Below, in pieces: positions 1 to 63,031 of a stretch of DNA of 63,031 nucleotides (within the stretch, counting starts at the first letter, position 1; each line of letters starts with the position of its first letter). The DNA comes from an uncultured bacterium (GTDB taxonomy: Bacteria; Bacillota; Clostridia; Oscillospirales; CAG-272): assembly GCA_949293405.1 (NCBI GenBank), contig CASFDI010000032.1:1-63031 (forward strand), given 5' to 3'. Below the pieces are notes generated by a model, which saw only the letters and a program-made list of their open reading frames with translations, was not told where the DNA came from and ran no database searches. Made by a program: the position numbers and the translations under genes.

Positions 1-278
1 AAATCGGCCTCCGCGCATTCACAGGACGGATCCGGAATATCGATTCCCAGTGTTGTACACGGAATACTGATGACAACAGTGGGTCTGTCCTGCGCCAGTT
101 TATTTGTGACCGATATTTCAAACCCAACATCCCCCATATAATAAACGGGGCTGTAATCTATATACGATTGCATCCCCGGATGTGCCGGGTCCACAATGTT
201 CATACTTCCCTCATACATCGCTTTGTATGTAGTTGTACTGTTCTCCATTGACAATAATTTTGCTTTCAGTCTTTTCAT
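1..278 (-). CDS. hypothetical protein, N-terminal 92 codons (gene continues past the window start)
   Basis: Own minus-strand translation. ATG at 276-278 is preceded by GAGAGGA, and MKRLKAKLLSMENSTTTYKAMYEGSMNIVDPAHPGMQSY... stays open to position 1 in an AT-rich stretch where stops should be frequent. No family recognised. Absent from the ORF track because there is no stop inside the window. Confidence 0.4.
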   Translation of the reverse strand, partial: MKRLKAKLLSMENSTTTYKAMYEGSMNIVDPAHPGMQSYIDYSPVYYMGDVGFEISVTNKLAQDRPTVVISIPCTTLGIDIPDPSCECAEAD

Positions 279-380
279 GAGTATCCTCTCTTTTTTCTGA
301 AGTTTTGGTTGCGGTTTTCATAAAAACCTCCTTTCTGTTCCCTGCAATTTCTGTCTGATATCTGCCGGAAGTATTGTCGG

Positions 381-405
381 AAAATAAAAAGCACCCCTCG
401 GGTGC
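381..405 (-). terminator. intrinsic terminator (second of a tandem pair)
   Basis: Minus strand reads GCACCC-GAG-GGGTGC followed by TTTTTATTTT. Confidence 0.6.
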
Positions 406-434
406 ATGATGCTATATTCGCCAAACCATCAGAC

Positions 435-465
435 AAAGAAAAAGCACACCCGCAATCGGATGTGC
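435..465 (-). terminator. intrinsic terminator directly after the 25-codon ORF
   Basis: Minus strand reads GCACATCC-GATTGC-GGGTGTGC (8 bp including one G-U) followed by TTTTTCTTT. It begins 1 nt after the ORF stop codon. Confidence 0.6.
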
Positions 466-466
466 A

Positions 467-544
467 TCAGAATCTGTACAAACCATTTGTATGGGATTGC
501 TCCGGCAATTCACAGGACATCCGACCAATATGAAATTTCATCAT
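467..544 (-). CDS. candidate 25-aa small protein or leader peptide (MMKFHIGRMSCELPEQSHTNGLYRF)
   Basis: Below the ORF-track size cutoff; found by hand. AGGAGG (553-558) lies 8 nt upstream of the ATG at 542-544. A promoter-like element lies upstream and a terminator immediately downstream. No homology recognised. Confidence 0.3.
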   Translation of the reverse strand: MMKFHIGRMSCELPEQSHTNGLYRF

Positions 545-587
545 GATCATCGCCTCCTCTTGCTGAATTTGAAATCTGCTTGGCATT

Positions 588-616
588 ACAATATCATATT
601 TCCGAGCAAATGTCAA
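588..616 (-). promoter_or_regulatory. sigma-A-type promoter of the mini-gene
   Basis: Minus strand has TTGACA (611-616), a 17-nt spacer and TATTGT (588-593). Confidence 0.45.
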
Positions 617-734
617 GCGGAACGGAAGAAGTTACTATCAACCATTGGTTTCATATTCGGCTTCAGAACACAGACAGATATGCAGGAGAAAAAATCCTGT
701 GCAGGAAAACTGATAAAATAATACGCCCGTACTG

Positions 735-769
735 AAAAGGCCGGACAAATCCATGGATTTGTCCGGCCT
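735..769 (-). terminator. intrinsic terminator after the small zinc-ribbon gene
   Basis: Perfect palindrome AGGCCGGACAAATCC/GGATTTGTCCGGCCT at 738-769. On the minus strand it is followed by a short TTT(C)AG tract and lies 11 nt after the stop at 780-782. Confidence 0.55.
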
Positions 770-779
770 GGCAACAAAA

Positions 780-1035
780 TTACTTTTTTAGATTCCTGCC
801 GCAGTGAGGACAGTAACTGCCGTATGAAGGAATTGTCTTGCCGCAGTAGGGGCACCTGGTGCCAAATGCTTTATGCAAAGCACACAGCAAAATGACGGCA
901 AGGCAGCCAATTCCGATATATGCCTCCCGTCCGAATTTCGTAATTGCCGTTCAGCAGCAGGATTCCGACATAGCCCCAGTCCACAATAAAGACGGAAATC
1001 GCAAAAATATATGCGGCAGAAAAGAATTTCTTCAT
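780..1035 (-). pseudogene. small two-TM membrane protein with C-terminal zinc ribbon, reading frame broken (+1) near an ATATAT run
   Basis: ATG at 1033-1035 (GGGGAG 8 nt upstream) gives MKKFFSAAYIFAISVFIVDWGYVGILLLNGNYEIRTGGIY..., which stops at 871-873 after 54 codons. The +1 frame is open over 780-950 and reads ...IGIGCLAVILLCALHKAFGTRCPYCGKTIPSYGSYCPHCGRNLKK, stop at 780-782. Together the two parts form a coherent ~84-aa protein. Confidence 0.45.
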
Positions 1036-1273
1036 GTCATGTTCTCCCCGGATTTCTTCAAAAACACCTTGTCTTCAGGAACGCTAACAGTATGAAAAAC
1101 GATTTACACGCATACAGAATTGCTGCTCTTTACAGGGAGTAATGCGAGCGACCCGTTAATAAAAGACCGGCAGCAAGAACGCTCTCCCGAAAATACCAAA
1201 GCCGGATGACTGCTGCCTTAAGCGGCCGTGTCATCGCACCTCATGCCGGCTCAGGCCGGGCAGAATCGGGTAA

Positions 1274-1933
1274 TCAGGACTTCTGTATGCTGCTGCGCAG
1301 CGCCTCAATCGCTGCTCTCCGGTCATCTGCCTTGAAGACCGCTGAACCTGCAACCAGTACATCTGCCCCGGCACTGATCAGTTCTGCTGCGTTGCCGGCA
1401 TAAACACCGCCGTCAACTTCTACCAGTGTTTTGCACTTCTGCCTTTTTATTTCTTGAGAAATTATACGAACTTTATCGATTGTATGCGGGATCAGCGCCT
1501 GACCGCCGAATCCTGGTTCCACCGTCATGATCAGCACCATATCGCACAGCGGCAACAGCGGAAAAAGCGTCTCCACCGGCGTATCGGGCTTTATGGAGAC
1601 TGAGGCATATTTCCCCAACGCACGGATATGGGAAAGCAAACCTGCAGGATCGGATGTTGCTTCCAGATGGAAGGTGATATAGTCGGCGCCCGCCTGTGCA
1701 AACTGATCTGCATAGCGCTCCGGCTCAACAATCATCAGATGCACATCAAACGGAAGTGTTACCGCTTTCCGGATCCCCCGGATCACCGGGATCCCGAAGC
1801 TGATATTGGGAACAAATACACCGTCCATTACATCCAGATGCACAAAATCAGCGCCTGCCCGGGCAATATCCTGCAGTTCATTGCCCAGGGCGGCGAAATC
1901 AGCCGCCAGCACTGACGGTGAAACACGAATCAT
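1274..1933 (-). CDS. rpe: ribulose-phosphate 3-epimerase
   Basis: ORF track 1274..1966, trimmed to the internal ATG. The protein starts MIRVSPSVLAADFA and carries HLDVMDGVFVPN and EPGFGGQ motifs. Confidence 0.9.
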   Translation of the reverse strand: MIRVSPSVLAADFAALGNELQDIARAGADFVHLDVMDGVFVPNISFGIPVIRGIRKAVTLPFDVHLMIVEPERYADQFAQAGADYITFHLEATSDPAGLLSHIRALGKYASVSIKPDTPVETLFPLLPLCDMVLIMTVEPGFGGQALIPHTIDKVRIISQEIKRQKCKTLVEVDGGVYAGNAAELISAGADVLVAGSAVFKADDRRAAIEALRSSIQKS

Positions 1934-2103
1934 AAATCTTCCTTTCCCTTTTCCGGGACCTGTCATCCCGCGAACCGTTTGCTTTTTCCGACATAAAATA
2001 ATGGATGGGGGCTATCGCCCCCCTGAAATTCCGTGCTGTGCAGCGTGCGCCGAAGTATCACACAGAGGCCGTATAGAGACAGACGCACGCCTGTCGGCAC
2101 AGG

Positions 2104-2138
2104 ACGCTGTCTGCGGGAATCCGCAGACAGCGTTTTTT
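2104..2138 (+). terminator. GC-rich hairpin abutting the ispF stop, with its U-tract on the plus-strand side
   Basis: ACGCTGTCTGCGG-GAAT-CCGCAGACAGCGT at 2104-2133 followed by TTTTTT. On the minus strand (the ispF sense) the hairpin is followed by TCCTGTG, with no U-tract. Confidence 0.35.
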
Positions 2139-2139
2139 A

Positions 2140-2628
2140 TCAGACGGAACTGTCGGCTACCAGGACCACGCAGTGCGCCGCGATGCCTTCCCCTCGTCCG
2201 GTGAATCCCAGGCCTTCTTCGGTCGTCGCCTTGATATGCACCGCCTCGTCCGGCACCGCGCATACCTGCGCCATTTTCTGCTGCATCAGGCGAATATGGG
2301 GGGCGAGCTTCGGTTGTTGTGCAATTACCGTTATATCCATATTCCCAATTTCAAATTGTTTCTGCCTGATCATATCACATGTTTTTTTCAGCAAAATGCA
2401 ACTGTCAATATTGAGGTATGCATCATCGGAATCCGGAAAGCAGGTACCGATATCCGGCAGTCCGCATGCACCGAGCAGGGCGTCAATGACCGCATGAATC
2501 AGCACATCCGCGTCTGAATGGCCGGCAAGTCCCCGGTCGTACGGAATGGTGATTCCCCCGAGAACAAGCGGCCGTCCTTCTGTCAGCCGGTGCACATCGT
2601 ATCCGTGACCAACTCTGAACGGGATCAT
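2140..2628 (-). CDS. ispF: 2-C-methyl-D-erythritol 2,4-cyclodiphosphate synthase
   Basis: ORF track 2140..2664, trimmed to MIPFRVGHGYDVHRL. GHSDADVLIHA motif present. ATGA overlap with the ispD stop. Confidence 0.92.
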   Translation of the reverse strand: MIPFRVGHGYDVHRLTEGRPLVLGGITIPYDRGLAGHSDADVLIHAVIDALLGACGLPDIGTCFPDSDDAYLNIDSCILLKKTCDMIRQKQFEIGNMDITVIAQQPKLAPHIRLMQQKMAQVCAVPDEAVHIKATTEEGLGFTGRGEGIAAHCVVLVADSSV

Positions 2629-3389
2629 ATTTTTTCTTTCCTCTTTCTTTTTGTCAGAATCCATTCTGCATACTGCAGATCATCCGGTTCGGTTACTTTT
2701 CGGTTTTCCTGTTCAGAAACAACCACCCGCACACACTGACCGATCCGTTCCATCAGTGCATTGTCATCTGTGGGAGAAAAACCTTCTTCCACCGCGTGAT
2801 AAGCAGCCGCACGGTACAGCGGTGCATAAAATGCCTGCGGCGTCTCTGCGCAAACCAGATGGTCCCGGTCAAGTGTCTGTTTAATATATCCGTTGCTGTC
2901 AACCTCCTTGACCGTGTCAACCACACGCGCCGCCGCAGTTGCCGCCTTGCAGGAGAACGCACTCATCACGACCCGGTCAATCAACTCCGGAGTTACAAGG
3001 CACCGGGCGCCGTCGTGTATCGCCACAAATTTTGCATGTTTGGCAGCCTCAAATCCGAGCCGTGCCGACTCTGCACGCGTTTTTCCGCCCCGGACAACTG
3101 TTACGCTTTTTCCGAATCCTGCACGGGATGTCAGAGCGCGCATATACGGCACCTCGCCCTCTTTTGCAACCAGAATGATCTCCCGTATTGTATGTGCCTG
3201 ATCAAAAGCGCGCAAAGTGTGAAGAATCATGGGCTCACCGCACACCAACATGCGCTGCTTGGTGGTACCGTCCTTCGATCTCATGCGCGAGCCACTGCCC
3301 CCCGCCAGTACAATACCGACCGCATACGGAGCGGGCTGCAGAGTCACAGCGCGCAGGAATTTTGTAATCTGATATAAAATACGCTTCAT
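2625..3389 (-). CDS. ispD: 2-C-methyl-D-erythritol 4-phosphate cytidylyltransferase
   Basis: GIVLAGGSGSRM loop and a length typical of IspD. 4-nt overlaps with both neighbours. Confidence 0.88.
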   Translation of the reverse strand: MKRILYQITKFLRAVTLQPAPYAVGIVLAGGSGSRMRSKDGTTKQRMLVCGEPMILHTLRAFDQAHTIREIILVAKEGEVPYMRALTSRAGFGKSVTVVRGGKTRAESARLGFEAAKHAKFVAIHDGARCLVTPELIDRVVMSAFSCKAATAAARVVDTVKEVDSNGYIKQTLDRDHLVCAETPQAFYAPLYRAAAYHAVEEGFSPTDDNALMERIGQCVRVVVSEQENRKVTEPDDLQYAEWILTKRKRKEKI

Positions 3390-3724
3390 TTTCTGTGATA
3401 AACGAAATGGGCTGTCAAGGTCCTCATCTTTCCTCCATCCTCTTCATTGGGCGCAGTCAGGATTACCCCGTCTCCGGACATCAGAAAACTGCTCTGTAAA
3501 TTCGCAATATCTGTGCGAAGCAACACCTCTCCGGAGGAAAAAAGTATAAATTCCCTTCCACGCACGCTCATTGCACCGCCGCGGCCCACAACATCATCGT
3601 TGTCCAGCCTGCGCTCTGTCACATAGCGGATCACCAGTCCGTCAAGTTGTCTGGCTTTTGCGATCCGGTCGGCACGGCTTCCTGCTCTGCAACCGATACC
3701 GAACCGCCTGAGGAAATTTCCCAT
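3386..3724 (-). CDS. hypothetical 112-aa protein, first gene of the ispD-ispF unit
   Basis: ORF track 3386..3850. I prefer the start at MGNFLRRF (ATG 3722-3724) because GGAGG lies 8 nt upstream. A TGtTATACT extended -10-like element sits at 3760-3768. No family recognised. Confidence 0.5.
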   Translation of the reverse strand: MGNFLRRFGIGCRAGSRADRIAKARQLDGLVIRYVTERRLDNDDVVGRGGAMSVRGREFILFSSGEVLLRTDIANLQSSFLMSGDGVILTAPNEEDGGKMRTLTAHFVYHRK

Positions 3725-3974
3725 CAGCATTACCTCCATGGCACTCTGACTGCATATACAGTATAACACAAAAGCGGCAGAAATGGAAGAACTTTTTCCA
3801 TATCCCGGATCGGATCGTACACGGCGATTCCCACGACTGCTCCTTTTCAATTTGTTTGAAATTGCTTTTTTCCAATCACCTTATTGTACTGACACTCCTC
3901 TGTCTGTATACAAAATGCACAATTAGATTTTAAAAATTTTATGAATTTTTTTGTTCGCAAATAAATTAAATTAC

Positions 3975-4003
3975 TTGAAATCCCACGCGGATTCATGTAT
4001 AAT
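3975..4003 (+). promoter_or_regulatory. dcw cluster promoter (P-mraZ)
   Basis: TTGAAA (3975-3980), 17-nt spacer, TATAAT (3998-4003), set in a very AT-rich upstream region. Confidence 0.6.
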
Positions 4004-4009
4004 ATAGTC

Positions 4010-4025
4010 AAGTGGGGCGAAGTGG
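4010..4025 (+). promoter_or_regulatory. candidate MraZ operator (two AAGTGG boxes 10 nt apart)
   Basis: AAGTGG at 4010-4015 and 4020-4025, starting about at the predicted transcription start. MraZ operators are short direct repeats with 10-nt phasing near the mraZ promoter. Confidence 0.3.
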
Positions 4026-4090
4026 AGCAAAATTACACAACTTTTTACCCACAGACCACTACAGAACACGGAAAAGGAGGGACAAGCAAA

Positions 4091-4516
4091 ATGGCTTTCG
4101 TAGGCGAATACACCCATTCCATCGATGCGAAAAACCGTTTGTTTATTCCTGCAAAATTCCGTGAACAGCTCGGAGAGAACTTTTACATCACGCGAAAGAT
4201 GAACAAGACCTGCCTTGCTCTTTATTCGGAAGAGAAAATGCAGCAGATCACTGACAACATCAACGCTTTCCCGGATTCGGAAGTTTCCGAGATCAAAGAG
4301 TTCCTGTATTCCAAAACGGTCTACGCTACTCCTGACTCCAACGGCCGCGTTTGTCTGTCCTCCTCCGTCATCGCTTATGCAGGTATCACACGCAATGCGG
4401 TGATCATCGGTGCCGGTGACCATGTGCAGATCTGGTCCGAAGAACAGTGGGCCGAGCAGGAGAGCAAGAGAGACCTCGAGAAAATGCGCCAGCGTCTGGC
4501 TGCTCTCGGTCTGTGA
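4091..4516 (+). CDS. mraZ: transcriptional regulator MraZ
   Basis: ORF track 3995..4516, trimmed to MAFVGEYTHSIDAKNRLFIPAKFR (GGAGGG upstream). Two DxxxR-type SpoVT/AbrB-like repeats. Confidence 0.92.
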   Translation: MAFVGEYTHSIDAKNRLFIPAKFREQLGENFYITRKMNKTCLALYSEEKMQQITDNINAFPDSEVSEIKEFLYSKTVYATPDSNGRVCLSSSVIAYAGITRNAVIIGAGDHVQIWSEEQWAEQESKRDLEKMRQRLAALGL

Positions 4517-4523
4517 GGCGACT

Positions 4524-5480
4524 ATGGAACCGGAACATTTTTCCCACACCTCGGTTCTGCTGTTTGAATGCATTGACAATCTGAATATCCGCGACGGGTA
4601 TACATATGTAGATTGCACAACCGGAGGCGGAGGTCACTCGCTCGAAATTGCGAAGCGGCTCGGACAGCATTCCCGATTGATCTGCCTTGATCAGGATCGC
4701 CAGGCTCTGCAGGCAGCACAGGCGCGTTTGAGCGGATATGCGGACCGTATCACCTTTGTTCACACGAATTTTTCCCAACTGGAAACGGTTCTGGAAGAAT
4801 ATCGGATCGAAAATCTCGGCGGTGTTCTGATGGACCTTGGATGCTCCTCCTACCAGTTTGATACACCGGAGCGCGGCTTCTCTTACATGCACGATGCGCC
4901 GCTGGATATGCGTATGAATCAGGACCTTGCGGACAAGCATGCACTGACCGCATATCAGGTGGTCAATACTTACAGTGAGAATGATCTCAAACGGATCATC
5001 TCGGATTACGGCGAAGAACGATTCGCGGGCAGAATCGCACATATGATCTGCAACGCGCGCGTAAAAGCCCCTATTGAAACCACATCTGCCCTGTCGGATA
5101 TCATCCGATCCGCCATTCCGAAAGCGGCGCGCTCAGACGGTCCTCATCCGGCGAAGCGCACCTTTCAGGCGATCCGCATCGAAGTCAATCATGAGTTGGA
5201 TGTAATCGGACAAGCCATTGAATCCGCGGTCAGAAAAATGGTCCGCAGCGGCCGGATTGCCATTATTTCGTTTCATTCACTGGAAGACCGCATTGTAAAA
5301 AACACCTTTGCAACTCTTTCTGCAGGCTGTGAATGTCCGCCCGACTTCCCCGTCTGTATATGCGGTAAAAAACCTCAGATCCGCATCATTACCAAAAAGC
5401 CGATTTTACCGTCAGCTTCCGAACTCGAACAGAACCCGCGCGCCAGAAGCGCAAAACTGCGGGTCGCCGAAAAACAGTGA
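4524..5480 (+). CDS. rsmH: 16S rRNA (cytosine1402-N4)-methyltransferase
   Basis: ORF track 4410..5480, trimmed to MEPEHFSHTSVLL. DCTTGGGGHS and FHSLEDRIVK motifs. Confidence 0.92.
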   Translation: MEPEHFSHTSVLLFECIDNLNIRDGYTYVDCTTGGGGHSLEIAKRLGQHSRLICLDQDRQALQAAQARLSGYADRITFVHTNFSQLETVLEEYRIENLGGVLMDLGCSSYQFDTPERGFSYMHDAPLDMRMNQDLADKHALTAYQVVNTYSENDLKRIISDYGEERFAGRIAHMICNARVKAPIETTSALSDIIRSAIPKAARSDGPHPAKRTFQAIRIEVNHELDVIGQAIESAVRKMVRSGRIAIISFHSLEDRIVKNTFATLSAGCECPPDFPVCICGKKPQIRIITKKPILPSASELEQNPRARSAKLRVAEKQ

Positions 5481-5501
5481 CTTCTAAGGAGGAGTTTGAT
5501 C

Positions 5502-5897
5502 ATGCAAAACCAGAACATGGATTCCAATCGTGCCAACAACACATTGTATACAGAAATGAAGACCCGCTTCGGCTTTTCGGGAGACCGCACGGTTGCCGAG
5601 TTCATGATGAGCAAAGCGGAGCGTGAGGGTTACCTGTCGAAAGAAAAGCGCGCACAGAAGCGCCGTGCCTTCCTGAAGAAAACAGCAAACAAAGTACAGC
5701 GCAGAATTCCGGTTGCGGGCGCACTGGCCATTCTGCTCTGCACAGTCGGTGTCGTTATCGGAACGGTATCCCTGGTCCGCTCCAACGCCGCAGACGACAC
5801 CCCGCAGATCGAAACGCCCACATCCGAAACCGAGATTGTCATCACTCCCGGCACCATTGACGGAGAGGTTCTTTACCGTCTGCTGCAACAGGGCTGA
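5502..5897 (+). CDS. single-pass membrane protein at the ftsL position
   Basis: AAGGAGG lies 9 nt before the ATG at 5502. One TM (GALAILLCTVGVVIGTVSLV) follows a basic region. The call is positional only, because the extracytoplasmic tail is short for FtsL. Confidence 0.5.
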   Translation: MQNQNMDSNRANNTLYTEMKTRFGFSGDRTVAEFMMSKAEREGYLSKEKRAQKRRAFLKKTANKVQRRIPVAGALAILLCTVGVVIGTVSLVRSNAADDTPQIETPTSETEIVITPGTIDGEVLYRLLQQG

Positions 5898-5925
5898 TCG
5901 GTTATAACCTGCATATCAGGCGCAT

Positions 5926-5970
5926 AAGATATAGCGATAGCAGAAGTCTTGCTATCGCTATATCTTTTTT
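5926..5970 (+). terminator. strong intrinsic terminator inside the dcw cluster
   Basis: Perfect 16-bp stem AGATATAGCGATAGCA / TGCTATCGCTATATCT (5926-5941 and 5949-5964), 7-nt loop, then TTTTTT (5965-5970). Confidence 0.75.
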
Positions 5971-5978
5971 TATGAGGC

Positions 5979-8249
5979 ATGAAAATGGCGGAAAAAACCT
6001 TTATCCTGGGAAGCGCGACGGCAGCTTCCCGAAAGCGGATCGGCATTGCCCTGCTGGCATTCAGTCTTGCGGCAGTCTATCTGCTGGCAACCATTTTCCG
6101 ACTGCAGGTTTTTCAATATGATTATTATCGGAACAAAGTACTGGACCAGATCACGACCACATCGAAAATCAATGCGACACGCGGCGCCATTTATGATTCG
6201 TCCATGAATCTGCTGGCATATGAACAGAATGTATGGCGGATCTTTGTAACTCCTGTAGATATCCGAGAGGCTAAAGAGGCGGACGGAAAGCCCTATGACG
6301 AAATCATCGCGCGGGGACTTTCCGAGCTTCTGGATCTTTCTTATGACGATGTCTACAAAAAGGTGTGCGACACCAAGCACCTGGATCAGACCATCCTGAA
6401 GAAAGCCGATGCCTCCCAATATCAGTCTGTTCTGGCTTTTGTGACCGGGAACAATCTGAGTGATCTTGTACATACCGAAGCGTATACAGAGCGTTATTAT
6501 CCCATGGGAGAGTTGGCGTGTCATGTCCTTGGTTTCACCGGCAGCGACAATCAGGGACTGTTCGGTCTGGAATACACCTACGACAGTGTTCTGAAGGGGA
6601 CCGACGGTTACTATCTCTACGCAAAAGATGCCAACGGAATCGAAATGCCGAATGAATATGCCAGTTTTGTCAATGCAACCGACGGCAACAGTATTGTCAC
6701 CACGATAGACAGTTATATTCAGGCGCAGCTGGAGTATCAACTCAATGTGACAAAAGAAACCTACGGTGCGAAAAACCGTGTCACCGGCATTGTGATGAAT
6801 GTCAATACCGGCGCAATTCTCGCCATGGCAACAACAGACGGTTTCGACTGCAACGAGCCGTATACGCTCTCTGATCTTTTTGAAGCGGAGCTGCTTGCCT
6901 CCGGAACGGACCCGGATTCAGAAGCCTATAAAAAACTGCGCACTGAACTGCTGTATGAAATGTGGAACAACAAAGCGGTCAGCGAGTTGTATGAACCGGG
7001 TTCAACCTTCAAGATCATCACGGCGGCGACAGCCATTGAAACAGGTGCGGTCACCGATAATGACCGGTTCAGCTGTACCGGTTCGCTGGCAGTAGGCGGA
7101 TATCGCATTTCCTGTCACAAGAGGACAGGACACGGTAGCAATTTCACTTTTGCATACGGACTGCAGCAATCCTGCAACCCGACCATGATTCAGGTTGCAT
7201 CCCGCATCGGCGCCGAAAAATTTTATCAATATGTGGAGGCCTTCGGATACCTGCAGAAAACCGGTATTGATCTGCCGAGCGAAGCAACATCCATCTTTCA
7301 CCAACCGGATGCATTAGGCGTCACGGAGCTTGCAACCGCATCGTTCGGGCAGCGTTTCAAAGTGACCGTACTCAGCCAGCTGACCGCCATTGCGGCAGTG
7401 GCAAACGGCGGCTATCTGGTAACCCCCTACCTTGTTGAACGCATTATTGATGCGGAAGGCAATACGGTGTCCGAACACGAAACCGAAATCAAACGGCAGG
7501 TTATTTCGGAATCCACCGCACGAAAAGTGGCCTCGATTCTGGAAGAGGGCGTATCGGGCGACGGAGGAGCAAAAAACGCCGCCGTACCAGGGTATCTGAT
7601 TGCCGCCAAAACGGGTACCAGCGAAAAATTCGATATTCTGGACGAAAACGGGAACTCATATCTCCGGGTTGGCTCCTGCGTTGCCTTTGCCCCGTCCGAT
7701 CAGCCCGAGATTGCTGCCATCATTGTAGTGGATGAACCATCCACCGGCAAATACGGCAGTATCGTCGCAGCTCCTTATATCGGAGATCTGATGGCGTCGG
7801 TTCTTCCCTATCTCGGTTATGAGCCCAGCGGAGAAACAGCCCCGGCCCAGACAGAAATCCCCGATCTGCGCACCATGAGCCCCCAGAAAGCAAAAAGCAC
7901 CCTCTCGGAACTGGGCTTCACATGTGAAATTGTCGGATCAGGCTCTTCCGTTTTGTCACAGTCTCCTTCTCCCGGAACAACACTCACGGTAGGGCAAGGA
8001 AAAGTAATCCTTTACACTGATACACAGCTGTCCGATACGGTCAGCATGCCGGATCTGATCGGTATGAATATTGAAGAAGCCAATGCGAAACTGATTTCCT
8101 GCGGTCTCAACATCCATCTTACCGGCGCCAATTCGCCGCATATCGGAACCGGAGCGATCGTCTATGCCCAAAGTGTTCCGAAAGGGCAAGTGGTTGCCAG
8201 AGGAAGTCTGATTACCGTAACCGTGCTGTATGACGATGATCAGGACTGA
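5979..8249 (+). CDS. class B penicillin-binding protein (FtsI/PBP2B/SpoVD type) with two PASTA domains
   Basis: N-terminal TM anchor; STFK, SCN and KTGT transpeptidase motifs; two PASTA-like repeats at the C-terminus. The start may be the second ATG (5985), which has GAGG 7 nt upstream. Confidence 0.9.
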   Translation: MKMAEKTFILGSATAASRKRIGIALLAFSLAAVYLLATIFRLQVFQYDYYRNKVLDQITTTSKINATRGAIYDSSMNLLAYEQNVWRIFVTPVDIREAKEADGKPYDEIIARGLSELLDLSYDDVYKKVCDTKHLDQTILKKADASQYQSVLAFVTGNNLSDLVHTEAYTERYYPMGELACHVLGFTGSDNQGLFGLEYTYDSVLKGTDGYYLYAKDANGIEMPNEYASFVNATDGNSIVTTIDSYIQAQLEYQLNVTKETYGAKNRVTGIVMNVNTGAILAMATTDGFDCNEPYTLSDLFEAELLASGTDPDSEAYKKLRTELLYEMWNNKAVSELYEPGSTFKIITAATAIETGAVTDNDRFSCTGSLAVGGYRISCHKRTGHGSNFTFAYGLQQSCNPTMIQVASRIGAEKFYQYVEAFGYLQKTGIDLPSEATSIFHQPDALGVTELATASFGQRFKVTVLSQLTAIAAVANGGYLVTPYLVERIIDAEGNTVSEHETEIKRQVISESTARKVASILEEGVSGDGGAKNAAVPGYLIAAKTGTSEKFDILDENGNSYLRVGSCVAFAPSDQPEIAAIIVVDEPSTGKYGSIVAAPYIGDLMASVLPYLGYEPSGETAPAQTEIPDLRTMSPQKAKSTLSELGFTCEIVGSGSSVLSQSPSPGTTLTVGQGKVILYTDTQLSDTVSMPDLIGMNIEEANAKLISCGLNIHLTGANSPHIGTGAIVYAQSVPKGQVVARGSLITVTVLYDDDQD

Positions 8250-8297
8250 AAAAGCAAGGGATGATTCTGACATTCTGAATTCTGTGAGGTACTTTCT

Positions 8298-9797
8298 GTG
8301 GAACTGCGAGACCTGATTTCTGAAGATGAATATCGCTGTGCGATGCCGCTTCCCTCTTCTGTTCCGGTATGTGCCGTGGTACGGGATACTGCGGCGATTG
8401 TCCCGGATTGCCTGTTTGTATGCATTCGCGGAACGCGCTATGACACGCATGCGCGTCTGCCCGAAATTGCCGCTGCCGGTGCCGCCGCTGTTGTGGTTGA
8501 AATCGGTTCCAGTTTCGAACGGATTCCCGGGCTGCCCATTCTGGAAGTAAGCGATACCCGCAGAATTTACAGCCGCTTATGGGATCGGTTCTGCCATCAT
8601 CCCACGGCCCATATGCGCGTCTGGGGCATTACCGGAACCAACGGAAAAACCAGCACTGCATATATGCTCTCCTGGATTCTGCGAGATAAAAGAAAAGTGG
8701 CACTTCTCGGAACGGTGGAAGCGCGGATCGGAGATCGGATCTACACCCCCGCCTCTGCCGACCGTGAAGGGCGCAATCGTTTTACTACCATGACCACGCC
8801 GGACCCGGAACTGCTCTATCCCTTTTTTGCCTCTGGTGCCAAAGAGGGAGTTACCGATGTGGTGATGGAAGTCTCTTCACACGCCCTCGCACAGTATAAA
8901 CTGGACCCGGTCCGCTTTTTCTGTGCCGGATTCACCGGTCTGTCCCCTGAACATCTCGACTTTCATAAAACCATGGAAGAGTACGCACATGCCAAAGCAA
9001 TTCTGTTTTCAAAATCACAGCAGAGCGTGCTGCTTTCGGATGCTCCCTATGCCTCCTATATGGAAATGGCGGCAGCAGGACCGGTATTCAGAACCGGGCC
9101 GGGTGAAGAAAGCGAAATCACAGATATACGCAACCGCGCGGACGGTGTATCTTTTTCATTCCGTTACAGGCGACAAATCACCCGGGTGGACCTGCCTGTT
9201 GCAGGCGCCTTTTCCGCCCGTAATGCCTCCCTTGCAATGCGTATGGCAATGACCGACGGTATCACGCCTGCAGAAGCGGCCGCACGGCTGCGCACCCTTC
9301 CGCAGATCCCCGGACGGCTTGAACGGCTTTCCCTGAAAAATTGTCCTTTCACGGTATACATTGATTACGCACATACCGAACGCGCCATGCGTACCGTACT
9401 GTCTGAATTACGGAACATGACCCCGGCGGGAGGGCGTTTGATTGCTGTATTCGGATGCGGCGGAAACAGAGACCGAACCAAGCGGCCCCTGATGGGCAGA
9501 GCAGCCAATGACCTTTGTGATTTCAGCATTGTCACATCCGACAACAGCCGTCAGGAGGATCCGGAAATGATTATTTCTGAAATACTCAGCGGCATGCCCG
9601 ACAAAGAACGCCTCCGTGTGATTGTCCGTCGCAAGGAAGCCATCGCGTATGCTGTCCGGACTGCACGAAGCGGTGATGTGATCGTACTGCTGGGAAAAGG
9701 CCATGAACGCTATGAAATAGACCGGAACGGCATGCACCCGTTTGATGAACGGAAGCTGGTGCTTGAGGCTGTTGCAGCACAGGGAGGCGCCTTGTGA
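8298..9797 (+). CDS. murE: UDP-N-acetylmuramoyl-L-alanyl-D-glutamate--2,6-diaminopimelate ligase
   Basis: GTG start. GITGTNGKTST P-loop, a Mur ligase central domain, and TSDNSRQEDP near the C-terminus. Confidence 0.88.
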   Translation: MELRDLISEDEYRCAMPLPSSVPVCAVVRDTAAIVPDCLFVCIRGTRYDTHARLPEIAAAGAAAVVVEIGSSFERIPGLPILEVSDTRRIYSRLWDRFCHHPTAHMRVWGITGTNGKTSTAYMLSWILRDKRKVALLGTVEARIGDRIYTPASADREGRNRFTTMTTPDPELLYPFFASGAKEGVTDVVMEVSSHALAQYKLDPVRFFCAGFTGLSPEHLDFHKTMEEYAHAKAILFSKSQQSVLLSDAPYASYMEMAAAGPVFRTGPGEESEITDIRNRADGVSFSFRYRRQITRVDLPVAGAFSARNASLAMRMAMTDGITPAEAAARLRTLPQIPGRLERLSLKNCPFTVYIDYAHTERAMRTVLSELRNMTPAGGRLIAVFGCGGNRDRTKRPLMGRAANDLCDFSIVTSDNSRQEDPEMIISEILSGMPDKERLRVIVRRKEAIAYAVRTARSGDVIVLLGKGHERYEIDRNGMHPFDERKLVLEAVAAQGGAL

Positions 9798-11173
9798 GAT
9801 GTGATCTGGCATTCCCGATAACGGATGAAGAGTTCAGCCGCATCCTGCATTGCAATGTACCATCGTTCGGAATGCTTACCGGCATCACGACAGACAGCCG
9901 CACTGTGCTGCCGGGGGACTGTTTCATTGCATTGCACGGCAAGACCGACGGAGACCCCTATATCGAAGAAGCACTGTCAAAGGGAGCGGTCTGTGCCCTG
10001 TCCGGGCAGCGTTCCTCCGGCAGTATCCTGCGTGTGGCAGATCCGCTTCGGGCACTCGGACAGATCGCAAAGGTGTATCAGCAAGCACATCCGGTGCGCA
10101 CAATTGCCATCACAGGCAGTGTCGGCAAAACCACTGCAAAAGAAATGCTGAGCCTGGCACTGTCGCAAAACATACATGTTTGCGCTTCTGTGGGAAACCA
10201 TAACAATGAGATCGGCCTTCCGATGACCATTCTCGGGCGGGATGCAAAAACCGAAATGCTGATTCTGGAAATGGGAATGCGGCATACAGGAGATATTGCC
10301 TATCTTGCCGATATTGCCAAACCCGATCTGGCGCTGGTCACCGCACTCGGTACATCGCACATCGGTCTGATGGGAAGTTTTGAAGCAATCGTAAAAGAAA
10401 AACTGTCCGTAAGCAGATACCTGTCGCACAACGGTATTCTGATCTATCCTGCGGACTGCGATGAGGCATGCCGCCTGATGCAGGGCACGCCCGGCGCATT
10501 CGGTTTTTCGCTGACCGGACCGGCGCCCTTTTGTGAGCTGAGCACAGAGCAGACCGGTTCCGGCTGCTGTTCGGTTTTCCTGCTACGCGAACAACAGGTG
10601 AAACAGATGCTGACATCCGCGGCAGTTCCCATTCGCTCGGCTGCCCTGTGTGCGCTGTCGGCCTGTCAGGCAACAGGCCTGCTCACCCGGCAGGCGCAAC
10701 AGGCAATCTCCCGCTATGTTGCCTCCAACATGAGACTGGAGCGCAGACCGGTCGGGCAGGTCACTTTTCTGCTGGATTGTTACAACGCATCTCCCGAATC
10801 GGTCAAAGCTGCTTTTCTGTCGATGAAGCAGCAGGCGACAGGACGGACTGTTGCTCTGCTCGGTGATATGCTGGAACTCGGACAGTATGCGGATCTGTAT
10901 CACCGCGAAATCGGTTCCGCCGCCGCTGAGGCCGGGATATCTCTTCTGTTTCTCTACGGTGCGTATGCGCAGCAAACCGCATCGGGTGCAAAAGCGGCAG
11001 GGCTGCCGGCAGAAAACATCTTTACTTTTCCCGTGCATACTCCTCCCGGACAGATTGCAGACGCTGTACATGCTCTTCTGTCCCCGGGTGATACGGTTCT
11101 CTTCAAAGCATCCAGAGACATGCATGCGGAACGGATTGCATTGCTCGTTCAAAAGCACCTGTCCCGTGACTGA
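9794..11173 (+). CDS. murF: UDP-N-acetylmuramoyl-tripeptide--D-alanyl-D-alanine ligase
   Basis: GTGA overlap with murE. ITGSVGKTTAKEM P-loop. Position is conserved. Confidence 0.88.
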   Translation: MRCDLAFPITDEEFSRILHCNVPSFGMLTGITTDSRTVLPGDCFIALHGKTDGDPYIEEALSKGAVCALSGQRSSGSILRVADPLRALGQIAKVYQQAHPVRTIAITGSVGKTTAKEMLSLALSQNIHVCASVGNHNNEIGLPMTILGRDAKTEMLILEMGMRHTGDIAYLADIAKPDLALVTALGTSHIGLMGSFEAIVKEKLSVSRYLSHNGILIYPADCDEACRLMQGTPGAFGFSLTGPAPFCELSTEQTGSGCCSVFLLREQQVKQMLTSAAVPIRSAALCALSACQATGLLTRQAQQAISRYVASNMRLERRPVGQVTFLLDCYNASPESVKAAFLSMKQQATGRTVALLGDMLELGQYADLYHREIGSAAAEAGISLLFLYGAYAQQTASGAKAAGLPAENIFTFPVHTPPGQIADAVHALLSPGDTVLFKASRDMHAERIALLVQKHLSRD

Positions 11174-11211
11174 CGACAGCACGGACATTGTGCGGAAAGG
11201 AATGGAAACAT

Positions 11212-12201
11212 ATGTCTGTACAAATTTACGCACTGATTGCCGGTGTATTGGTATTTCTGCTTACAGCCGGTCTGACGCGCAGGCTTATTCCGGTTCTCAG
11301 AAGCATGAAGATGGGGCAGCGCATTCTCGAGATCGGCCCACGCTGGCATAAAAACAAGGAAGGCACCCCGACCATGGGCGGCATTTCCTTTCTGTTGGCA
11401 GGAACGGTTATACCGGGCTGTATGCTGCTCTTTGCCATGCGTTCATACCCGACCCGTGATCTGCTGGGGCTGCTGCTGACTCTGCTTTATGCATGCGCAA
11501 ACGGACTGGTAGGCATCACCGATGACCTGACAAAACTGCGCAAAAAGCAGAATGCCGGACTGACCCCGATACAGAAACTGGTTCTGCAGGTTGCCCTTGC
11601 AGTTGCCTATCTGGTTCTGTTACGCATTTACGGATTGATTGACACCGATATGAACATTCCGTTCACCTCCTTTACCATACAGTTGGGATGGACCTATTGG
11701 TTTTTTGCAGGTGTGTTGCTTGTGTGGGTTGTCAATTGTGCCAATCTGACCGACGGCATTGACGGGCTCTGTTCCTCGGTTACCCTGATTGTCGGCCTGT
11801 TTTTTACGGTAGCGTCCCTGCGTGAAAATCTGTTGGGCAGCGCCGTCTCAGGCGCCGCCCTTTGTGGCGCGAGCCTCGGATTCCTGATTTACAATCTGCA
11901 TCCCGCGCGTGTTTTTATGGGCGATACCGGCTCCCTTTATCTGGGGGCACTGGCGGCAGGAAGCGCCTTTCTGTACGGTTCTCCTCTGCTGATCCTGGTG
12001 GTCGGGATCGTCTATGCACTTGAGGGGGTCTCTGTGATGTTACAGGTCGGATTCTTCAAACTTACAGGTGGCAAGCGTCTGTTCAGGATGGCTCCCTTTC
12101 ATCATCATCTGGAGAAATGCGGCTGGAGTGAATATCGCATTGTAGGGGCCGCCGTAGTGCTGAGTGTCGCCGCTGCAGGGCTGTCTTTGGTGTTGCTATG
12201 A
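11212..12201 (+). CDS. mraY: phospho-N-acetylmuramoyl-pentapeptide transferase
   Basis: ORF track 11188..12201, trimmed to MSVQIYALIAG. Polytopic membrane protein with NLTDGIDGL and MGDTGSL motifs. Confidence 0.92.
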   Translation: MSVQIYALIAGVLVFLLTAGLTRRLIPVLRSMKMGQRILEIGPRWHKNKEGTPTMGGISFLLAGTVIPGCMLLFAMRSYPTRDLLGLLLTLLYACANGLVGITDDLTKLRKKQNAGLTPIQKLVLQVALAVAYLVLLRIYGLIDTDMNIPFTSFTIQLGWTYWFFAGVLLVWVVNCANLTDGIDGLCSSVTLIVGLFFTVASLRENLLGSAVSGAALCGASLGFLIYNLHPARVFMGDTGSLYLGALAAGSAFLYGSPLLILVVGIVYALEGVSVMLQVGFFKLTGGKRLFRMAPFHHHLEKCGWSEYRIVGAAVVLSVAAAGLSLVLL

Positions 12202-13385
12202 TTAAAAAGATATCTTCTTATAACTGGTTTCGAAAACTGACCGGAGGCGGTCTGCCGCCCCTCTTTATTCAGCACCCGTATGAATCCGATAAGCTTCTGT
12301 TCATTCTGATTCTTCTTCTGAGCGCATTCGGGTCGGTGATGGTGGCGAGTGCCGGATATGCCTATGCCGCCCACCGCTATGGAAATGCATTTTACTTTAT
12401 TGAGCGACAGATCGTCTGGGTGCTGATCGGCATTGCGGTCATGCTGTTTGTCTCACGCATATCCACGGAATTCTACCGCTCTTCGGCATACCTGCTTTAT
12501 GCGGTCACCGTTCTTCTTCTGATAACCGTGCTGATCCTTGGCACGGTGGGAAACGGAGCTCAGCGTTGGATCGCCATCGGCCCCATTACCATACAACCGT
12601 CCGAAATTGCGAAAACAACACTTGTTCTCACCCTTGCCAGGTATTTCAGTGATCATGCGGAAATTGCGTTCCGCAGACAGGACAAAAAGGCGACGCTCAC
12701 GCACGGTACCCTGATTCCGTTTGCATTCATCGGATGTATCTGTCTGCTGGTCATGCTGCAAAAGCATCTTTCCGGTATTATCATTATCGGATGCATCGGC
12801 ATTTTCGTCATGTATGTCTCCGGAGTTGGTCTGCGTTATCTGGGCTACTGCTGCGGCGCCGCAGGGGTTGCCGTAACCTGTCTCGCGCTGTTTACCGATT
12901 ATACCAAACGACGGATCACCATCTGGCTGAATCCGGAACTCTATCCGCTGGACGGCGGATGGCAGACTCTGCAGGGACTGATGGCGATCGGGTCGGGCGG
13001 ATTCTGGGGACTGGGACTTGGTCAGAGCCGGCTCAAATATTCCTATGTTTCCGAACCTGCAAACGATATGATCTTCACCATTGTCTGCGAGGAGCTGGGA
13101 TTCTTCGGCGCCACAGCGGTTCTCTTGTTGTTTGCATTCTTCATCTGCCGGGCTTTTCAGATCGGCAGAAAAAGTCCGGATCTTTTCTGCCGTCTTACTG
13201 CGTACGGACTGGGCGCCAAAGTAGCCATTCAGGTATTGCTCAACATCGCGGTTGTGACCAACACCATTCCCAACACCGGCATCTCTCTTCCTTTTTTCAG
13301 TTACGGGGGCTCATCCCTGATCATGCTGTTCTTTGAAATGGGCATTTTACTTGCAATATCCCGTACATCCGTTATCCGTCACTAA
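12198..13385 (+). CDS. ftsW: SEDS-family peptidoglycan glycosyltransferase FtsW/SpoVE
   Basis: ATGA overlap with mraY. Polytopic; carries the SEPANDMIFTIVCEELGFFG and PFFSYGGSS SEDS signatures. Confidence 0.88.
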   Translation: MIKKISSYNWFRKLTGGGLPPLFIQHPYESDKLLFILILLLSAFGSVMVASAGYAYAAHRYGNAFYFIERQIVWVLIGIAVMLFVSRISTEFYRSSAYLLYAVTVLLLITVLILGTVGNGAQRWIAIGPITIQPSEIAKTTLVLTLARYFSDHAEIAFRRQDKKATLTHGTLIPFAFIGCICLLVMLQKHLSGIIIIGCIGIFVMYVSGVGLRYLGYCCGAAGVAVTCLALFTDYTKRRITIWLNPELYPLDGGWQTLQGLMAIGSGGFWGLGLGQSRLKYSYVSEPANDMIFTIVCEELGFFGATAVLLLFAFFICRAFQIGRKSPDLFCRLTAYGLGAKVAIQVLLNIAVVTNTIPNTGISLPFFSYGGSSLIMLFFEMGILLAISRTSVIRH

Positions 13386-13395
13386 GGAGGCACAT

Positions 13396-14493
13396 ATGAA
13401 CATTCTGATCAGCTGCGGGGGTACTGCCGGACACATCAATCCAGCCATTGCCATTGCGGATCTGATCCGCCGCAACCGTTCCGATGCAAGCATTCTTTTT
13501 GTAGGGACACCCGATGGCATGGAAAACCGTCTGGTCTGTCAGGCAGGATACCGTATTGCGCATATTCCGGCGCGCGGATTTACACGCAGTTTCTCACCAA
13601 AAAATCTTTCTGCCGCATATTATGCAGCAGTTTCACCTTTTTTAGCCAAAAAGCTGCTCAAAAAGGAAGCAGCGCAACTGGTAATCGGAACCGGTGGATA
13701 CGCCTGCTATCCCACCGTACTGGCGGCAACCCGGATGAGTCTGCCCTCGTTTTTACATGAGTCCAACGCATTCCCGGGTCTTGCCGTCCGGAAACTGGCA
13801 ACAAAAGTCAATTGCGTCATGTTAAACGATCCGTCAGCCGCCACATATCTGCCCACCGGTACGCGTACGGCTGTTGTCGGAAATCCGGTACGCTCATCAT
13901 TTGCCTCGGGGGAGCGGGCGCAGGCGCGTGCTGCACTGGGGATTCCTCCACATGCGATATATATACTGGCATTTGGCGGAAGCCGGGGCGCCGATTCCAT
14001 TAACCGGACTATTATATCCCTTCTGCCTGAATTGACGCGAAAAGATCAGTTGTGGTTGACTCTGGGCTGCGGCCAGACAAATTATAACAGCATGCAGCCG
14101 TATTTTGAAAATCTGCCTCATCGGTTTCGTCTGGAAGCATATCTCGACCGTATGGCACTTGAAATGCAGGCAGCTGACCTTGCAATCTGCCGGAGCGGCG
14201 CGATGACTCTGACAGAACTCGCCCGTGCTGCTCTGCCCGCAATTCTGATACCGTTTCCCTATGCTGCAGCGAACCACCAGTACCATAACGCAGTCTCCTA
14301 TGCCAAAAACGGTGCAGCAATCGTATGCCAGGAAAGTGAACTGAATACAGAGGTTCTGCTCCGACATATCACCGAATTTACAGCATCTGAACCCCTCCGC
14401 AGGCAGATGCAGAACGCGGCCCGCAAGCACGATGATCCCGATACCGATGAAAAAATCCTGCACCTTTTATTTGATTCAGGAAAAAACAACTGA
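13396..14493 (+). CDS. murG: undecaprenyldiphospho-muramoylpentapeptide beta-N-acetylglucosaminyltransferase
   Basis: ORF track 13333..14493, trimmed to MNILISCGGTAGHINPAIA (AAGGAGG upstream). Confidence 0.9.
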   Translation: MNILISCGGTAGHINPAIAIADLIRRNRSDASILFVGTPDGMENRLVCQAGYRIAHIPARGFTRSFSPKNLSAAYYAAVSPFLAKKLLKKEAAQLVIGTGGYACYPTVLAATRMSLPSFLHESNAFPGLAVRKLATKVNCVMLNDPSAATYLPTGTRTAVVGNPVRSSFASGERAQARAALGIPPHAIYILAFGGSRGADSINRTIISLLPELTRKDQLWLTLGCGQTNYNSMQPYFENLPHRFRLEAYLDRMALEMQAADLAICRSGAMTLTELARAALPAILIPFPYAAANHQYHNAVSYAKNGAAIVCQESELNTEVLLRHITEFTASEPLRRQMQNAARKHDDPDTDEKILHLLFDSGKNN

Positions 14494-14594
14494 TTTTTGC
14501 GTAAAAAAGTGTTTTCAATAGACCGTCATGCCTCGATTTATCCTCCGTATACATGCACTAATGTTAATATATTGTGAACAATTCTAACGGGGTA

Positions 14595-14623
14595 TTGCAA
14601 AATCCGACACATTTTAGTATTAT
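14595..14623 (+). promoter_or_regulatory. ftsZ promoter
   Basis: TTGCAA (14595-14600), 17-nt spacer, TATTAT (14618-14623), in a 198-nt AT-rich gap. Confidence 0.5.
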
Positions 14624-14691
14624 ATAATATAAGTAAATCCTATTCTGTACAATTGGTTTTGCCTTACCAAAAAAGCACGGAGGAATGCATA

Positions 14692-15963
14692 ATGGCATTG
14701 GAATACAACGAGATTATCGAAAGCGGCGTAAATATCAAGGTCATCGGTGTCGGAGGCGGCGGAAACAATGCTGTCAACCGGATGATATCCACCAACATCC
14801 GCGGGGTTGAATTTATTGCTGTCAACACGGACAAGCAGGCGTTGAACACATCCAACGCGTCAAAACGCATCGTCATCGGTGAAAAGATTACGCGCGGTCT
14901 CGGAGCAGGAGCCAATCCTGATGTCGGTAAGCGTTCCGCCGAAGAAAGCGTAGAAGATATCAAGAAAGCCCTTGAAGGTGCTGACATGGTATTTGTCACC
15001 ACCGGTATGGGCGGCGGCACCGGTACGGGAGCCGCACCTATTGTTGCAAAAGTTGCGAAAGAAATGGGCATTCTCACCATCGGCATCGTTACCAAGCCGT
15101 TCAAGTTTGAAGGCAAGCGCCGTATGATGCAGGCGGAGAGCGGTATTGAGACCCTTCTTGAGCAGGTTGACTCCCTGATTGTTATTCCGAACGAACGGTT
15201 GCATCAGGTTTCCGAGAACCGCATTACTCTTGCCAATGCATTCGAAATTGCCGATGAAGTGCTGCGTCACGGTGTGCAGAGTGTTTCCGAACTGGTCAAT
15301 GTTCCCGGTTTTGTCAACTTGGACTTTGCCGATGTGACCTCCATCATGAAGGACGCCGGTTACGCACACATGGGTGTCGGTGCCGGTAAAGGTCAGGACA
15401 AGGCTGAATTGGCCGCCGCTTCGGCTATTTCCTCTCCTCTGCTTGAGACTTCCATTGCCGGTGCAACCGGTGTGCTGGTCAGCATCACGGCATCGCCCGA
15501 TATCGGCCTTGAAGAAGTCGATATTGCTTCCACGATGATTGCGAAAGAAGCACATCCTGAAGCAAACATCATCTGGGGTGCTGCATTTGATCCCAATCTG
15601 GAAGACGAAATGCGCGTGACCATTATTGCTACGGGATTCGATAAATCCACCATACATAACAGTGACGACAATAATTCTTTCGGAGCAGACCAGAGTGCTA
15701 TTTCCGCGGCACAGCGCAGCGCAACTGCCGCCGCGATTTTCGGTACTTCTTCCGCAGCCAAGGAACCTGCCCGCAATGCAACTCCGGCTCCCGCAGCAGC
15801 CGCTACGCCCGCTCCTCAGCCCGTAGTTGTAACCGATAGCGAACCCGCGCCTGCTCCTGCAGCTGCGCCCGCACCGGAACCCGCCCCTGCCAAGAACGAC
15901 GGAGTGCTGTCGGACGACGAACTCAACGATATTCTCTCGATTCTCCGTAAAGGAAGAAGCTGA
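14692..15963 (+). CDS. ftsZ: cell division protein FtsZ
   Basis: ORF track 14653..15963, trimmed to [21 protein letters not shown] and [10 protein letters not shown] tubulin signatures, a long Pro/Ala-rich linker and a conserved C-terminal peptide ([14 protein letters not shown]). Confidence 0.95.
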
Positions 15964-15996
15964 TAATCAGGCTTTTTCGTGTTATGAGAGGCATAA

Positions 15997-16038
15997 ATAA
16001 AATACAGCCTGCCGCGCATGCGGCAGGCTGTATTTTTT
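15997..16038. terminator. bidirectional intrinsic terminator between convergent ftsZ and pfp
   Basis: ACAGCCTGCCGC-GCAT-GCGGCAGGCTGT (16004-16031), flanked by an A-run upstream and TTTTTT downstream. Confidence 0.8.
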
Positions 16039-16100
16039 CTGATATACCGGGAAGCAAAGGAATCAGATCGAGCAAAACGCTCCCTTCTGATCCGGTTCGG

Positions 16101-17327
16101 TTAATCCAGCACCAGGTGCACCGGCATACCGTCCCGCCAGACAAGAGCAGGTTCCCCTACAATCAGGGGCCGCAGATACTGCAAGCATTGCACGGTGATC
16201 TGATTGCCTTTACTATCGATGTAGGAATCGGGAACCTTGCGGATGCGGTTTGCAACTTCAGATACCGGAATACAACCCAGCGAGCACCTGTACGGTTCAT
16301 TTTCACGGATAAAAGTAACCATCAGTCCTGTTTTTCCCTGGCAAGCAAGCGAAACACCGGCCTCACCGGCGGAAAATGCCTCGGAGAGATCTGTTGCAGA
16401 GGCAACCGATGAGGCACAGCGCTGGCAAAGGCTCAGTTCGACAGAACGCACTTTACAGCCGATGGTTTCGCGAATGGCCTGCTCCAGGACTTTTCCGGTA
16501 CCGGCAAGATAACGATGGCCAAACACATCAGCAGCCCCGCTCTGACCGCCTTCCCCTACATATGTGCCGTCTGCAAATCGGATTCCCTCAGATACAGCCA
16601 CCAGCACATTGGGATGCACGGCAAGAGCATTCCGTATATCTTCAAGGAATGCATTCATATCAAAAACGCGTTCCGGCAGATAAATCAGATCCGGTCCGCC
16701 GTATCCGGCCAGCTGCGGCAATCCGGCCGCCGCAGTCAGCCATCCGGCATCCCGTCCCATGATCTCAACCACCGTTACCGCCGGAACGGTGTACACGGCA
16801 CAGTCGCGCAGCAGTTCCTGAATGGTTACCGCCACGAATTTTGCAGCACTGCCGAACCCGGGCGTGTGATCCGTTCCACACAGATCATTGTCTATGGTCT
16901 TCGGAATGCCGATGACCCGGATATCGTAATTCCGTTCTCTGGCATATGCGGCCACTTTATCCACTGTATCCATGCTGTCATTGCCGCCAATGTAGAAAAA
17001 GTAACGGATGTCGTATTTTGAAAACAGTTTAAACAGGCGCTCATACAGTTCCGGATCGTCCTCAAACGGAGGCAATTTCCTTCTGCAGGATCCGAGCGCT
17101 GCCCCGGGGGTCGTAATCAGCTCCTGCAGATCACGCCCCTGCGCGAACCGATCGGAAAGATTGATGATCTGTTCCCCGAGAAAGCCGTCAATCCCGTTTC
17201 TCATTCCATAGAGGGTACCGATCTGTTCCGCTTCAAGCGCCGCATGAATAACGCCAGCCAGCGTAGCATTGATGGCAGCGGTAGGGCCGCCGGGCTGTCC
17301 TACAATTGCATTTGACCGGATGTTCAT
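16101..17327 (-). CDS. pfp: pyrophosphate-dependent-type 6-phosphofructokinase
   Basis: PFK fold with GGNDS (16974-16988) in place of GGDGS and PKTIDND (16884-16904) in place of PGTIDND. MGR motif present. Confidence 0.85.
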
Positions 17328-18223
17328 GTGTTCTCTTCCTTTCTATTCAGACGTTGCCGTTCTGTAAACAGATACGACCGTCCGCAAAAACGGCAGTTTG
17401 CCTCCAGTTCACGAGGCTTCCCTTCCGCCTCCTGTTCGTCAAGCAGTTGTTCCAGTTGTTTTTGACCGAGCCGTCTGAGTCCCGAAAGCATCCGCTGTCT
17501 GCTGCAGTCGCAGCGGTAGGATACCTCCAACTGATCAAAAGTATCGAAAGGAATATCCCGCAGGGCAACGCCGGCAATATCGGTCAGTGTCATGCCGTCA
17601 TGAAGCAGCGCGGAAATGTTGTTCAGGTCGGCCGCATTGCGTTCCAGCAAGGAAACGGTCTCTTCATCCGCAAACGGAAGCAGCTGTACAATCACACCGC
17701 CCGCGGCAAGGCAACTGCCGTCCGGATTGATCAGGACTCCCAGCGCGCAAACCGTGGGGATCTGTTCACTCTCGGCATAGAATGCCGCAATGTCTTCCGC
17801 AATTTCACCCGAGCGCAGCGAGACGGTGCCGGTGTGCGGTTCCCCGTTTCCGTCGTCACGCACCATGTACAGCACGCCCTTGCCTACTGCCCTGCCGACA
17901 TCCAGCTTCCCGTTTGCCTTCCGCGGCGGATCGGCAAGCGGATGCTCAATATACCCTTTTACATTTCCGTAATAGTCCCCCACGGCGATCAGACGGCCCG
18001 TCTCTCCGTCTCCCTGAACGCCCACGGTCAACTGATTGTTCTGCTCTCCCATCAAAGATGCCATCATGGAAGTGGCTGTAAGCAACCGTCCGAGAGCCGC
18101 GCTTGCCGTAGGCGCGGTATGGTGGACCGCAATTGCGCTGTTGACCACCGCCGTCGAATCCATGACCAGAATCCGCGCACTGCCGTCCCGGGTCATGCCT
18201 CTTAAAATTTTTGAAGATTCCAT
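17324..18223 (-). CDS. hslO: redox-regulated chaperone Hsp33
   Basis: N-terminal region is typical of Hsp33. The C-terminal zinc centre is CDCS...CRFCG. 4-nt overlap with pfp. Confidence 0.88.
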
Positions 18224-18228
18224 ATCAT

Positions 18229-18993
18229 TCAGTCCTTTTTGACACGCGTAATGAAATACAGCCGCTCATCATTTTCCCTGTCTGGCCGGTGATCGATATC
18301 TCCGGAGATCTCAAGGATTTCAAAATGATGGCGCTGTAACTGTGAGATCAGCTCTTCCCTGGTATACATGCGTTCGGCCGTATGTGAATCCGAGCGACGG
18401 TACTGATGGGTCGGAGTCTCGGTAAAAAGTGAAATATAGAAATCACACAATCCCTTTTCTTCACAAAATGCATTCTGCCAGGCACAGAAAACATGTTTGT
18501 CCTCCAGGATATAGGCCTGTGTCCCGTAGATGTTGCGGAATTTGTAGGGGCTGTTGACATCGAACAGAAACAGGCCGTCAGGCGAGACATAATTATGCAC
18601 CAGGCGCAGACACCGGGATAACTGTCCCTGACCGGTGAGGTGATTGAGCCCGTCCAGGCAGCACACAGCCGCTTCCACCGTCCCGTAGAGTTCAAAGGAA
18701 CACATATCCTGACAGAGCCAGAGTACCTTGTCCTGACAGCGGGCTGTATCGGCACGGTTTCTGGCAATGCTCAGCATTTCGGGTGAAAGATCCACCCCCA
18801 CCATATCATATCCGCGTGCAGCAAGTGCCAGCGTCATGGAACCGGTGCCGCACCCAAGGTCCAGCACATCGTGTATCGGAGTGACAGCATAGCGATTAAT
18901 GCTTTCATGAATATAATCCGCCCATCGCTCATAATCGATATCACGATTGAGCACATCGTAAAACGGGGCCAGATCACGGTAAATGCTGTCCAT
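18229..18993 (-). CDS. class I SAM-dependent methyltransferase (substrate unknown)
   Basis: [12 protein letters not shown] motif I and DLSPEML. I prefer the second ATG (18991-18993) because AAGGAGG (19000-19006) then lies 6 nt upstream. The start lies 20 nt inside the helicase gene. Confidence 0.8.
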
Positions 18994-21241
18994 GGGCATC
19001 CTCCTTCTTTTCTTCCGTCATTGTCCCGCAGAAGCGCCGGATGACTTCTTCTCCGTTGAGCCGGTCCTCGGCAAATGCCAGACGCAAAAGCTCCGGCGGA
19101 ATCACATCGTCAAATTTATCAAAAGCGGGACATTCCGCATCGCTGACCAACTCACGCACATGGATGCCCTCACGGCGCAGACAGCGCGCAATATTTTCCT
19201 CAAGGGCTGCTCCTGCCTGCTGTTCTGCACGGAAGGTGATGTAATAGCATCCTTCCCGCTGGATTCCGCTGATACCGAACTGCGCCGCATGACGCAACAG
19301 ATACCGGTGCAGCGCCTGACAGGCGCGCGTCCCCAGCCACGGAAACAGCACCCACTGCATTCCCCCGATCGGGACCGACATGCGTTCGGAGAGGCGCGCT
19401 TTGCGCGCCAGTTTCCGCGCCGATGCAAGTCTTGCGGCGGCGTTTGGCATCAGATACCGGTATTCCTTATCACAGAGCAGGATTTCACGCATTTTTTCCA
19501 GGATCCGTGTATGCACAAATCCGGAATCCCCGGGCCAGGATATTTCTTTTTTCCCTTCCAGGTATTTTACGAAAATCAGATGCCGCTGCAGATCGGTATC
19601 CAACACTTCCCACAGTTTCCCTGCCAAGGCGAAAGTTTCCCCGATTGCAGGGGCGTCCGCAATGGTACCGATCTCCTCCGATCCGCACCGTACCGTGAAG
19701 TCTTCACTGTCCTTGAACACCGCATAAAAGCGGAATGATGAAATCACCCGCTCCCCCTTCAGTCCGATACCGAGCGACCGGTCTTCGTGAATCATCAGAT
19801 AGTCCTGCTCTACCATAGAGCGCAAAAGTTCCCGGTAGTGCTCACGCTCAAGCAAGGCAAAAGGCGGGTACGACAGCAACTGCTTCGCCAGTTCAGCAGG
19901 GGGCACGGAGCCCCGTGAAGCAACGATACTCAGCGTCTGGTGGAACGCCAGGCTGAACGGAAACCGCCGCGGCACAGGAGGCTCCAGGAAGCGGTCCTCG
20001 GTATACAGTTCAATCACCGCGATGCTCTTGAGCAACTCCCAGGGAATCAACTGCGGCAGAGGAGTATTGGGGAGAGGGGACTCTTCCCGGCAGATCACGA
20101 CCATCTCAGGCGGATTACCCCGTCTGCCGCTTCTGCCCAGACGCTGCAGAAAAGAAGCAACCGTATTGGGCGCCCCCATCTGCGCCACGCGGTCAAGCCG
20201 CCCGATATCGACCCCCAGTTCCATGGTTACTGTGGCGCAGGTGACCGCGACCGGAACAGACGGATCCTTCATTTTGGTTTCGGCCTCCTCCCGGATGGCG
20301 GCCGAGAGGTTTCCGTGATGAATCAGGAATACATCGGGCTCCTTACGCAGGCGTGCAATCTGACGCAGAGTCGCAGTCACCACTTCCGTCTCCTCGCGCG
20401 AATTGGAGAACACCAGACACTTCCGGTCCCGGACGCAATCATACAGGTACTCATAACCTGCGTCGATCGAGGCGTGACCGCCCGAATCCTCCCCGACCGG
20501 AACATCCTGCTTCTCATCCGGATTGGCAATATAGAAGTGCGCGACCCCCAGTTTCATCAACCGTTTCTGCTCCGGCGGCGGCGGTGCCTGTGTGGCGCGT
20601 CCGGAGCCTGAACCGAGCCAGGCGGCTGCAACGCGCAGGTCACCGACCGTGGCGCTGAGTCCGATCCGGCGCGGATGATGTCCGATCGCGCGTGCCAGCC
20701 TGCACAGCTGGCACAGAATCTGATTGCCGCGGTCAGAACCGATCATGGTATGAATCTCATCCAGAATGACAAATCTCAGCGCACCGAAAATCGCATGGAT
20801 AGAAGAAGAACGGTTGATCAGCAGACTCTCCAGCGACTCGGGCGTAATCTGAAGAATGCCGCGCGGGTCCTTGAGAAGGCGTGTTTTATGAGAAGCGCTG
20901 ACATCGCCGTGCCAGTGACAAACCGGAACACCGCTCATGTCCAGCAACTCATCGAGGCGCAGGAACTGATCGTTAATCAGACTCTTGAGCGGAGCAATAT
21001 ACAGAACCTGCACACCGGCAACCGTGTCGGCATGCCTCTCAAGATCCGCCAGGACCGGGAAAAAGGCTGCTTCGGTTTTTCCGGATGCAGTTGGCGAGGA
21101 AAGAAGCAGATTGTCATCGGTCTGCAGAATAACGCGTGCAGCATCGATCTGTGTCTGACGCAATTCTGTCCAGCCGTTGCGGTAAATAAATTCCCGAATA
21201 TAATCGGGAAACTCTGCGAATATACGGTCGGCTTCGGTCAT
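18974..21241 (-). CDS. Lhr-like DEAH-box SF2 helicase (Shango SngC / BREX BrxHI-like)
   Basis: Motifs PTASGKT (I), DEIH (II), SAT (III) and QRLGRSGRRG (VI), followed by a ~330-aa Lhr-type C-terminal extension. Confidence 0.8.
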   Translation of the reverse strand: MTEADRIFAEFPDYIREFIYRNGWTELRQTQIDAARVILQTDDNLLLSSPTASGKTEAAFFPVLADLERHADTVAGVQVLYIAPLKSLINDQFLRLDELLDMSGVPVCHWHGDVSASHKTRLLKDPRGILQITPESLESLLINRSSSIHAIFGALRFVILDEIHTMIGSDRGNQILCQLCRLARAIGHHPRRIGLSATVGDLRVAAAWLGSGSGRATQAPPPPEQKRLMKLGVAHFYIANPDEKQDVPVGEDSGGHASIDAGYEYLYDCVRDRKCLVFSNSREETEVVTATLRQIARLRKEPDVFLIHHGNLSAAIREEAETKMKDPSVPVAVTCATVTMELGVDIGRLDRVAQMGAPNTVASFLQRLGRSGRRGNPPEMVVICREESPLPNTPLPQLIPWELLKSIAVIELYTEDRFLEPPVPRRFPFSLAFHQTLSIVASRGSVPPAELAKQLLSYPPFALLEREHYRELLRSMVEQDYLMIHEDRSLGIGLKGERVISSFRFYAVFKDSEDFTVRCGSEEIGTIADAPAIGETFALAGKLWEVLDTDLQRHLIFVKYLEGKKEISWPGDSGFVHTRILEKMREILLCDKEYRYLMPNAAARLASARKLARKARLSERMSVPIGGMQWVLFPWLGTRACQALHRYLLRHAAQFGISGIQREGCYYITFRAEQQAGAALEENIARCLRREGIHVRELVSDAECPAFDKFDDVIPPELLRLAFAEDRLNGEEVIRRFCGTMTEEKKEDAHGQHLP

Positions 21242-21249
21242 ATTTCACC

Positions 21250-22590
21250 TCAGAATTCAAGATCGTCAAAAGAGATCGACGCCCCCGGTCCTGCAGCCTG
21301 CCCGGCAGGCGTATCCTGCGAATCTGACAATATCTGCTCGAAAGTAAGATCAGGATTTTCACGAAGCATATGCAAAACCGTCATGAAATCCCGGATCATC
21401 TCGCGAGGGGTTACCATTTCACCGGCACCCGGCCGGGAAAGCTGAGCCGAAAGAAACTGCTCCATCTGTGCAGCTGTAAGCTGCTCCTGTGTCCCCTCCA
21501 GCATGGCTGAAAGTTTCGACAGCCGGGTGATCAGGGCGAGCAACTCGTTGGGGGACAGAGCCTGCAGACGGATCACCGGAGAGGATAGATTCTGATAGCC
21601 GGCTTTTACGTACCGGCTGTCAGTCAGGCGGGAACGCAACGCGTCATAACTGAACAGTCCGCGTCTGGTGTCCTCCAGAAACTGCGGCGTCCCCCCGAAT
21701 ATAACGCCGAGGTGCGGTGCCAGCCCCTGCAGTGTATCGTTGAAAATACCGAGCATCTTTTCGTAATTTGCTTCACGGGCGATGCGGTTGGGGATCTTAT
21801 ACAGGTTGACGCACTCGTCAATGCATACCAGCAATCCCTTGTAACCAAGACGGACCGCCAGACATGCCCACAGTTTCATATAATCGTACCAGTTATCATC
21901 CCGGACAATATCGCTGACCGGTACCGGAAGTGCAGCGCGTGCCTCGGTTTTTGTCCCGAATTCCCCACGCAGAAAGCGCAGGCAGGCCTCCTCTTCTGCG
22001 TCCGCCCCACGGAAAAAAGCACGGAAATATGCCCGCAGTACCATCACAAAATCAAAACCGCAAACCTGGTCCGAAAGTCCGGCAAGCAGCCGCTCCGCAG
22101 TTGCTTCGGCAATGCTGCGTCCTTCCTCGGTGTCAGGCTTCTGCCCGGACTGGGCAAGCGATGCTGAAATTTCACTGCAGGAGCGACCGAGAACAGCGCT
22201 CAGTGCCATGCCGTTCGGGCACAGCCGGGAGGAAAGATTGTGAATAAGTTCCCGGTCAGTGGCAAGGCCGCCGCCGTTTCCTCCCGTAAGCCTTCGTTCG
22301 GGAGAGAGATCGGCGTCAGCGCACAGAAAATCACGCTCGAGCGCATTCCCGCGGATCAGTTGAATCAGGAAGCTCTTTCCGCTTCCGTAACGCCCAATCA
22401 GAAAGCGGGTAAAAGATCCGCCATCGGCACAGGTCTCCAGATTCTCAAGAAGTGAAGCAATTTCCTGTGTTCTGCCGATTGCAATGTAAGGAGCGCCGCT
22501 GCGCGGGACAACCCCGTTCGAAAGCGAATCGAGCAGTATTTTCAGAATCCGTTTTGGTATTCTGCCTTCATTTAACACACGAGCATCCAT
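21250..22590 (-). CDS. DUF2791-type P-loop ATPase (Shango SngB / BREX BrxD-like)
   Basis: Walker A GRYGSGKS (aa 66-73), Walker B LLVCIDE, ~446 aa. The N-terminal region before the P-loop and the overall layout match my recollection of DUF2791. Confidence 0.7.
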   Translation of the reverse strand: MDARVLNEGRIPKRILKILLDSLSNGVVPRSGAPYIAIGRTQEIASLLENLETCADGGSFTRFLIGRYGSGKSFLIQLIRGNALERDFLCADADLSPERRLTGGNGGGLATDRELIHNLSSRLCPNGMALSAVLGRSCSEISASLAQSGQKPDTEEGRSIAEATAERLLAGLSDQVCGFDFVMVLRAYFRAFFRGADAEEEACLRFLRGEFGTKTEARAALPVPVSDIVRDDNWYDYMKLWACLAVRLGYKGLLVCIDECVNLYKIPNRIAREANYEKMLGIFNDTLQGLAPHLGVIFGGTPQFLEDTRRGLFSYDALRSRLTDSRYVKAGYQNLSSPVIRLQALSPNELLALITRLSKLSAMLEGTQEQLTAAQMEQFLSAQLSRPGAGEMVTPREMIRDFMTVLHMLRENPDLTFEQILSDSQDTPAGQAAGPGASISFDDLEF

Positions 22591-24230
22591 GATTTCAACT
22601 CCTCACTATACTCTTCGACCACATGATATCCGGACGCATCTTCTTCAATAACGGTATCGCCTACCGTCTCAATCAGTGCCGCATTGACAGCCTCCGCAAG
22701 TGCCGATTCGGGCAAACCACACTGCTGCAAAAGGGCGGTTACTGCCAGTCGGTCGCCGCTCAGGAGGGCGCCTGCATACTGCTTCGCCGTCTCATCGCCC
22801 GAACGGGAGCGCTGGGTTGCGTCCACAGAAGAGTCCTGACGCACAAATCCGTCTGTCTGTTCCTGTCCGGACGCCGGAATACGGTCTGCCGGCGTCGGGT
22901 CAGCAGCGGAATCTTCTGTTCCGGGTTCCGGCTGCCAGGGCAGAACGGTAAGCCGTTCCGCATTGATCCAGGAATCCTGTTCAATGCGGGCTGCCGCACC
23001 CGCATCCAGCACACTGTCACATGCGTCATACCGTGATTCATAAGCCGGGCGCGTCATCGTGGTCCGCTCAGCTTCCTTCTGTTGTTGCTGTAAACGAAAA
23101 TGCGGCTCAAAAAATGCGTCCAGCATCTCACGGAACGGAACATCGGCGGCATTTACCGTCAAGCGACTGCGATAACTGTTCAACTGCCTGATTTTATTTT
23201 CCGTATATTTCACAGCTGCTGTAATCTGTTTGCGCCATGTTTCGGCGTGTGAAGCAGGACGGTACGATAATTCGATCCGGCATTTGTTCTCTTCGCAACA
23301 GACCGCTCCCAGAAAAGGCGTATGCGAATAGACGGTCGGTTCGGATGTGTCCGATCTCCTGTCTTCCAATAACCGTTCAACCACATGCCGCAGAACTGCA
23401 AGCATCAGTCCGATCCGTTCGTTCCGCGATTCCCCGTCAAACAGACGGCTTGCCTGCCAGCGATAATCTGAAAAAAGATCAATCAGGGCAATCAACTGAT
23501 CATTTCCCTCACAAGCCTGCCGGCATGCCAGATAGAACTCAGGCACCGCAAAACCAAGTGTAGCGGTATGCGGCACCTCCCTGAGCAGCTGCAGCGGAGG
23601 CGCTGTTCTGTGCAGCAGACAATAACTGAACAGATGCATGGACATGTACTTATGAATGGATGGGAAGTGTTTTCCGTATGCGGACCAGAGGCGACACAGA
23701 ATCTGTACCCCCTGCTGCGGCGGGATGGTATCGGAGAAATTCAGGACTTCATACACATACAGCCAGAAATAACTCTCTCCGGTATCCGGATATATTCCGC
23801 CGCGCACACAGGAACGCCAATACAGATACCAGCGGATCTGCTGATCGTCCAGCAAATGATACTGCGGCACCGTAGCGTAAAACGGCACAAAAGGCGCCTT
23901 ACTTCCCTCTTTGGAAAGCATGGGCCTGCCATCCCGGCGGAATCCGGCAAAGTACGGATACGGATGAACCGAACGATAAATGCTCACCCGATCGAAAAAC
24001 GGATTCCAATCCGGACAGTACTGCTCAGACAGCGCCTCATCTGCCACAGCAGTCAGAATACGCTGTCCTGCGTTCTCTGCCGGTTCCTTTGCGTGCTCCC
24101 GTGTATACACCGGCTGAACAGGCCTCTGTGTTGCAAACGGGCGTGACACCGGTCGGGGAGATGATTTCGGAAGGAGGCGGGAAATGTCCCAGAACGAATC
24201 TTCGTCCGGATCATTTTTTCGGTCGTTCAT
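22572..24230 (-). CDS. TerB-N/TerB-C domain protein (Shango SngA-like)
   Basis: aa 113-165 read FVPFYATVPQYHLLDDQQIRWYLYWRSCVRGGIYPDTGESYFWLYVYEVLN, which I recognise as the TerB-N signature. The C-terminal ~100 aa (...AVNAALIETVGDTVIEEDASGYHVVEEYSEEL) are TerB-C-like. AAAGGAG lies 7 nt before the ATG. Confidence 0.7.
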   Translation of the reverse strand: MNDRKNDPDEDSFWDISRLLPKSSPRPVSRPFATQRPVQPVYTREHAKEPAENAGQRILTAVADEALSEQYCPDWNPFFDRVSIYRSVHPYPYFAGFRRDGRPMLSKEGSKAPFVPFYATVPQYHLLDDQQIRWYLYWRSCVRGGIYPDTGESYFWLYVYEVLNFSDTIPPQQGVQILCRLWSAYGKHFPSIHKYMSMHLFSYCLLHRTAPPLQLLREVPHTATLGFAVPEFYLACRQACEGNDQLIALIDLFSDYRWQASRLFDGESRNERIGLMLAVLRHVVERLLEDRRSDTSEPTVYSHTPFLGAVCCEENKCRIELSYRPASHAETWRKQITAAVKYTENKIRQLNSYRSRLTVNAADVPFREMLDAFFEPHFRLQQQQKEAERTTMTRPAYESRYDACDSVLDAGAAARIEQDSWINAERLTVLPWQPEPGTEDSAADPTPADRIPASGQEQTDGFVRQDSSVDATQRSRSGDETAKQYAGALLSGDRLAVTALLQQCGLPESALAEAVNAALIETVGDTVIEEDASGYHVVEEYSEELKSWMLVC

Positions 24231-24262
24231 GGTCGCACTCCTTTCCTGATGCTATTCATACT

Positions 24263-24291
24263 ATTATAGCATGCGGGTGCTTGCTTGTCAA
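24263..24291 (-). promoter_or_regulatory. consensus sigma-A promoter of the TerB-ATPase-helicase operon
   Basis: Minus strand has TTGACA (24286-24291), a 17-nt spacer and TATAAT (24263-24268), about 30 nt upstream of the start codon. Confidence 0.7.
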
Positions 24292-24333
24292 GAAAGCGCA
24301 TTTCAATTCGCTCCTGCAACCGTTGCCGTCCCG

Positions 24334-24375
24334 AAAAAAAGACCGGCATTTTCCACTTGGCGGAAAATGCCGGTC
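24334..24375 (-). terminator. intrinsic terminator of ltaS
   Basis: GACCGGCATTTTCC / GGAAAATGCCGGTC 14-bp stem (24341-24375). On the minus strand it is followed by TTTTTTT (24334-24340). Confidence 0.8.
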
Positions 24376-24386
24376 AGAATCTGCAC

Positions 24387-26351
24387 TCAAGGGACCGAAT
24401 ACGGTTGGGTCGTACTCAATTTGTATTTCTCATTCGTGATCTGCGTGACGGTCACCTGGTCTGAAGAGGAAAGGGTCACCCCTCGCAGAGACAGTTGCCC
24501 GGAAGAGAGGAATACCGTGTCCTGTTTCTTTCCGTTGACATACACCACACTCCAGGGGGTGAAATGTTCCCCGCGCACGGTCGTTGTGCCGTTGAGCGTG
24601 CTGACGCCCGTTACACAAATCTCATTCACGCCGAACTGCAGCTCGGTGCGCCGGTAGGGATTGGCGCCTTGGTATACATAGCAGCCTCCGTACAACAGAT
24701 CGTACTCCAGCAGGCGCATCAGGTAATCATAGTCCTCCTCTTCCGACATGGTCTGATGGATGGCATTCATCGTCCCGTCCTGAATACCGACGCCTTCCAG
24801 CGCATAGGATACCACCTGATAAGCCGCGAGATCGCGGTCAGGCTGAGGAGCCGTGTCCCGGTTGGACCAGATCACATACTCCGTACGGTAAAGGTCCTCT
24901 TCCGAAAAGACCTGACTGATATCGCCGACGCTGGGCAGATGATCGCCGTACATCACCAGAACCACTTCCTCATCCAGAGCAGACAGCGCTTCGATCAACT
25001 CGGAAAGGAACAGATCCATCTGATGAATCTGATTCACATAATACCGGTACCGGGCAAGATCCGATTCATCAAGCCCGGGCATTGTCACCGTGATCGGTCC
25101 CGGGTCCTCAAAGTCGTCCGGATATTTCCCGTGACCCTGTACCGATACTGTCATCACATAGTCGGGCCCGGAAGTGGAATTGAGGCAGTCCAGGATGGAC
25201 TGGGTAAGCACACGGTCTTCCGCCCATCCCAGCTGATTGTATGTCAGGTTCTCCATGTATTCCATGGAGGTGAAGGTATCGAATCCCAGATAGGAATACG
25301 CGATATTGCGGTCATAGAATGTGGCCGTATAGTCATGAATGGCATGTGCCTGATATCCGAGATTTTTCAGAACATACGCGTAGGATTCGCACGGCTGTTC
25401 CTTGAGAAATGTTTTGTACGGATACTCTCCGGTTCCGAAATGGTGATGACTCATGCCGGTGATGACTTCAAATTCCGTATTTGCCGTTCCGGCACCGATG
25501 GTGGGGACCGTCAGATAACCCGAGGTGTACTGCTCTTTCAATGCGGTGAAAAAAGGAAGCGGATTTTCCGAAAAAGACATCCCCTCAATACGCGTGGGAT
25601 CAATAAACGACTCCAGCTGCAGGACGATGATGTTGGGATGTTCCTCCTCTGTTTGCGGCAGTGCCTGTTCGATTTCTGACTGCAGATTCTCAATGGTTCC
25701 TTTGGAATATCCGTCGGGCCGGTCTACACCGCGGTCGAAAAGGCTGCAGGAAAAACAGTAGGCGAAACCGTACCGCTCATACGAAAGTGCGAGATTGTAG
25801 AAGGTATCGGGAGTCAGATCGGTCAGCTGCACCAGCAGTACCATGCCGGTAAGCAGCAGCGCTATCGCAACCAGCAGGATCAGCGCCCGTCGCCAGAAAA
25901 CGCGCCGGCGTTTACTGCGGATCAGAAAAACAATCATTGCCGCGATCACAAGCAGAAGCGCCGCCACAATCAGAATAAACTGCCACAGTTTCAGATACAT
26001 CCCGATAATGCCGAGTCCGGTCCGGAGAATGGCGAAATCCACCCCTTCCAGAGGCGACAGACGCACAATCATCAGCACACAGTCCGTAATGCCGAGCGCA
26101 ATCCAGATCACGGCAAACAGCATCATCCAGAAATAGCGCTTGCGGAACAGCAGAGACAGGGACATCGTTGCTGCCACGATCAGAAAGCCAAGGAAAAAGA
26201 AAAGCGGTTTTGTGAACAGGAAAACAATGGCATCGATAAAAGACCGTCTGGCAAAGGACTCCACGATCAGGTTGACCAGCAGAGCAAGCAGAAGAACCGC
26301 ACACTCCGGTCTTGCATCCAGTTTCACAGCAGCCGATTTCAATCGGTTCAT
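24387..26351 (-). CDS. LTA synthase family protein (sulfatase-domain phosphoglycerol transferase)
   Basis: Five N-terminal TM helices, then an extracellular sulfatase domain (VLQLESF, TANTEFEVITG), plus a ~90-aa beta-rich C-terminal extension. Confidence 0.8.
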   Translation of the reverse strand: MNRLKSAAVKLDARPECAVLLLALLVNLIVESFARRSFIDAIVFLFTKPLFFFLGFLIVAATMSLSLLFRKRYFWMMLFAVIWIALGITDCVLMIVRLSPLEGVDFAILRTGLGIIGMYLKLWQFILIVAALLLVIAAMIVFLIRSKRRRVFWRRALILLVAIALLLTGMVLLVQLTDLTPDTFYNLALSYERYGFAYCFSCSLFDRGVDRPDGYSKGTIENLQSEIEQALPQTEEEHPNIIVLQLESFIDPTRIEGMSFSENPLPFFTALKEQYTSGYLTVPTIGAGTANTEFEVITGMSHHHFGTGEYPYKTFLKEQPCESYAYVLKNLGYQAHAIHDYTATFYDRNIAYSYLGFDTFTSMEYMENLTYNQLGWAEDRVLTQSILDCLNSTSGPDYVMTVSVQGHGKYPDDFEDPGPITVTMPGLDESDLARYRYYVNQIHQMDLFLSELIEALSALDEEVVLVMYGDHLPSVGDISQVFSEEDLYRTEYVIWSNRDTAPQPDRDLAAYQVVSYALEGVGIQDGTMNAIHQTMSEEEDYDYLMRLLEYDLLYGGCYVYQGANPYRRTELQFGVNEICVTGVSTLNGTTTVRGEHFTPWSVVYVNGKKQDTVFLSSGQLSLRGVTLSSSDQVTVTQITNEKYKLSTTQPYSVP

Positions 26352-26363
26352 GCGTACCTCCCG

Positions 26364-26401
26364 AAAAACGAACGAGGCACAGTCCCCACGGACAATGCCT
26401 C
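26364..26401 (-). terminator. probable terminator after ychF
   Basis: Hairpin GAGGCACAGTCC/GGACAATGCCTC (26374-26401, with a 2-nt internal mismatch). On the minus strand a T-run (26364-26368) follows 5 nt later. Confidence 0.45.
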
Positions 26402-26436
26402 AAAGTGTCTGAATATACCGTGTCGTATGAGCAAAG

Positions 26437-27531
26437 TCACACATTGAAACGGAAAAGCACTACATCTCCGTCTTGCATGACATACTCTTTTCCCTCACTG
26501 CGAAGCAACCCCTTTTCGCGTACGGCGGCCATGCTTCCTTCGCGGTCCAGGTCGGCAAAGGAAACAACCTCCGCCCGGATGAACCCGCGTTCAAAATCAC
26601 TGTGGATTTTACCGGCCGCCTGCGGCGCACGCGTGCCCTTGAGGATGGTCCAGGCGCGCACTTCCTTTGGACCTGCGGTCAGGTAACTGATCAGACCCAG
26701 CAGGTGATAGCTGGCACGGATCAGCTGATCCAGTCCGCTCTCACGGATCCCGAGATCTGCCAGAAACGCGTTCTTCTCCTCTCCTGACAGTTCGGAAAGC
26801 TCCGCTTCGATTTCAGCACAAACGGCGATCAACCCGGCCCCCTGCTGCCCCGCAATTTCAGCAAGTTGCCTATAGGCGGGATTCTGTTCATATCCGCCCG
26901 CCACATCGTCTTCGGAAACATTGGCTACATAAATCACCGGTTTCATGGTAAGCAGGCGCGCATCTTCGATCAGCTCCGCCTCTTCCGGGGAAATCCCCAG
27001 TGCACGCGCACAACGACCGGCTGACAGGCCTTCCTGCAATTTCTCCAGTACCGCAAGTTCCGCCCCCAGAGTCTTATCGTTCTTCTGGAGTTTGCGCACC
27101 CGGTCCAACCTGCGCTCTACAATCTCAAGATCCGACAGAATCAACTCCAGATCGATGGTTTCCACATCACGGCGCGGGTCCACCGACCCGTCCACATGAA
27201 TGATGTCATCATTAATGAAGCAGCGCACAACATGAACAATTGCATCCACCTCGCGGATATGAGAGAGGAATTTGTTCCCCAGACCTTCCCCTTTTGATGC
27301 TCCCCGCACCAGTCCCGCAATATCCACAAATTCAATCACCGCCGGAGTGTATTTTTCCGGATGATACATTTCTGCCAGCCTGTCCATGCGGCTGTCCGGA
27401 ACCGCCACAATCCCCACATTCGGATCAATGGTGCAAAAGGGATAATTGGCCGACTGGGCTCCCGCATTGGTCAGCGCGTTGAAAAGAGTGCTCTTACCGA
27501 CATTGGGAAGACCCACGATTCCAAGTTTCAT
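26437..27531 (-). CDS. ychF: redox-regulated ribosome-binding ATPase YchF
   Basis: ORF track 26437..27555, trimmed to MKLGIVGLPNVGKSTLFNALT. A C-terminal TGS-like domain is present. Confidence 0.93.
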   Translation of the reverse strand: MKLGIVGLPNVGKSTLFNALTNAGAQSANYPFCTIDPNVGIVAVPDSRMDRLAEMYHPEKYTPAVIEFVDIAGLVRGASKGEGLGNKFLSHIREVDAIVHVVRCFINDDIIHVDGSVDPRRDVETIDLELILSDLEIVERRLDRVRKLQKNDKTLGAELAVLEKLQEGLSAGRCARALGISPEEAELIEDARLLTMKPVIYVANVSEDDVAGGYEQNPAYRQLAEIAGQQGAGLIAVCAEIEAELSELSGEEKNAFLADLGIRESGLDQLIRASYHLLGLISYLTAGPKEVRAWTILKGTRAPQAAGKIHSDFERGFIRAEVVSFADLDREGSMAAVREKGLLRSEGKEYVMQDGDVVLFRFNV

Positions 27532-27572
27532 AAATTTTTCCGTCCTTCTTGTCACAGTGAAACTACCGGCTT

Positions 27573-27601
27573 ATTATATCATAAACAAACGCGAAAGTCC
27601 A
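27573..27601 (-). promoter_or_regulatory. ychF promoter (extended -10)
   Basis: Minus strand has TGGACT, a 17-nt spacer, then TATAAT preceded by TGa (TGaTATAAT). Confidence 0.45.
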
Positions 27602-27728
27602 TCCCCATTTGGGAAAATGCGTTTTTTGATTAAAATTTATGCTTTATTCACGAAATTCTCACATTTATCGAATATAATGAACATTGTAGATTCCTTAACG
27701 AAATTAACAATTACGGAGGTTTAAACCC

Positions 27729-28418
27729 ATGGATGCAAAACTGCTGGTGGTAGATGACGATCCCAATATCTGCGAGCTTCTTCGCCTGTATTTTGAAAAA
27801 GAAGGATATAAAGTCCTGACCGCATCCGATGGCGCGGAAGGAATCAGCCATTTCAAGACATTTGAACCCGATCTGGTTCTTCTGGATGTCATGATGCCGA
27901 AAAAGGACGGCTGGCAGGTTTGCCGTGAGATCCGTGAAATATCGACCAAACCGGTCATTATGATCACCGCAAAAGGCGAAGTATTCGATAAGGTTCTCGG
28001 TCTGGAATTGGGAGCGGACGACTTTGTGGTCAAGCCCTTTGATATGAAGGAATTGTCCGCACGGATCAAAGCTGTGCTCCGCCGATACAACTCCCATCAT
28101 ACACAGGGAGACGACGAGACGGTCCGCTTTGACAATATCGAAATCAGCAAAGACAAATACGAATTGAAAATCAAAGGAAAAGCGGTGGATATTCCGCCTA
28201 AGGAGTTGGATCTTCTTTATTTCCTGGCCTCCAACTGTAACCGTGTATTCACACGCGATCAGCTGCTTGATAAGGTCTGGGGCTTTGATTATCTGGGCGA
28301 TTCGCGCACCGTCGATGTACATGTGAAGCGGCTGCGGGAAAAACTGGAAGGCGTATCCGATAAATGGCACCTCAAGACGGTATGGGGTGTCGGATATAAA
28401 TTTGAAGTACTTTCCTGA
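27729..28418 (+). CDS. OmpR-family response regulator (no adjacent kinase)
   Basis: Receiver domain (DDDP, LVLLDVMMP, a conserved Lys region) plus a winged-helix trans_reg_C domain. GGAGG lies 8 nt upstream. Confidence 0.9.
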   Translation: MDAKLLVVDDDPNICELLRLYFEKEGYKVLTASDGAEGISHFKTFEPDLVLLDVMMPKKDGWQVCREIREISTKPVIMITAKGEVFDKVLGLELGADDFVVKPFDMKELSARIKAVLRRYNSHHTQGDDETVRFDNIEISKDKYELKIKGKAVDIPPKELDLLYFLASNCNRVFTRDQLLDKVWGFDYLGDSRTVDVHVKRLREKLEGVSDKWHLKTVWGVGYKFEVLS

Positions 28419-28436
28419 TCCGGTCTGATCCCGGAG

Positions 28437-28482
28437 ACAGAAGGAGGCAACCTGCTGTAACAGGTTGCCTCCTTCTGTTTTT
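28437..28482 (+). terminator. intrinsic terminator of the response-regulator gene
   Basis: 18-bp stem ACAGAAGGAGGCAACCTG / CAGGTTGCCTCCTTCTGT (28437-28478) followed by TTTT. Confidence 0.8.
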
Positions 28483-28984
28483 ACTGCAGACCGATCAGCT
28501 TTTTGAAAAAGCGTTTGACAGCGCTCTCTTTCCGGGTACGGACAGAATGGCCGAAATCCGAATAGTCCGAGGCTACCCTTACCTGCTCTTCACCGTATGT
28601 ATAGATGACTCTGCCGGACTCATCCATGATGGTCAGAGGGCCGGGACGGGAGCGTACCAACTTTACTGCGTCCACACAGGCATCGTGTGTCGCATACCGC
28701 TGTGACATCAGTATACGGTCGCCTGCGGCGTTCCGCAGACGGAAACGGAACGCCCCGGTATTATCGGTATAAATCTGGAATTTCGGGCACGGAACGGCAA
28801 CGGGAGAGCGCGCCGTCTGATCCTGTACCGGCGTGTCTGCCAACAGCGCATGCACCTGACGGATGAGATCTTCCGCCTGCTGCTGTGTTTGTGTCAGGGC
28901 GGTTGTTCCGATAATCATCCGGTTGGCGGCGTAAAGATATGCGACATATCCCGCCTGCAGCCGTTTAATCATGAATCTGCTCAT
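28481..28984 (-). CDS. YegP/DUF1508-family protein
   Basis: KFQIYTDNTGAFRFRLRNAAGDRILMSQRYATHDACVDAVKLV matches the DUF1508 repeat. A degenerate first repeat and an extra basic C-terminal tail are present. 4-nt overlap with the upstream gene. Confidence 0.65.
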   Translation of the reverse strand: MSRFMIKRLQAGYVAYLYAANRMIIGTTALTQTQQQAEDLIRQVHALLADTPVQDQTARSPVAVPCPKFQIYTDNTGAFRFRLRNAAGDRILMSQRYATHDACVDAVKLVRSRPGPLTIMDESGRVIYTYGEEQVRVASDYSDFGHSVRTRKESAVKRFFKKLIGLQ

Positions 28985-30588
28985 CTCTGTTTTCCTTTCT
29001 GGCGCTTGCGCGACCCATGTTTTTTCCGCACATGAAAGACCACTGCTGTAACGAGCACTGCCATCCCTGACAAGACAACCGCTGCCGCAACATACCGTAT
29101 CGCGTACGGATAAGTTGTCACCGATACGGATTTCGCCATTCCGTCAAGCGCGTCGAAAAGCGCCTGCGGATTTTCTGCTGAAACCGCTACTTCCGGATGA
29201 AAAACAATCTCTTTCCCTACCGTGTACACAAAACCGCCGAACTGCGCAAGATAGCCGCCGAGCTCGACACAACGAATGTCCCCCGTCGACAGATACAGGG
29301 ATTCATCCCACTGCCAATCTGAAGCCGCCGCAGTGAAAAAGAGTATTGCAGCCTGTTCTGCCTTAAGTTTTCCTGTGCAATTTTGCCACGACAAACGGCT
29401 GTCCGCCTCTCCGTACAGCGCCATCGAATAGCCGTCAATATCAAAGCGGCATCCGTCAAGCGACAGACTCGTGTAGGATACAACCAATCCCGCACTCATA
29501 GCGGTATCGCTGAGATAACGCGACCGGTATGCCTCCTTGAATGCAGTATAGGAGACCTCGGTAAGACCGTAATTCTCCGCGATCAGATCACGGTCTCCCT
29601 CTTCCCAGATTCCCTTCAGTATTTTTCTCGCCAGATGGGAAAAGCCAGGATTCTTAAGAGTCAGCGTACTGTCGGTGATGCGTGAAACCGCAATACCGCC
29701 TTCCCCATCCGGATCCGGCGCAAGTTCAATGCCCTGGTAATAGATCTGTGCGTCAAAATCCGTCCCGTCCATTTCCAGCGCCGCCGCTGTCACACCGTAA
29801 AAACAGCGCTTCAGGTACACATCGCAGGACTGCACGGACAATGTGCCGTGCGGCACATAGAAGCCGTTCATCTGGCTGGTGAGGCGTATATCCGAATGGT
29901 CAAACTGCATGCCCTCTCCCGCATAAAAAGCGAATGTGGCCAGCATCGACCCGGTCTCAATCTCCAGATGACAGTATGAAGCCGAAAGAGTCTGTTCCGC
30001 ATGAAAAACGGCATCAACCGTGTTTCCGATCACGCTCCCCTCAACCGAAGCATCCACGCCCTCCAACGCAATATGAAGCGCTGAAAACGGAGAAATTGTG
30101 ACCTCGCGGGCAGAAGCAAAATGGGAAAACCGCACCGTGCTGTTGCGGATGGTAAGGTTTCCCGCCGCCACCCGGCAGGCGAGCATAGACCCTTCAGCGA
30201 AAGTCAGTTCGGCATCATCAAAGCAGACATCACCCTGATCCGCCCGGATCCCTTGTGCAACCGTGAAATAACCGGTAATTCTGATGTCGGTCTTCTGGGT
30301 TGCCAGGACGCTGTAACGGTAATACTCGTACGAAACATAATCGGCAGTGATAAAATTGTGAAGCTGCAGCAGACGATTTTCCGGATCATAAACCGCACTG
30401 CCGTCGTGCAAAATATCCGATGCATTCTCCTCTGTAACCGCTACTCCCGCAACATACAGACCGTAAGGCGACTCGACGACATCGCCCGGCAGATCAGCCT
30501 CATCGGATGCACCTGCCGCGATCAGGAACAGAGCGATCAGTATTGCCAGTATCCCGACCGATACCGACAGGCGTTCCTTTACACGCAT
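28981..30588 (-). CDS. hypothetical surface protein with N-terminal signal anchor and C-terminal TM anchor
   Basis: MRVKERLSVSVGILAILIALFLIAAG at the N-terminus and AAAVVLSGMAVLVTAVVF plus a basic tail at the C-terminus. The middle has irregular beta-helix-like repeats. GGAGGA lies 6 nt upstream, inside the tgt 3' end. Confidence 0.6.
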   Translation of the reverse strand: MRVKERLSVSVGILAILIALFLIAAGASDEADLPGDVVESPYGLYVAGVAVTEENASDILHDGSAVYDPENRLLQLHNFITADYVSYEYYRYSVLATQKTDIRITGYFTVAQGIRADQGDVCFDDAELTFAEGSMLACRVAAGNLTIRNSTVRFSHFASAREVTISPFSALHIALEGVDASVEGSVIGNTVDAVFHAEQTLSASYCHLEIETGSMLATFAFYAGEGMQFDHSDIRLTSQMNGFYVPHGTLSVQSCDVYLKRCFYGVTAAALEMDGTDFDAQIYYQGIELAPDPDGEGGIAVSRITDSTLTLKNPGFSHLARKILKGIWEEGDRDLIAENYGLTEVSYTAFKEAYRSRYLSDTAMSAGLVVSYTSLSLDGCRFDIDGYSMALYGEADSRLSWQNCTGKLKAEQAAILFFTAAASDWQWDESLYLSTGDIRCVELGGYLAQFGGFVYTVGKEIVFHPEVAVSAENPQALFDALDGMAKSVSVTTYPYAIRYVAAAVVLSGMAVLVTAVVFHVRKKHGSRKRQKGKQR

Positions 30589-30590
30589 GC

Positions 30591-31727
30591 TCAGTCCTCC
30601 GAACGCGCGCCAAGAATTCCGACATGCGCATGGTAGAAGGACTCATAGCAGCCGGCATCCAGTGCATCCCGGATGCGCTGCATCAGCTGGTTATAGAAAT
30701 ACAGATTATGAAGCACACACAACCGCATCCCCAGCGCTTCGCGTGCCTTGAACAGATGACGAATATAGGAACGGCTGTAATGACGGCAGGCGGGACAGTC
30801 GCAGCCGGGATCAATGGGCTTTTCGTCTGCGAAATACTTCTCATTGTTGATGTTCATTTTCCCGTGCCAGGTGAACAGATTGCCGTGCCGGGCGTTGCGG
30901 CTGGGCATCACGCAATCGAAGAAATCCACCCCACGCCATACTGCTTCCAGTATATTGACCGGCGTTCCCACGCCCATCAGGTAGCGCGGACGGTCCTTGG
31001 GCATATACGGTTCCACTGTCTCGATGATATGGTACATCAGCTCGGTCTCTTCCCCGACCGCCAGTCCGCCGATCGCGTAGCCCGGCAGATCATATTCTGC
31101 AATCTGCTCCATATTGGCAATCCGCAGATCCTCGTAAGTGCCTCCCTGGTTGATACCGAAAAGCAACTGGGAACGGTTAATCGTTTCAGGCAATGAATTG
31201 AGCCGCGCCAGTTCCGCCTTACAGCGCGCCAGCCATCGCACGGTGCGTTCACTCGAATTCTTCACATATGCGTAAGGAGCCGGATTCTCCACACATTCGT
31301 CAAAAGCCATGGCGATGGTGGAGGCAAGGTGAGACTGAATGCGCATACTTTCTTCAGGCCCCATAAAGATGCGCTTTCCGTCCATATGAGACTGGAAATG
31401 AACTCCTTCCTCGGTGATACGGCGCAATTTTGCAAGAGAAAACACCTGAAATCCGCCGCTGTCAGTCAGCACGGGTCTGTCCCAATTAAAGAAACGGTGC
31501 AAGCCTCCCATCCGGTAAATCAGGTCATCCCCGGGCCGGATATGCAGGTGATAGGTGTTGGACAGTTCCACCTGGCAGTTGACCTCGCGCAGATCCATGG
31601 TAGAAACAGCGCCTTTGATAGCGGCACTGGTTCCGACATTCATGAAAACCGGCGTCTCAATGATTCCGTGTACGGTATGCATACGCCCGCGCCGGGCGTT
31701 TTTCTCGGTTCTGATCAGTTCAAACAT
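30591..31727 (-). CDS. tgt: queuine tRNA-ribosyltransferase
   Basis: LTDSGGFQV, and the zinc site CDCPACRHYSRSYIRHL. Confidence 0.93.
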   Translation of the reverse strand: MFELIRTEKNARRGRMHTVHGIIETPVFMNVGTSAAIKGAVSTMDLREVNCQVELSNTYHLHIRPGDDLIYRMGGLHRFFNWDRPVLTDSGGFQVFSLAKLRRITEEGVHFQSHMDGKRIFMGPEESMRIQSHLASTIAMAFDECVENPAPYAYVKNSSERTVRWLARCKAELARLNSLPETINRSQLLFGINQGGTYEDLRIANMEQIAEYDLPGYAIGGLAVGEETELMYHIIETVEPYMPKDRPRYLMGVGTPVNILEAVWRGVDFFDCVMPSRNARHGNLFTWHGKMNINNEKYFADEKPIDPGCDCPACRHYSRSYIRHLFKAREALGMRLCVLHNLYFYNQLMQRIRDALDAGCYESFYHAHVGILGARSED

Positions 31728-31739
31728 GTAATATCTCCG

Positions 31740-33746
31740 TTACTTGATACGGTCAAACTGCCGGTCGAGTTCCCGCTTTGTGATCCGGTAAGCCACCGGC
31801 CGACCATGCGGACAGACAGTAATATCCGGCAGACGAAGCAACTGATCGCACAACCATGCGATATGCGCTTCATCATAAGTGCGTCCACCCTTGATGGCCG
31901 CCTTGCACGCCACCTGGTACAGCGCGCGTTCACGGCGCGCCGAATCGGTCACGGCAGGATTACCCGCTCCGCGGGCCAGCTCATCTGTCATCTGGATGAA
32001 CAGAGCCTGTGCGTCTGCGATCGTCGTGGCCTCCGGAATTGCGGTAAGCAGCACGCGCTGCCCGGAATCGGTCGGCTCAAACGAGAATCCCACCGCCCGA
32101 AGATCATCGGAAAACGATTCCGCCGCCGATGCCTCTTCAGCAGAAAGCAGTACTTCCATCGGCAGCAGCAACTGCTGAGAAGCAATGGCACCGTCGGACA
32201 GGCACTTCGCCTTCAGTTGCTCAAACAGCAGTCGCTCATGCGCCGCATGCTGATCGATCACCAGAAGGTCACCGTCATATTCCAGCAGCAGATAACACTG
32301 GAAAGCGCAGCCGATATAGCGATACAACGGTGCTGCGGGCGATGCATCCGCGTCCTCACCTGAGACGGCCGGAGGCTGCGGCAACGGCGTATCATGGGAA
32401 GAACGGTACGGCACATCAGATGCCAACATCCCGCTTGCAGCAGGAGCATGGTCGGTCAAAGTACGCAAAAGCGCGCCCGACTGCTGCGGAGATACGGTTG
32501 ATGCGGTCCCGGAAGGATAAATCTGCCTCGGTTTGGTATCGTTATTTTTCTTTTCTGTCGGTATGTGCTGTGAAACAAAAGCAGGTCTCTGTGTCCCGGG
32601 CGGCGATACCGTCGGCGATGCAACAGCAGGGATTCTGCTCTGCTGAACCGAAGCTGCCGACGTCCCCTGACGCGGAGCAAAGGCCCCCAGCAGCCCGTTT
32701 GCACGCATGCGATCCTGCGCCGGTTTATCCTGTGAAAGACGCAGAAGCGGGCGCTGACAATTGGATTCCACAGCCACTTTCACTCCGTAGTATACCGTCT
32801 CGAAAATGCGCTGTTCGTCCGAAAATTTCACCTCAAGCTTTGCCGGATGGACATTGACATCCACCAGTGCCGGATCCATCTGCAAAAACAGGAAACAGAC
32901 CGGAAAACGCTCGGGTGCTATATAGGAAGTAAACGCACGCTCCAGCGCAGCACTGACCGTTTTGCTCTTGACATACCGGCCGTTGATGAAAACATTCTGA
33001 TAGTTGCGATTGTTGCGGGCCGCCTCGCTGTTGCCTACATATCCGGTCAGCTGAACGGCATCCGTGTGATTTTCGACCGCAAGTAATTCCGCGGCAAGTT
33101 CTCTGCCGTACAGAGCATACACCACATTGCGCAGGTTGCCGTCCCCCGCAGTGGAAAAACGCAGATTCCCGTCCGCAATAAACCGGAAAGCGATATCCGG
33201 TCTTGAAAGCGCCAGTTTCTCAAGCATTGCCGAAACCGCCATGGTTTCCGTCGCGTCTTTTTTAAGGAATTTGCGCCGTGCTGGCACTTTGGCGAACAGA
33301 TTTTCTACCAGGACGGTGGTGCCATCGGCACACCCCACTTCACACAGATCGGTCACCGTCCCACTTTCGGCTATGATCATGTTTCCCATCGGAGCATCCG
33401 CAGGCTTCGAAAGAATCCGGATATCAGACACCGAAGAAATTGCGGCAAGTGCCTCCCCGCGGAAGCCGAGCGTGGTGATCCCGTCCAGATCTGCGGCAGA
33501 ATGGATTTTGCTGGTAGCGTGACGCTGCAGCGCAACCGGAAGATCATCGGAGGTCATACCGCATCCGTCATCGGTCACGCGGATCATACTGACTCCGCCC
33601 TTGCGTACTTCCGTTTCAATGGTATGCGCACCGGCGTCAATGGCATTCTCAAGCAGTTCCTTAACCACCGATGCCGGGCGATCCACCACCTCACCGGCAG
33701 CAATCAGGTTCGCAATTTCAAAACCGAGCACCTGAATTTTTCCCAT
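31740..33746 (-). CDS. mutL: DNA mismatch repair protein MutL
   Basis: GHKL ATPase N-terminus (GEVVDRPASVVKELLENAIDAG), a Pro/Ser-rich linker and a C-terminal dimerisation domain. Confidence 0.93.
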   Translation of the reverse strand: MGKIQVLGFEIANLIAAGEVVDRPASVVKELLENAIDAGAHTIETEVRKGGVSMIRVTDDGCGMTSDDLPVALQRHATSKIHSAADLDGITTLGFRGEALAAISSVSDIRILSKPADAPMGNMIIAESGTVTDLCEVGCADGTTVLVENLFAKVPARRKFLKKDATETMAVSAMLEKLALSRPDIAFRFIADGNLRFSTAGDGNLRNVVYALYGRELAAELLAVENHTDAVQLTGYVGNSEAARNNRNYQNVFINGRYVKSKTVSAALERAFTSYIAPERFPVCFLFLQMDPALVDVNVHPAKLEVKFSDEQRIFETVYYGVKVAVESNCQRPLLRLSQDKPAQDRMRANGLLGAFAPRQGTSAASVQQSRIPAVASPTVSPPGTQRPAFVSQHIPTEKKNNDTKPRQIYPSGTASTVSPQQSGALLRTLTDHAPAASGMLASDVPYRSSHDTPLPQPPAVSGEDADASPAAPLYRYIGCAFQCYLLLEYDGDLLVIDQHAAHERLLFEQLKAKCLSDGAIASQQLLLPMEVLLSAEEASAAESFSDDLRAVGFSFEPTDSGQRVLLTAIPEATTIADAQALFIQMTDELARGAGNPAVTDSARRERALYQVACKAAIKGGRTYDEAHIAWLCDQLLRLPDITVCPHGRPVAYRITKRELDRQFDRIK

Positions 33747-33782
33747 GCGGCTGACCCTCCTTTCCTTCTGTGGTACGGCCGT

Positions 33783-36416
33783 TTATTGCCCGACCGTCAG
33801 CATTTTCTTCAGGCTGTAAACGAAATTCAGCGCTTCAATCGGAGTGAGCGTATTAAGATCAATCTGCCTGATTTTTTCCGCGACATCTTCCGCTTCACTT
33901 CGGGCAAGAACCTGCAGCATATCGGGCTCCTGTACCGACTGAGTGCGAGCGGGAGAGCCGGTTTTCGGTCTCTCTTCCCCGTTTTCAATCTGGGCGAGAA
34001 CCTCCCGTGCCCGCTTGACCACCTCATTCGGCACCCCGGCAAGTTTCGCTACTTCAATGCCGTAACTGTCGTCGGTTGCCCCCTTGACGATTTTGCGCAG
34101 GAAGGTGATCGTGTCACCTCTTTTTTTCGCGGCGATATGGTAGTTGATCACGCCCTCATACTGTCCTTCCAGAGCGGTCAGTTCATGGTAATGCGTTGCA
34201 AACAGTGTTTTGGCGCCCAGTTTTTTCCCGGCCGTATACTCCACTACTGCACGCGCAATACTCATGCCGTCGTATGTACTGGTACCACGCCCTACTTCAT
34301 CGTATATGATCAGCGAGCGCCTGGTAGCATTGCGTAGGATATTGGCCACTTCGGTCATTTCCAGCATGAAAGTGGACTGTCCGGAAGCAAGGTCATCCGA
34401 AGCCCCTACCCGGGTAAACAGTTTATCCACCACTCCGATATGAGCCGATGATGCCGGGACAAAAGAACCGATCTGTGCCAGCAGGGTGATAATCGCCACC
34501 TGACGCATATAAGTGGATTTACCTGCCATGTTGGGTCCGGTGATCAGCATCAGCCTGTTTTTCCCGGTTGAAAGATCGGTATCGTTGGGAACGAAGTAAC
34601 TGTCGGTCACAAAGCGTTCCACCACCGGATGGCGGCCATCCCGGATCTCAATACGGTCTCCGGAATCCACCTCGGGACAGACATAGCGGTGTTTGGTCGC
34701 TGTATCAGCAAGCGCGGCATATACATCGAGGGTCGCCAGTTTATCCGCAGTCTGCTGAATACGGCCGGCAACCGATGCTACCGTATCGCGCACCGAACAG
34801 AACAATTCGTACTCCAGCGCACACAGTTTTTCCGATGCGCCGAGAACGGTGGTCTCCATTTCCTTCAGTTCCTGCGTAATAAAGCGCTCGCAATTGGTAA
34901 GCGTCTGCTTACGGATATAATGCGCGGGAACACTTTCCGCAAAGGATTTTGATACTTCAATATAGTACCCGAACACCTTATTATAGCCCACTTTCAGAGT
35001 GCGGATACCCGTGGCTTCTTTTTCACGGGCTTCAATATCCCGCATCCAGCCGTCTCCGCTTTCCCCGATTGCACGCAGTTTATCCACTTCCGTATTGTAG
35101 CCGGCACGGATCATGCCGCCGTCCCGCACACTGAAAGGTGGATCATCATTCAGCGCCGACGAGAGCAGTCCGGACAGATCACTCAGCACATCGAAATCCT
35201 CCGCTGTCTCGTGCAGTCCCGCACTGCGGGCATCCGCCAGAAGAGAGGCGATCGCGGGCAGATCTGCAATGCTGCGCCCGATGGCGGCAAGATCGCGGGC
35301 ATTGGCAGTACCGTATACAGCGCGTGCGGTCAGCCGTTCCAGATCCAGAATATTCCCCAGGTAATTGCGCAGCTCTTCGCGCAGCATAAACTGCTCGCTC
35401 AACTCTCTGACGGCGGACTGGCGTTTCCCGATTGCGACCGGATTGAGCAGTGGACGCAGCAGCCAGGAGCGGAGCAGGCGCGCGCCCATGGAAGTGCGCG
35501 TCTGATCCAGAACCCAGAGCAGTGAGCCGCGTTTTTCTTTCGTGCGCATCGATTCGGTCAGTTCCAAGTTGCGTCGGGTAGCTGCATCAATCTCCAGATA
35601 TTCCCCGTCGGTATAGACTTCAATCCCCTTGACAAAAGATGCATCGCACATCTGGGTTTTGTGAATGTATCCGAGCAAAGCGCCGGCGGCCATCCGTGCC
35701 GCAGGCGTCTGTAACTGATCGGCGCCCGGAATATCCCGCAACAGACGGTCCGCCTCATTGACATCAAAGAGCATGGGCAGGTCATCGGTCAGCATGGCAC
35801 CGCACCGGTTGGTCAGAAGATCCGCAAGATCACGCTGTGTGACAGCAGGAACGCTGAGAATAGCCTCGCGTGGCATATAGGCACCGATTTCCCGCAGCAG
35901 TCTCTCGCCTCGGTCCGGCCCGGTCAGCACAGTCACCCGCACCTCTCCGGTCGAAATATCCGCAAATCCGAGTCCGGTTTCCTCATCTGTCAGACAGACC
36001 GCAGCCAGATAGTTGTTGCTCTGGTCGGGCAACAGAGAACCGTCTGTCACCGTGCCGGGGGTGACGACCCGTATTACCTGGCGCTTAACCAGTCCTTTTG
36101 CCAGGGCGGGGTCTTCGGTCTGCTCGCAAACCGCAACTTTGAATCCTTTTTCTACCAGTTTGCCGATATATAAATCCGCTTTGTGAAACGGCACACCGCA
36201 CATTGCCGCTCGTTTTCCGTCTCCGCAGTCCCGTCCGGTCAGGGTCAGCTCCAGTGCCGCAGACACACGCACGGCGTCCTCGAAGAACATTTCGTAAAAA
36301 TCCCCGAGGCGGTACATCAGCACATAATCGGCATATTCGGCTTTTACATCCAAATATTGTTGCATCATGGGTGTAACAGTCTGCAGTTCTGCAATGCTTG
36401 AAATGAGTTCGGCCAT
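33783..36416 (-). CDS. mutS: DNA mismatch repair protein MutS
   Basis: TPMMQQY N-terminus, GPNMAGKSTYMRQ Walker A, 877 aa. Confidence 0.95.
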   Translation of the reverse strand: MAELISSIAELQTVTPMMQQYLDVKAEYADYVLMYRLGDFYEMFFEDAVRVSAALELTLTGRDCGDGKRAAMCGVPFHKADLYIGKLVEKGFKVAVCEQTEDPALAKGLVKRQVIRVVTPGTVTDGSLLPDQSNNYLAAVCLTDEETGLGFADISTGEVRVTVLTGPDRGERLLREIGAYMPREAILSVPAVTQRDLADLLTNRCGAMLTDDLPMLFDVNEADRLLRDIPGADQLQTPAARMAAGALLGYIHKTQMCDASFVKGIEVYTDGEYLEIDAATRRNLELTESMRTKEKRGSLLWVLDQTRTSMGARLLRSWLLRPLLNPVAIGKRQSAVRELSEQFMLREELRNYLGNILDLERLTARAVYGTANARDLAAIGRSIADLPAIASLLADARSAGLHETAEDFDVLSDLSGLLSSALNDDPPFSVRDGGMIRAGYNTEVDKLRAIGESGDGWMRDIEAREKEATGIRTLKVGYNKVFGYYIEVSKSFAESVPAHYIRKQTLTNCERFITQELKEMETTVLGASEKLCALEYELFCSVRDTVASVAGRIQQTADKLATLDVYAALADTATKHRYVCPEVDSGDRIEIRDGRHPVVERFVTDSYFVPNDTDLSTGKNRLMLITGPNMAGKSTYMRQVAIITLLAQIGSFVPASSAHIGVVDKLFTRVGASDDLASGQSTFMLEMTEVANILRNATRRSLIIYDEVGRGTSTYDGMSIARAVVEYTAGKKLGAKTLFATHYHELTALEGQYEGVINYHIAAKKRGDTITFLRKIVKGATDDSYGIEVAKLAGVPNEVVKRAREVLAQIENGEERPKTGSPARTQSVQEPDMLQVLARSEAEDVAEKIRQIDLNTLTPIEALNFVYSLKKMLTVGQ

Positions 36417-36444
36417 TGGTTTCTCCGATTTCAGATTTTAATCA

Positions 36445-36843
36445 TCATTCTCTGGAAGCGCACGCACTCTGACAGGTGGAACAATCGTGCGTGCAGGGCC
36501 GCGTTCCGAAGACCGCAAACTGAATTTCCGAATTGACCTGGTTCATCAGTTCTGTGACCTGCTGCTGTGCTTCCGAGAACTGCCGGTAATCCTCAATGAC
36601 TACAATTTGCTTTGCCAGCACATCGATCCGGTCGCGGATCAGAGAGATCAGCGTGGCATTCTGTTGATCCGGCTCTTTCTTGAATTCCTCCCCCAGCACA
36701 CGACGCTGAGTATTATACTCAAACATCAGCTGCTGAAGTTCCTGATTGGTATCATATGCCTGCTTGGCCGTGCGATACCGCTGCATGATGGGATCATTTT
36801 TAATTGCTTCGCCCAATGCCTGGGCATGTTCAGTTACAGTCAT
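36445..36843 (-). CDS. YlbF/YmcA-family regulator (RicA-like by synteny)
   Basis: The helical ~130-aa protein sits between miaB and mutS, where B. subtilis has ymcA. Cys-rich tail CTHDCSTCQSAC. Confidence 0.65.
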   Translation of the reverse strand: MTVTEHAQALGEAIKNDPIMQRYRTAKQAYDTNQELQQLMFEYNTQRRVLGEEFKKEPDQQNATLISLIRDRIDVLAKQIVVIEDYRQFSEAQQQVTELMNQVNSEIQFAVFGTRPCTHDCSTCQSACASRE

Positions 36844-36855
36844 GGTACTCTCCTT

Positions 36856-38277
36856 TTATCCGGCATCCGTGCCGGTACGGACAGCTGTGCCGTAAAGTGC
36901 AAACGGTTCACATCTGTCAATTTCAACATCAATAAAACGGCCGATATCGTCAGGCAGACCGTCATAATGGACCAGTTTATTCCCTCCGGTGCGTCCGCTG
37001 TACAGTCCGGATGCACCGTCTTTTGAAGGGCCGTCGGACAAAACACGCACCGTCTTGCCGAGATAACCCGCAGCAATGCTGCCTGCCAGTTCATCCTGAA
37101 GCCGGAGCAGGCGCTGCATCCGCTCCCGCTTGATATCGTCCGGGACCTGGTCGGGACGGTCAGCCGCGGGAGTGCCCCGACGGGGCGAATAGAGAAACGA
37201 ATAAATCATATCGAACCGCGCCTGACGCATCACCTGAAGCGTCGCTTCAAAATCTTCTTCTGTCTCTCCGGGAAATCCGACGATGAGGTCGGTTGTAAGA
37301 GAGGCGTGTGGGACTGCCCGGCGGAAGTCGGCAACAATTCCGAGATAGTGCTCCCGGGTATATTTCCGATTCATCTCCCGCAGGATTCTGTCGCTTCCCG
37401 ACTGCAAAGGCAGATGCAGATGCGGCGCAACCTTCGGACAGTCTGCCATAACACGCAGCAACTGTGGTGAAGCATCCTTGGGATGGCTGGTCATGAACCG
37501 GACCAGAAACTCTCCGGGAAGTGAGGCCACATCGCGAAGCAAAGTCGGGAAATCACAGGAACCGGCATAGGAATTGACATTCTGGCCGAGCAGAGTGATA
37601 TCCCGGCAGCCGTCGGCAATCAACTGCCGCACTTCTTTGAGAATGGCTTCCCGGCTGCGGCTGCGCTCTCTGCCGCGCACATATGGCACGATGCAGTATG
37701 AGCAGAAGTTGTTGCATCCATACATGACCGACACCCAGGCTTTATGCCGGAAGCGGCGCACCGGTTCAATTCCCTCCGCGATCTTTGCGGACTGCTCCGG
37801 AACAGAAAAAAAGCGCTTACCGCTGCGCATTGCGTTGAGAACCATCTGCGCAAGCTGATCCGCCGCACCCGGCTGCAATGTAAATGAAACATAAGGGTAA
37901 CTGCTCTTGAACTGTTCCACCCGGGCAGGCTCAGCACTCATGCATCCACACACCCCGATGATACGGGATGGATCCTCACTTTTCAGATGCTTGAACTGTC
38001 CGATCACCGACAGCGCCTTGAGTTCCGCGTGTTCGCGGATTGCGCAGGTGTTGATCAGAATCAGAGAAGCCTGTTCGGGTTTTTCAACCGGCAAAAAACC
38101 CATGCTGCGGGCAGCTCCCAGCAGACGCTCGCTGTCCGCCTCATTCTGCTGACACCCGAAGGTCAGCACATAGACCCCCGGCCGTGCGCCGCCGAGCATT
38201 TGGCGGACTTCGTTTGCGGCACCGGCCGCATCCGGAAAATTGCTGATATCCATATTGCTCCCACAAACCGCCGTCAC
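36856..38277 (-). CDS. miaB: tRNA (i6A37) methylthiotransferase MiaB
   Basis: UPF0004 N-terminal domain, radical-SAM CNNFCSYC, and a TRAM domain. GTG start at 38277 overlaps the upstream stop; an ATG 8 codons downstream is an alternative. Confidence 0.9.
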   Translation of the reverse strand: MTAVCGSNMDISNFPDAAGAANEVRQMLGGARPGVYVLTFGCQQNEADSERLLGAARSMGFLPVEKPEQASLILINTCAIREHAELKALSVIGQFKHLKSEDPSRIIGVCGCMSAEPARVEQFKSSYPYVSFTLQPGAADQLAQMVLNAMRSGKRFFSVPEQSAKIAEGIEPVRRFRHKAWVSVMYGCNNFCSYCIVPYVRGRERSRSREAILKEVRQLIADGCRDITLLGQNVNSYAGSCDFPTLLRDVASLPGEFLVRFMTSHPKDASPQLLRVMADCPKVAPHLHLPLQSGSDRILREMNRKYTREHYLGIVADFRRAVPHASLTTDLIVGFPGETEEDFEATLQVMRQARFDMIYSFLYSPRRGTPAADRPDQVPDDIKRERMQRLLRLQDELAGSIAAGYLGKTVRVLSDGPSKDGASGLYSGRTGGNKLVHYDGLPDDIGRFIDVEIDRCEPFALYGTAVRTGTDAG

Positions 38278-39014
38278 GGCAGATAATTGAAATAATAATG
38301 CACTGTCAGATCCAGATCCTCATACCGGTACCCGGCGGAAAAGATAATAGCAAGCTGACGATCTGCCGGCAGGCCAAGAAAATCAAAAGAATTTCCCTCC
38401 CCGGATGACACCAGCTCTCCCCTGGCGTCAAATACACGCACATACAGGGACTGCGGCTGTTTCTGAAAATTAAGTCGTTGCAGTGCTGCAAGGTCGCTGA
38501 TGGACTGGATCTGCAGCTGGGCGTCCGGCCCGGGATAGGAAGCTGAGGATTCATCAGATAACTTTGTCGCATCGACGCCGGCCGCAAGAATACGGTTGTT
38601 ATCAATGGTCAGAAGAGGCAGCTCCAGCACATAATACCGCTCATTGGAAGACTGCAACACGGCGGTTGCCTGACCTGCGCTGAGCCACAGGTTGGCGTAT
38701 TCGTTTTTCTCTTGCGTATGGAAGGTAACATTGTAAGCCTGATATTTGCTGTCCAGATTATCAGACGGTTCCGAGACACGCTCCATATTCTGAATCAGAA
38801 CGAAAAACAACTGATATACCGCATCTGCCGGCTGATATGTGACGGAAGTGTACGGATCTGTATTTTCAGTCAGGGTAATGGCACTGACTTCTTCAGCTTT
38901 CGGAAAATCGCCTGCCTTGCGTACCGCATTGGTCAGAAGAAGAATAGGAGTCAGAAGCAGCAGCACACCGACAGCAACCCAAGCGGCGAGCTTGAGCATG
39001 CGCATTCTGTTCAT
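38274..39014 (-). CDS. hypothetical membrane-anchored protein
   Basis: N-terminal TM (LKLAAWVAVGVLLLLTPILLL) and a ~210-aa extracytoplasmic domain. 4-nt overlaps with both neighbours. No family recognised. Confidence 0.55.
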   Translation of the reverse strand: MNRMRMLKLAAWVAVGVLLLLTPILLLTNAVRKAGDFPKAEEVSAITLTENTDPYTSVTYQPADAVYQLFFVLIQNMERVSEPSDNLDSKYQAYNVTFHTQEKNEYANLWLSAGQATAVLQSSNERYYVLELPLLTIDNNRILAAGVDATKLSDESSASYPGPDAQLQIQSISDLAALQRLNFQKQPQSLYVRVFDARGELVSSGEGNSFDFLGLPADRQLAIIFSAGYRYEDLDLTVHYYFNYLP

Positions 39015-39718
39015 ATCTGACTCCTTTCCTCCGGGCTTGCGGCAAGTCTGTTGATCACATGTCCGGCAATCAGCAGACCGGCGACTGCCGGAACATATGA
39101 AATGGAAGACGGGACGCGCGAGCCGACCGAAGCGGGCTGTTCCGTACTCCAGAGTGCACTCACATGGCGGATTCCGCGTTTTCCGAGTTCACGCCTCATA
39201 GCCCGCGCCAGAGGGCACACCGTGCTCTTTGCCAGATCACCGATGACAAAGCGCGAAGCATCCAGCTTATTTCCGGTACCCATACAGGATATAACCGGAA
39301 CATTCTGCCGCACACACGCCTCAATCAGTCCGATCTTGGCCGATACCGTGTCAATCGCATCCACAACGAAACCGGGATGGATCTCTTCAATCAGTCCACT
39401 TGCATTCTGTTCCTGCAGGAACAGATCCAACAGGTGCACTTCCGCGTCGGGATTAATATCCGACACACGCTCGCGTGCCACCTCGGTTTTACGCCGACCA
39501 ACCGTACTGCGCAGTGCCAGAATCTGTCTGTTGCAGTTATCCGTAGAAACCGTATCACAGTCGAGCAACCACAAATGACCGACACCCGCACGGGCGAGTG
39601 CTTCCAGAACATATCCTCCGACACCGCCAAGACCGCAGAGCAATACCGATGCATCCGCAAGGCGTGACACCGCGTCCCCGCCGATCAGGCTGACTGTTCT
39701 GGTAAGCCATTGCTCCAT
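39011..39718 (-). CDS. tcdA: tRNA threonylcarbamoyladenosine dehydratase (ThiF/E1-like)
   Basis: GLGGVGGYVLEALARAGVG Rossmann loop and NCNRQ motif; the size is typical of TcdA/CsdL. Confidence 0.8.
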   Translation of the reverse strand: MEQWLTRTVSLIGGDAVSRLADASVLLCGLGGVGGYVLEALARAGVGHLWLLDCDTVSTDNCNRQILALRSTVGRRKTEVARERVSDINPDAEVHLLDLFLQEQNASGLIEEIHPGFVVDAIDTVSAKIGLIEACVRQNVPVISCMGTGNKLDASRFVIGDLAKSTVCPLARAMRRELGKRGIRHVSALWSTEQPASVGSRVPSSISYVPAVAGLLIAGHVINRLAASPEERSQI

Positions 39719-39807
39719 TCAAACGGATCCTCCGAAATTCTGAAATCAATCATCATTTTCAAATCTTTTCGCCCCTGATGTACAGCGGCAAACCGGGCGC
39801 ATCCCGA

Positions 39808-40959
39808 TCAGTCATGCAGATCGAGGCAGGCGTATACCGCATTGCGCAACCGGGGCTGCATCAGAGTGTGCCGCCCACCGAGATGTTCAAAATAAACAAA
39901 CGCAAGATGGTGTTCCGGTACGATAGACAGATAAACTCCCTTGGCGCCGTCCCATCCGAATTCTCCCAACGGCGTCAGAGCCCCGGACCCGACCCGATCG
40001 ATGTGCACCCGGACCCCCAGACCGTATCCGTAACCGTTAAGTTGCGGCCAGGGGTGACATTCGTCGGCAAGATTGCCGCGCATTCTGTTGGTCCGCATCA
40101 GGTCGATCGCAGCCCCGGATAGGATCCGTGCCCCGTTTCTGCCCACACCCCGATTTGCCATGGCATCGGCAAACAGGATATATTCTTCCAGCGAGGAAAT
40201 CAGTCCGGCACCGCCGCTCTCATATTCCGACCCGAGCCGGTACACATTGGAGTCATTTCGCGCAATCGCCCGCTGCTCGGCCTCGTTCCAGTCGTATGCC
40301 GTGGCGAAATGAGATCTGATGTAATCGTCGGCACGAAATCCTGTATGCTCCATGCCCAGCGGATCAAAGATATTGCGGCGCAGATATTCACCGAGCCGCA
40401 TGCCGGAGACCTCTTCAATGACTGCCCCCAGCACATCATGACACAAACTGTAACGGAAGTGCGTGCCCGGATCAAATTCAAGCGGATCCTGCGCAAGGGC
40501 ATCCACCACTGCCCGTGTCGGGCAGGCCCCTGCCGTCTGTTCCCTGACACGGGTGACGGAAGGACGATCCAGATCGTAGTTCAACCCGCCGGTCATGCTC
40601 ATCAGATGCGCCACTGTCATCACAGTGCGTGGCGCTCTGACAAATTCAGTCCCGTCAAAGCTGCGGTCACGCACCTGCACATGTCTGAAGGCAGGCAGAA
40701 TATCTGCGACAGACGTATCGGGATGAAGCCGGCCGGTCTCTATCAGCTGCATAGCGCCTGTACAGACAATCGGCTTGGTCGCACTGTAGATGTTGTAAAA
40801 ATAGCCGGGGGTGAGCAGGTTCCCCCGTTCGGCATTCTCATATCCGGTATAGTGGCTGTACAGTTCCCGGTGATCCTGCCAGATCTTCAGCGAGCAACCG
40901 GGAATTCCGATAGACGAAGGGTAGTGATCCAGAAAATATGTCAGCTTATCGAAATCCAT
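39808..40959 (-). CDS. serine hydrolase, beta-lactamase/esterase family
   Basis: SATK (SxxK) nucleophile motif near the N-terminus; ~380 aa, with a class C beta-lactamase-like layout. Confidence 0.75.
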   Translation of the reverse strand: MDFDKLTYFLDHYPSSIGIPGCSLKIWQDHRELYSHYTGYENAERGNLLTPGYFYNIYSATKPIVCTGAMQLIETGRLHPDTSVADILPAFRHVQVRDRSFDGTEFVRAPRTVMTVAHLMSMTGGLNYDLDRPSVTRVREQTAGACPTRAVVDALAQDPLEFDPGTHFRYSLCHDVLGAVIEEVSGMRLGEYLRRNIFDPLGMEHTGFRADDYIRSHFATAYDWNEAEQRAIARNDSNVYRLGSEYESGGAGLISSLEEYILFADAMANRGVGRNGARILSGAAIDLMRTNRMRGNLADECHPWPQLNGYGYGLGVRVHIDRVGSGALTPLGEFGWDGAKGVYLSIVPEHHLAFVYFEHLGGRHTLMQPRLRNAVYACLDLHD

Positions 40960-41061
40960 GTTTCAGTTCCCTTTCCGACAAAGCAGAAAATTTACTGATA
41001 TATTATAGCACAAATGCGTATATTTGTAAAGCATGCTTCCCCGCTTTTCTACATGATCCAC

Positions 41062-41090
41062 TTGTTTTTTACAAAAAACCATGCTATAAT
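41062..41090 (+). promoter_or_regulatory. promoter of the parvulin gene (extended -10)
   Basis: TTGTTT, 17-nt spacer, TGcTATAAT (41082-41090). Confidence 0.45.
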
Positions 41091-41142
41091 AGGGATACTT
41101 TGCGCGTGCCCCGGCACGCGTCCATGGAAGAAGGAGTCAGAA

Positions 41143-41886
41143 ATGAACAACTCAAAAGTGCTGGCAACTGTCAACGGCCAGCCGATAACAGACGCGGATG
41201 TGGACGCCATGATTCAGTCGCTGGCACAGCGCGGACAGCGCGTCACGAGCCAGGAAGAACGCCGGGCGGTGCTCGAACAGGTGATCAATCAGAAACTGCT
41301 GCACCTGGACGCCGTGCGCAACCTCTATGAAAGAGAACCTGCTTTCAAAGCGCAGCTGGCCCAACTCAAGGACAGCCTGCTGGTCAGTTATGCACTGGAA
41401 AAAGCGTTCGAAAATATCCGGGTGTCCGATGCGGATGTGAAGAAATATTACGAGGAGCATCCCGACCAGTTTGCCGGTGAGGAAACGGTCAGTGCAAGCC
41501 ATATTCTGGTAGACACCGAAGCGGAAGCGACCGATATACGCAAACGGCTTGATGACGGACTTACCTTTGAGACTGCGGCAAGGCAGTACAGCAAGTGCCC
41601 CTCGGGTGCACAGGGCGGGAGCCTTGGTGAATTCGGAAAGGGCCAGATGGTACCGGAATTTGAACAAGCGGCATTTTCGATGGAGCCCGGAGCAATTTCT
41701 CAGCCGGTCAAAACACAGTTCGGCTATCACATCATCCGCCTTGACAGCAAGCATGCGGCAGAAAAGATTCCGTTTGAACAGGTGAAAGAACAGATCCGTG
41801 CGCACCTGCTTGCGGAGAAACGGCAGGCAGCATACCGCAGCAAAATCAATCAACTTAAAATTCTCTACCCGGTTGATCTGTTCTGA
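41143..41886 (+). CDS. parvulin-type peptidyl-prolyl isomerase (PrsA/SurA-like, no signal peptide seen)
   Basis: ORF track 41014..41886, trimmed to MNNSKVLATVNGQPIT (AAGGAG upstream). PpiC domain SASHILV...FGYHIIRL. Confidence 0.85.
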   Translation: MNNSKVLATVNGQPITDADVDAMIQSLAQRGQRVTSQEERRAVLEQVINQKLLHLDAVRNLYEREPAFKAQLAQLKDSLLVSYALEKAFENIRVSDADVKKYYEEHPDQFAGEETVSASHILVDTEAEATDIRKRLDDGLTFETAARQYSKCPSGAQGGSLGEFGKGQMVPEFEQAAFSMEPGAISQPVKTQFGYHIIRLDSKHAAEKIPFEQVKEQIRAHLLAEKRQAAYRSKINQLKILYPVDLF

Positions 41887-41890
41887 TAGA

Positions 41891-41934
41891 AAAGGGGAAC
41901 ATTTCCTGATGTGGAAATATTCCCCTTTATTTTC
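41891..41934. terminator. terminator between convergent parvulin and rluA genes
   Basis: AAAGGGGAAcATTTCC-TGATGT-GGAAATaTTCCCCTTT (41891-41928) followed by ATTTT on the plus strand. Confidence 0.6.
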
Positions 41935-41942
41935 AGGCAGGA

Positions 41943-42611
41943 TCAGTTTTGCAAAAAGCAGGAAAAGGGAAATTCAGCATCGGGAGTGAAAGAAAAGGAC
42001 ATGCGCTCCCCCGTAACGGGATGCAGAAAAGAAAGTTCAGTAGCCCAAAGCGCCGGCAGACATCCTTTGAAGCGGCTGCCGTATTTGCCATCTCCCAGCA
42101 AAGGGTGCCGGCGAGATGCAAACTGTACACGGATCTGATGAAAACGGCCGGTGTGGGTCTCGACCCGCACCAGAGAGGCGCAAGTCCCCTCTACATCTCC
42201 GCAACGGAGCACCCGATACGAAAGGGATGCTTCGCGCACGCCGTTGCGCGGGCGCCTGACAACAAATGCCTTTCCCGACCGGTCCTTATACAGATAATCG
42301 CACCATGTCCCCTCCTCCGGCTGCGGTACGCCCGCCACAACAGCAAGATACGTTTTCCGGAATACGCCCGTTTTCTGCAGTTGTGCACATAGGGCAGCGG
42401 TTGCGTTTTGTTTTTTGGAAAAAACCAACAGTCCTCCTGTAGTCCGGTCCAGCCGGTGCACCAGCCCCGGCGCATCATTGTGCCCGCAATGCTCCGAAAA
42501 AAGGGTAAACAGATCCGGGTCTCCGGTCAGGTCCGGTTGTGTGGGTACCCCCTGTGGCTTCACTGCCACAGCGCAGAATTCGTCTTCGTACAGAATGTGC
42601 AGTATGGACAT
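41943..42611 (-). CDS. RluA-family pseudouridine synthase
   Basis: ORF track 41943..42701, trimmed to MSILHILYEDE (GAGGTGA upstream). Catalytic HRLDRTTGGLLVFSK. Confidence 0.85.
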   Translation of the reverse strand: MSILHILYEDEFCAVAVKPQGVPTQPDLTGDPDLFTLFSEHCGHNDAPGLVHRLDRTTGGLLVFSKKQNATAALCAQLQKTGVFRKTYLAVVAGVPQPEEGTWCDYLYKDRSGKAFVVRRPRNGVREASLSYRVLRCGDVEGTCASLVRVETHTGRFHQIRVQFASRRHPLLGDGKYGSRFKGCLPALWATELSFLHPVTGERMSFSFTPDAEFPFSCFLQN

Positions 42612-42715
42612 AATCACCTCAGGCAGAAGATCCCGCCGTGCCGGGCGGGACGGAATTGTGCGTACCTCTCGGGGCGACGCCATCCGTTTGCCTTCCGGCA
42701 CGGCGGGAAGTTGTT

Positions 42716-44866
42716 TTAAGATTTCTGCGAATCGTCCGTCCCGCTCTGATCTGCGGGCTCCGTGTTATCGGAGTCCCCGTTTGCGTGAGCGGATCCGGAC
42801 TGATCAGTGCCGGATGCGGCTTCCCCATCGTTTTCATCCGGAGGACCGGCGGGCGCATCGGTGAATCCGAATGCCTGCCGCGCACGTTCTTCCGCTTCTC
42901 TGACACGGCGTGCAGCTTCTTCATTCTCCTGACGGCTGCGCTCCTCGCGGGCGCGCGCCATCTCGACCAACTGCTCAGTTGTTGCATTCTCATCCATCAG
43001 AGCTTTGAACTGCTCGCCGTCCATCACCTCATATGCAATGAGGAACTCTGCAATGCGGTGCAGCTTATCCATATTTGCACGCAGAATGCTTTCGGCTTTT
43101 TCCTGTGCAGTTGTGATGATGCGCTTGATCTCGCGGTCGATCAGCGCCGATGTCTCTTCTGACAAATTGTTGCCCGAACTGAAATCGCGACCGAGAAACA
43201 CCTCATCGCTGTCGTGCTCGCCGGCAAGACATACCGTTCCCAGCACTTCGCTCATTCCGTACACCGTAATCATCCGGCGCGCAATCCGCGTCGCCTGCTT
43301 GATATCGGAAGATGCTCCGCCGGTATAATCGTCAAACACCAGCATTTCAGCAACGCGTCCGCCCAAAAAGACCGTAATGTCGTTTTCCATGTTCTTTTTG
43401 AACTCGTAGGAGCGGTCCTTGGTAGGAGGAGTGAGCGTATATCCGCCCGCCCCCTTGCTTGTCGGGATCACCGAAATCCGGGTCACCGGATCCTGGCCGG
43501 GCAACAGATGTGCCAGAACCGCATGACCGGCCTCATGATAGGCGGTCAGTTTCTTGTCATCGGGTGTAATTTCGCGTTTCTTGTCGGAACCGACCAGCAC
43601 CTTCAGGGTGGCCTCATCCACTTCCCGCATTCCGATCAGCGACTTGCCGCGCCGGGCTGCGAGCAGAGCCGCCTCGTTCATCAGGTTGGCAAGATCCGCA
43701 CCGGTAAAGTAAACCGTTGCCTGTGCAACCTTGTGCAGATCCACATCCGCTTCCAGCGGTTTGTTGCGGACATGAACACGCAGAATCTCTTCGCGTCCCT
43801 TCAGATCAGGATAGTTGACTGTGATCTGGCGGTCAAAGCGTCCGGGACGCAGCAATGCCGGGTCCAGAATGTCGGGCCGGTTGGTAGCCGCCATGACGAT
43901 AACGCCTTCATGATTGCCGAAACCGTCCATCTCCACCAGCAACTGGTTCAGAGTCTGCTCTCGTTCGTCGTGACCGCCGCCCAATCCGGCGCCACGGTGA
44001 CGCCCCACAGCGTCAATCTCGTCAATAAAGATGATACTGGCAACATTCTTCCGGGCATTCTCAAACAGATCGCGGACACGGGATGCACCGACACCCACAT
44101 ACATCTCCACAAAATCAGATCCGGAGATCGAATAGAACGGCACGCCGGCTTCTCCGGCAACCGCTTTCGCCAATAGGGTCTTACCGGTACCGGGAGGGCC
44201 CACCAGTAATACACCGCGCGGAATGCGCGCTCCCAGTTTTACAAACTTTCCCGGGTTGCGCAGGAATTCTACAACTTCTTCCAGTTCTGCCTTTTCTTCA
44301 TCTGCACCCGCCACATCGGAGAAGCGGACCAGGTTCTTTTCCGCACTGCCCAGTTTGGCATGCGAACGCGCGAAGCCGCCCTTGGTAGCGGCTCCAGCAC
44401 CGCCGGAACGGACCGCCACCAGAATATAAATCCCGATGATTGCTCCCAACACGAGAATCCAGGGCAGGAAGGTGTAAAGGACGGGAGTCTGTTTCGGCTC
44501 CTCGTAGTTGAAATACTCAATGATGCCCTTCTGATACTGTTCTGTGGCGAGCGCGTGCACTTCTTCCACCTGAACAGACCAGTTCAGCTGATACTGATAG
44601 GTGTCAAGCACCGTCTGCAGGTTGCCGTTTTTATCAGGTTGCTGGACCACTGCCCCGTTTTCGTCCACACGCACCACCTTGATGGTGAGCATGTTATCAT
44701 CCCCGATCTCAACCGAGCGCACCCGTTCTTCGTTGAAAAAGGAAATCACATCGCCGTAACTGAGGCTCTGTGCGTTATTCCCCATGTCACCGAGCACCAT
44801 GGCGAACAAAAAGATCGCCACGATAACCAGCGCCCAGACAACAAGGTTTTTGTAATTAAATTTCAT
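42716..44866 (-). CDS. ftsH: ATP-dependent zinc metalloprotease FtsH
   Basis: [18 protein letters not shown], the SRH region, HEAGHAV zinc site, and an acidic low-complexity tail. Confidence 0.96.
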
Positions 44867-44906
44867 CCGTGCGTTACCATGCCTTTCTGAATAGTCCCCT
44901 GTTTGA

Positions 44907-45455
44907 TTACTTGGAGTAGACTTCCGGCTTCAGGATGCCTACATACGGAAGGGCACGGTACTTCTCGTTATAGTCCAGCCCGTAACCTACCACAAATTCG
45001 TCGGGAATTTCCGTGCCGCAGAAATCGGCATGGAAATCCACCTCCCGGCGGGACGGTTTATCAAGCAGCGTGCAGGTTTTGACCGATCGGGCACCTTTCA
45101 GCGTCAGGTAGTCAATCAGGTACGACAGGGTCCTGCCGCTGTCGATAATGTCTTCCACCACAAGAATGTCACAGTCGTGAATGTCTTTTTTCTGTAAATC
45201 CAAATGAATATTGATGTTTCCGGATGTATGGGTTCCGGCCCCGTAAGAGGAAACTTTCATGAAATCGATCTCAAGCGGAGTTTTGAGTTTCTTCATCAGA
45301 TCACCCATGAACACCACCGAACCTTTCAGAATAGCCAGAAGCAACAGGCGTTTTCCCGGGCGGTTATATTCCCGGTCAATCTCTGCCGCCACGCGTGTGA
45401 CGATCCGGTCGAGCTCCGCTTCATCCACCAGAATTCTTGCAATGTCTTTATTCAT
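44907..45455 (-). CDS. hpt: hypoxanthine phosphoribosyltransferase
   Basis: ORF track 44907..45476, trimmed to [16 protein letters not shown] motif [12 protein letters not shown]. Confidence 0.92.
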
Positions 45456-46843
45456 TGTTCCCCTCCGCACGCACAATAATATGCGTACAAACAGTTTTTA
45501 TCTTCCAGTTGTGCGGCAGCACCGTCCCGGGGTGAAAATGCAGGAACCCAGAGAATGCCCGCACGGTCGCATAGGACAGGCCATGTGCGCTGTATGGAAC
45601 GCGGCATTTTTCTGCCGCCGAACATTTTTCTGAGGCTGTGCGTATGACAGTCATAAATGTAGGCATCACCTGGCCTGCAGGTGCGCACATACAAATCGGT
45701 AATCATTGTATCAAAAGATAGTGTGACTTGTTTAACGAATTTGTAAACATTTCTGATATTTTCCAACTTTTTGTCCGCACTGTCATAAGTGAAATAAAAT
45801 CCCCCGTCTGACCATGGCAGCGGATTCCAACCGGGATGCAACCACACCGGGACGGGAGAAACGAAACTCTCATCCGGCTCTGCCCATACAAGGTCACGGT
45901 GTACCATCAGACGGACAGCACCGGGAACAGAGACCGCACCGTGCGATGCGTCCGACCGGATCAGTGCATCTGCGGAATACAGGTGCACCCGTTCAGCCGA
46001 CGGGGCATTCTTTGACCGAAGATAAATCGCAAGTACGCGCCGGGATACAGCAGGATCTTCCGACGCAAGAACAGACCGACGCAAGCCTGCCACAGTTGTG
46101 GCACGGGAAAGGCATTCCTGTGCCAGGTGCCCGAGAAGCGCGTCATCCTGCCGCAGATCATCTGCCATTTTAGAAAGTGTCTGCTCAATATCGGGATTCA
46201 TCTCCCGAAGCAACGGCAGAATACGGTGGCGGATAAAGTTGCGTCGGAAAGCAGGGTCCGCATTGCTGGAATCGTTCACATACACAATACCGGCGTCATG
46301 CAGGGCACCGACGAGTTCCGCTGAAGAGAAGCCCAGCAGCGGGCGCAGCACCCGCCCGTTTTCGGCGGGCATGCCGGTCAGTCCACGCAGACCGCATCCG
46401 CGGATCAGGTGCAAAAAGATGGTTTCGCACTGATCGGTGCGATGATGCGCGGTGAGGATATAGCGGTACGGCTCATGCAATGCGTCGTAAAGCACAGCAT
46501 AACGCAGCCGGCGCGCCGCCTCCTCAATACCTTCACCCGGAACACGATTAGCAGGGACATCCACCGATACAGCTTGAAAAGGAACATCAAGTTCCATGCA
46601 TAAATTACGGCAGAATTCCAAGTCCCGGTCTGCTTCCGCGCCCCGGAGCCCGTGATGAACATGTACGGCGCACACCGGAGTCCCGCTGTCGCCGCTGAAA
46701 AGCAGGTGCATCGCATAAAGCAAAAAAACGGAATCCGCACCACCTGAAAGCGCAACCATCACGCCTCCCCGATCGTATCCGGCAGTCGCAAGACCGTCCC
46801 GGACACGCTGCAACAAGTGGTGCGGCAACACGCCCGGCATCAT
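45452..46843 (-). CDS. tilS: tRNA(Ile)-lysidine synthase
   Basis: PP-loop SGGADS. Conserved tilS-hpt-ftsH order. Confidence 0.88.
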   Translation of the reverse strand: MMPGVLPHHLLQRVRDGLATAGYDRGGVMVALSGGADSVFLLYAMHLLFSGDSGTPVCAVHVHHGLRGAEADRDLEFCRNLCMELDVPFQAVSVDVPANRVPGEGIEEAARRLRYAVLYDALHEPYRYILTAHHRTDQCETIFLHLIRGCGLRGLTGMPAENGRVLRPLLGFSSAELVGALHDAGIVYVNDSSNADPAFRRNFIRHRILPLLREMNPDIEQTLSKMADDLRQDDALLGHLAQECLSRATTVAGLRRSVLASEDPAVSRRVLAIYLRSKNAPSAERVHLYSADALIRSDASHGAVSVPGAVRLMVHRDLVWAEPDESFVSPVPVWLHPGWNPLPWSDGGFYFTYDSADKKLENIRNVYKFVKQVTLSFDTMITDLYVRTCRPGDAYIYDCHTHSLRKMFGGRKMPRSIQRTWPVLCDRAGILWVPAFSPRDGAAAQLEDKNCLYAYYCACGGEQ

Positions 46844-48195
46844 GTGCCGGGCGCCGGTTCACGGTCATCATCCACCGTACGGAATTTGGTAAACTGGCCG
46901 TTCCAGCCCATTTCCACCGTTCCGGTCGAGCCGTGCCGGTTTTTTGCGATGATCACTTCAGCGGTGTTGACCGCAATATTATCCTTGGCGCCTTCCGCAT
47001 CTTTATAGTATTCTTCGCGGTACAAAAACATGACGATATCAGCGTCCTGCTCGATGGCTCCCGAGTCACGCAGATCGGATAGCATCGGCTTCTTGACGGT
47101 ACGGGACTCCGGACCGCGGGAAAGCTGCGCACAGCAGATGATCGGAACCCCCAGATCCTTTGCCATGATTTTCAGATTCCGGGAAATGTCGCCCACCTCC
47201 TGGACACGGTTTTCAATATTGCGGCCACTCTGCATCAGCTGCAGGTAATCGATGACAACAAGACCGAGATTCCTGACACGCCGCAGTTTTGCCTTCATAT
47301 CGGTAGCGGTGATCCCGGAGGTATCGTCAATGAGAATCTCACATCCGGCAAGCTCGCTGGTCGCATCCGCCAGCCGTTCCCAGTCCTCCGGTTTCAGCTC
47401 TCCGCTGCGCAAACTGTAACTGTCCACCAGCGCCTCACTGGAAAGCATCCGGTTCACAAGCTGCTCCCCGGACATTTCCAATGAAAAAATGCAGACCGCT
47501 TTTTTCGTGCTTTTCGCAACATTGGTGGCAATATTCATGGCGAAACTGGTCTTCCCCATACCGGGGCGTGCTCCCACCAGAACCAGGTCTCCCCGTCCCA
47601 TCTGTACCAATACCTTATCAATCCCGGAGAACCCGGTACGGGTACCGGTTGATTCCGCTTTGTGCTCGGATTTCAGCACCAGCTCCTGATAAACATTACC
47701 CAGAATATCCTTGATATGCCGGAATTCCTTGGAGTCGCGGTTCTGCGCCAGTTCGAAAATTTTCTGTTCGGCTGCATCTACAATTGCAGATGCCTCTCCG
47801 CTCTCCGCATACGACATGTCGGCAATCTCTTCCGCAACCGAAATCAGACGGCGCAACACCGCCTTGTCACGAACGATCTTCGCATAATCGAGCACATTGG
47901 CCGCCGACGGGACCGCTGTAGCCAACTGCGTCACATACTGAATGTTGGCCGCCTCGTCCTTTTTTCCTTCTTTAGCCAGCTCATCCATCAGGATGACGGT
48001 ATCCACCGTTCTGCTCTGCATGAACATCCGCTGCAGAATTCCGAAAATCACCTTGTGCTCTTCAGTATAAAAATCTTCTGCAGTCAGAATGGCGGCAATT
48101 TTTTCAAAACTGTCCGGTTTGATCAGAAGGCTGCCCAGCACCGACTGTTCCGCTTCCAGGGAAAACGGCAGTTTCCGAATCATATCAAGTTCCAT
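46840..48195 (-). CDS. dnaB: replicative DNA helicase DnaB
   Basis: PFSLEAEQSVLGSLL N-terminus and GARPGMGKTSFAMN Walker A. No intein. Confidence 0.95.
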   Translation of the reverse strand: MELDMIRKLPFSLEAEQSVLGSLLIKPDSFEKIAAILTAEDFYTEEHKVIFGILQRMFMQSRTVDTVILMDELAKEGKKDEAANIQYVTQLATAVPSAANVLDYAKIVRDKAVLRRLISVAEEIADMSYAESGEASAIVDAAEQKIFELAQNRDSKEFRHIKDILGNVYQELVLKSEHKAESTGTRTGFSGIDKVLVQMGRGDLVLVGARPGMGKTSFAMNIATNVAKSTKKAVCIFSLEMSGEQLVNRMLSSEALVDSYSLRSGELKPEDWERLADATSELAGCEILIDDTSGITATDMKAKLRRVRNLGLVVIDYLQLMQSGRNIENRVQEVGDISRNLKIMAKDLGVPIICCAQLSRGPESRTVKKPMLSDLRDSGAIEQDADIVMFLYREEYYKDAEGAKDNIAVNTAEVIIAKNRHGSTGTVEMGWNGQFTKFRTVDDDREPAPGT

Positions 48196-48231
48196 TGCTC
48201 TTTCCCTGTCCTTTCAGAACCGCGGCCGGCT

Positions 48232-48672
48232 TTATTCCACCGAAACCACAAACTTCCCTGTAATGTCCTCGTACAGCCGCACTTCAATCTGGAATCTGCC
48301 GTGTGCCTTGATCGGAGCATCCAGTTTGATTTTCCGTTTATCCACCACAATTCCGAAATCCTGTTCCAGCGCCTGCGCAATTTCCTTGGAAGTGATGGCA
48401 CCGTAAAGTCTGCCGTCTGCCCCCGCTGAGGCTTTCAGAGTTACCACCGTTTTGTTCAGTTTCTCAGCGGTTGCCTGCGCCGCTTTCCGCTCCTCTTCAA
48501 TCCGGAACAGACGGGCTTCTTCTTTACCCTTGATCTCATTCTGTGCTTTCGCATCTGCAGGGATCGCGATTTTCTGCGGGAACAGAAAATTGCGTGCATA
48601 TCCGTCCGACACATCGACGATCTGATCTTTCTTTCCTTTTCCTTTGACATCCTTAAGCAATACGACCTTCAT
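48232..48672 (-). CDS. rplI: 50S ribosomal protein L9
   Basis: ORF track 48232..48708, trimmed to [30 protein letters not shown] (AAGGAG upstream). Confidence 0.95.
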
Positions 48673-48688
48673 TGTTATCTCCTTCCGG

Positions 48689-50722
48689 TTATCTGTCACG
48701 GTGGTCAATAGGCGCCACCAGCAGATATTCCTCTATACTTTTTTTCAGATTTCCGAGCACATGCTCCATGCTCTCTCCCATCACCTGCGCACCTGCCACA
48801 TCAAAGTGGCCGCCACCGCGCAACTTTTCCAGAATCAGCTGTACATTGACCCGGCCGTTGGAACGCGCGGAAATGTGGATATTCCCATTGATCTGGACCA
48901 GAGCAAAACTGGCATCCACATTCTTGATGGTGAGCAGTTTTTCCGCCACCTTGGCTGCCGCAACCCGGAATGCCGGATCGGTTTCCCCTTCAACGCAGGA
49001 GATTGCCATATGCTGACGGAAAATTTCAATGTTGGACATGAAGCGCGACTCACGGGTCAGATCCACCGCATCCATACGGAACATTTCGCTTGCCACTGCC
49101 GGATTTGCACCCTGAGACTGCAAAAAGCGCGCTGCAGAAAAGGTCCTGGTTCCGGTGCTTCTGGTAAATTGCTTGGTATCAAGCAGGATTCCGGCCATCA
49201 TCAGATCAGCTTCCTCCCGACGCAGCCCCGATGAGGTCATGCTGTATTCAATCAGCTCAGAAACCAATTCCGACGCCGAAGAAGCGGAAGGTTCAATATA
49301 ATCCAGAACTACCGTATCGGGATGTTCCGCTGTCTTGATATGATGGTCCACTACCGCAATGTGCTGCGCTTTTTCCACCACTGACGGAAATTCCACATGC
49401 GCGAAGTTGTTGACATCCACAACAATCAGCAAGGTATCCGGCACGATCATGGAGAGCGCTTCATTTTCACCGATCAGGATATGATCGTACTCATCCAGTT
49501 TCAGGATATGCTCAATGCAGGCGGACAGGTTTTTGTCATTGCGGTTGACCGCGATGCGCGGCTGCGCGCCGCAGAGCATCACCATGCGCGCCATTCCCAC
49601 TGCCGCGCCGAAGGAATCGAAATCTCCGTACCGGTGCCCCATAATCAGCACATTGTCCGCTCGGGCAATCAGAGAATACAGCGTCCGGGCTGTAACACGC
49701 GCCTTGACATTGGTGCGCTTGTAGACCGCTTTTGTTCTGCCGCCGTAATACTCGACGCCGTCCTCACTTTTATAAACCACCTGGTCGCCGCCACGCTGCA
49801 AAGCAAGATCAAGCGCCGCCTGCGCTGCCGCTTCCCGTTCGGCAAGAGTGCCCTGGATCTTGGACACCCCCATCGAGATGGTGATTGAAATGCCGTCACC
49901 TACGCGCGTGCTACGCACTTTATCCAGTATATCGAAACGGTTCTCAATCGCTTTATTGAGATGATAAGCATCAAAGAACATGACATAGTGGTCACTGTCA
50001 TAGGACTTGAGTATGCCGCCTACAGAATTGGCCCATGCCTTGAGTTTGTCGTCCACATCGCTCGCGGCATCGCGGAAGTTCTCATGCACATACTTCATCA
50101 CCTCATCGATATTGTCGATTGAGATATACGCCACTGCTACGCGCTCGTTCTCATACCGATCCTGCAGATTCAGCAGTTCCGATACATCCTGAAGAATCAC
50201 GAAGAAATACCGCTTTCCTTCATTGACCGTTCCGATGGCATCATAAGTGTAGACCTTATCGCCCAGTTTAACACAGTCGCCCTTTTCGTTGTGCCAGACA
50301 TTGAACATGCTGTTCACGGCGCAACCAATGGCTGCACCGCTTTCCTGTATATAGGGCGCAATCTCATCGTTATACCAGCACAAATTCCCGAATTCATCGC
50401 AGATCAGTACCGGCACATGCATTTTCTGAATGAAGAGCCCCAGTGTCGATTCAAGCAGTGCCTCCATGCGGTTATCCAGCACAAGCGGGTTCTGATGCAT
50501 GCGCCAGTACGCCCAACCACACAGGAAAACCAAATACACAAACGCCGCACATACCGCAACGAAAAAGGCGGAATCCGGGACTCTGTCCACAATGACTCCG
50601 GTCAACAGCAGCAGCAGGCATGCCGAAAAAACCGTTACCAGCAGATCCGCCCGTGTGGCAATCCGCTCTCCGGTATCGGCCAGTTGATTTTGATCGCGAT
50701 CTGTTTTCATATCCAGCTTCAT
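48689..50722 (-). CDS. gdpP: GdpP/YybT-type DHH-DHHA1 phosphodiesterase (cyclic-di-AMP PDE family)
   Basis: ORF track 48689..50911, trimmed to [10 protein letters not shown] because a promoter lies at 50796-50824. Two TM helices, a PAS-like domain, a degenerate GGDEF domain, DHH (VVDHH) and GGGH motifs. Confidence 0.85.
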
Positions 50723-50795
50723 AATCAGGCAGGCACATCCTCCGAAAATCATCCGGCATGGGCACACCCATGCACAAAACGCATCTTGATTTATT

Positions 50796-50824
50796 ATTAT
50801 AGCATAAATCGTATTATTTGTAAA
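50796..50824 (-). promoter_or_regulatory. gdpP-rplI-dnaB promoter
   Basis: Minus strand has TTTACA, a 17-nt spacer, then TGcTATAAT. Confidence 0.5.
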
Positions 50825-50863
50825 GGGCCAATCCTTCTTTTTGCCCGCATGCGGATTTGCCCC

Positions 50864-50892
50864 TTGAAAATCAGGCGTTTGTGTTGTAAAAT
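50864..50892 (+). promoter_or_regulatory. recG promoter
   Basis: TTGAAA (50864-50869), 17-nt spacer, TAAAAT (50887-50892). Confidence 0.5.
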
Positions 50893-50947
50893 ATTGTGGA
50901 AGGGCTGACAAAGTTTACAGATTCGTCCGCCGGAGAGGAGACGGAAA

Positions 50948-53062
50948 ATGACACCGGACCTGCAGAGTACGGTATCGCAACTGCGCGGTATCGGTCCTGC
51001 CAAACAAAAAGCGCTTGCTTCCATCGGCATTTTCACGCTGAGCGACCTGCTTCACCATTACCCGCGCACTTATGAAAACCGGGGAGCGATCCGTCTGCTG
51101 ACCCGGGCGGTCGGCGAAGAACACCGGTGCGCTTTTCTGCTTACGGTGACCAGTGAACCGCATACGGCGGAGATCCGACGGGGACTGTCCATCACAAAAT
51201 TCCGTGCATGCGATGAATCTGCCACAGCGGAAATTGTGTATTTCAATCAGCCTTATGTCCGGAATATATTTCATATCGGCGCAACCTTCCGGTTCTGGGG
51301 GCAGCTCCGTACAAACGGAAAACACCTGCAACTCAGTGCACCCGCCTATGAATTGTACCAGCCTGATGTGCCCCTGCCTGATCTTTTGCCGGTATACCCG
51401 CTTACAGAAGGAATCACAAACAGGCAGATGCTCTCCTGGACAGACGAACTGTTGCAGCTTGTTTCTACCATTCCGGAGATTCTGCCTTATTTTATCATCA
51501 AAGACAACAATTTGTGTACCCTGTCATACGCATATCAGAACATTCACCGTCCGCAATCCGAAGAAGCTCTTGCATCCGCAATCCGGAGACTGACTTTCGA
51601 CGAACTGCTCTGTCTCGGACTGGGCGTCGCACTCTCCAAGCGTATGCTCAACGCTCAGAGGATCCGTGCTATTCCAAAGACCGATATCCGACCGCTGACC
51701 GATCGGCTTCCCTACCAGCTGACCGAAGCACAGAAACGCGTGGTCAATGAGATTTACCGCGACATGACCCACGCCGGACCGGACGGCACCTGCGCACCCA
51801 TGCACCGGATTCTGATCGGTGATGTCGGATCCGGAAAAACCATCTGCGCCGCCATTGCCGTCTATCTGGCACTGAAAAACGGATTTCAGGCCGCCCTGAT
51901 GGTACCGACCGAAATTCTTGCCCTGCAACACTACCGGGATATGGAGCCGCTGTTTAACTCGCTCGGCTTTCCCTGTTATCTGCTGACCGGCTCCACGCCC
52001 GCGAAGGAGAAAAACAGAATTTATCGTGCCCTGAGCGACTCTGATGCCCTTCCCGCACTGGTAATCGGCACGCATGCACTTCTTTCTGATAAGGTCTCCT
52101 TTCACAATCTGGGGCTGACAGTCACCGACGAGCAGCACCGTTTCGGCGTCCTGCAGCGTGCCGCTCTGAAAAACAAAACCGATACGGCTCATCTGCTGGT
52201 CATGAGTGCGACTCCCATTCCGCGTACCCTGGCACTTGCACTTTACGGAGATCTTTCCATTTCCCTGATTGACCAGATGCCCGCCGGCAGACAGCGTGTC
52301 GATACTTATGTTGTAGACGAAAGTTACCGGGAGAGACTTTATGCTTTTATCCGTAAACAGGTATCCCAGGGCGGACAGGTGTACATTGTCTGCCCCTCGA
52401 TTGAAGAGAGTGACCCGGAGAACATTTCTCCCGATGCCCCTCAACTCAAGGATGCGACCGGATATGCCGATACTCTCACGCACAAAGTCTTTCCCGATCT
52501 GCGCATTGCCCTGATTCACGGACGCATGCCCACGAAAGAAAAAGACGCGGTCATGAAAGCCTTTTCTGACGGGACAGTGGATATTCTGGTCTCAACAACC
52601 GTTATTGAGGTCGGGGTCAATGTTCCCAATGCCTCCCTGATGGTTGTAGAAAACGCTGAGCGCTTCGGACTGGCGCAGCTGCACCAGTTGCGCGGCCGTG
52701 TGGGGCGCGGTCAGCGCCGTTCCTACTGTATTCTGGTATCCGAAGCACACACCGGAACAGCACATGACCGGCTGGAAGTGTTGCGAACTACTTATGACGG
52801 GTTCCGGGTAGCGGAACAGGATCTTGCCCAACGCGGTCCGGGTGACTTCTTTGCCGGCACGACGGCAGATGGGGTGCGTCAGAGCGGCGGATTGCCGCTG
52901 CAACTGGCACGGTTGTGCAGCGATACTGAAACCATGCAACAGGCATTCCGCTCCGCCGAGCGTCTGCTTGCAGAAGACCCGCGTCTGGAATCAGAAGAAT
53001 CCGCCCCGATCAAAAAAGAAGTGGAACGGCTTTTCGCCATTCAGGAAAGCACTGTTTCCTGA
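50948..53062 (+). CDS. recG: ATP-dependent DNA helicase RecG
   Basis: Wedge/OB N-terminus, GDVGSGKT, DEQHRFG, and helicase C-terminal motifs. Confidence 0.95.
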   Translation: MTPDLQSTVSQLRGIGPAKQKALASIGIFTLSDLLHHYPRTYENRGAIRLLTRAVGEEHRCAFLLTVTSEPHTAEIRRGLSITKFRACDESATAEIVYFNQPYVRNIFHIGATFRFWGQLRTNGKHLQLSAPAYELYQPDVPLPDLLPVYPLTEGITNRQMLSWTDELLQLVSTIPEILPYFIIKDNNLCTLSYAYQNIHRPQSEEALASAIRRLTFDELLCLGLGVALSKRMLNAQRIRAIPKTDIRPLTDRLPYQLTEAQKRVVNEIYRDMTHAGPDGTCAPMHRILIGDVGSGKTICAAIAVYLALKNGFQAALMVPTEILALQHYRDMEPLFNSLGFPCYLLTGSTPAKEKNRIYRALSDSDALPALVIGTHALLSDKVSFHNLGLTVTDEQHRFGVLQRAALKNKTDTAHLLVMSATPIPRTLALALYGDLSISLIDQMPAGRQRVDTYVVDESYRERLYAFIRKQVSQGGQVYIVCPSIEESDPENISPDAPQLKDATGYADTLTHKVFPDLRIALIHGRMPTKEKDAVMKAFSDGTVDILVSTTVIEVGVNVPNASLMVVENAERFGLAQLHQLRGRVGRGQRRSYCILVSEAHTGTAHDRLEVLRTTYDGFRVAEQDLAQRGPGDFFAGTTADGVRQSGGLPLQLARLCSDTETMQQAFRSAERLLAEDPRLESEESAPIKKEVERLFAIQESTVS

Positions 53063-53082
53063 AGCAATACACGGAGGAAAAC

Positions 53083-54321
53083 ATGAGACAACAACCGCTT
53101 GCAGACCGCATGAGGCCGACAAGTCTTGATGAAATAGTCGGGCAGAAGCATCTTGTCGGCAAAAATGGCATTCTGCGCCGCATGCTGGAAGCAGGACGCA
53201 TTACCAACATGATTTTTGCAGGTCCCCCCGGAACCGGGAAAACCACCTGTGCCGGAGTCATAGCAAAGCAGTCCGATCTGCCGCTCTACCATCTCAATGC
53301 AACCACCGCCTCCCTTTCCGACATCAAGGAAATCACTGCATCTACACAAAACATGTTCGGTGCAGGCGGTGTACTGCTGTATCTGGATGAAATTCAGTAC
53401 TTCAACCGTAAGCAACAGCAGACATTGCTTGAATTTATGGAAGACGGCCGTCTGGTTCTGATTGCTTCCACTACCGAAAATCCCTATCTGTATATTTACA
53501 GCGCAATCATTTCCCGTTCCTCTGTTTTTACCTTCAAACCGGTACCTCCGGAAGAAATTGTACACGCACTGACACGCGGCATGGAAGTGCTCAACCGCGA
53601 AACCGGGAGCCAGGTCACAGCGGAGGATAAAGCTCTTGCATTGATCGCCGACCGCAGTGGCGGCGATGTCAGGCAGGCCCTTTCCATTCTGGAAAACGCC
53701 TATTTCACGGCAGATAACGGTATTCTCACTGTCGTGCAGGCCGAAGAGCTTTGCCCCCCGCTGGCAGGAAGGTTTGATCGGTCGGGAGATGTTCACTACG
53801 ATCTGATAAGTTGTCTGCAAAAATCGATTCGCGGCTCCGATGTCGATGCTGCCATGTTTTATCTTGCGAAAATACTTGCAGGCGGTGATCTGCTGGCTGC
53901 ATGCCGCAGGTTGCAGGTCATTGCAAACGAGGATATCGGACTGGCCTATCCCCTGGCGGCTGCTGTCACACGCAGCTGTGTCGAAAGTGCAAAAGACCTG
54001 GGCCTGCCGGAAGGTGCCATTCCCCTGGCGCATGCAGTCGCGCTCCTGGCAACCGCACCTAAATCCAATGCTGCCAACGCGGCATACGAGCGTGCCATGC
54101 AACAGGTCGCACTGGGACGCGGCGCAGATCTGCCGGAGCATCTGCGCGGTCCTTCTTTCCGCGGTTATCTGTATCCGCATGACTATCCGCGCCACTATGT
54201 ACGGCAGCAGTACCTTCCGGACGATCTGCGCGATGCCCATTTCTTCCAGTTCGGCGAGAGCAAAACCGAGCAGGCGGCTAAGTCCTACTACTATATGATC
54301 CGTGGCCAGGACCCCACATGA
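53083..54321 (+). CDS. rarA: replication-associated recombination protein A
   Basis: [25 protein letters not shown], and a MgsA C-terminal domain. Confidence 0.93.
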   Translation: MRQQPLADRMRPTSLDEIVGQKHLVGKNGILRRMLEAGRITNMIFAGPPGTGKTTCAGVIAKQSDLPLYHLNATTASLSDIKEITASTQNMFGAGGVLLYLDEIQYFNRKQQQTLLEFMEDGRLVLIASTTENPYLYIYSAIISRSSVFTFKPVPPEEIVHALTRGMEVLNRETGSQVTAEDKALALIADRSGGDVRQALSILENAYFTADNGILTVVQAEELCPPLAGRFDRSGDVHYDLISCLQKSIRGSDVDAAMFYLAKILAGGDLLAACRRLQVIANEDIGLAYPLAAAVTRSCVESAKDLGLPEGAIPLAHAVALLATAPKSNAANAAYERAMQQVALGRGADLPEHLRGPSFRGYLYPHDYPRHYVRQQYLPDDLRDAHFFQFGESKTEQAAKSYYYMIRGQDPT

Positions 54322-56528
54322 ATCTGTTTTACCGTAGGCCGCTGTTCTTTGTCACTTTACTTTTTCCTGCTCTTCTCGCCTGCTTTGCCCCTCTCCCCGC
54401 GGTCGCACAGATCGGCGCGCTGTGTGTATCGGCAACCGGACTTTTTCTGTCCGCCCTGCGGCGATGCCGCCGTCTGATTCTGCTTTTTTCTGCATCTGTT
54501 GTCGCCGCACTGCTGGTTCTCTTTGCATATACCTATCCTGCCGATCGTGTGGCAAAGACCGAAGGGGATGTCAGCAGCATCTCGGGAACCGTTACCGGGA
54601 TCAGCTATTCGGAAGACGGTTACAGTATTTTTACAGCCCGGCTGTATACACTCAATGACCGTCCATTGCTGACCACCTGTGAGATCAGCCTGCATGACCC
54701 GGCAGAAATCAGAGTCGGCATGCACTTTACTCTCCGTGCATCCCTGAGCGTACTCTCCCCGACGCAGTCTCCACTGGTGCGCCTGTGTGCAGATGAGTGT
54801 TCTGACCTTCAGATTACCAAAACGCCGGGGGCTGTCCGATCCGCCATGACCGATCTTTCGGACAGGCTTTCCGACCGCCTGTATGCGGTATTCGATCCGG
54901 ATACCGCAGGGCTTCTGCGCGCTGTTCTGCTGGGAAACCGGGACGGACTTGACGATCAGACCAACCTTGCCTTCCGCAGAATCGGCATTGCGCATGTCCT
55001 TGCACTCAGCGGTCTGCATCTGGTGATCCTTGCGGGCGGCCTGCGTGAACTGATGCGGCTGCTACATATACATAAGAAAATCATTCTGATCTGCACAGCA
55101 CTGTTTATCCTCTTCTATCTGGGGCTGACCGGTTTTTCGCTCTCGGTTGTACGCGCCGGTATCATGGCCATGATGGCAATCGGTGCCTCTCTGATCTCAG
55201 AAAACTACGATTCCCCGACCGCGCTGAGCACCACAGCGTCGGTACTGGCCCTCTTTTCTCCCGGTGTCGTATATGATCCCAGCTATCTGCTCAGCTTTTT
55301 CGCAACAGCGGGTGTTCTTCTTGCGGGACATCTGCTGAACCGGATTCCCTATCCGCAATCCCGACTGCTCCGGTTCTGGAAGCGTCACATTCTTCCGCCG
55401 CCTGTGGTGACCATCGGAGCATCTCTGTTGACGCTTCCGTTTGTGTCGCTGTTCTTCGGAAGTTTCTCTCTGCTTTCCATACCCGCCAATATCATTGTTG
55501 TTCCCCTGTTGACTCTGCAAATGTACCTGGCCATTCCGGTACTGCTGTTTGGCAACCTTCTGGCACCTGTCGGAGAAGTGCTTGCTCTTCCTGCACAGGC
55601 CGCCGTTTTTCTTTCCTCGCAGATGTCTTCATGGAATGCACCGCTGCTGCCCGTCGGCAGTTCCGTAGTGACCCTGTGCTGCGCCCTGTCGCTCGGAGTT
55701 CTGTTGTTATTTCTGGCTCTGCCTTCTGTTTCCCGTCGGATCGGTGCACTTCTGATCGGCGTCATCGTGCTGCTGAATGTAGTTCCCATTTCGGTGCAGG
55801 CAGCCGTTTGTCATACCGGTGCGGTTCTGCAGTACGGTGTGAGCGATACCTCAGAATTTCTGATTGTACGAGACGGAAGCGAAAGTGCTCTGCTGGACAT
55901 CGGCAACGGCAGCAAGTCCTCCTATTATGATGCGGCCGACCTGTTACGCGCCGGAGGTATTACAGACCTGCAGCAGCTGATTCTGACGCACTATCATAAT
56001 CGGATCACAGACGGAGTCTCCTACCTGTTCCGTACGGTCAAAGTAGAGAATTTCTGTCTGCCCTATCCCGGTACACAGGATGAATATCTGCTCTTCCTGC
56101 AATTGTGTACTCTGGCGGAGAGTGCCGGCATTTCACCTGTCATTTTTTACCGTACGGCCCCCCTGACGGTCGGTCAGACAGAAATCACACTTTCCCCGCT
56201 TCTTACGGTGTCACATTCCGTGCACCCGGTCTTTTCTGTTCAGATCAGACGCGGAGAACACACCTGTGTGTATTCCTCATCCGCCTATACGGAAACCGCT
56301 CCCGCGGCATGGCTTGACGCTCTGTTCTGTGATACCGATGTTCTGATTCTGGGTATCCATGGTCCCCGCAGTACAAAAACGCTTTACTGGCGCGCCGATG
56401 CAACGGTAGAACAGGTGGTGCTGGCTGATCCGACGCTGCACCTGTATCCCTTCGGAGATGGATACGAAAATTATCTTGAAACCCCGCAGGTGCATACTCC
56501 GCAATCCTTTTCCCTGCCTCTTGACTGA
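54318..56528 (+). CDS. comEC: ComEC/Rec2 DNA internalisation channel protein
   Basis: N-terminal OB/DUF4131-like region, a polytopic competence domain, and a C-terminal metallo-beta-lactamase-like domain whose metal motif is degenerate (THYHNRITDG). Confidence 0.85.
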   Translation: MNLFYRRPLFFVTLLFPALLACFAPLPAVAQIGALCVSATGLFLSALRRCRRLILLFSASVVAALLVLFAYTYPADRVAKTEGDVSSISGTVTGISYSEDGYSIFTARLYTLNDRPLLTTCEISLHDPAEIRVGMHFTLRASLSVLSPTQSPLVRLCADECSDLQITKTPGAVRSAMTDLSDRLSDRLYAVFDPDTAGLLRAVLLGNRDGLDDQTNLAFRRIGIAHVLALSGLHLVILAGGLRELMRLLHIHKKIILICTALFILFYLGLTGFSLSVVRAGIMAMMAIGASLISENYDSPTALSTTASVLALFSPGVVYDPSYLLSFFATAGVLLAGHLLNRIPYPQSRLLRFWKRHILPPPVVTIGASLLTLPFVSLFFGSFSLLSIPANIIVVPLLTLQMYLAIPVLLFGNLLAPVGEVLALPAQAAVFLSSQMSSWNAPLLPVGSSVVTLCCALSLGVLLLFLALPSVSRRIGALLIGVIVLLNVVPISVQAAVCHTGAVLQYGVSDTSEFLIVRDGSESALLDIGNGSKSSYYDAADLLRAGGITDLQQLILTHYHNRITDGVSYLFRTVKVENFCLPYPGTQDEYLLFLQLCTLAESAGISPVIFYRTAPLTVGQTEITLSPLLTVSHSVHPVFSVQIRRGEHTCVYSSSAYTETAPAAWLDALFCDTDVLILGIHGPRSTKTLYWRADATVEQVVLADPTLHLYPFGDGYENYLETPQVHTPQSFSLPLD

Positions 56529-56552
56529 TTCACTATCCCGGAGGAATAATCC

Positions 56553-57935
56553 ATGATCGAAAACGACCTCGGCAAAGACAGCATACCCAAACTGGTACGC
56601 CGGATTGCCATTCCCAGTATGATTGCACAGTTTGTCAGCGTTCTGTACAGCATCGTAGACCGCATGTATATCGGACATATTCCGGAAATCGGCAGCCTTG
56701 CACTTGCCGGAGTAGGCATCTGCGGCCCCGTGCTCACCATGATTGCATCGGTGGCATCCTGGATCGGAATCGGAGGAGCGCCACTGATGAGCATCAGACT
56801 CGGAGAAAAGAATCAGGCAGAAGCACGAAAAATACTTTTTCATGCACTGTGGATGCTGTGTGCCGGTTCCGCCCTGCTGATGCTGTTCATCTACCCACTG
56901 ACCGATCCGATGCTCCGGCTGTTCGGTGCCAGTGACACCACACTTCCCTATGCGCGCACCTATTTCATGACCTATATGGCGGGCACACCATTTGCTTTGC
57001 TGTCAGTCGGCATGAATCAGTTCGTCATCAGTCAGGGCTATGCCCGCACCGGCATGCAATCGGTACTGCTCGGAACGGTATTGAACATTGCACTGGATCC
57101 ACTCTTCATCTTTGCTTTTGATATGGGCGTGCGCGGTGCAGCCGTCGCCACTGTGATCTCTCAGCTTGCAAGCTGTGTGTTTGTACTGGTGTTTCTATTC
57201 CGCCCCACCATTCCGGTTCCGATCACCCGATGCCGCCCACAGGCGCGTATTGCAGGGCGCATCCTGCTGATGGGACTTACTCCGTTTCTCATTGTTGCTG
57301 CCGACAACATCATGATTATCGTCATGAACGCTGTTCTGCAGCATTACGGCGGAGCAGAACGAGGTGATATGCTGATCACCTGTGCCACCATCGTACAGAG
57401 TTTCATGCTGCTGGTTACCATGCCGCTCGGCGGCATCACAGGCGGCACCCAAACCATTCTCGGATATAATTACGGCGCCGGTCAGACGGACCGCGTGATC
57501 AGGGCACAACGGCACATCATTAAATTCTGTCTCATTTTCACCTCGGTCATGTTTCTCATTTCACAGACGATGAACCCGCTGTTCATCCGTCTGTTTACAA
57601 ATGATCCTGCCCTGACAGAACTGACCGGACAGTCTATCCGTATTGCAACCCTCGCGGTTATCCCTCTGGGAATTCAATACGAGTTGGTGGACGGGTTTAC
57701 GGCGATGGGACAGGCGGAACTGGCACTGCCACTCTCTTTCTGGAGAAAGATCGCTTATTTCGGATCCCTGTTCATCATTCCTCTGTTCTGGGATGTGCAG
57801 TATGTGTTCTTTGCCGAAGTGGTGTCTGATATTCTGGGGCCGCTTGTCAGCATCTCGGTTTATCTGCTGGTCATCCGGAAAATACTCGGCAGGCGGACCG
57901 CATATCTGGCCCGGCAGAACCACACGGAATCCTAA
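56553..57935 (+). CDS. MATE-family efflux transporter
   Basis: 12-TM protein with a typical MATE N-terminus (LVRRIAIPSMIAQFVSVLYSIVDRMYIG). Confidence 0.88.
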   Translation: MIENDLGKDSIPKLVRRIAIPSMIAQFVSVLYSIVDRMYIGHIPEIGSLALAGVGICGPVLTMIASVASWIGIGGAPLMSIRLGEKNQAEARKILFHALWMLCAGSALLMLFIYPLTDPMLRLFGASDTTLPYARTYFMTYMAGTPFALLSVGMNQFVISQGYARTGMQSVLLGTVLNIALDPLFIFAFDMGVRGAAVATVISQLASCVFVLVFLFRPTIPVPITRCRPQARIAGRILLMGLTPFLIVAADNIMIIVMNAVLQHYGGAERGDMLITCATIVQSFMLLVTMPLGGITGGTQTILGYNYGAGQTDRVIRAQRHIIKFCLIFTSVMFLISQTMNPLFIRLFTNDPALTELTGQSIRIATLAVIPLGIQYELVDGFTAMGQAELALPLSFWRKIAYFGSLFIIPLFWDVQYVFFAEVVSDILGPLVSISVYLLVIRKILGRRTAYLARQNHTES

Positions 57936-57945
57936 TCTGTAAAGT

Positions 57946-57992
57946 AAAAAGAAAAAGAGAGGGGCGGAAAGCGTACGCTTTCCGCGCCTCTC
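57946..57992 (-). terminator. intrinsic terminator serving the minus strand (GH42 transcript)
   Basis: 17-bp hairpin GAGAGGGGCGGAAAGCG-TA-CGCTTTCCGCGCCTCTC (57957-57992, one mismatch). On the minus strand it is followed by TTTTTCTTTTT. Confidence 0.7.
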
Positions 57993-58129
57993 ACATCGAT
58001 GTACTGAGCGGAGAGAACGAACCGACGGACTCAGATTTCCCGAATATGTCAGCACAACCGAAAATGCCATCTGAATGCATAGGAACATCCCGGAAACGGC
58101 ATCGTGCCGATCAGGCAGCAATACCTGTT

Positions 58130-60235
58130 TCATCCTGCAGACGATCCACCGCTGTCCCCATCATGATGTTTTCTCTTCAGGATCACATAGCCGTACGGCT
58201 TCAGAGTAAAGCCATCCTCGCCTGCCGTCTCTTTGGTACAGAGGTCCGTGTATGCACGCGTGGAAGGAACTGTTACCGCATCAGAACAGAAATTCATCAC
58301 AAAAATATAGTCCTGCAGGCCGTCCGACCGCACAGCAGCATGCACCCCGGCGGGCAGATTCCCGAGCGGAGCGACGATGCCGGTCTGGCGGGCAAGCGCC
58401 TCATAGAACGCATGCAGCTGTTCTTCCCCGGTACGGGCCGCGATATAATACACATGGCCTTTTCCCGCTCTGCGGTGTGTGATCAGAGGCATGCCGGCAT
58501 AAAACTCACTTCTGTATACCGCAACCGGCTCCGCCGTTGTACAGTGAATCAGCTCGCACAGGTCCTGCGCCTGAAAGGAGCCTTGCAGTCTGAGCACATT
58601 TTCCTCGCAATATGCCGCTTCCACGCGCTCCGGTTCGTAAAGCGCGTCAATCTCCTCGCACCGGATTCCGAACAATTCATCAAGGCCCACACCCGGCCAT
58701 CCGCCCAGATGACACAGGTCATTTTCATTGACATATCCGGTGAGATAGGTGGCAACCAGTGTACCCCCGCTTTCGGTAAAGCGGCGCATTTTTTCGCCCA
58801 TGCCGTCGGGCGCCATGTACATCATCGGAGCAATCAGAAGATCATAGCCGTCAAACGGATCATCACGCCCGATAATATCGACATTGATACCCGCTTCGCA
58901 GAAATAACGGTAATGTTCCTGACAGGTTTCCGGATAACGGCGCCGTTTGTTCAGTCCGCGCAAATCTTCAATCGCCCAGCGGTTATCCCAGTCGTACAGC
59001 AGCGCGACCCGGGATACCGTAGCGGTTCCTACCAACTCATCGAGTTTTCCGAGGGTCTCTCCCAGCTCGCTGACCTCGCGGAACACGCGTGTCTGCGCAT
59101 GTCCTGCATGGTCTACAACCGCACCATGCAGTTTTTCGCAGGCACCACGGCTTTTGCGGAACTGAAAATACTGGACAGAATCCGCTCCGTGTGCGATCGC
59201 ATGAATGGAAGAAAGCGCATGCATGCCCGGGCGCTTCAGTTTATTGACATCCATCCAGTTGACCACGCTGGGCGTGCTTTCCATCAGGAAGAAAGGCTTT
59301 TTTGAGGGATGCACACAGCGCATCAGGTCATGTGCAAAGGCGGTCTGCACAGCCGTTACATCATCCCCGACCCCATAGGCGTGCCAACGCGGATAACTGT
59401 CCCAGGAGACCAGATCAAGCTCACGCGCCAGCACCCGGTAGTCCAGTCCGGGATACAGCCCCATCAGGTTGGTGGTTACCGGCAGGTCAGAATACTGCCG
59501 GATCGCTGCAATCTCGTTTTTCATAAACGCGGTTGTCTGCCGGGTGACAAACCGCTTCCAGTCCAGATTGAGCCCATGCGTGGAAGTTTCTCCGTTGGGC
59601 AGCGGAGGCTCTATTTCATCAAAACTGCGGAAAGTATGGCTCCAGAAAGCGTTCCACCACTGTTGATTGAGCGTATCGATATCGCCGTATTTTTCACGAA
59701 GAAAATCCCGGAATGCGGCACGGCAGAGATCGCAGTAGCATTCGCCTCCGTACTCGTTCGACAGATGCCAGAGAATGACGCCCGGATGCCGGCCGTAGCG
59801 CTCTGCCAGTTTTCCGTCGATTTCCGCTACCTTTGCCCGGTAATAGGGAGAAGTATAACAGTGATTGTGTCTCACACCGTGATGATTGCGTACACCCATA
59901 TTGCTGACCCGCATTGCCTCGGGATGATTCCGGTCAAGCCACGCAGGCCGTGCCCCCGACGGGGTGGCAAGTACGGTGCGGATCCCGTTCTCATACAAAC
60001 GGTCCAAAGTCTCGTCCAACCATCCGAAACTGTAGACCCCTTCTTCCGGCTCCAGTGCAGACCAGGCAAAAATCGCCACGGTTGCGCTGTTGATATGAGC
60101 CTTGTGCATCAATGAAATATCCTGCTGCAGAATATCAGGACTACTAAGCCACTGATCCGGATTATAGTCTCCTCCATGGACAATATGAGGAAAAGTTGTC
60201 AGCGGTGCAAACCTGACAGGGTTCTGTTTTTTCAT
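58130..60235 (-). CDS. GH42 beta-galactosidase
   Basis: HGGDYNPDQW N-terminus, a catalytic NEYGG region and a ~700-aa three-domain layout. Confidence 0.9.
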   Translation of the reverse strand: MKKQNPVRFAPLTTFPHIVHGGDYNPDQWLSSPDILQQDISLMHKAHINSATVAIFAWSALEPEEGVYSFGWLDETLDRLYENGIRTVLATPSGARPAWLDRNHPEAMRVSNMGVRNHHGVRHNHCYTSPYYRAKVAEIDGKLAERYGRHPGVILWHLSNEYGGECYCDLCRAAFRDFLREKYGDIDTLNQQWWNAFWSHTFRSFDEIEPPLPNGETSTHGLNLDWKRFVTRQTTAFMKNEIAAIRQYSDLPVTTNLMGLYPGLDYRVLARELDLVSWDSYPRWHAYGVGDDVTAVQTAFAHDLMRCVHPSKKPFFLMESTPSVVNWMDVNKLKRPGMHALSSIHAIAHGADSVQYFQFRKSRGACEKLHGAVVDHAGHAQTRVFREVSELGETLGKLDELVGTATVSRVALLYDWDNRWAIEDLRGLNKRRRYPETCQEHYRYFCEAGINVDIIGRDDPFDGYDLLIAPMMYMAPDGMGEKMRRFTESGGTLVATYLTGYVNENDLCHLGGWPGVGLDELFGIRCEEIDALYEPERVEAAYCEENVLRLQGSFQAQDLCELIHCTTAEPVAVYRSEFYAGMPLITHRRAGKGHVYYIAARTGEEQLHAFYEALARQTGIVAPLGNLPAGVHAAVRSDGLQDYIFVMNFCSDAVTVPSTRAYTDLCTKETAGEDGFTLKPYGYVILKRKHHDGDSGGSSAG

Positions 60236-60270
60236 ATGGGTTCTCCTCTTCTGTTAAATCGGGTTGAATT

Positions 60271-60308
60271 AAAAAATACCGGTGCGCCGGTTCGTTTCCG
60301 AACCGGCG
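60271..60308 (-). terminator. intrinsic terminator of leuS
   Basis: Minus strand reads CGCCGGTTCG-GAAA-CGAACCGGCG (60285-60308), then TTTTTT (60271-60276) after an 8-nt spacer. Confidence 0.6.
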
Positions 60309-60322
60309 TCCGGTCTGATAAA

Positions 60323-62725
60323 TTACCGTACCACGATGTTGACAATTTTTCCGGGGACCACGATTTCCTTGACAACGGTCTTGCCGTCCAGCAACTCCGC
60401 GATGCGTGCATCCGCTTTTGCGGCTGCAAGCGCCGTGTCACGGTCCGCATCTGCAGCGACCGAAATCACACTGCGCACTTTTCCGTTGATCTGCACTGCC
60501 AATTCAATCATGGCATCAACCGTCTTTGCGGGATCGTATGTGGGCCATGCGGCAAGGGAGCACAATCCCTCGCCGCCGATCGTCTCCCAGATCTCCTCAG
60601 CAAGGTGCGGTGCAAACGGACAGAGCAGACGGGCCAGAACGCCAAGCTCATCAAGCGTCATGGTTCCGCATTCGCAAATGGTATTGAGCAGGGTCATCAT
60701 GGAAGCAATGGCCGTGTTGAACTTCATCTCTTCAATGTCGGAAGAAACTTTCTTCACCGTCTTATGGAATGCACTTTCCAGAGCGGGCGTCACACCGTGC
60801 CCTTTTGCAATATCGGTCAACGCCGCCACGCGCTCCAGGAAGCGTTTGCATCCCCGCATACTGCTTTCACTCCAGGGAGCCGCACTTCCGTAGTCCCCCA
60901 TAAAGAGCACATAAGTGCGCAAGGTATCAGCGCCATAACGGTCCACCACATCGTTGGGATCCACCACATTGCCGCGCGATTTGCTCATTTTCTGACCGTC
61001 GGGTCCCAGAATCAGCCCCTGTGCGGTGCGCTTGGCGTATGGCTCAGAGGTGGGCACCACACCGATATCATAAAGGAATTTATGCCAGAAACGCGAATAA
61101 ATCATGTGGCGGGTCACATGTTCCATACCGCCGTTATACCAGTCAACCGGCAGCCAGTATGCCAGTTTCTGAGGATCGGCAATAGCATGGTCATTGTGCG
61201 GATCAATATACCGCAGATAATACCAGGATGACCCTGCCCACTGCGGCATGGTATCGGTCTCGCGCCGGGCGTCTGCACCGCATTTCGGGCACTTGCAGTT
61301 GACGAAACTGTCGATCTTTGCGAGCGGGCTTTCACCGCCTTCTCCGGGAGCGAAATTCTCCACCGGCGGCAGTTTCAGCGGCAGCTGATCGTACGGCACC
61401 GGCACCATTCCGCAATGCGGACAGTGCACAATCGGAATCGGCTCGCCCCAATAACGCTGCCGGTTGAATGCCCAGTCCTTCATCTTGAACTGCACACCGG
61501 GCTCACCCACGCCCTTCTCCTGCAGGAAAGCAATCATGCGTTCGATGGCGTCCTTTTTATTGGTGATGCCGTCAAGGAAGCCGGAATTCACCATCTCCCC
61601 GTCACCGGTGTAAGCAGCTTTTTCAATATCTCCGCCCTTGATGACCTGGCGGATCTCGATGCCGAACTGTTTTGCAAATGCCCAGTCACGCTCATCATGT
61701 GCCGGCACCGCCATAATCGCGCCGGTACCGTATCCCATCATGACATAATCGGAAATATAGATCGGAATTTCCGTACCGTTGACCGGATTGATCGCGCTGA
61801 TACCTTCTACCCGCACGCCGGTCTTATCCTTAACCAGCTGGGTACGTTCAAACTCGGTTTTCTTGGCGCATGCGTCACGGTAGGAGTCCAGCGCTTCCGT
61901 ATTCCCGATCCGGTCACGCAACCGGTTGAGCATCGGATGTTCGGGAGCTACCACCATGAAGGTAACGCCGAACAGCGTATCGGGACGGGTGGTATACACG
62001 CGGAGCGTCTCTTCCGAATCCTTGATCCGGAAATTCACAAACGCGCCGGTAGACTTGCCGATCCAGTTGATCTGTTGCTGTCTGACATTGGGCAGATAAT
62101 CGACCTCGTCAAGCCCGGAAAGCAGTTTATCCGCATAGGCAGTGATACGCAGATACCAGACATCTTTGGAGCGCTGAACGATCTCACTGTCGCAGATGTC
62201 GCACTTGCCTCCCTGAGAGTCCTCATTGGAAAGAACAACCTTGCAACTGGGACAGTAGTTGACAAGCGCGGTATCCCGGAAAACCAACCCCGCATCAAAC
62301 ATTTTCAGGAAAATCCACTGCGTCCACTTGTAATAGTTCTCATCGGTCGTGTCAATCACACGGTCCCAGTCAAACGAAAATCCGACACGCTTGAGCTGCG
62401 AGGAAAACTTTTTTATGTTCCGGTCGGTAACCTGTCTTGGATGAATGCCTGTTTTGATGGCATAATTCTCAGTAGGCAGACCGTATGCGTCAAATCCGAT
62501 GGGAAACAGAACATTGTAGCCCTGCATACGCCGTTTGCGGGAAACCACTTCCAGTCCCGAATAGGCCTTGATGTGTCCCACATGCATACCGGCACCGCTG
62601 GGATACGGAAACTCCACAAGCGCGTAGAATTTCGGTTTTTCGGATCGGTCGGATGCATGGAAAGCGCCTTCGCGTTCCCAGCGCTCCTGCCATTTTTTCT
62701 CAATGGTAACGAAATCGTGTTTCAT
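60323..62725 (-). CDS. leuS: leucine--tRNA ligase
   Basis: HVGH (HIGH) and KMSKS motifs, a CP1 editing domain, 800 aa. Confidence 0.97.
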   Translation of the reverse strand: MKHDFVTIEKKWQERWEREGAFHASDRSEKPKFYALVEFPYPSGAGMHVGHIKAYSGLEVVSRKRRMQGYNVLFPIGFDAYGLPTENYAIKTGIHPRQVTDRNIKKFSSQLKRVGFSFDWDRVIDTTDENYYKWTQWIFLKMFDAGLVFRDTALVNYCPSCKVVLSNEDSQGGKCDICDSEIVQRSKDVWYLRITAYADKLLSGLDEVDYLPNVRQQQINWIGKSTGAFVNFRIKDSEETLRVYTTRPDTLFGVTFMVVAPEHPMLNRLRDRIGNTEALDSYRDACAKKTEFERTQLVKDKTGVRVEGISAINPVNGTEIPIYISDYVMMGYGTGAIMAVPAHDERDWAFAKQFGIEIRQVIKGGDIEKAAYTGDGEMVNSGFLDGITNKKDAIERMIAFLQEKGVGEPGVQFKMKDWAFNRQRYWGEPIPIVHCPHCGMVPVPYDQLPLKLPPVENFAPGEGGESPLAKIDSFVNCKCPKCGADARRETDTMPQWAGSSWYYLRYIDPHNDHAIADPQKLAYWLPVDWYNGGMEHVTRHMIYSRFWHKFLYDIGVVPTSEPYAKRTAQGLILGPDGQKMSKSRGNVVDPNDVVDRYGADTLRTYVLFMGDYGSAAPWSESSMRGCKRFLERVAALTDIAKGHGVTPALESAFHKTVKKVSSDIEEMKFNTAIASMMTLLNTICECGTMTLDELGVLARLLCPFAPHLAEEIWETIGGEGLCSLAAWPTYDPAKTVDAMIELAVQINGKVRSVISVAADADRDTALAAAKADARIAELLDGKTVVKEIVVPGKIVNIVVR

Positions 62726-62758
62726 GGTTCTGTCCTTTATGTTGAATATAGAGTTCAG

Positions 62759-63031
62759 TTAGTTTTCCTGTCCTGATGCGAGCGCTGCCTCTTCCTGCTC
62801 CAGCAACGGCGCAATATCGACCAGCGTTTCCTGGCGGCGCAGTCGCTCCAGGTTATAATAAGAACGAGATGCTTCATCAAAGAGATGCACAATGACGCAT
62901 CCCAGATCCACCAGAATCCAGGCGCCTCCGTCACGGCCTTCCACATGAGATGTACAGATGCCCTGCTCGTTCAGATCAGCGCACAGATCGTCCGCAAGGG
63001 ACTTCAGGTGGGTGGACGAGCGCCCGGTTGC
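62759..63031 (-). CDS. rsfS: ribosome silencing factor RsfS, C-terminal part (start lies beyond the window end)
   Basis: Minus-strand translation from the window edge gives ATGRSSTHLKSLADDLCADLNEQGICTSHVEGRDGGAWILVDLGCVIVHLFDEASRSYYNLERL. The rsfS-leuS order is conserved. Confidence 0.85.
   Translation of the reverse strand, partial: ATGRSSTHLKSLADDLCADLNEQGICTSHVEGRDGGAWILVDLGCVIVHLFDEASRSYYNLERLRRQETLVDIAPLLEQEEAALASGQEN

Follow-up and report, generated by a model that had tools for sequence, protein, structure and literature searches.

A predicted Shango system within a housekeeping neighbourhood of an uncultured gut Clostridia lineage

What do the three tightly packed minus-strand genes at positions 18974-24291 of this contig encode, and why do they lie among core genes? 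An earlier note on this DNA had read them as a Shango-type defence operon in a core-gene neighbourhood. The second part of that reading is correct for the entire window (the whole 63,031-nt stretch of DNA analysed), which is made up of housekeeping genes; the dcw cluster, mutS/mutL, dnaB, recG and ftsH are among those annotated, and no mobile-element or other defence genes were found in it. Shango has been validated in E. coli (Millman et al., 2022) and P. aeruginosa PA14 (Johnson et al., 2023), and it is for these homologues only that phage protection has been demonstrated. The literature agrees with the note that Shango acts against phages by a mechanism that is not understood. The explanation that we consider probable, taken as a whole for identity, evolution, mechanism and retention, is a vertically inherited Shango system with SngC as the putative motor, SngB as the switch and SngA as the adaptor.

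The region encodes a complete and intact sngA-sngB-sngC system, one of a known kind. PADLOC gave SngA, SngB and SngC as the best matches of the three products, each over near-full length, and among the profile-HMM searches that the note had called for, TerB_N, TerB_C, DUF2791, DEAD and Helicase_C were all matched. Every peptide motif quoted in the note was located in the three proteins. The exact proteins were not found in public gene catalogues, except that two short metagenome contigs carry an SngA of 99% identity.

The ORF listing bears out the gene layout described earlier. The three ORFs encode proteins of 552, 446 and 755 residues; sngA and sngB overlap by 19 nt (22572-22590), and an 8-nt gap (21242-21249) separates sngB from sngC. 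Adjacent and co-directional, they form one predicted transcription unit, and the same arrangement is found in ~30 relatives. The triad does have its own promoter, as claimed. It matches the consensus at 12 of 12 positions and is the sole perfect match within the 10 kb scanned, with only weak promoter-like matches (9/12) inside the operon. All 29 loci compared have the pattern TTGACA-N14-TGnTA[TAC]AAT upstream of sngA. Promoters of this type occur frequently in these genomes, at 85 per 1.2 Mb. The intrinsic terminator of the upstream LtaS-like gene insulates the Shango promoter against upstream transcription, and 19 of 28 orthologous loci have a terminator-like hairpin no further than 130 nt ahead of the sngA -35 box.

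A point absent from the earlier note is that the start of the downstream methyltransferase gene overlaps the sngC stop by 26 nt (4 nt in the loci of most relatives), and the two are therefore probably co-transcribed. The methyltransferase, whose NCBIfam matches are all below cut-off, is a core gene outside Shango and is paired with hslO at loci with and without Shango. A scan downstream of sngC detected neither terminator nor promoter up to the end of pfk at 16101, and the sngA promoter probably also drives methyltransferase-hslO-pfk. The features are listed in Table 1.

Table 1. Features of the Shango locus and of the genes downstream of it, in window coordinates
Feature	Position	Strand	Description
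pfk	16101-17327	-	Pfam PFK; packed behind methyltransferase-hslO
hslO	17324-18223	-	Pfam HSP33; packed directly behind the methyltransferase gene
class I SAM-dependent methyltransferase	18229..18999	-	Pfam Methyltransf_25
sngC	18974..21241	-	755 aa, predicted SF2 helicase; PADLOC SngC, Pfam DEAD + Helicase_C
sngB	21250..22590	-	446 aa, predicted BrxD-type P-loop ATPase; PADLOC SngB, Pfam BrxC_BrxD
sngA	22572..24230	-	552 aa; PADLOC SngA, Pfam TerB_N + TerB_C
sngA ribosome-binding site GGAAAGGAG	24238..24246	-	Direct sequence reading
sigma-A/sigma-70 promoter	24263..24291	-	TTGACA-17 nt-TATAAT, TG extended -10
intrinsic terminator	24341..24375	-	16-bp stem, T-run; ends upstream LtaS-like gene

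SngC is predicted to be an SF2 helicase of the BrxHI/DruE/DpdJ group with an Lhr/MrfA-like core. Its top PADLOC match is SngC (5.5e-227, 754 bits, aa 8-733), followed by BrxHI (3.3e-126, 420 bits), in agreement with a study that placed SngC in one clade with BrxHI, DruE and DpdJ (Tuck et al., 2024). Motifs I (PTASGKT, aa 50-56), II (DEIH, aa 161-164), III (SAT, aa 196-198) and VI (QRLGRSGRRG, aa 366-375) are invariant across 29 orthologues. The note had described SF2 motifs, a BrxHI-like protein and an Lhr-type C-terminal region. The first two hold, with BrxHI aligning over the whole length. The third holds for the helicase core, whose best matches among solved structures are Lhr (5v9x, 2.7e-26) and the MrfA protein YprA (6znp, 1e-25), but not for the last 356 residues, which have no Pfam match below E=0.28, DEAD_assoc included, and no PDB match below E=0.78. 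The Lhr-like model TIGR04121 aligns with aa 15-476 only, at 209.6 bits for a cut-off of 850. The C-terminal 350 residues are conserved and belong to no assigned family; the last 18 are private to this genome.

The DUF2791 layout of the BREX BrxD type that was recognised in the second protein is strongly matched by Pfam (BrxC_BrxD, PF10923, formerly DUF2791; 9e-133). Its top PADLOC match is SngB (1.2e-148, 493.9 bits), with BrxD at 8.9e-37 and 125.3 bits. Walker A (GRYGSGKS, aa 66-73) and Walker B (LLVCIDE, aa 253-259) are invariant across 28 orthologues. A disordered tail terminates in the conserved C-terminal peptide ISFDDLEF.

In SngA, the TerB-N signature and the TerB-C-like C-terminus noted earlier correspond to Pfam matches above cut-off, TerB_N at aa 102-223 (6.6e-15, 55.8 bits) and TerB_C at aa 479-546 (1.4e-6, 29 bits); the stretch quoted for aa 113-165 is found as FVPFYATVPQY...YEVLN at aa 114-164, a trivial offset. 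The top PADLOC match is SngA (1.7e-43), with aa 88-549 aligned to model positions 81-527 of 528, and identity to full-length cluster representatives is at most 36%. From the AlphaFold2 model (pLDDT 83) and the conservation profile, SngA has a short N-terminal motif, DSFWDISRLLPK, at aa 11-22, followed by a disordered linker. A folded core at aa 61-430 contains TerB_N, and a second disordered linker (aa 431-475) precedes TerB_C. The 370-residue core is confidently modelled and has no match among solved structures, and TerB_C weakly resembles a winged helix. TerB_N is present in 79 of 79 SngA-family members and TerB_C in 71, and canonical TerB (PF05099, E<=0.001) was detected neither in the 79 nor in the window protein. 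One review table gives Shango a canonical TerB domain, a description from the literature that lies outside the detection models. Hydropathy analysis found no membrane segments in SngA or in its two partners, and all three products are predicted to be soluble cytoplasmic proteins. The lack of a canonical TerB domain and of a membrane segment in SngA argues against the idea of 'membrane surveillance' in the literature.

The mechanism that we propose is drawn by analogy. SngC, as a BrxHI/Lhr-like SF2 DNA helicase-translocase, would be both motor and effector, and SngB, as a BrxD-type P-loop ATPase, may be an ATP-driven switch or loader for it. SngA would act as a fast-evolving adaptor or sensor built from a TerB-N core, a TerB-C domain and a tethered N-terminal peptide. 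The terminal short motifs of SngA and SngB are conserved among orthologues, and these tethered peptides probably keep the trio assembled. In an infected cell, the complex would act on phage DNA, with ssDNA-containing intermediates of replication or recombination as its most likely targets, and could block replication by unwinding or by protein displacement. The analogy here is to DruE, which is reported to engage ssDNA-containing or forked phage DNA intermediates. No nuclease, toxin or membrane domain is recognisable in any of the three proteins, so that direct interference or hand-over to host nucleases seems a more likely route to immunity than abortive suicide.

Comparison of related genomes suggests how the system came to its present site. 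Among 80 HslO-anchored species-level loci, 30 carry sngA, sngB and sngC in unchanged order immediately upstream of methyltransferase-hslO; in most relatives the cassette lies between ispE and the methyltransferase gene. In about 10 other members of the clade the site is empty and clean, and in eight empty loci ispE abuts the methyltransferase gene, separated from it by 9-15 nt or overlapping it by 4 nt, with no other insertion. These clean junctions can equally be read as an ancestral state exchanged by homologous recombination. The triad is absent from ~10 of 40 clade tips, at ~7 separate places in the tree, and it is likewise missing throughout the sister clade and in every more distant relative. 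Vertical inheritance was assessed with linked genes (within 10 kb) and neighbour-joining trees. Distances for SngB and SngC correlate with those of HslO (Mantel r = 0.85 and 0.88), PFK (0.87 and 0.85) and RecD2, ~8 kb away (0.80 and 0.85; p<=0.001 throughout), and the SngB+SngC tree, rooted with plasmid homologues, mirrors the HslO+methyltransferase tree. Elsewhere, SngB homologues are found on 696 plasmids. The SngB and SngC proteins of the clade are monophyletic with respect to the plasmid homologues, which are only 42-46% identical. The usual setting of Shango, a defence island, hotspot or mobile element, is absent from this syntenic site.

The three proteins have diverged at different rates. 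Mean divergence is 0.23-0.31 for SngB and SngC, at or below that of HslO (0.31), PFK (0.36), RecD2 (0.36), methyltransferase (0.41) and IspE (0.49), whereas that of SngA, at 0.52-0.58, is about double the value for its partners. Rough dN/dS values, with dS saturated, are 0.03-0.09 for sngB and sngC, 0.12-0.17 for sngA and 0.01-0.15 for hslO, pfk and methyltransferase. The fast divergence of SngA against the slow SngB and SngC points to SngA as the suspected specificity or sensor component. Most likely, the cassette was acquired once by insertion directly upstream of the core methyltransferase-hslO pair, and has since apparently been inherited vertically under purifying selection, with losses in a few lineages. 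Sharing of its promoter with methyltransferase-hslO-pfk could have aided its retention. Defence systems do not typically show such long vertical retention, core-like substitution rates and fusion into an operon of housekeeping genes.

The earlier note had held that a triad universally conserved at this locus with a core-gene phylogeny would speak against its reading. Conservation at the same site and a core-gene-like phylogeny were indeed found for most of the clade; universality was not. The core-like conservation therefore makes a non-immune, domesticated role a live rival, and the family assignment stands. The triad might then serve host DNA transactions such as R-loop or stalled-fork removal or DNA repair, and no longer mainly immunity, a reading that we regard as unlikely. 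The note attributed a 'DNA-processing' role to comparative genomics of Ter-domain proteins. Domestication would suit the constancy of site and phylogeny throughout a deep clade, the rates of SngB and SngC (as slow as or slower than six of seven flanking core genes), the translational coupling of the cassette to the methyltransferase-hslO operon, the window free of defence and mobile-element genes, and the resemblance of the SngC core to the repair helicases Lhr and MrfA. A different system never occupies the site, which is therefore not a swap-in hotspot. However, the triad is dispensable, as its scattered absences within the clade and its absence from the sister clade and distant relatives indicate. 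The roughly twofold faster divergence of SngA would suit a component whose targets change, the best model matches are to experimentally validated defence proteins, and homologues are frequent on conjugative plasmids.

Repeated horizontal gain at an integration hotspot upstream of the methyltransferase gene, or recombination between relatives, would account for the scattered presence and absence of the triad on the core-gene tree, and the very clean empty sites, with ispE 9-15 nt from the methyltransferase gene, look more like unoccupied ancestral sites than independent deletions. Core defence hotspots with conserved flanks are known in P. aeruginosa, and Shango is mobile elsewhere. We nevertheless find this account improbable: the Sng trees and distances mirror those of the flanks, including genes 5-10 kb away; the clade SngB and SngC remain monophyletic against the plasmid homologues; the derived 4-nt sngC/methyltransferase overlap is common to deep branches; and neither integrase, transposase nor repeats were found at the site, nor was alternative cargo ever seen in the loci of relatives.

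It is very improbable that the cassette is a decaying relic, with non-functional proteins whose genes persist only because its promoter drives downstream core genes. The operon is probably entangled with methyltransferase-hslO-pfk, and one relative (L014) has sngC split over two reading frames, but the three ORFs are undisrupted in this genome and in ~29 relatives, no catalytic motif varies (28-29 orthologues), and dN/dS is well under 1 for all three genes, if only as a rough estimate with dS saturated. We give almost no credence to, and regard as effectively refuted, a remnant or accessory pair of BREX type 2 (BrxD and BrxHI) beside an unrelated TerB-N protein: proteins 2 and 3 also match the BrxD and BrxHI models and NCBIfam BREX_BrxD gives 126.7 bits on SngB, but that score is far under its cut-off of 350, the Shango models score far higher (494 versus 125 bits and 754 versus 420 bits), no PglX, PglZ, PglW or BrxC-type family occurs among the ORFs scanned in the window, and translational coupling links the three genes, which are inherited together in ~30 species.

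A vertically inherited Shango system at this locus leaves the definition of Shango unchanged and offers three useful handles. The ~30 vertical orthologues and matched empty sites separate a slow engine (SngB and SngC) from a fast SngA. The revised view of SngA, with a core that has no structural relative, a winged-helix-like TerB-C and tethered peptides in SngA and SngB, suggests concrete, testable mutants. Lastly, a defence system acting as a core gene in a housekeeping operon is an exception to rapid turnover, and the case bears on how immune genes become fixed. More speculatively, and with a rather low likelihood in our view, the triad may be a fixed, core-like part of the chromosome in this clade, through a role in host genome maintenance or through the promoter that drives methyltransferase-hslO-pfk. 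If so, a defence system would have been kept by functional or transcriptional entanglement and not by the usual dynamics of gain and loss, and simple deletion of the cassette would be penalised where its terminator-plus-promoter drives the downstream genes. The ~30 orthologues and ~10 clean losses would then form a natural series for the role of Shango without a mobile context.

The locus can be compared with several known systems. BrxD and BrxHI of type 2 BREX are homologous to SngB and SngC over their whole lengths and form the same ATPase and helicase module. Here that module is partnered by a TerB-N/TerB-C protein, the BREX models score much lower, and the PglX methyltransferase, PglZ phosphatase and PglW kinase are not among the scanned window ORFs. 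The ORF scan of the window found none of the type 2 BREX (Pgl) core families pglX, pglZ, pglW and pglY. DruE and DpdJ are multi-domain proteins of 1500-2100 residues with different partner proteins, compared with 755 residues for SngC, and DruE is described as a helicase-nuclease whereas SngC has no recognisable nuclease. The Lhr and MrfA (YprA) repair helicases give the best structure matches to the SngC core, and NCBIfam Lhr-like models align with aa 15-476. However, all these NCBIfam scores are far under cut-off, the operon partners differ, and the C-terminal 356 residues match neither the DEAD_assoc region of Lhr nor DUF1998 of MrfA. The literature places Bunzi BnzA and Dionysus DinB together with Shango as Ter-related defence. 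TerB or TerB-like domains are described for them, and their systems include transmembrane segments or pore-forming partners, whereas SngA, a predicted soluble protein, carries just the two flanking modules TerB_N and TerB_C. The closest likeness is to Shango of E. coli and P. aeruginosa, with the same three proteins, order and domain content. Published accounts of Shango give it a 'TerB domain' and suggest membrane surveillance, whereas neither PF05099 nor a membrane segment is found in the present system. In P. aeruginosa, Shango occupies a variable core defence hotspot, whereas the one described here is part of a housekeeping operon and appears to be passed on vertically.

The assignment of the three-gene operon to the Shango family is secure. 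The earlier note had read the genes as a Shango-type triad of a TerB-N/TerB-C protein, a DUF2791 ATPase and a helicase, and both the Pfam domains and the PADLOC models agree. SngA matches Pfam TerB_N (6.6e-15) and TerB_C (1.4e-6), SngB matches BrxC_BrxD, formerly DUF2791 (9e-133), and SngC matches DEAD and Helicase_C. The PADLOC Shango models are the top matches of all three proteins and cover nearly their full lengths: 1.7e-43 for SngA, for which there is no nearest BREX model; 1.2e-148 for SngB (494 bits, against 125 bits for the nearest BREX model, BrxD); and 5.5e-227 for SngC (754 bits, against 420 bits for BrxHI). Shango models are absent from NCBIfam, whose BrxD and Lhr-like models score far under their cut-offs. 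The helicase had also been called Lhr-like, with an Lhr-type C-terminus. This description holds for the helicase core, which among solved structures is closest to Lhr (5v9x) and YprA/MrfA (6znp). It does not hold for the last 356 residues, which have no match in Pfam or PDB; the C-terminus is therefore better termed BrxHI-like.

The three minus-strand ORFs had been placed correctly, with a 19-nt overlap between sngA and sngB and an 8-nt gap between sngB and sngC. Every motif quoted from them was found, the TerB-N stretch at residues 114-164, an offset of one residue. The finding is real and its interpretation is correct. Absent from the earlier note is a 26-nt overlap of sngC with the start of the following methyltransferase gene. 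No terminator or promoter is detectable between the methyltransferase and hslO-pfk behind it. Because these core genes follow without such signals, the Shango cassette probably now drives methyltransferase-hslO-pfk. The private C-terminal tail of the window's sngC has a conservation of 0.04. Together with the 26-nt overlap, which is 4 nt in most triad-bearing loci, it looks like a lineage-specific stop-codon shift.

Coordinates of the operon, its signals and further features, in the window unless the locus of a relative (L001 to L022) is named
Feature	Position	Strand	Remarks
sngA	22572-24230	minus	552-aa ORF
sngB	21250-22590	minus	446-aa ORF
sngC	18974-21241	minus	755-aa ORF
C-terminal tail of sngC	18974-19027		18 residues
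Terminator	24375..24341	minus	strong, 16-bp stem; ends the LtaS-like gene upstream of sngA
Promoter TTGACA-17-TATAAT	24291..24263	minus	TG extended -10; 12/12 consensus match
Ribosome-binding site GGAAAGGAG	downstream of the sngA promoter	minus	
Class I SAM methyltransferase	18229-18999	minus	next gene after sngC
hslO	17324-18223		
535-aa protein	28981-30588	minus	
DUF1508 (YegP-like) protein	28481-28984	minus	
GH42 beta-galactosidase	58130-60235	minus	beside leuS
Split sngC	L014:4826-7026		residues 1-253 in frame 2, 215-738 in frame 1
YerC/TrpR-like gene	L005:8937-9212		between sngC and methyltransferase
YerC/TrpR-like gene	L022:8951-9238		between ispE and methyltransferase, empty site
Shango in a second gut lineage	L001:10001-15390		
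Shango in a second gut lineage	L002:10001-15345		

All catalytic motifs of SngB and SngC are invariant among 28-29 orthologues. Conservation is much lower in SngA and lies in an N-terminal peptide, the TerB-N core, a mid-region and the TerB-C end. The N-terminal peptide reads [DE]xFWD[IL]xxLxPKK, with D11, F13, W14 and P21 kept in at least 90% of 79 diverse family members. SngB ends in a disordered tail followed by a conserved terminal peptide. Relatives carry it as K[IV]S[LI]FD[IL][DE][IF], the window as ISFDDLEF and a Paenibacillus plasmid as DFADFEL; the SngB of a C. estertheticum plasmid lacks this conservation. The diversity for the SngA alignment was supplied by an exhaustive representative search, which gave 307 representatives at E<=1e-30; among those of full length, the closest is 36% identical. 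A profile search with an SngA alignment had added no new sequences. The canonical TerB domain (PF05099) was found in 0 of the 79 SngA-family members, and SngA, SngB and SngC contain no membrane segment.

The AlphaFold2 model of SngA built on the 79-sequence alignment is confident (pLDDT 83); an earlier run with 10 sequences was too poor for use (pLDDT 56). In it, a disordered linker (431-475) joins a folded core (residues 61-430) to a compact TerB-C domain (476-551), which is built from three helices, a beta-hairpin and one more helix. Foldseek found no match to the model in PDB or BFVD at E<=0.001. The modelled TerB-C domain weakly resembles LysR-type winged-helix DNA-binding domains (Foldseek probability 0.5-0.84, E>1), a likeness that we take as a hint. 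In sequence searches of PDB, SngB had no match and SngA had chance-level matches only.

The core-gene neighbourhood proposed for the operon was borne out across the 63-kb window, which is composed of housekeeping genes. These include a dcw cluster (PBP, murE, murF, mraY, ftsW, murG and ftsZ) and an LtaS-like sulfatase for the cell envelope and division, mutL, mutS, dnaB, recG and rarA for DNA replication and repair, and pfk, hslO, ychF, tgt, miaB, ftsH, tilS, gdpP, comEC and leuS among other core genes. No integrase or transposase was found in the window, nor any tRNA or known RNA family in tRNA and Rfam scans. At 0.52-0.585, the operon's G+C content exceeds that of the window as a whole only slightly. 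The exact sequences of the window's SngA, HslO and LtaS-like proteins are not on record. The GH42 beta-galactosidase is the sole clearly non-housekeeping metabolic gene noticed. Elsewhere in the window, the 535-aa protein, which has no Pfam or NCBIfam match, precedes the DUF1508 protein, and the two are flanked by a response regulator and tgt.

The same site was compared in relatives by tblastn and ORF clustering. A HslO scan with one genome per species yielded 80 loci, all from MAGs of uncultured gut Clostridia, with HslO identities of 53-65%. One clade shares the array rpsF-ssb, ispE, sngA-sngB-sngC, methyltransferase, hslO, SOD-like, pfk, metK, recD2 and mreB-like, and in 30 loci the triad keeps this gene order and sits immediately upstream of the methyltransferase. 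The site is empty in eight loci of the same clade, where ispE abuts the methyltransferase with nothing else in between (the two are 9-15 nt apart or overlap by 4 nt), and in two more with a different upstream gene. The empty junctions are strikingly uniform (loci L016, L026, L041, L042, L052, L054 and L080). Shango is never present in the sister clade of about 35 loci, which has murC upstream, and in none of 80 more distant metagenomic loci. This pattern of occupancy shows that the site is no hotspot where different systems are swapped. The methyltransferase-hslO pair occurs in 71 of those 80 distant loci and is thus conserved well beyond the Shango-bearing clade. A metagenome scan with the methyltransferase found no contigs of the same species (best identity 52%).

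We considered the methyltransferase as a fourth Shango gene and rejected this, since the methyltransferase-hslO pair occurs both with and without Shango and the protein resembles class I enzymes of the small-molecule type. No NCBIfam model scored above cut-off for it. In some lineages a small YerC/TrpR-like gene (motif GLSTATISRVSR) lies directly upstream of the methyltransferase, as in L005, L022, L014, L019 and L051; the window has none. In L014 the sngC reading frame is split, which points either to a frameshift pseudogene, and so to a loss in its early stages, or to an error in the assembly of the MAG.

The consensus promoter of sngA is conserved in 29/29 loci, where about 30-45 nt separate it from the start codon, and recurs in two loci of another lineage where Shango adjoins different core genes. 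Of 28 loci, 19 have a terminator-like hairpin ahead of this promoter. A perfect promoter was rejected as a Shango-specific trait because such promoters are common in the genomes of this group: the near-perfect extended -10 form TTGACA-N14-TGnTA[TAC]AAT has 85 matches in the 1.2 Mb of all fetched loci, 56 of them away from sngA. In the murC clade, for example, one such promoter follows hslO. To judge from its sequence, the sngA promoter indicates strong autonomous expression and nothing unique to Shango. In the window and 27 relatives the 17-nt spacer keeps a semi-conserved ACGAT and a Firmicute-type TRTG -16 element, unlike the intergenic sequence flanking the promoters, which is not conserved. 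Inspected by eye, the sequences around the -10 box in the 28 aligned promoters are inconsistent in their complementarity and show no inverted repeat or operator shared among them.

The most parsimonious history is one ancient insertion, then vertical descent under purifying selection with about seven losses. A tree of SngB and SngC, rooted on plasmid-borne Firmicute homologues, has the same groupings as a tree of HslO and the methyltransferase. Mantel correlations between Sng and flanking core-gene distances are high (p<=0.001 throughout), with r for SngB and SngC of 0.85 and 0.88 against HslO, 0.87 and 0.85 against PFK, and 0.80 and 0.85 against RecD2, about 8 kb away; the core-core Pearson value for HslO and the methyltransferase is 0.90, and the whole comparison covers linked genes and neighbour-joining trees only. 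SngB and SngC (mean p-distance 0.23-0.31) evolve no faster than their neighbours HslO (0.31), PFK (0.36), RecD2 (0.36), MreB-like (0.37), methyltransferase (0.41) and IspE (0.49); among the neighbours compared, MetK alone is slower. The dN/dS ratios, only rough because dS is saturated even in the closest pairs, are core-gene-like for sngB and sngC (0.03-0.09) and 0.12-0.17 for sngA. The tidy empty junctions could have arisen by precise loss, or they could be ancestral alleles that homologous recombination has spread.

Such core-like behaviour would also fit a triad domesticated for genome maintenance. We consider this unlikely, since the triad has been lost repeatedly, SngA evolves fast and homologues show a defence phenotype. 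Recurrent gain at a hotspot, with which the clean empty sites agree, is somewhat less likely still, as the trees are congruent and the junction is shared. That the operon is a decaying relic is highly improbable in view of its intact ORFs, invariant motifs and low dN/dS, and a BREX remnant is the least probable, since the model scores contradict it and BREX core genes are absent.

Shango was described in E. coli (Millman et al., 2022) and in P. aeruginosa PA14, where it is located in a variable 'core defence hotspot' (Johnson et al., 2023). Its protection is modest on plates, 10- to 100-fold in P. aeruginosa and about 10-fold in E. coli, and stronger in liquid culture. In our literature search, no paper on the mechanism or structure of Shango was found. 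A September 2025 preprint describes the mode of action of TerB-domain defence proteins as still unclear and repeats a 'membrane surveillance' idea, to which the window's sequences lend no support. BrxHI, DruE and DpdJ are the helicases with which SngC has been grouped in one clade (Tuck et al., 2024), and the PADLOC ranking of SngC agrees. Several groups have reported in 2026 that the phage DNA intermediates on which DruE acts contain ssDNA or are forked.

Of the operon's products, the ATPase and the SF2 helicase are intact and the TerB-N/TerB-C protein is soluble; all three are inherited together and kept by purifying selection. We propose that SngC would serve as both DNA motor and effector. 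SngB may be its ATP-dependent switch or loader, as suggested by the model matches and by the BrxD/BrxHI pairing, which recurs in type 2 BREX. SngA, because it is the fast-evolving partner, could be an adaptor or sensor, and the terminal peptides may tether the SngA-SngB-SngC complex. By analogy with DruE, the target might be phage replication intermediates that contain ssDNA. None of the three proteins has a detectable nuclease, toxin or pore domain, which makes direct interference likelier than abortive infection.

SngB homologues occur in 696 plasmid records, 542 of them conjugative; a search of phage genomes with SngB gave no match. The same triad is found at two Firmicute plasmid loci, one of them beside relaxase and IS110 genes. 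On the Paenibacillus peoriae plasmid (L085), the Shango-like triad has a TerB-N protein of 1052 aa and a PLD-like gene downstream. On the Clostridium estertheticum plasmid pCF002-344 (L086), where the relaxase and IS110 genes flank the triad, an 848-aa ABC-type ATPase directly follows the helicase. In the second gut lineage (L001 and L002), SngB and SngC are 55-59% identical to those of the window; Shango there lies between ireB/ribF and nrdR/truB, with ychF about 4 kb downstream, and this is another non-mobile context. Our study adds a Shango that is operon-embedded and passed on vertically, with a conserved engine set against a variable SngA, and it revises the view of SngA itself. Whereas SngB homologues elsewhere are often plasmid-borne, the Shango of the window's clade occupies a core-gene site without mobile context.
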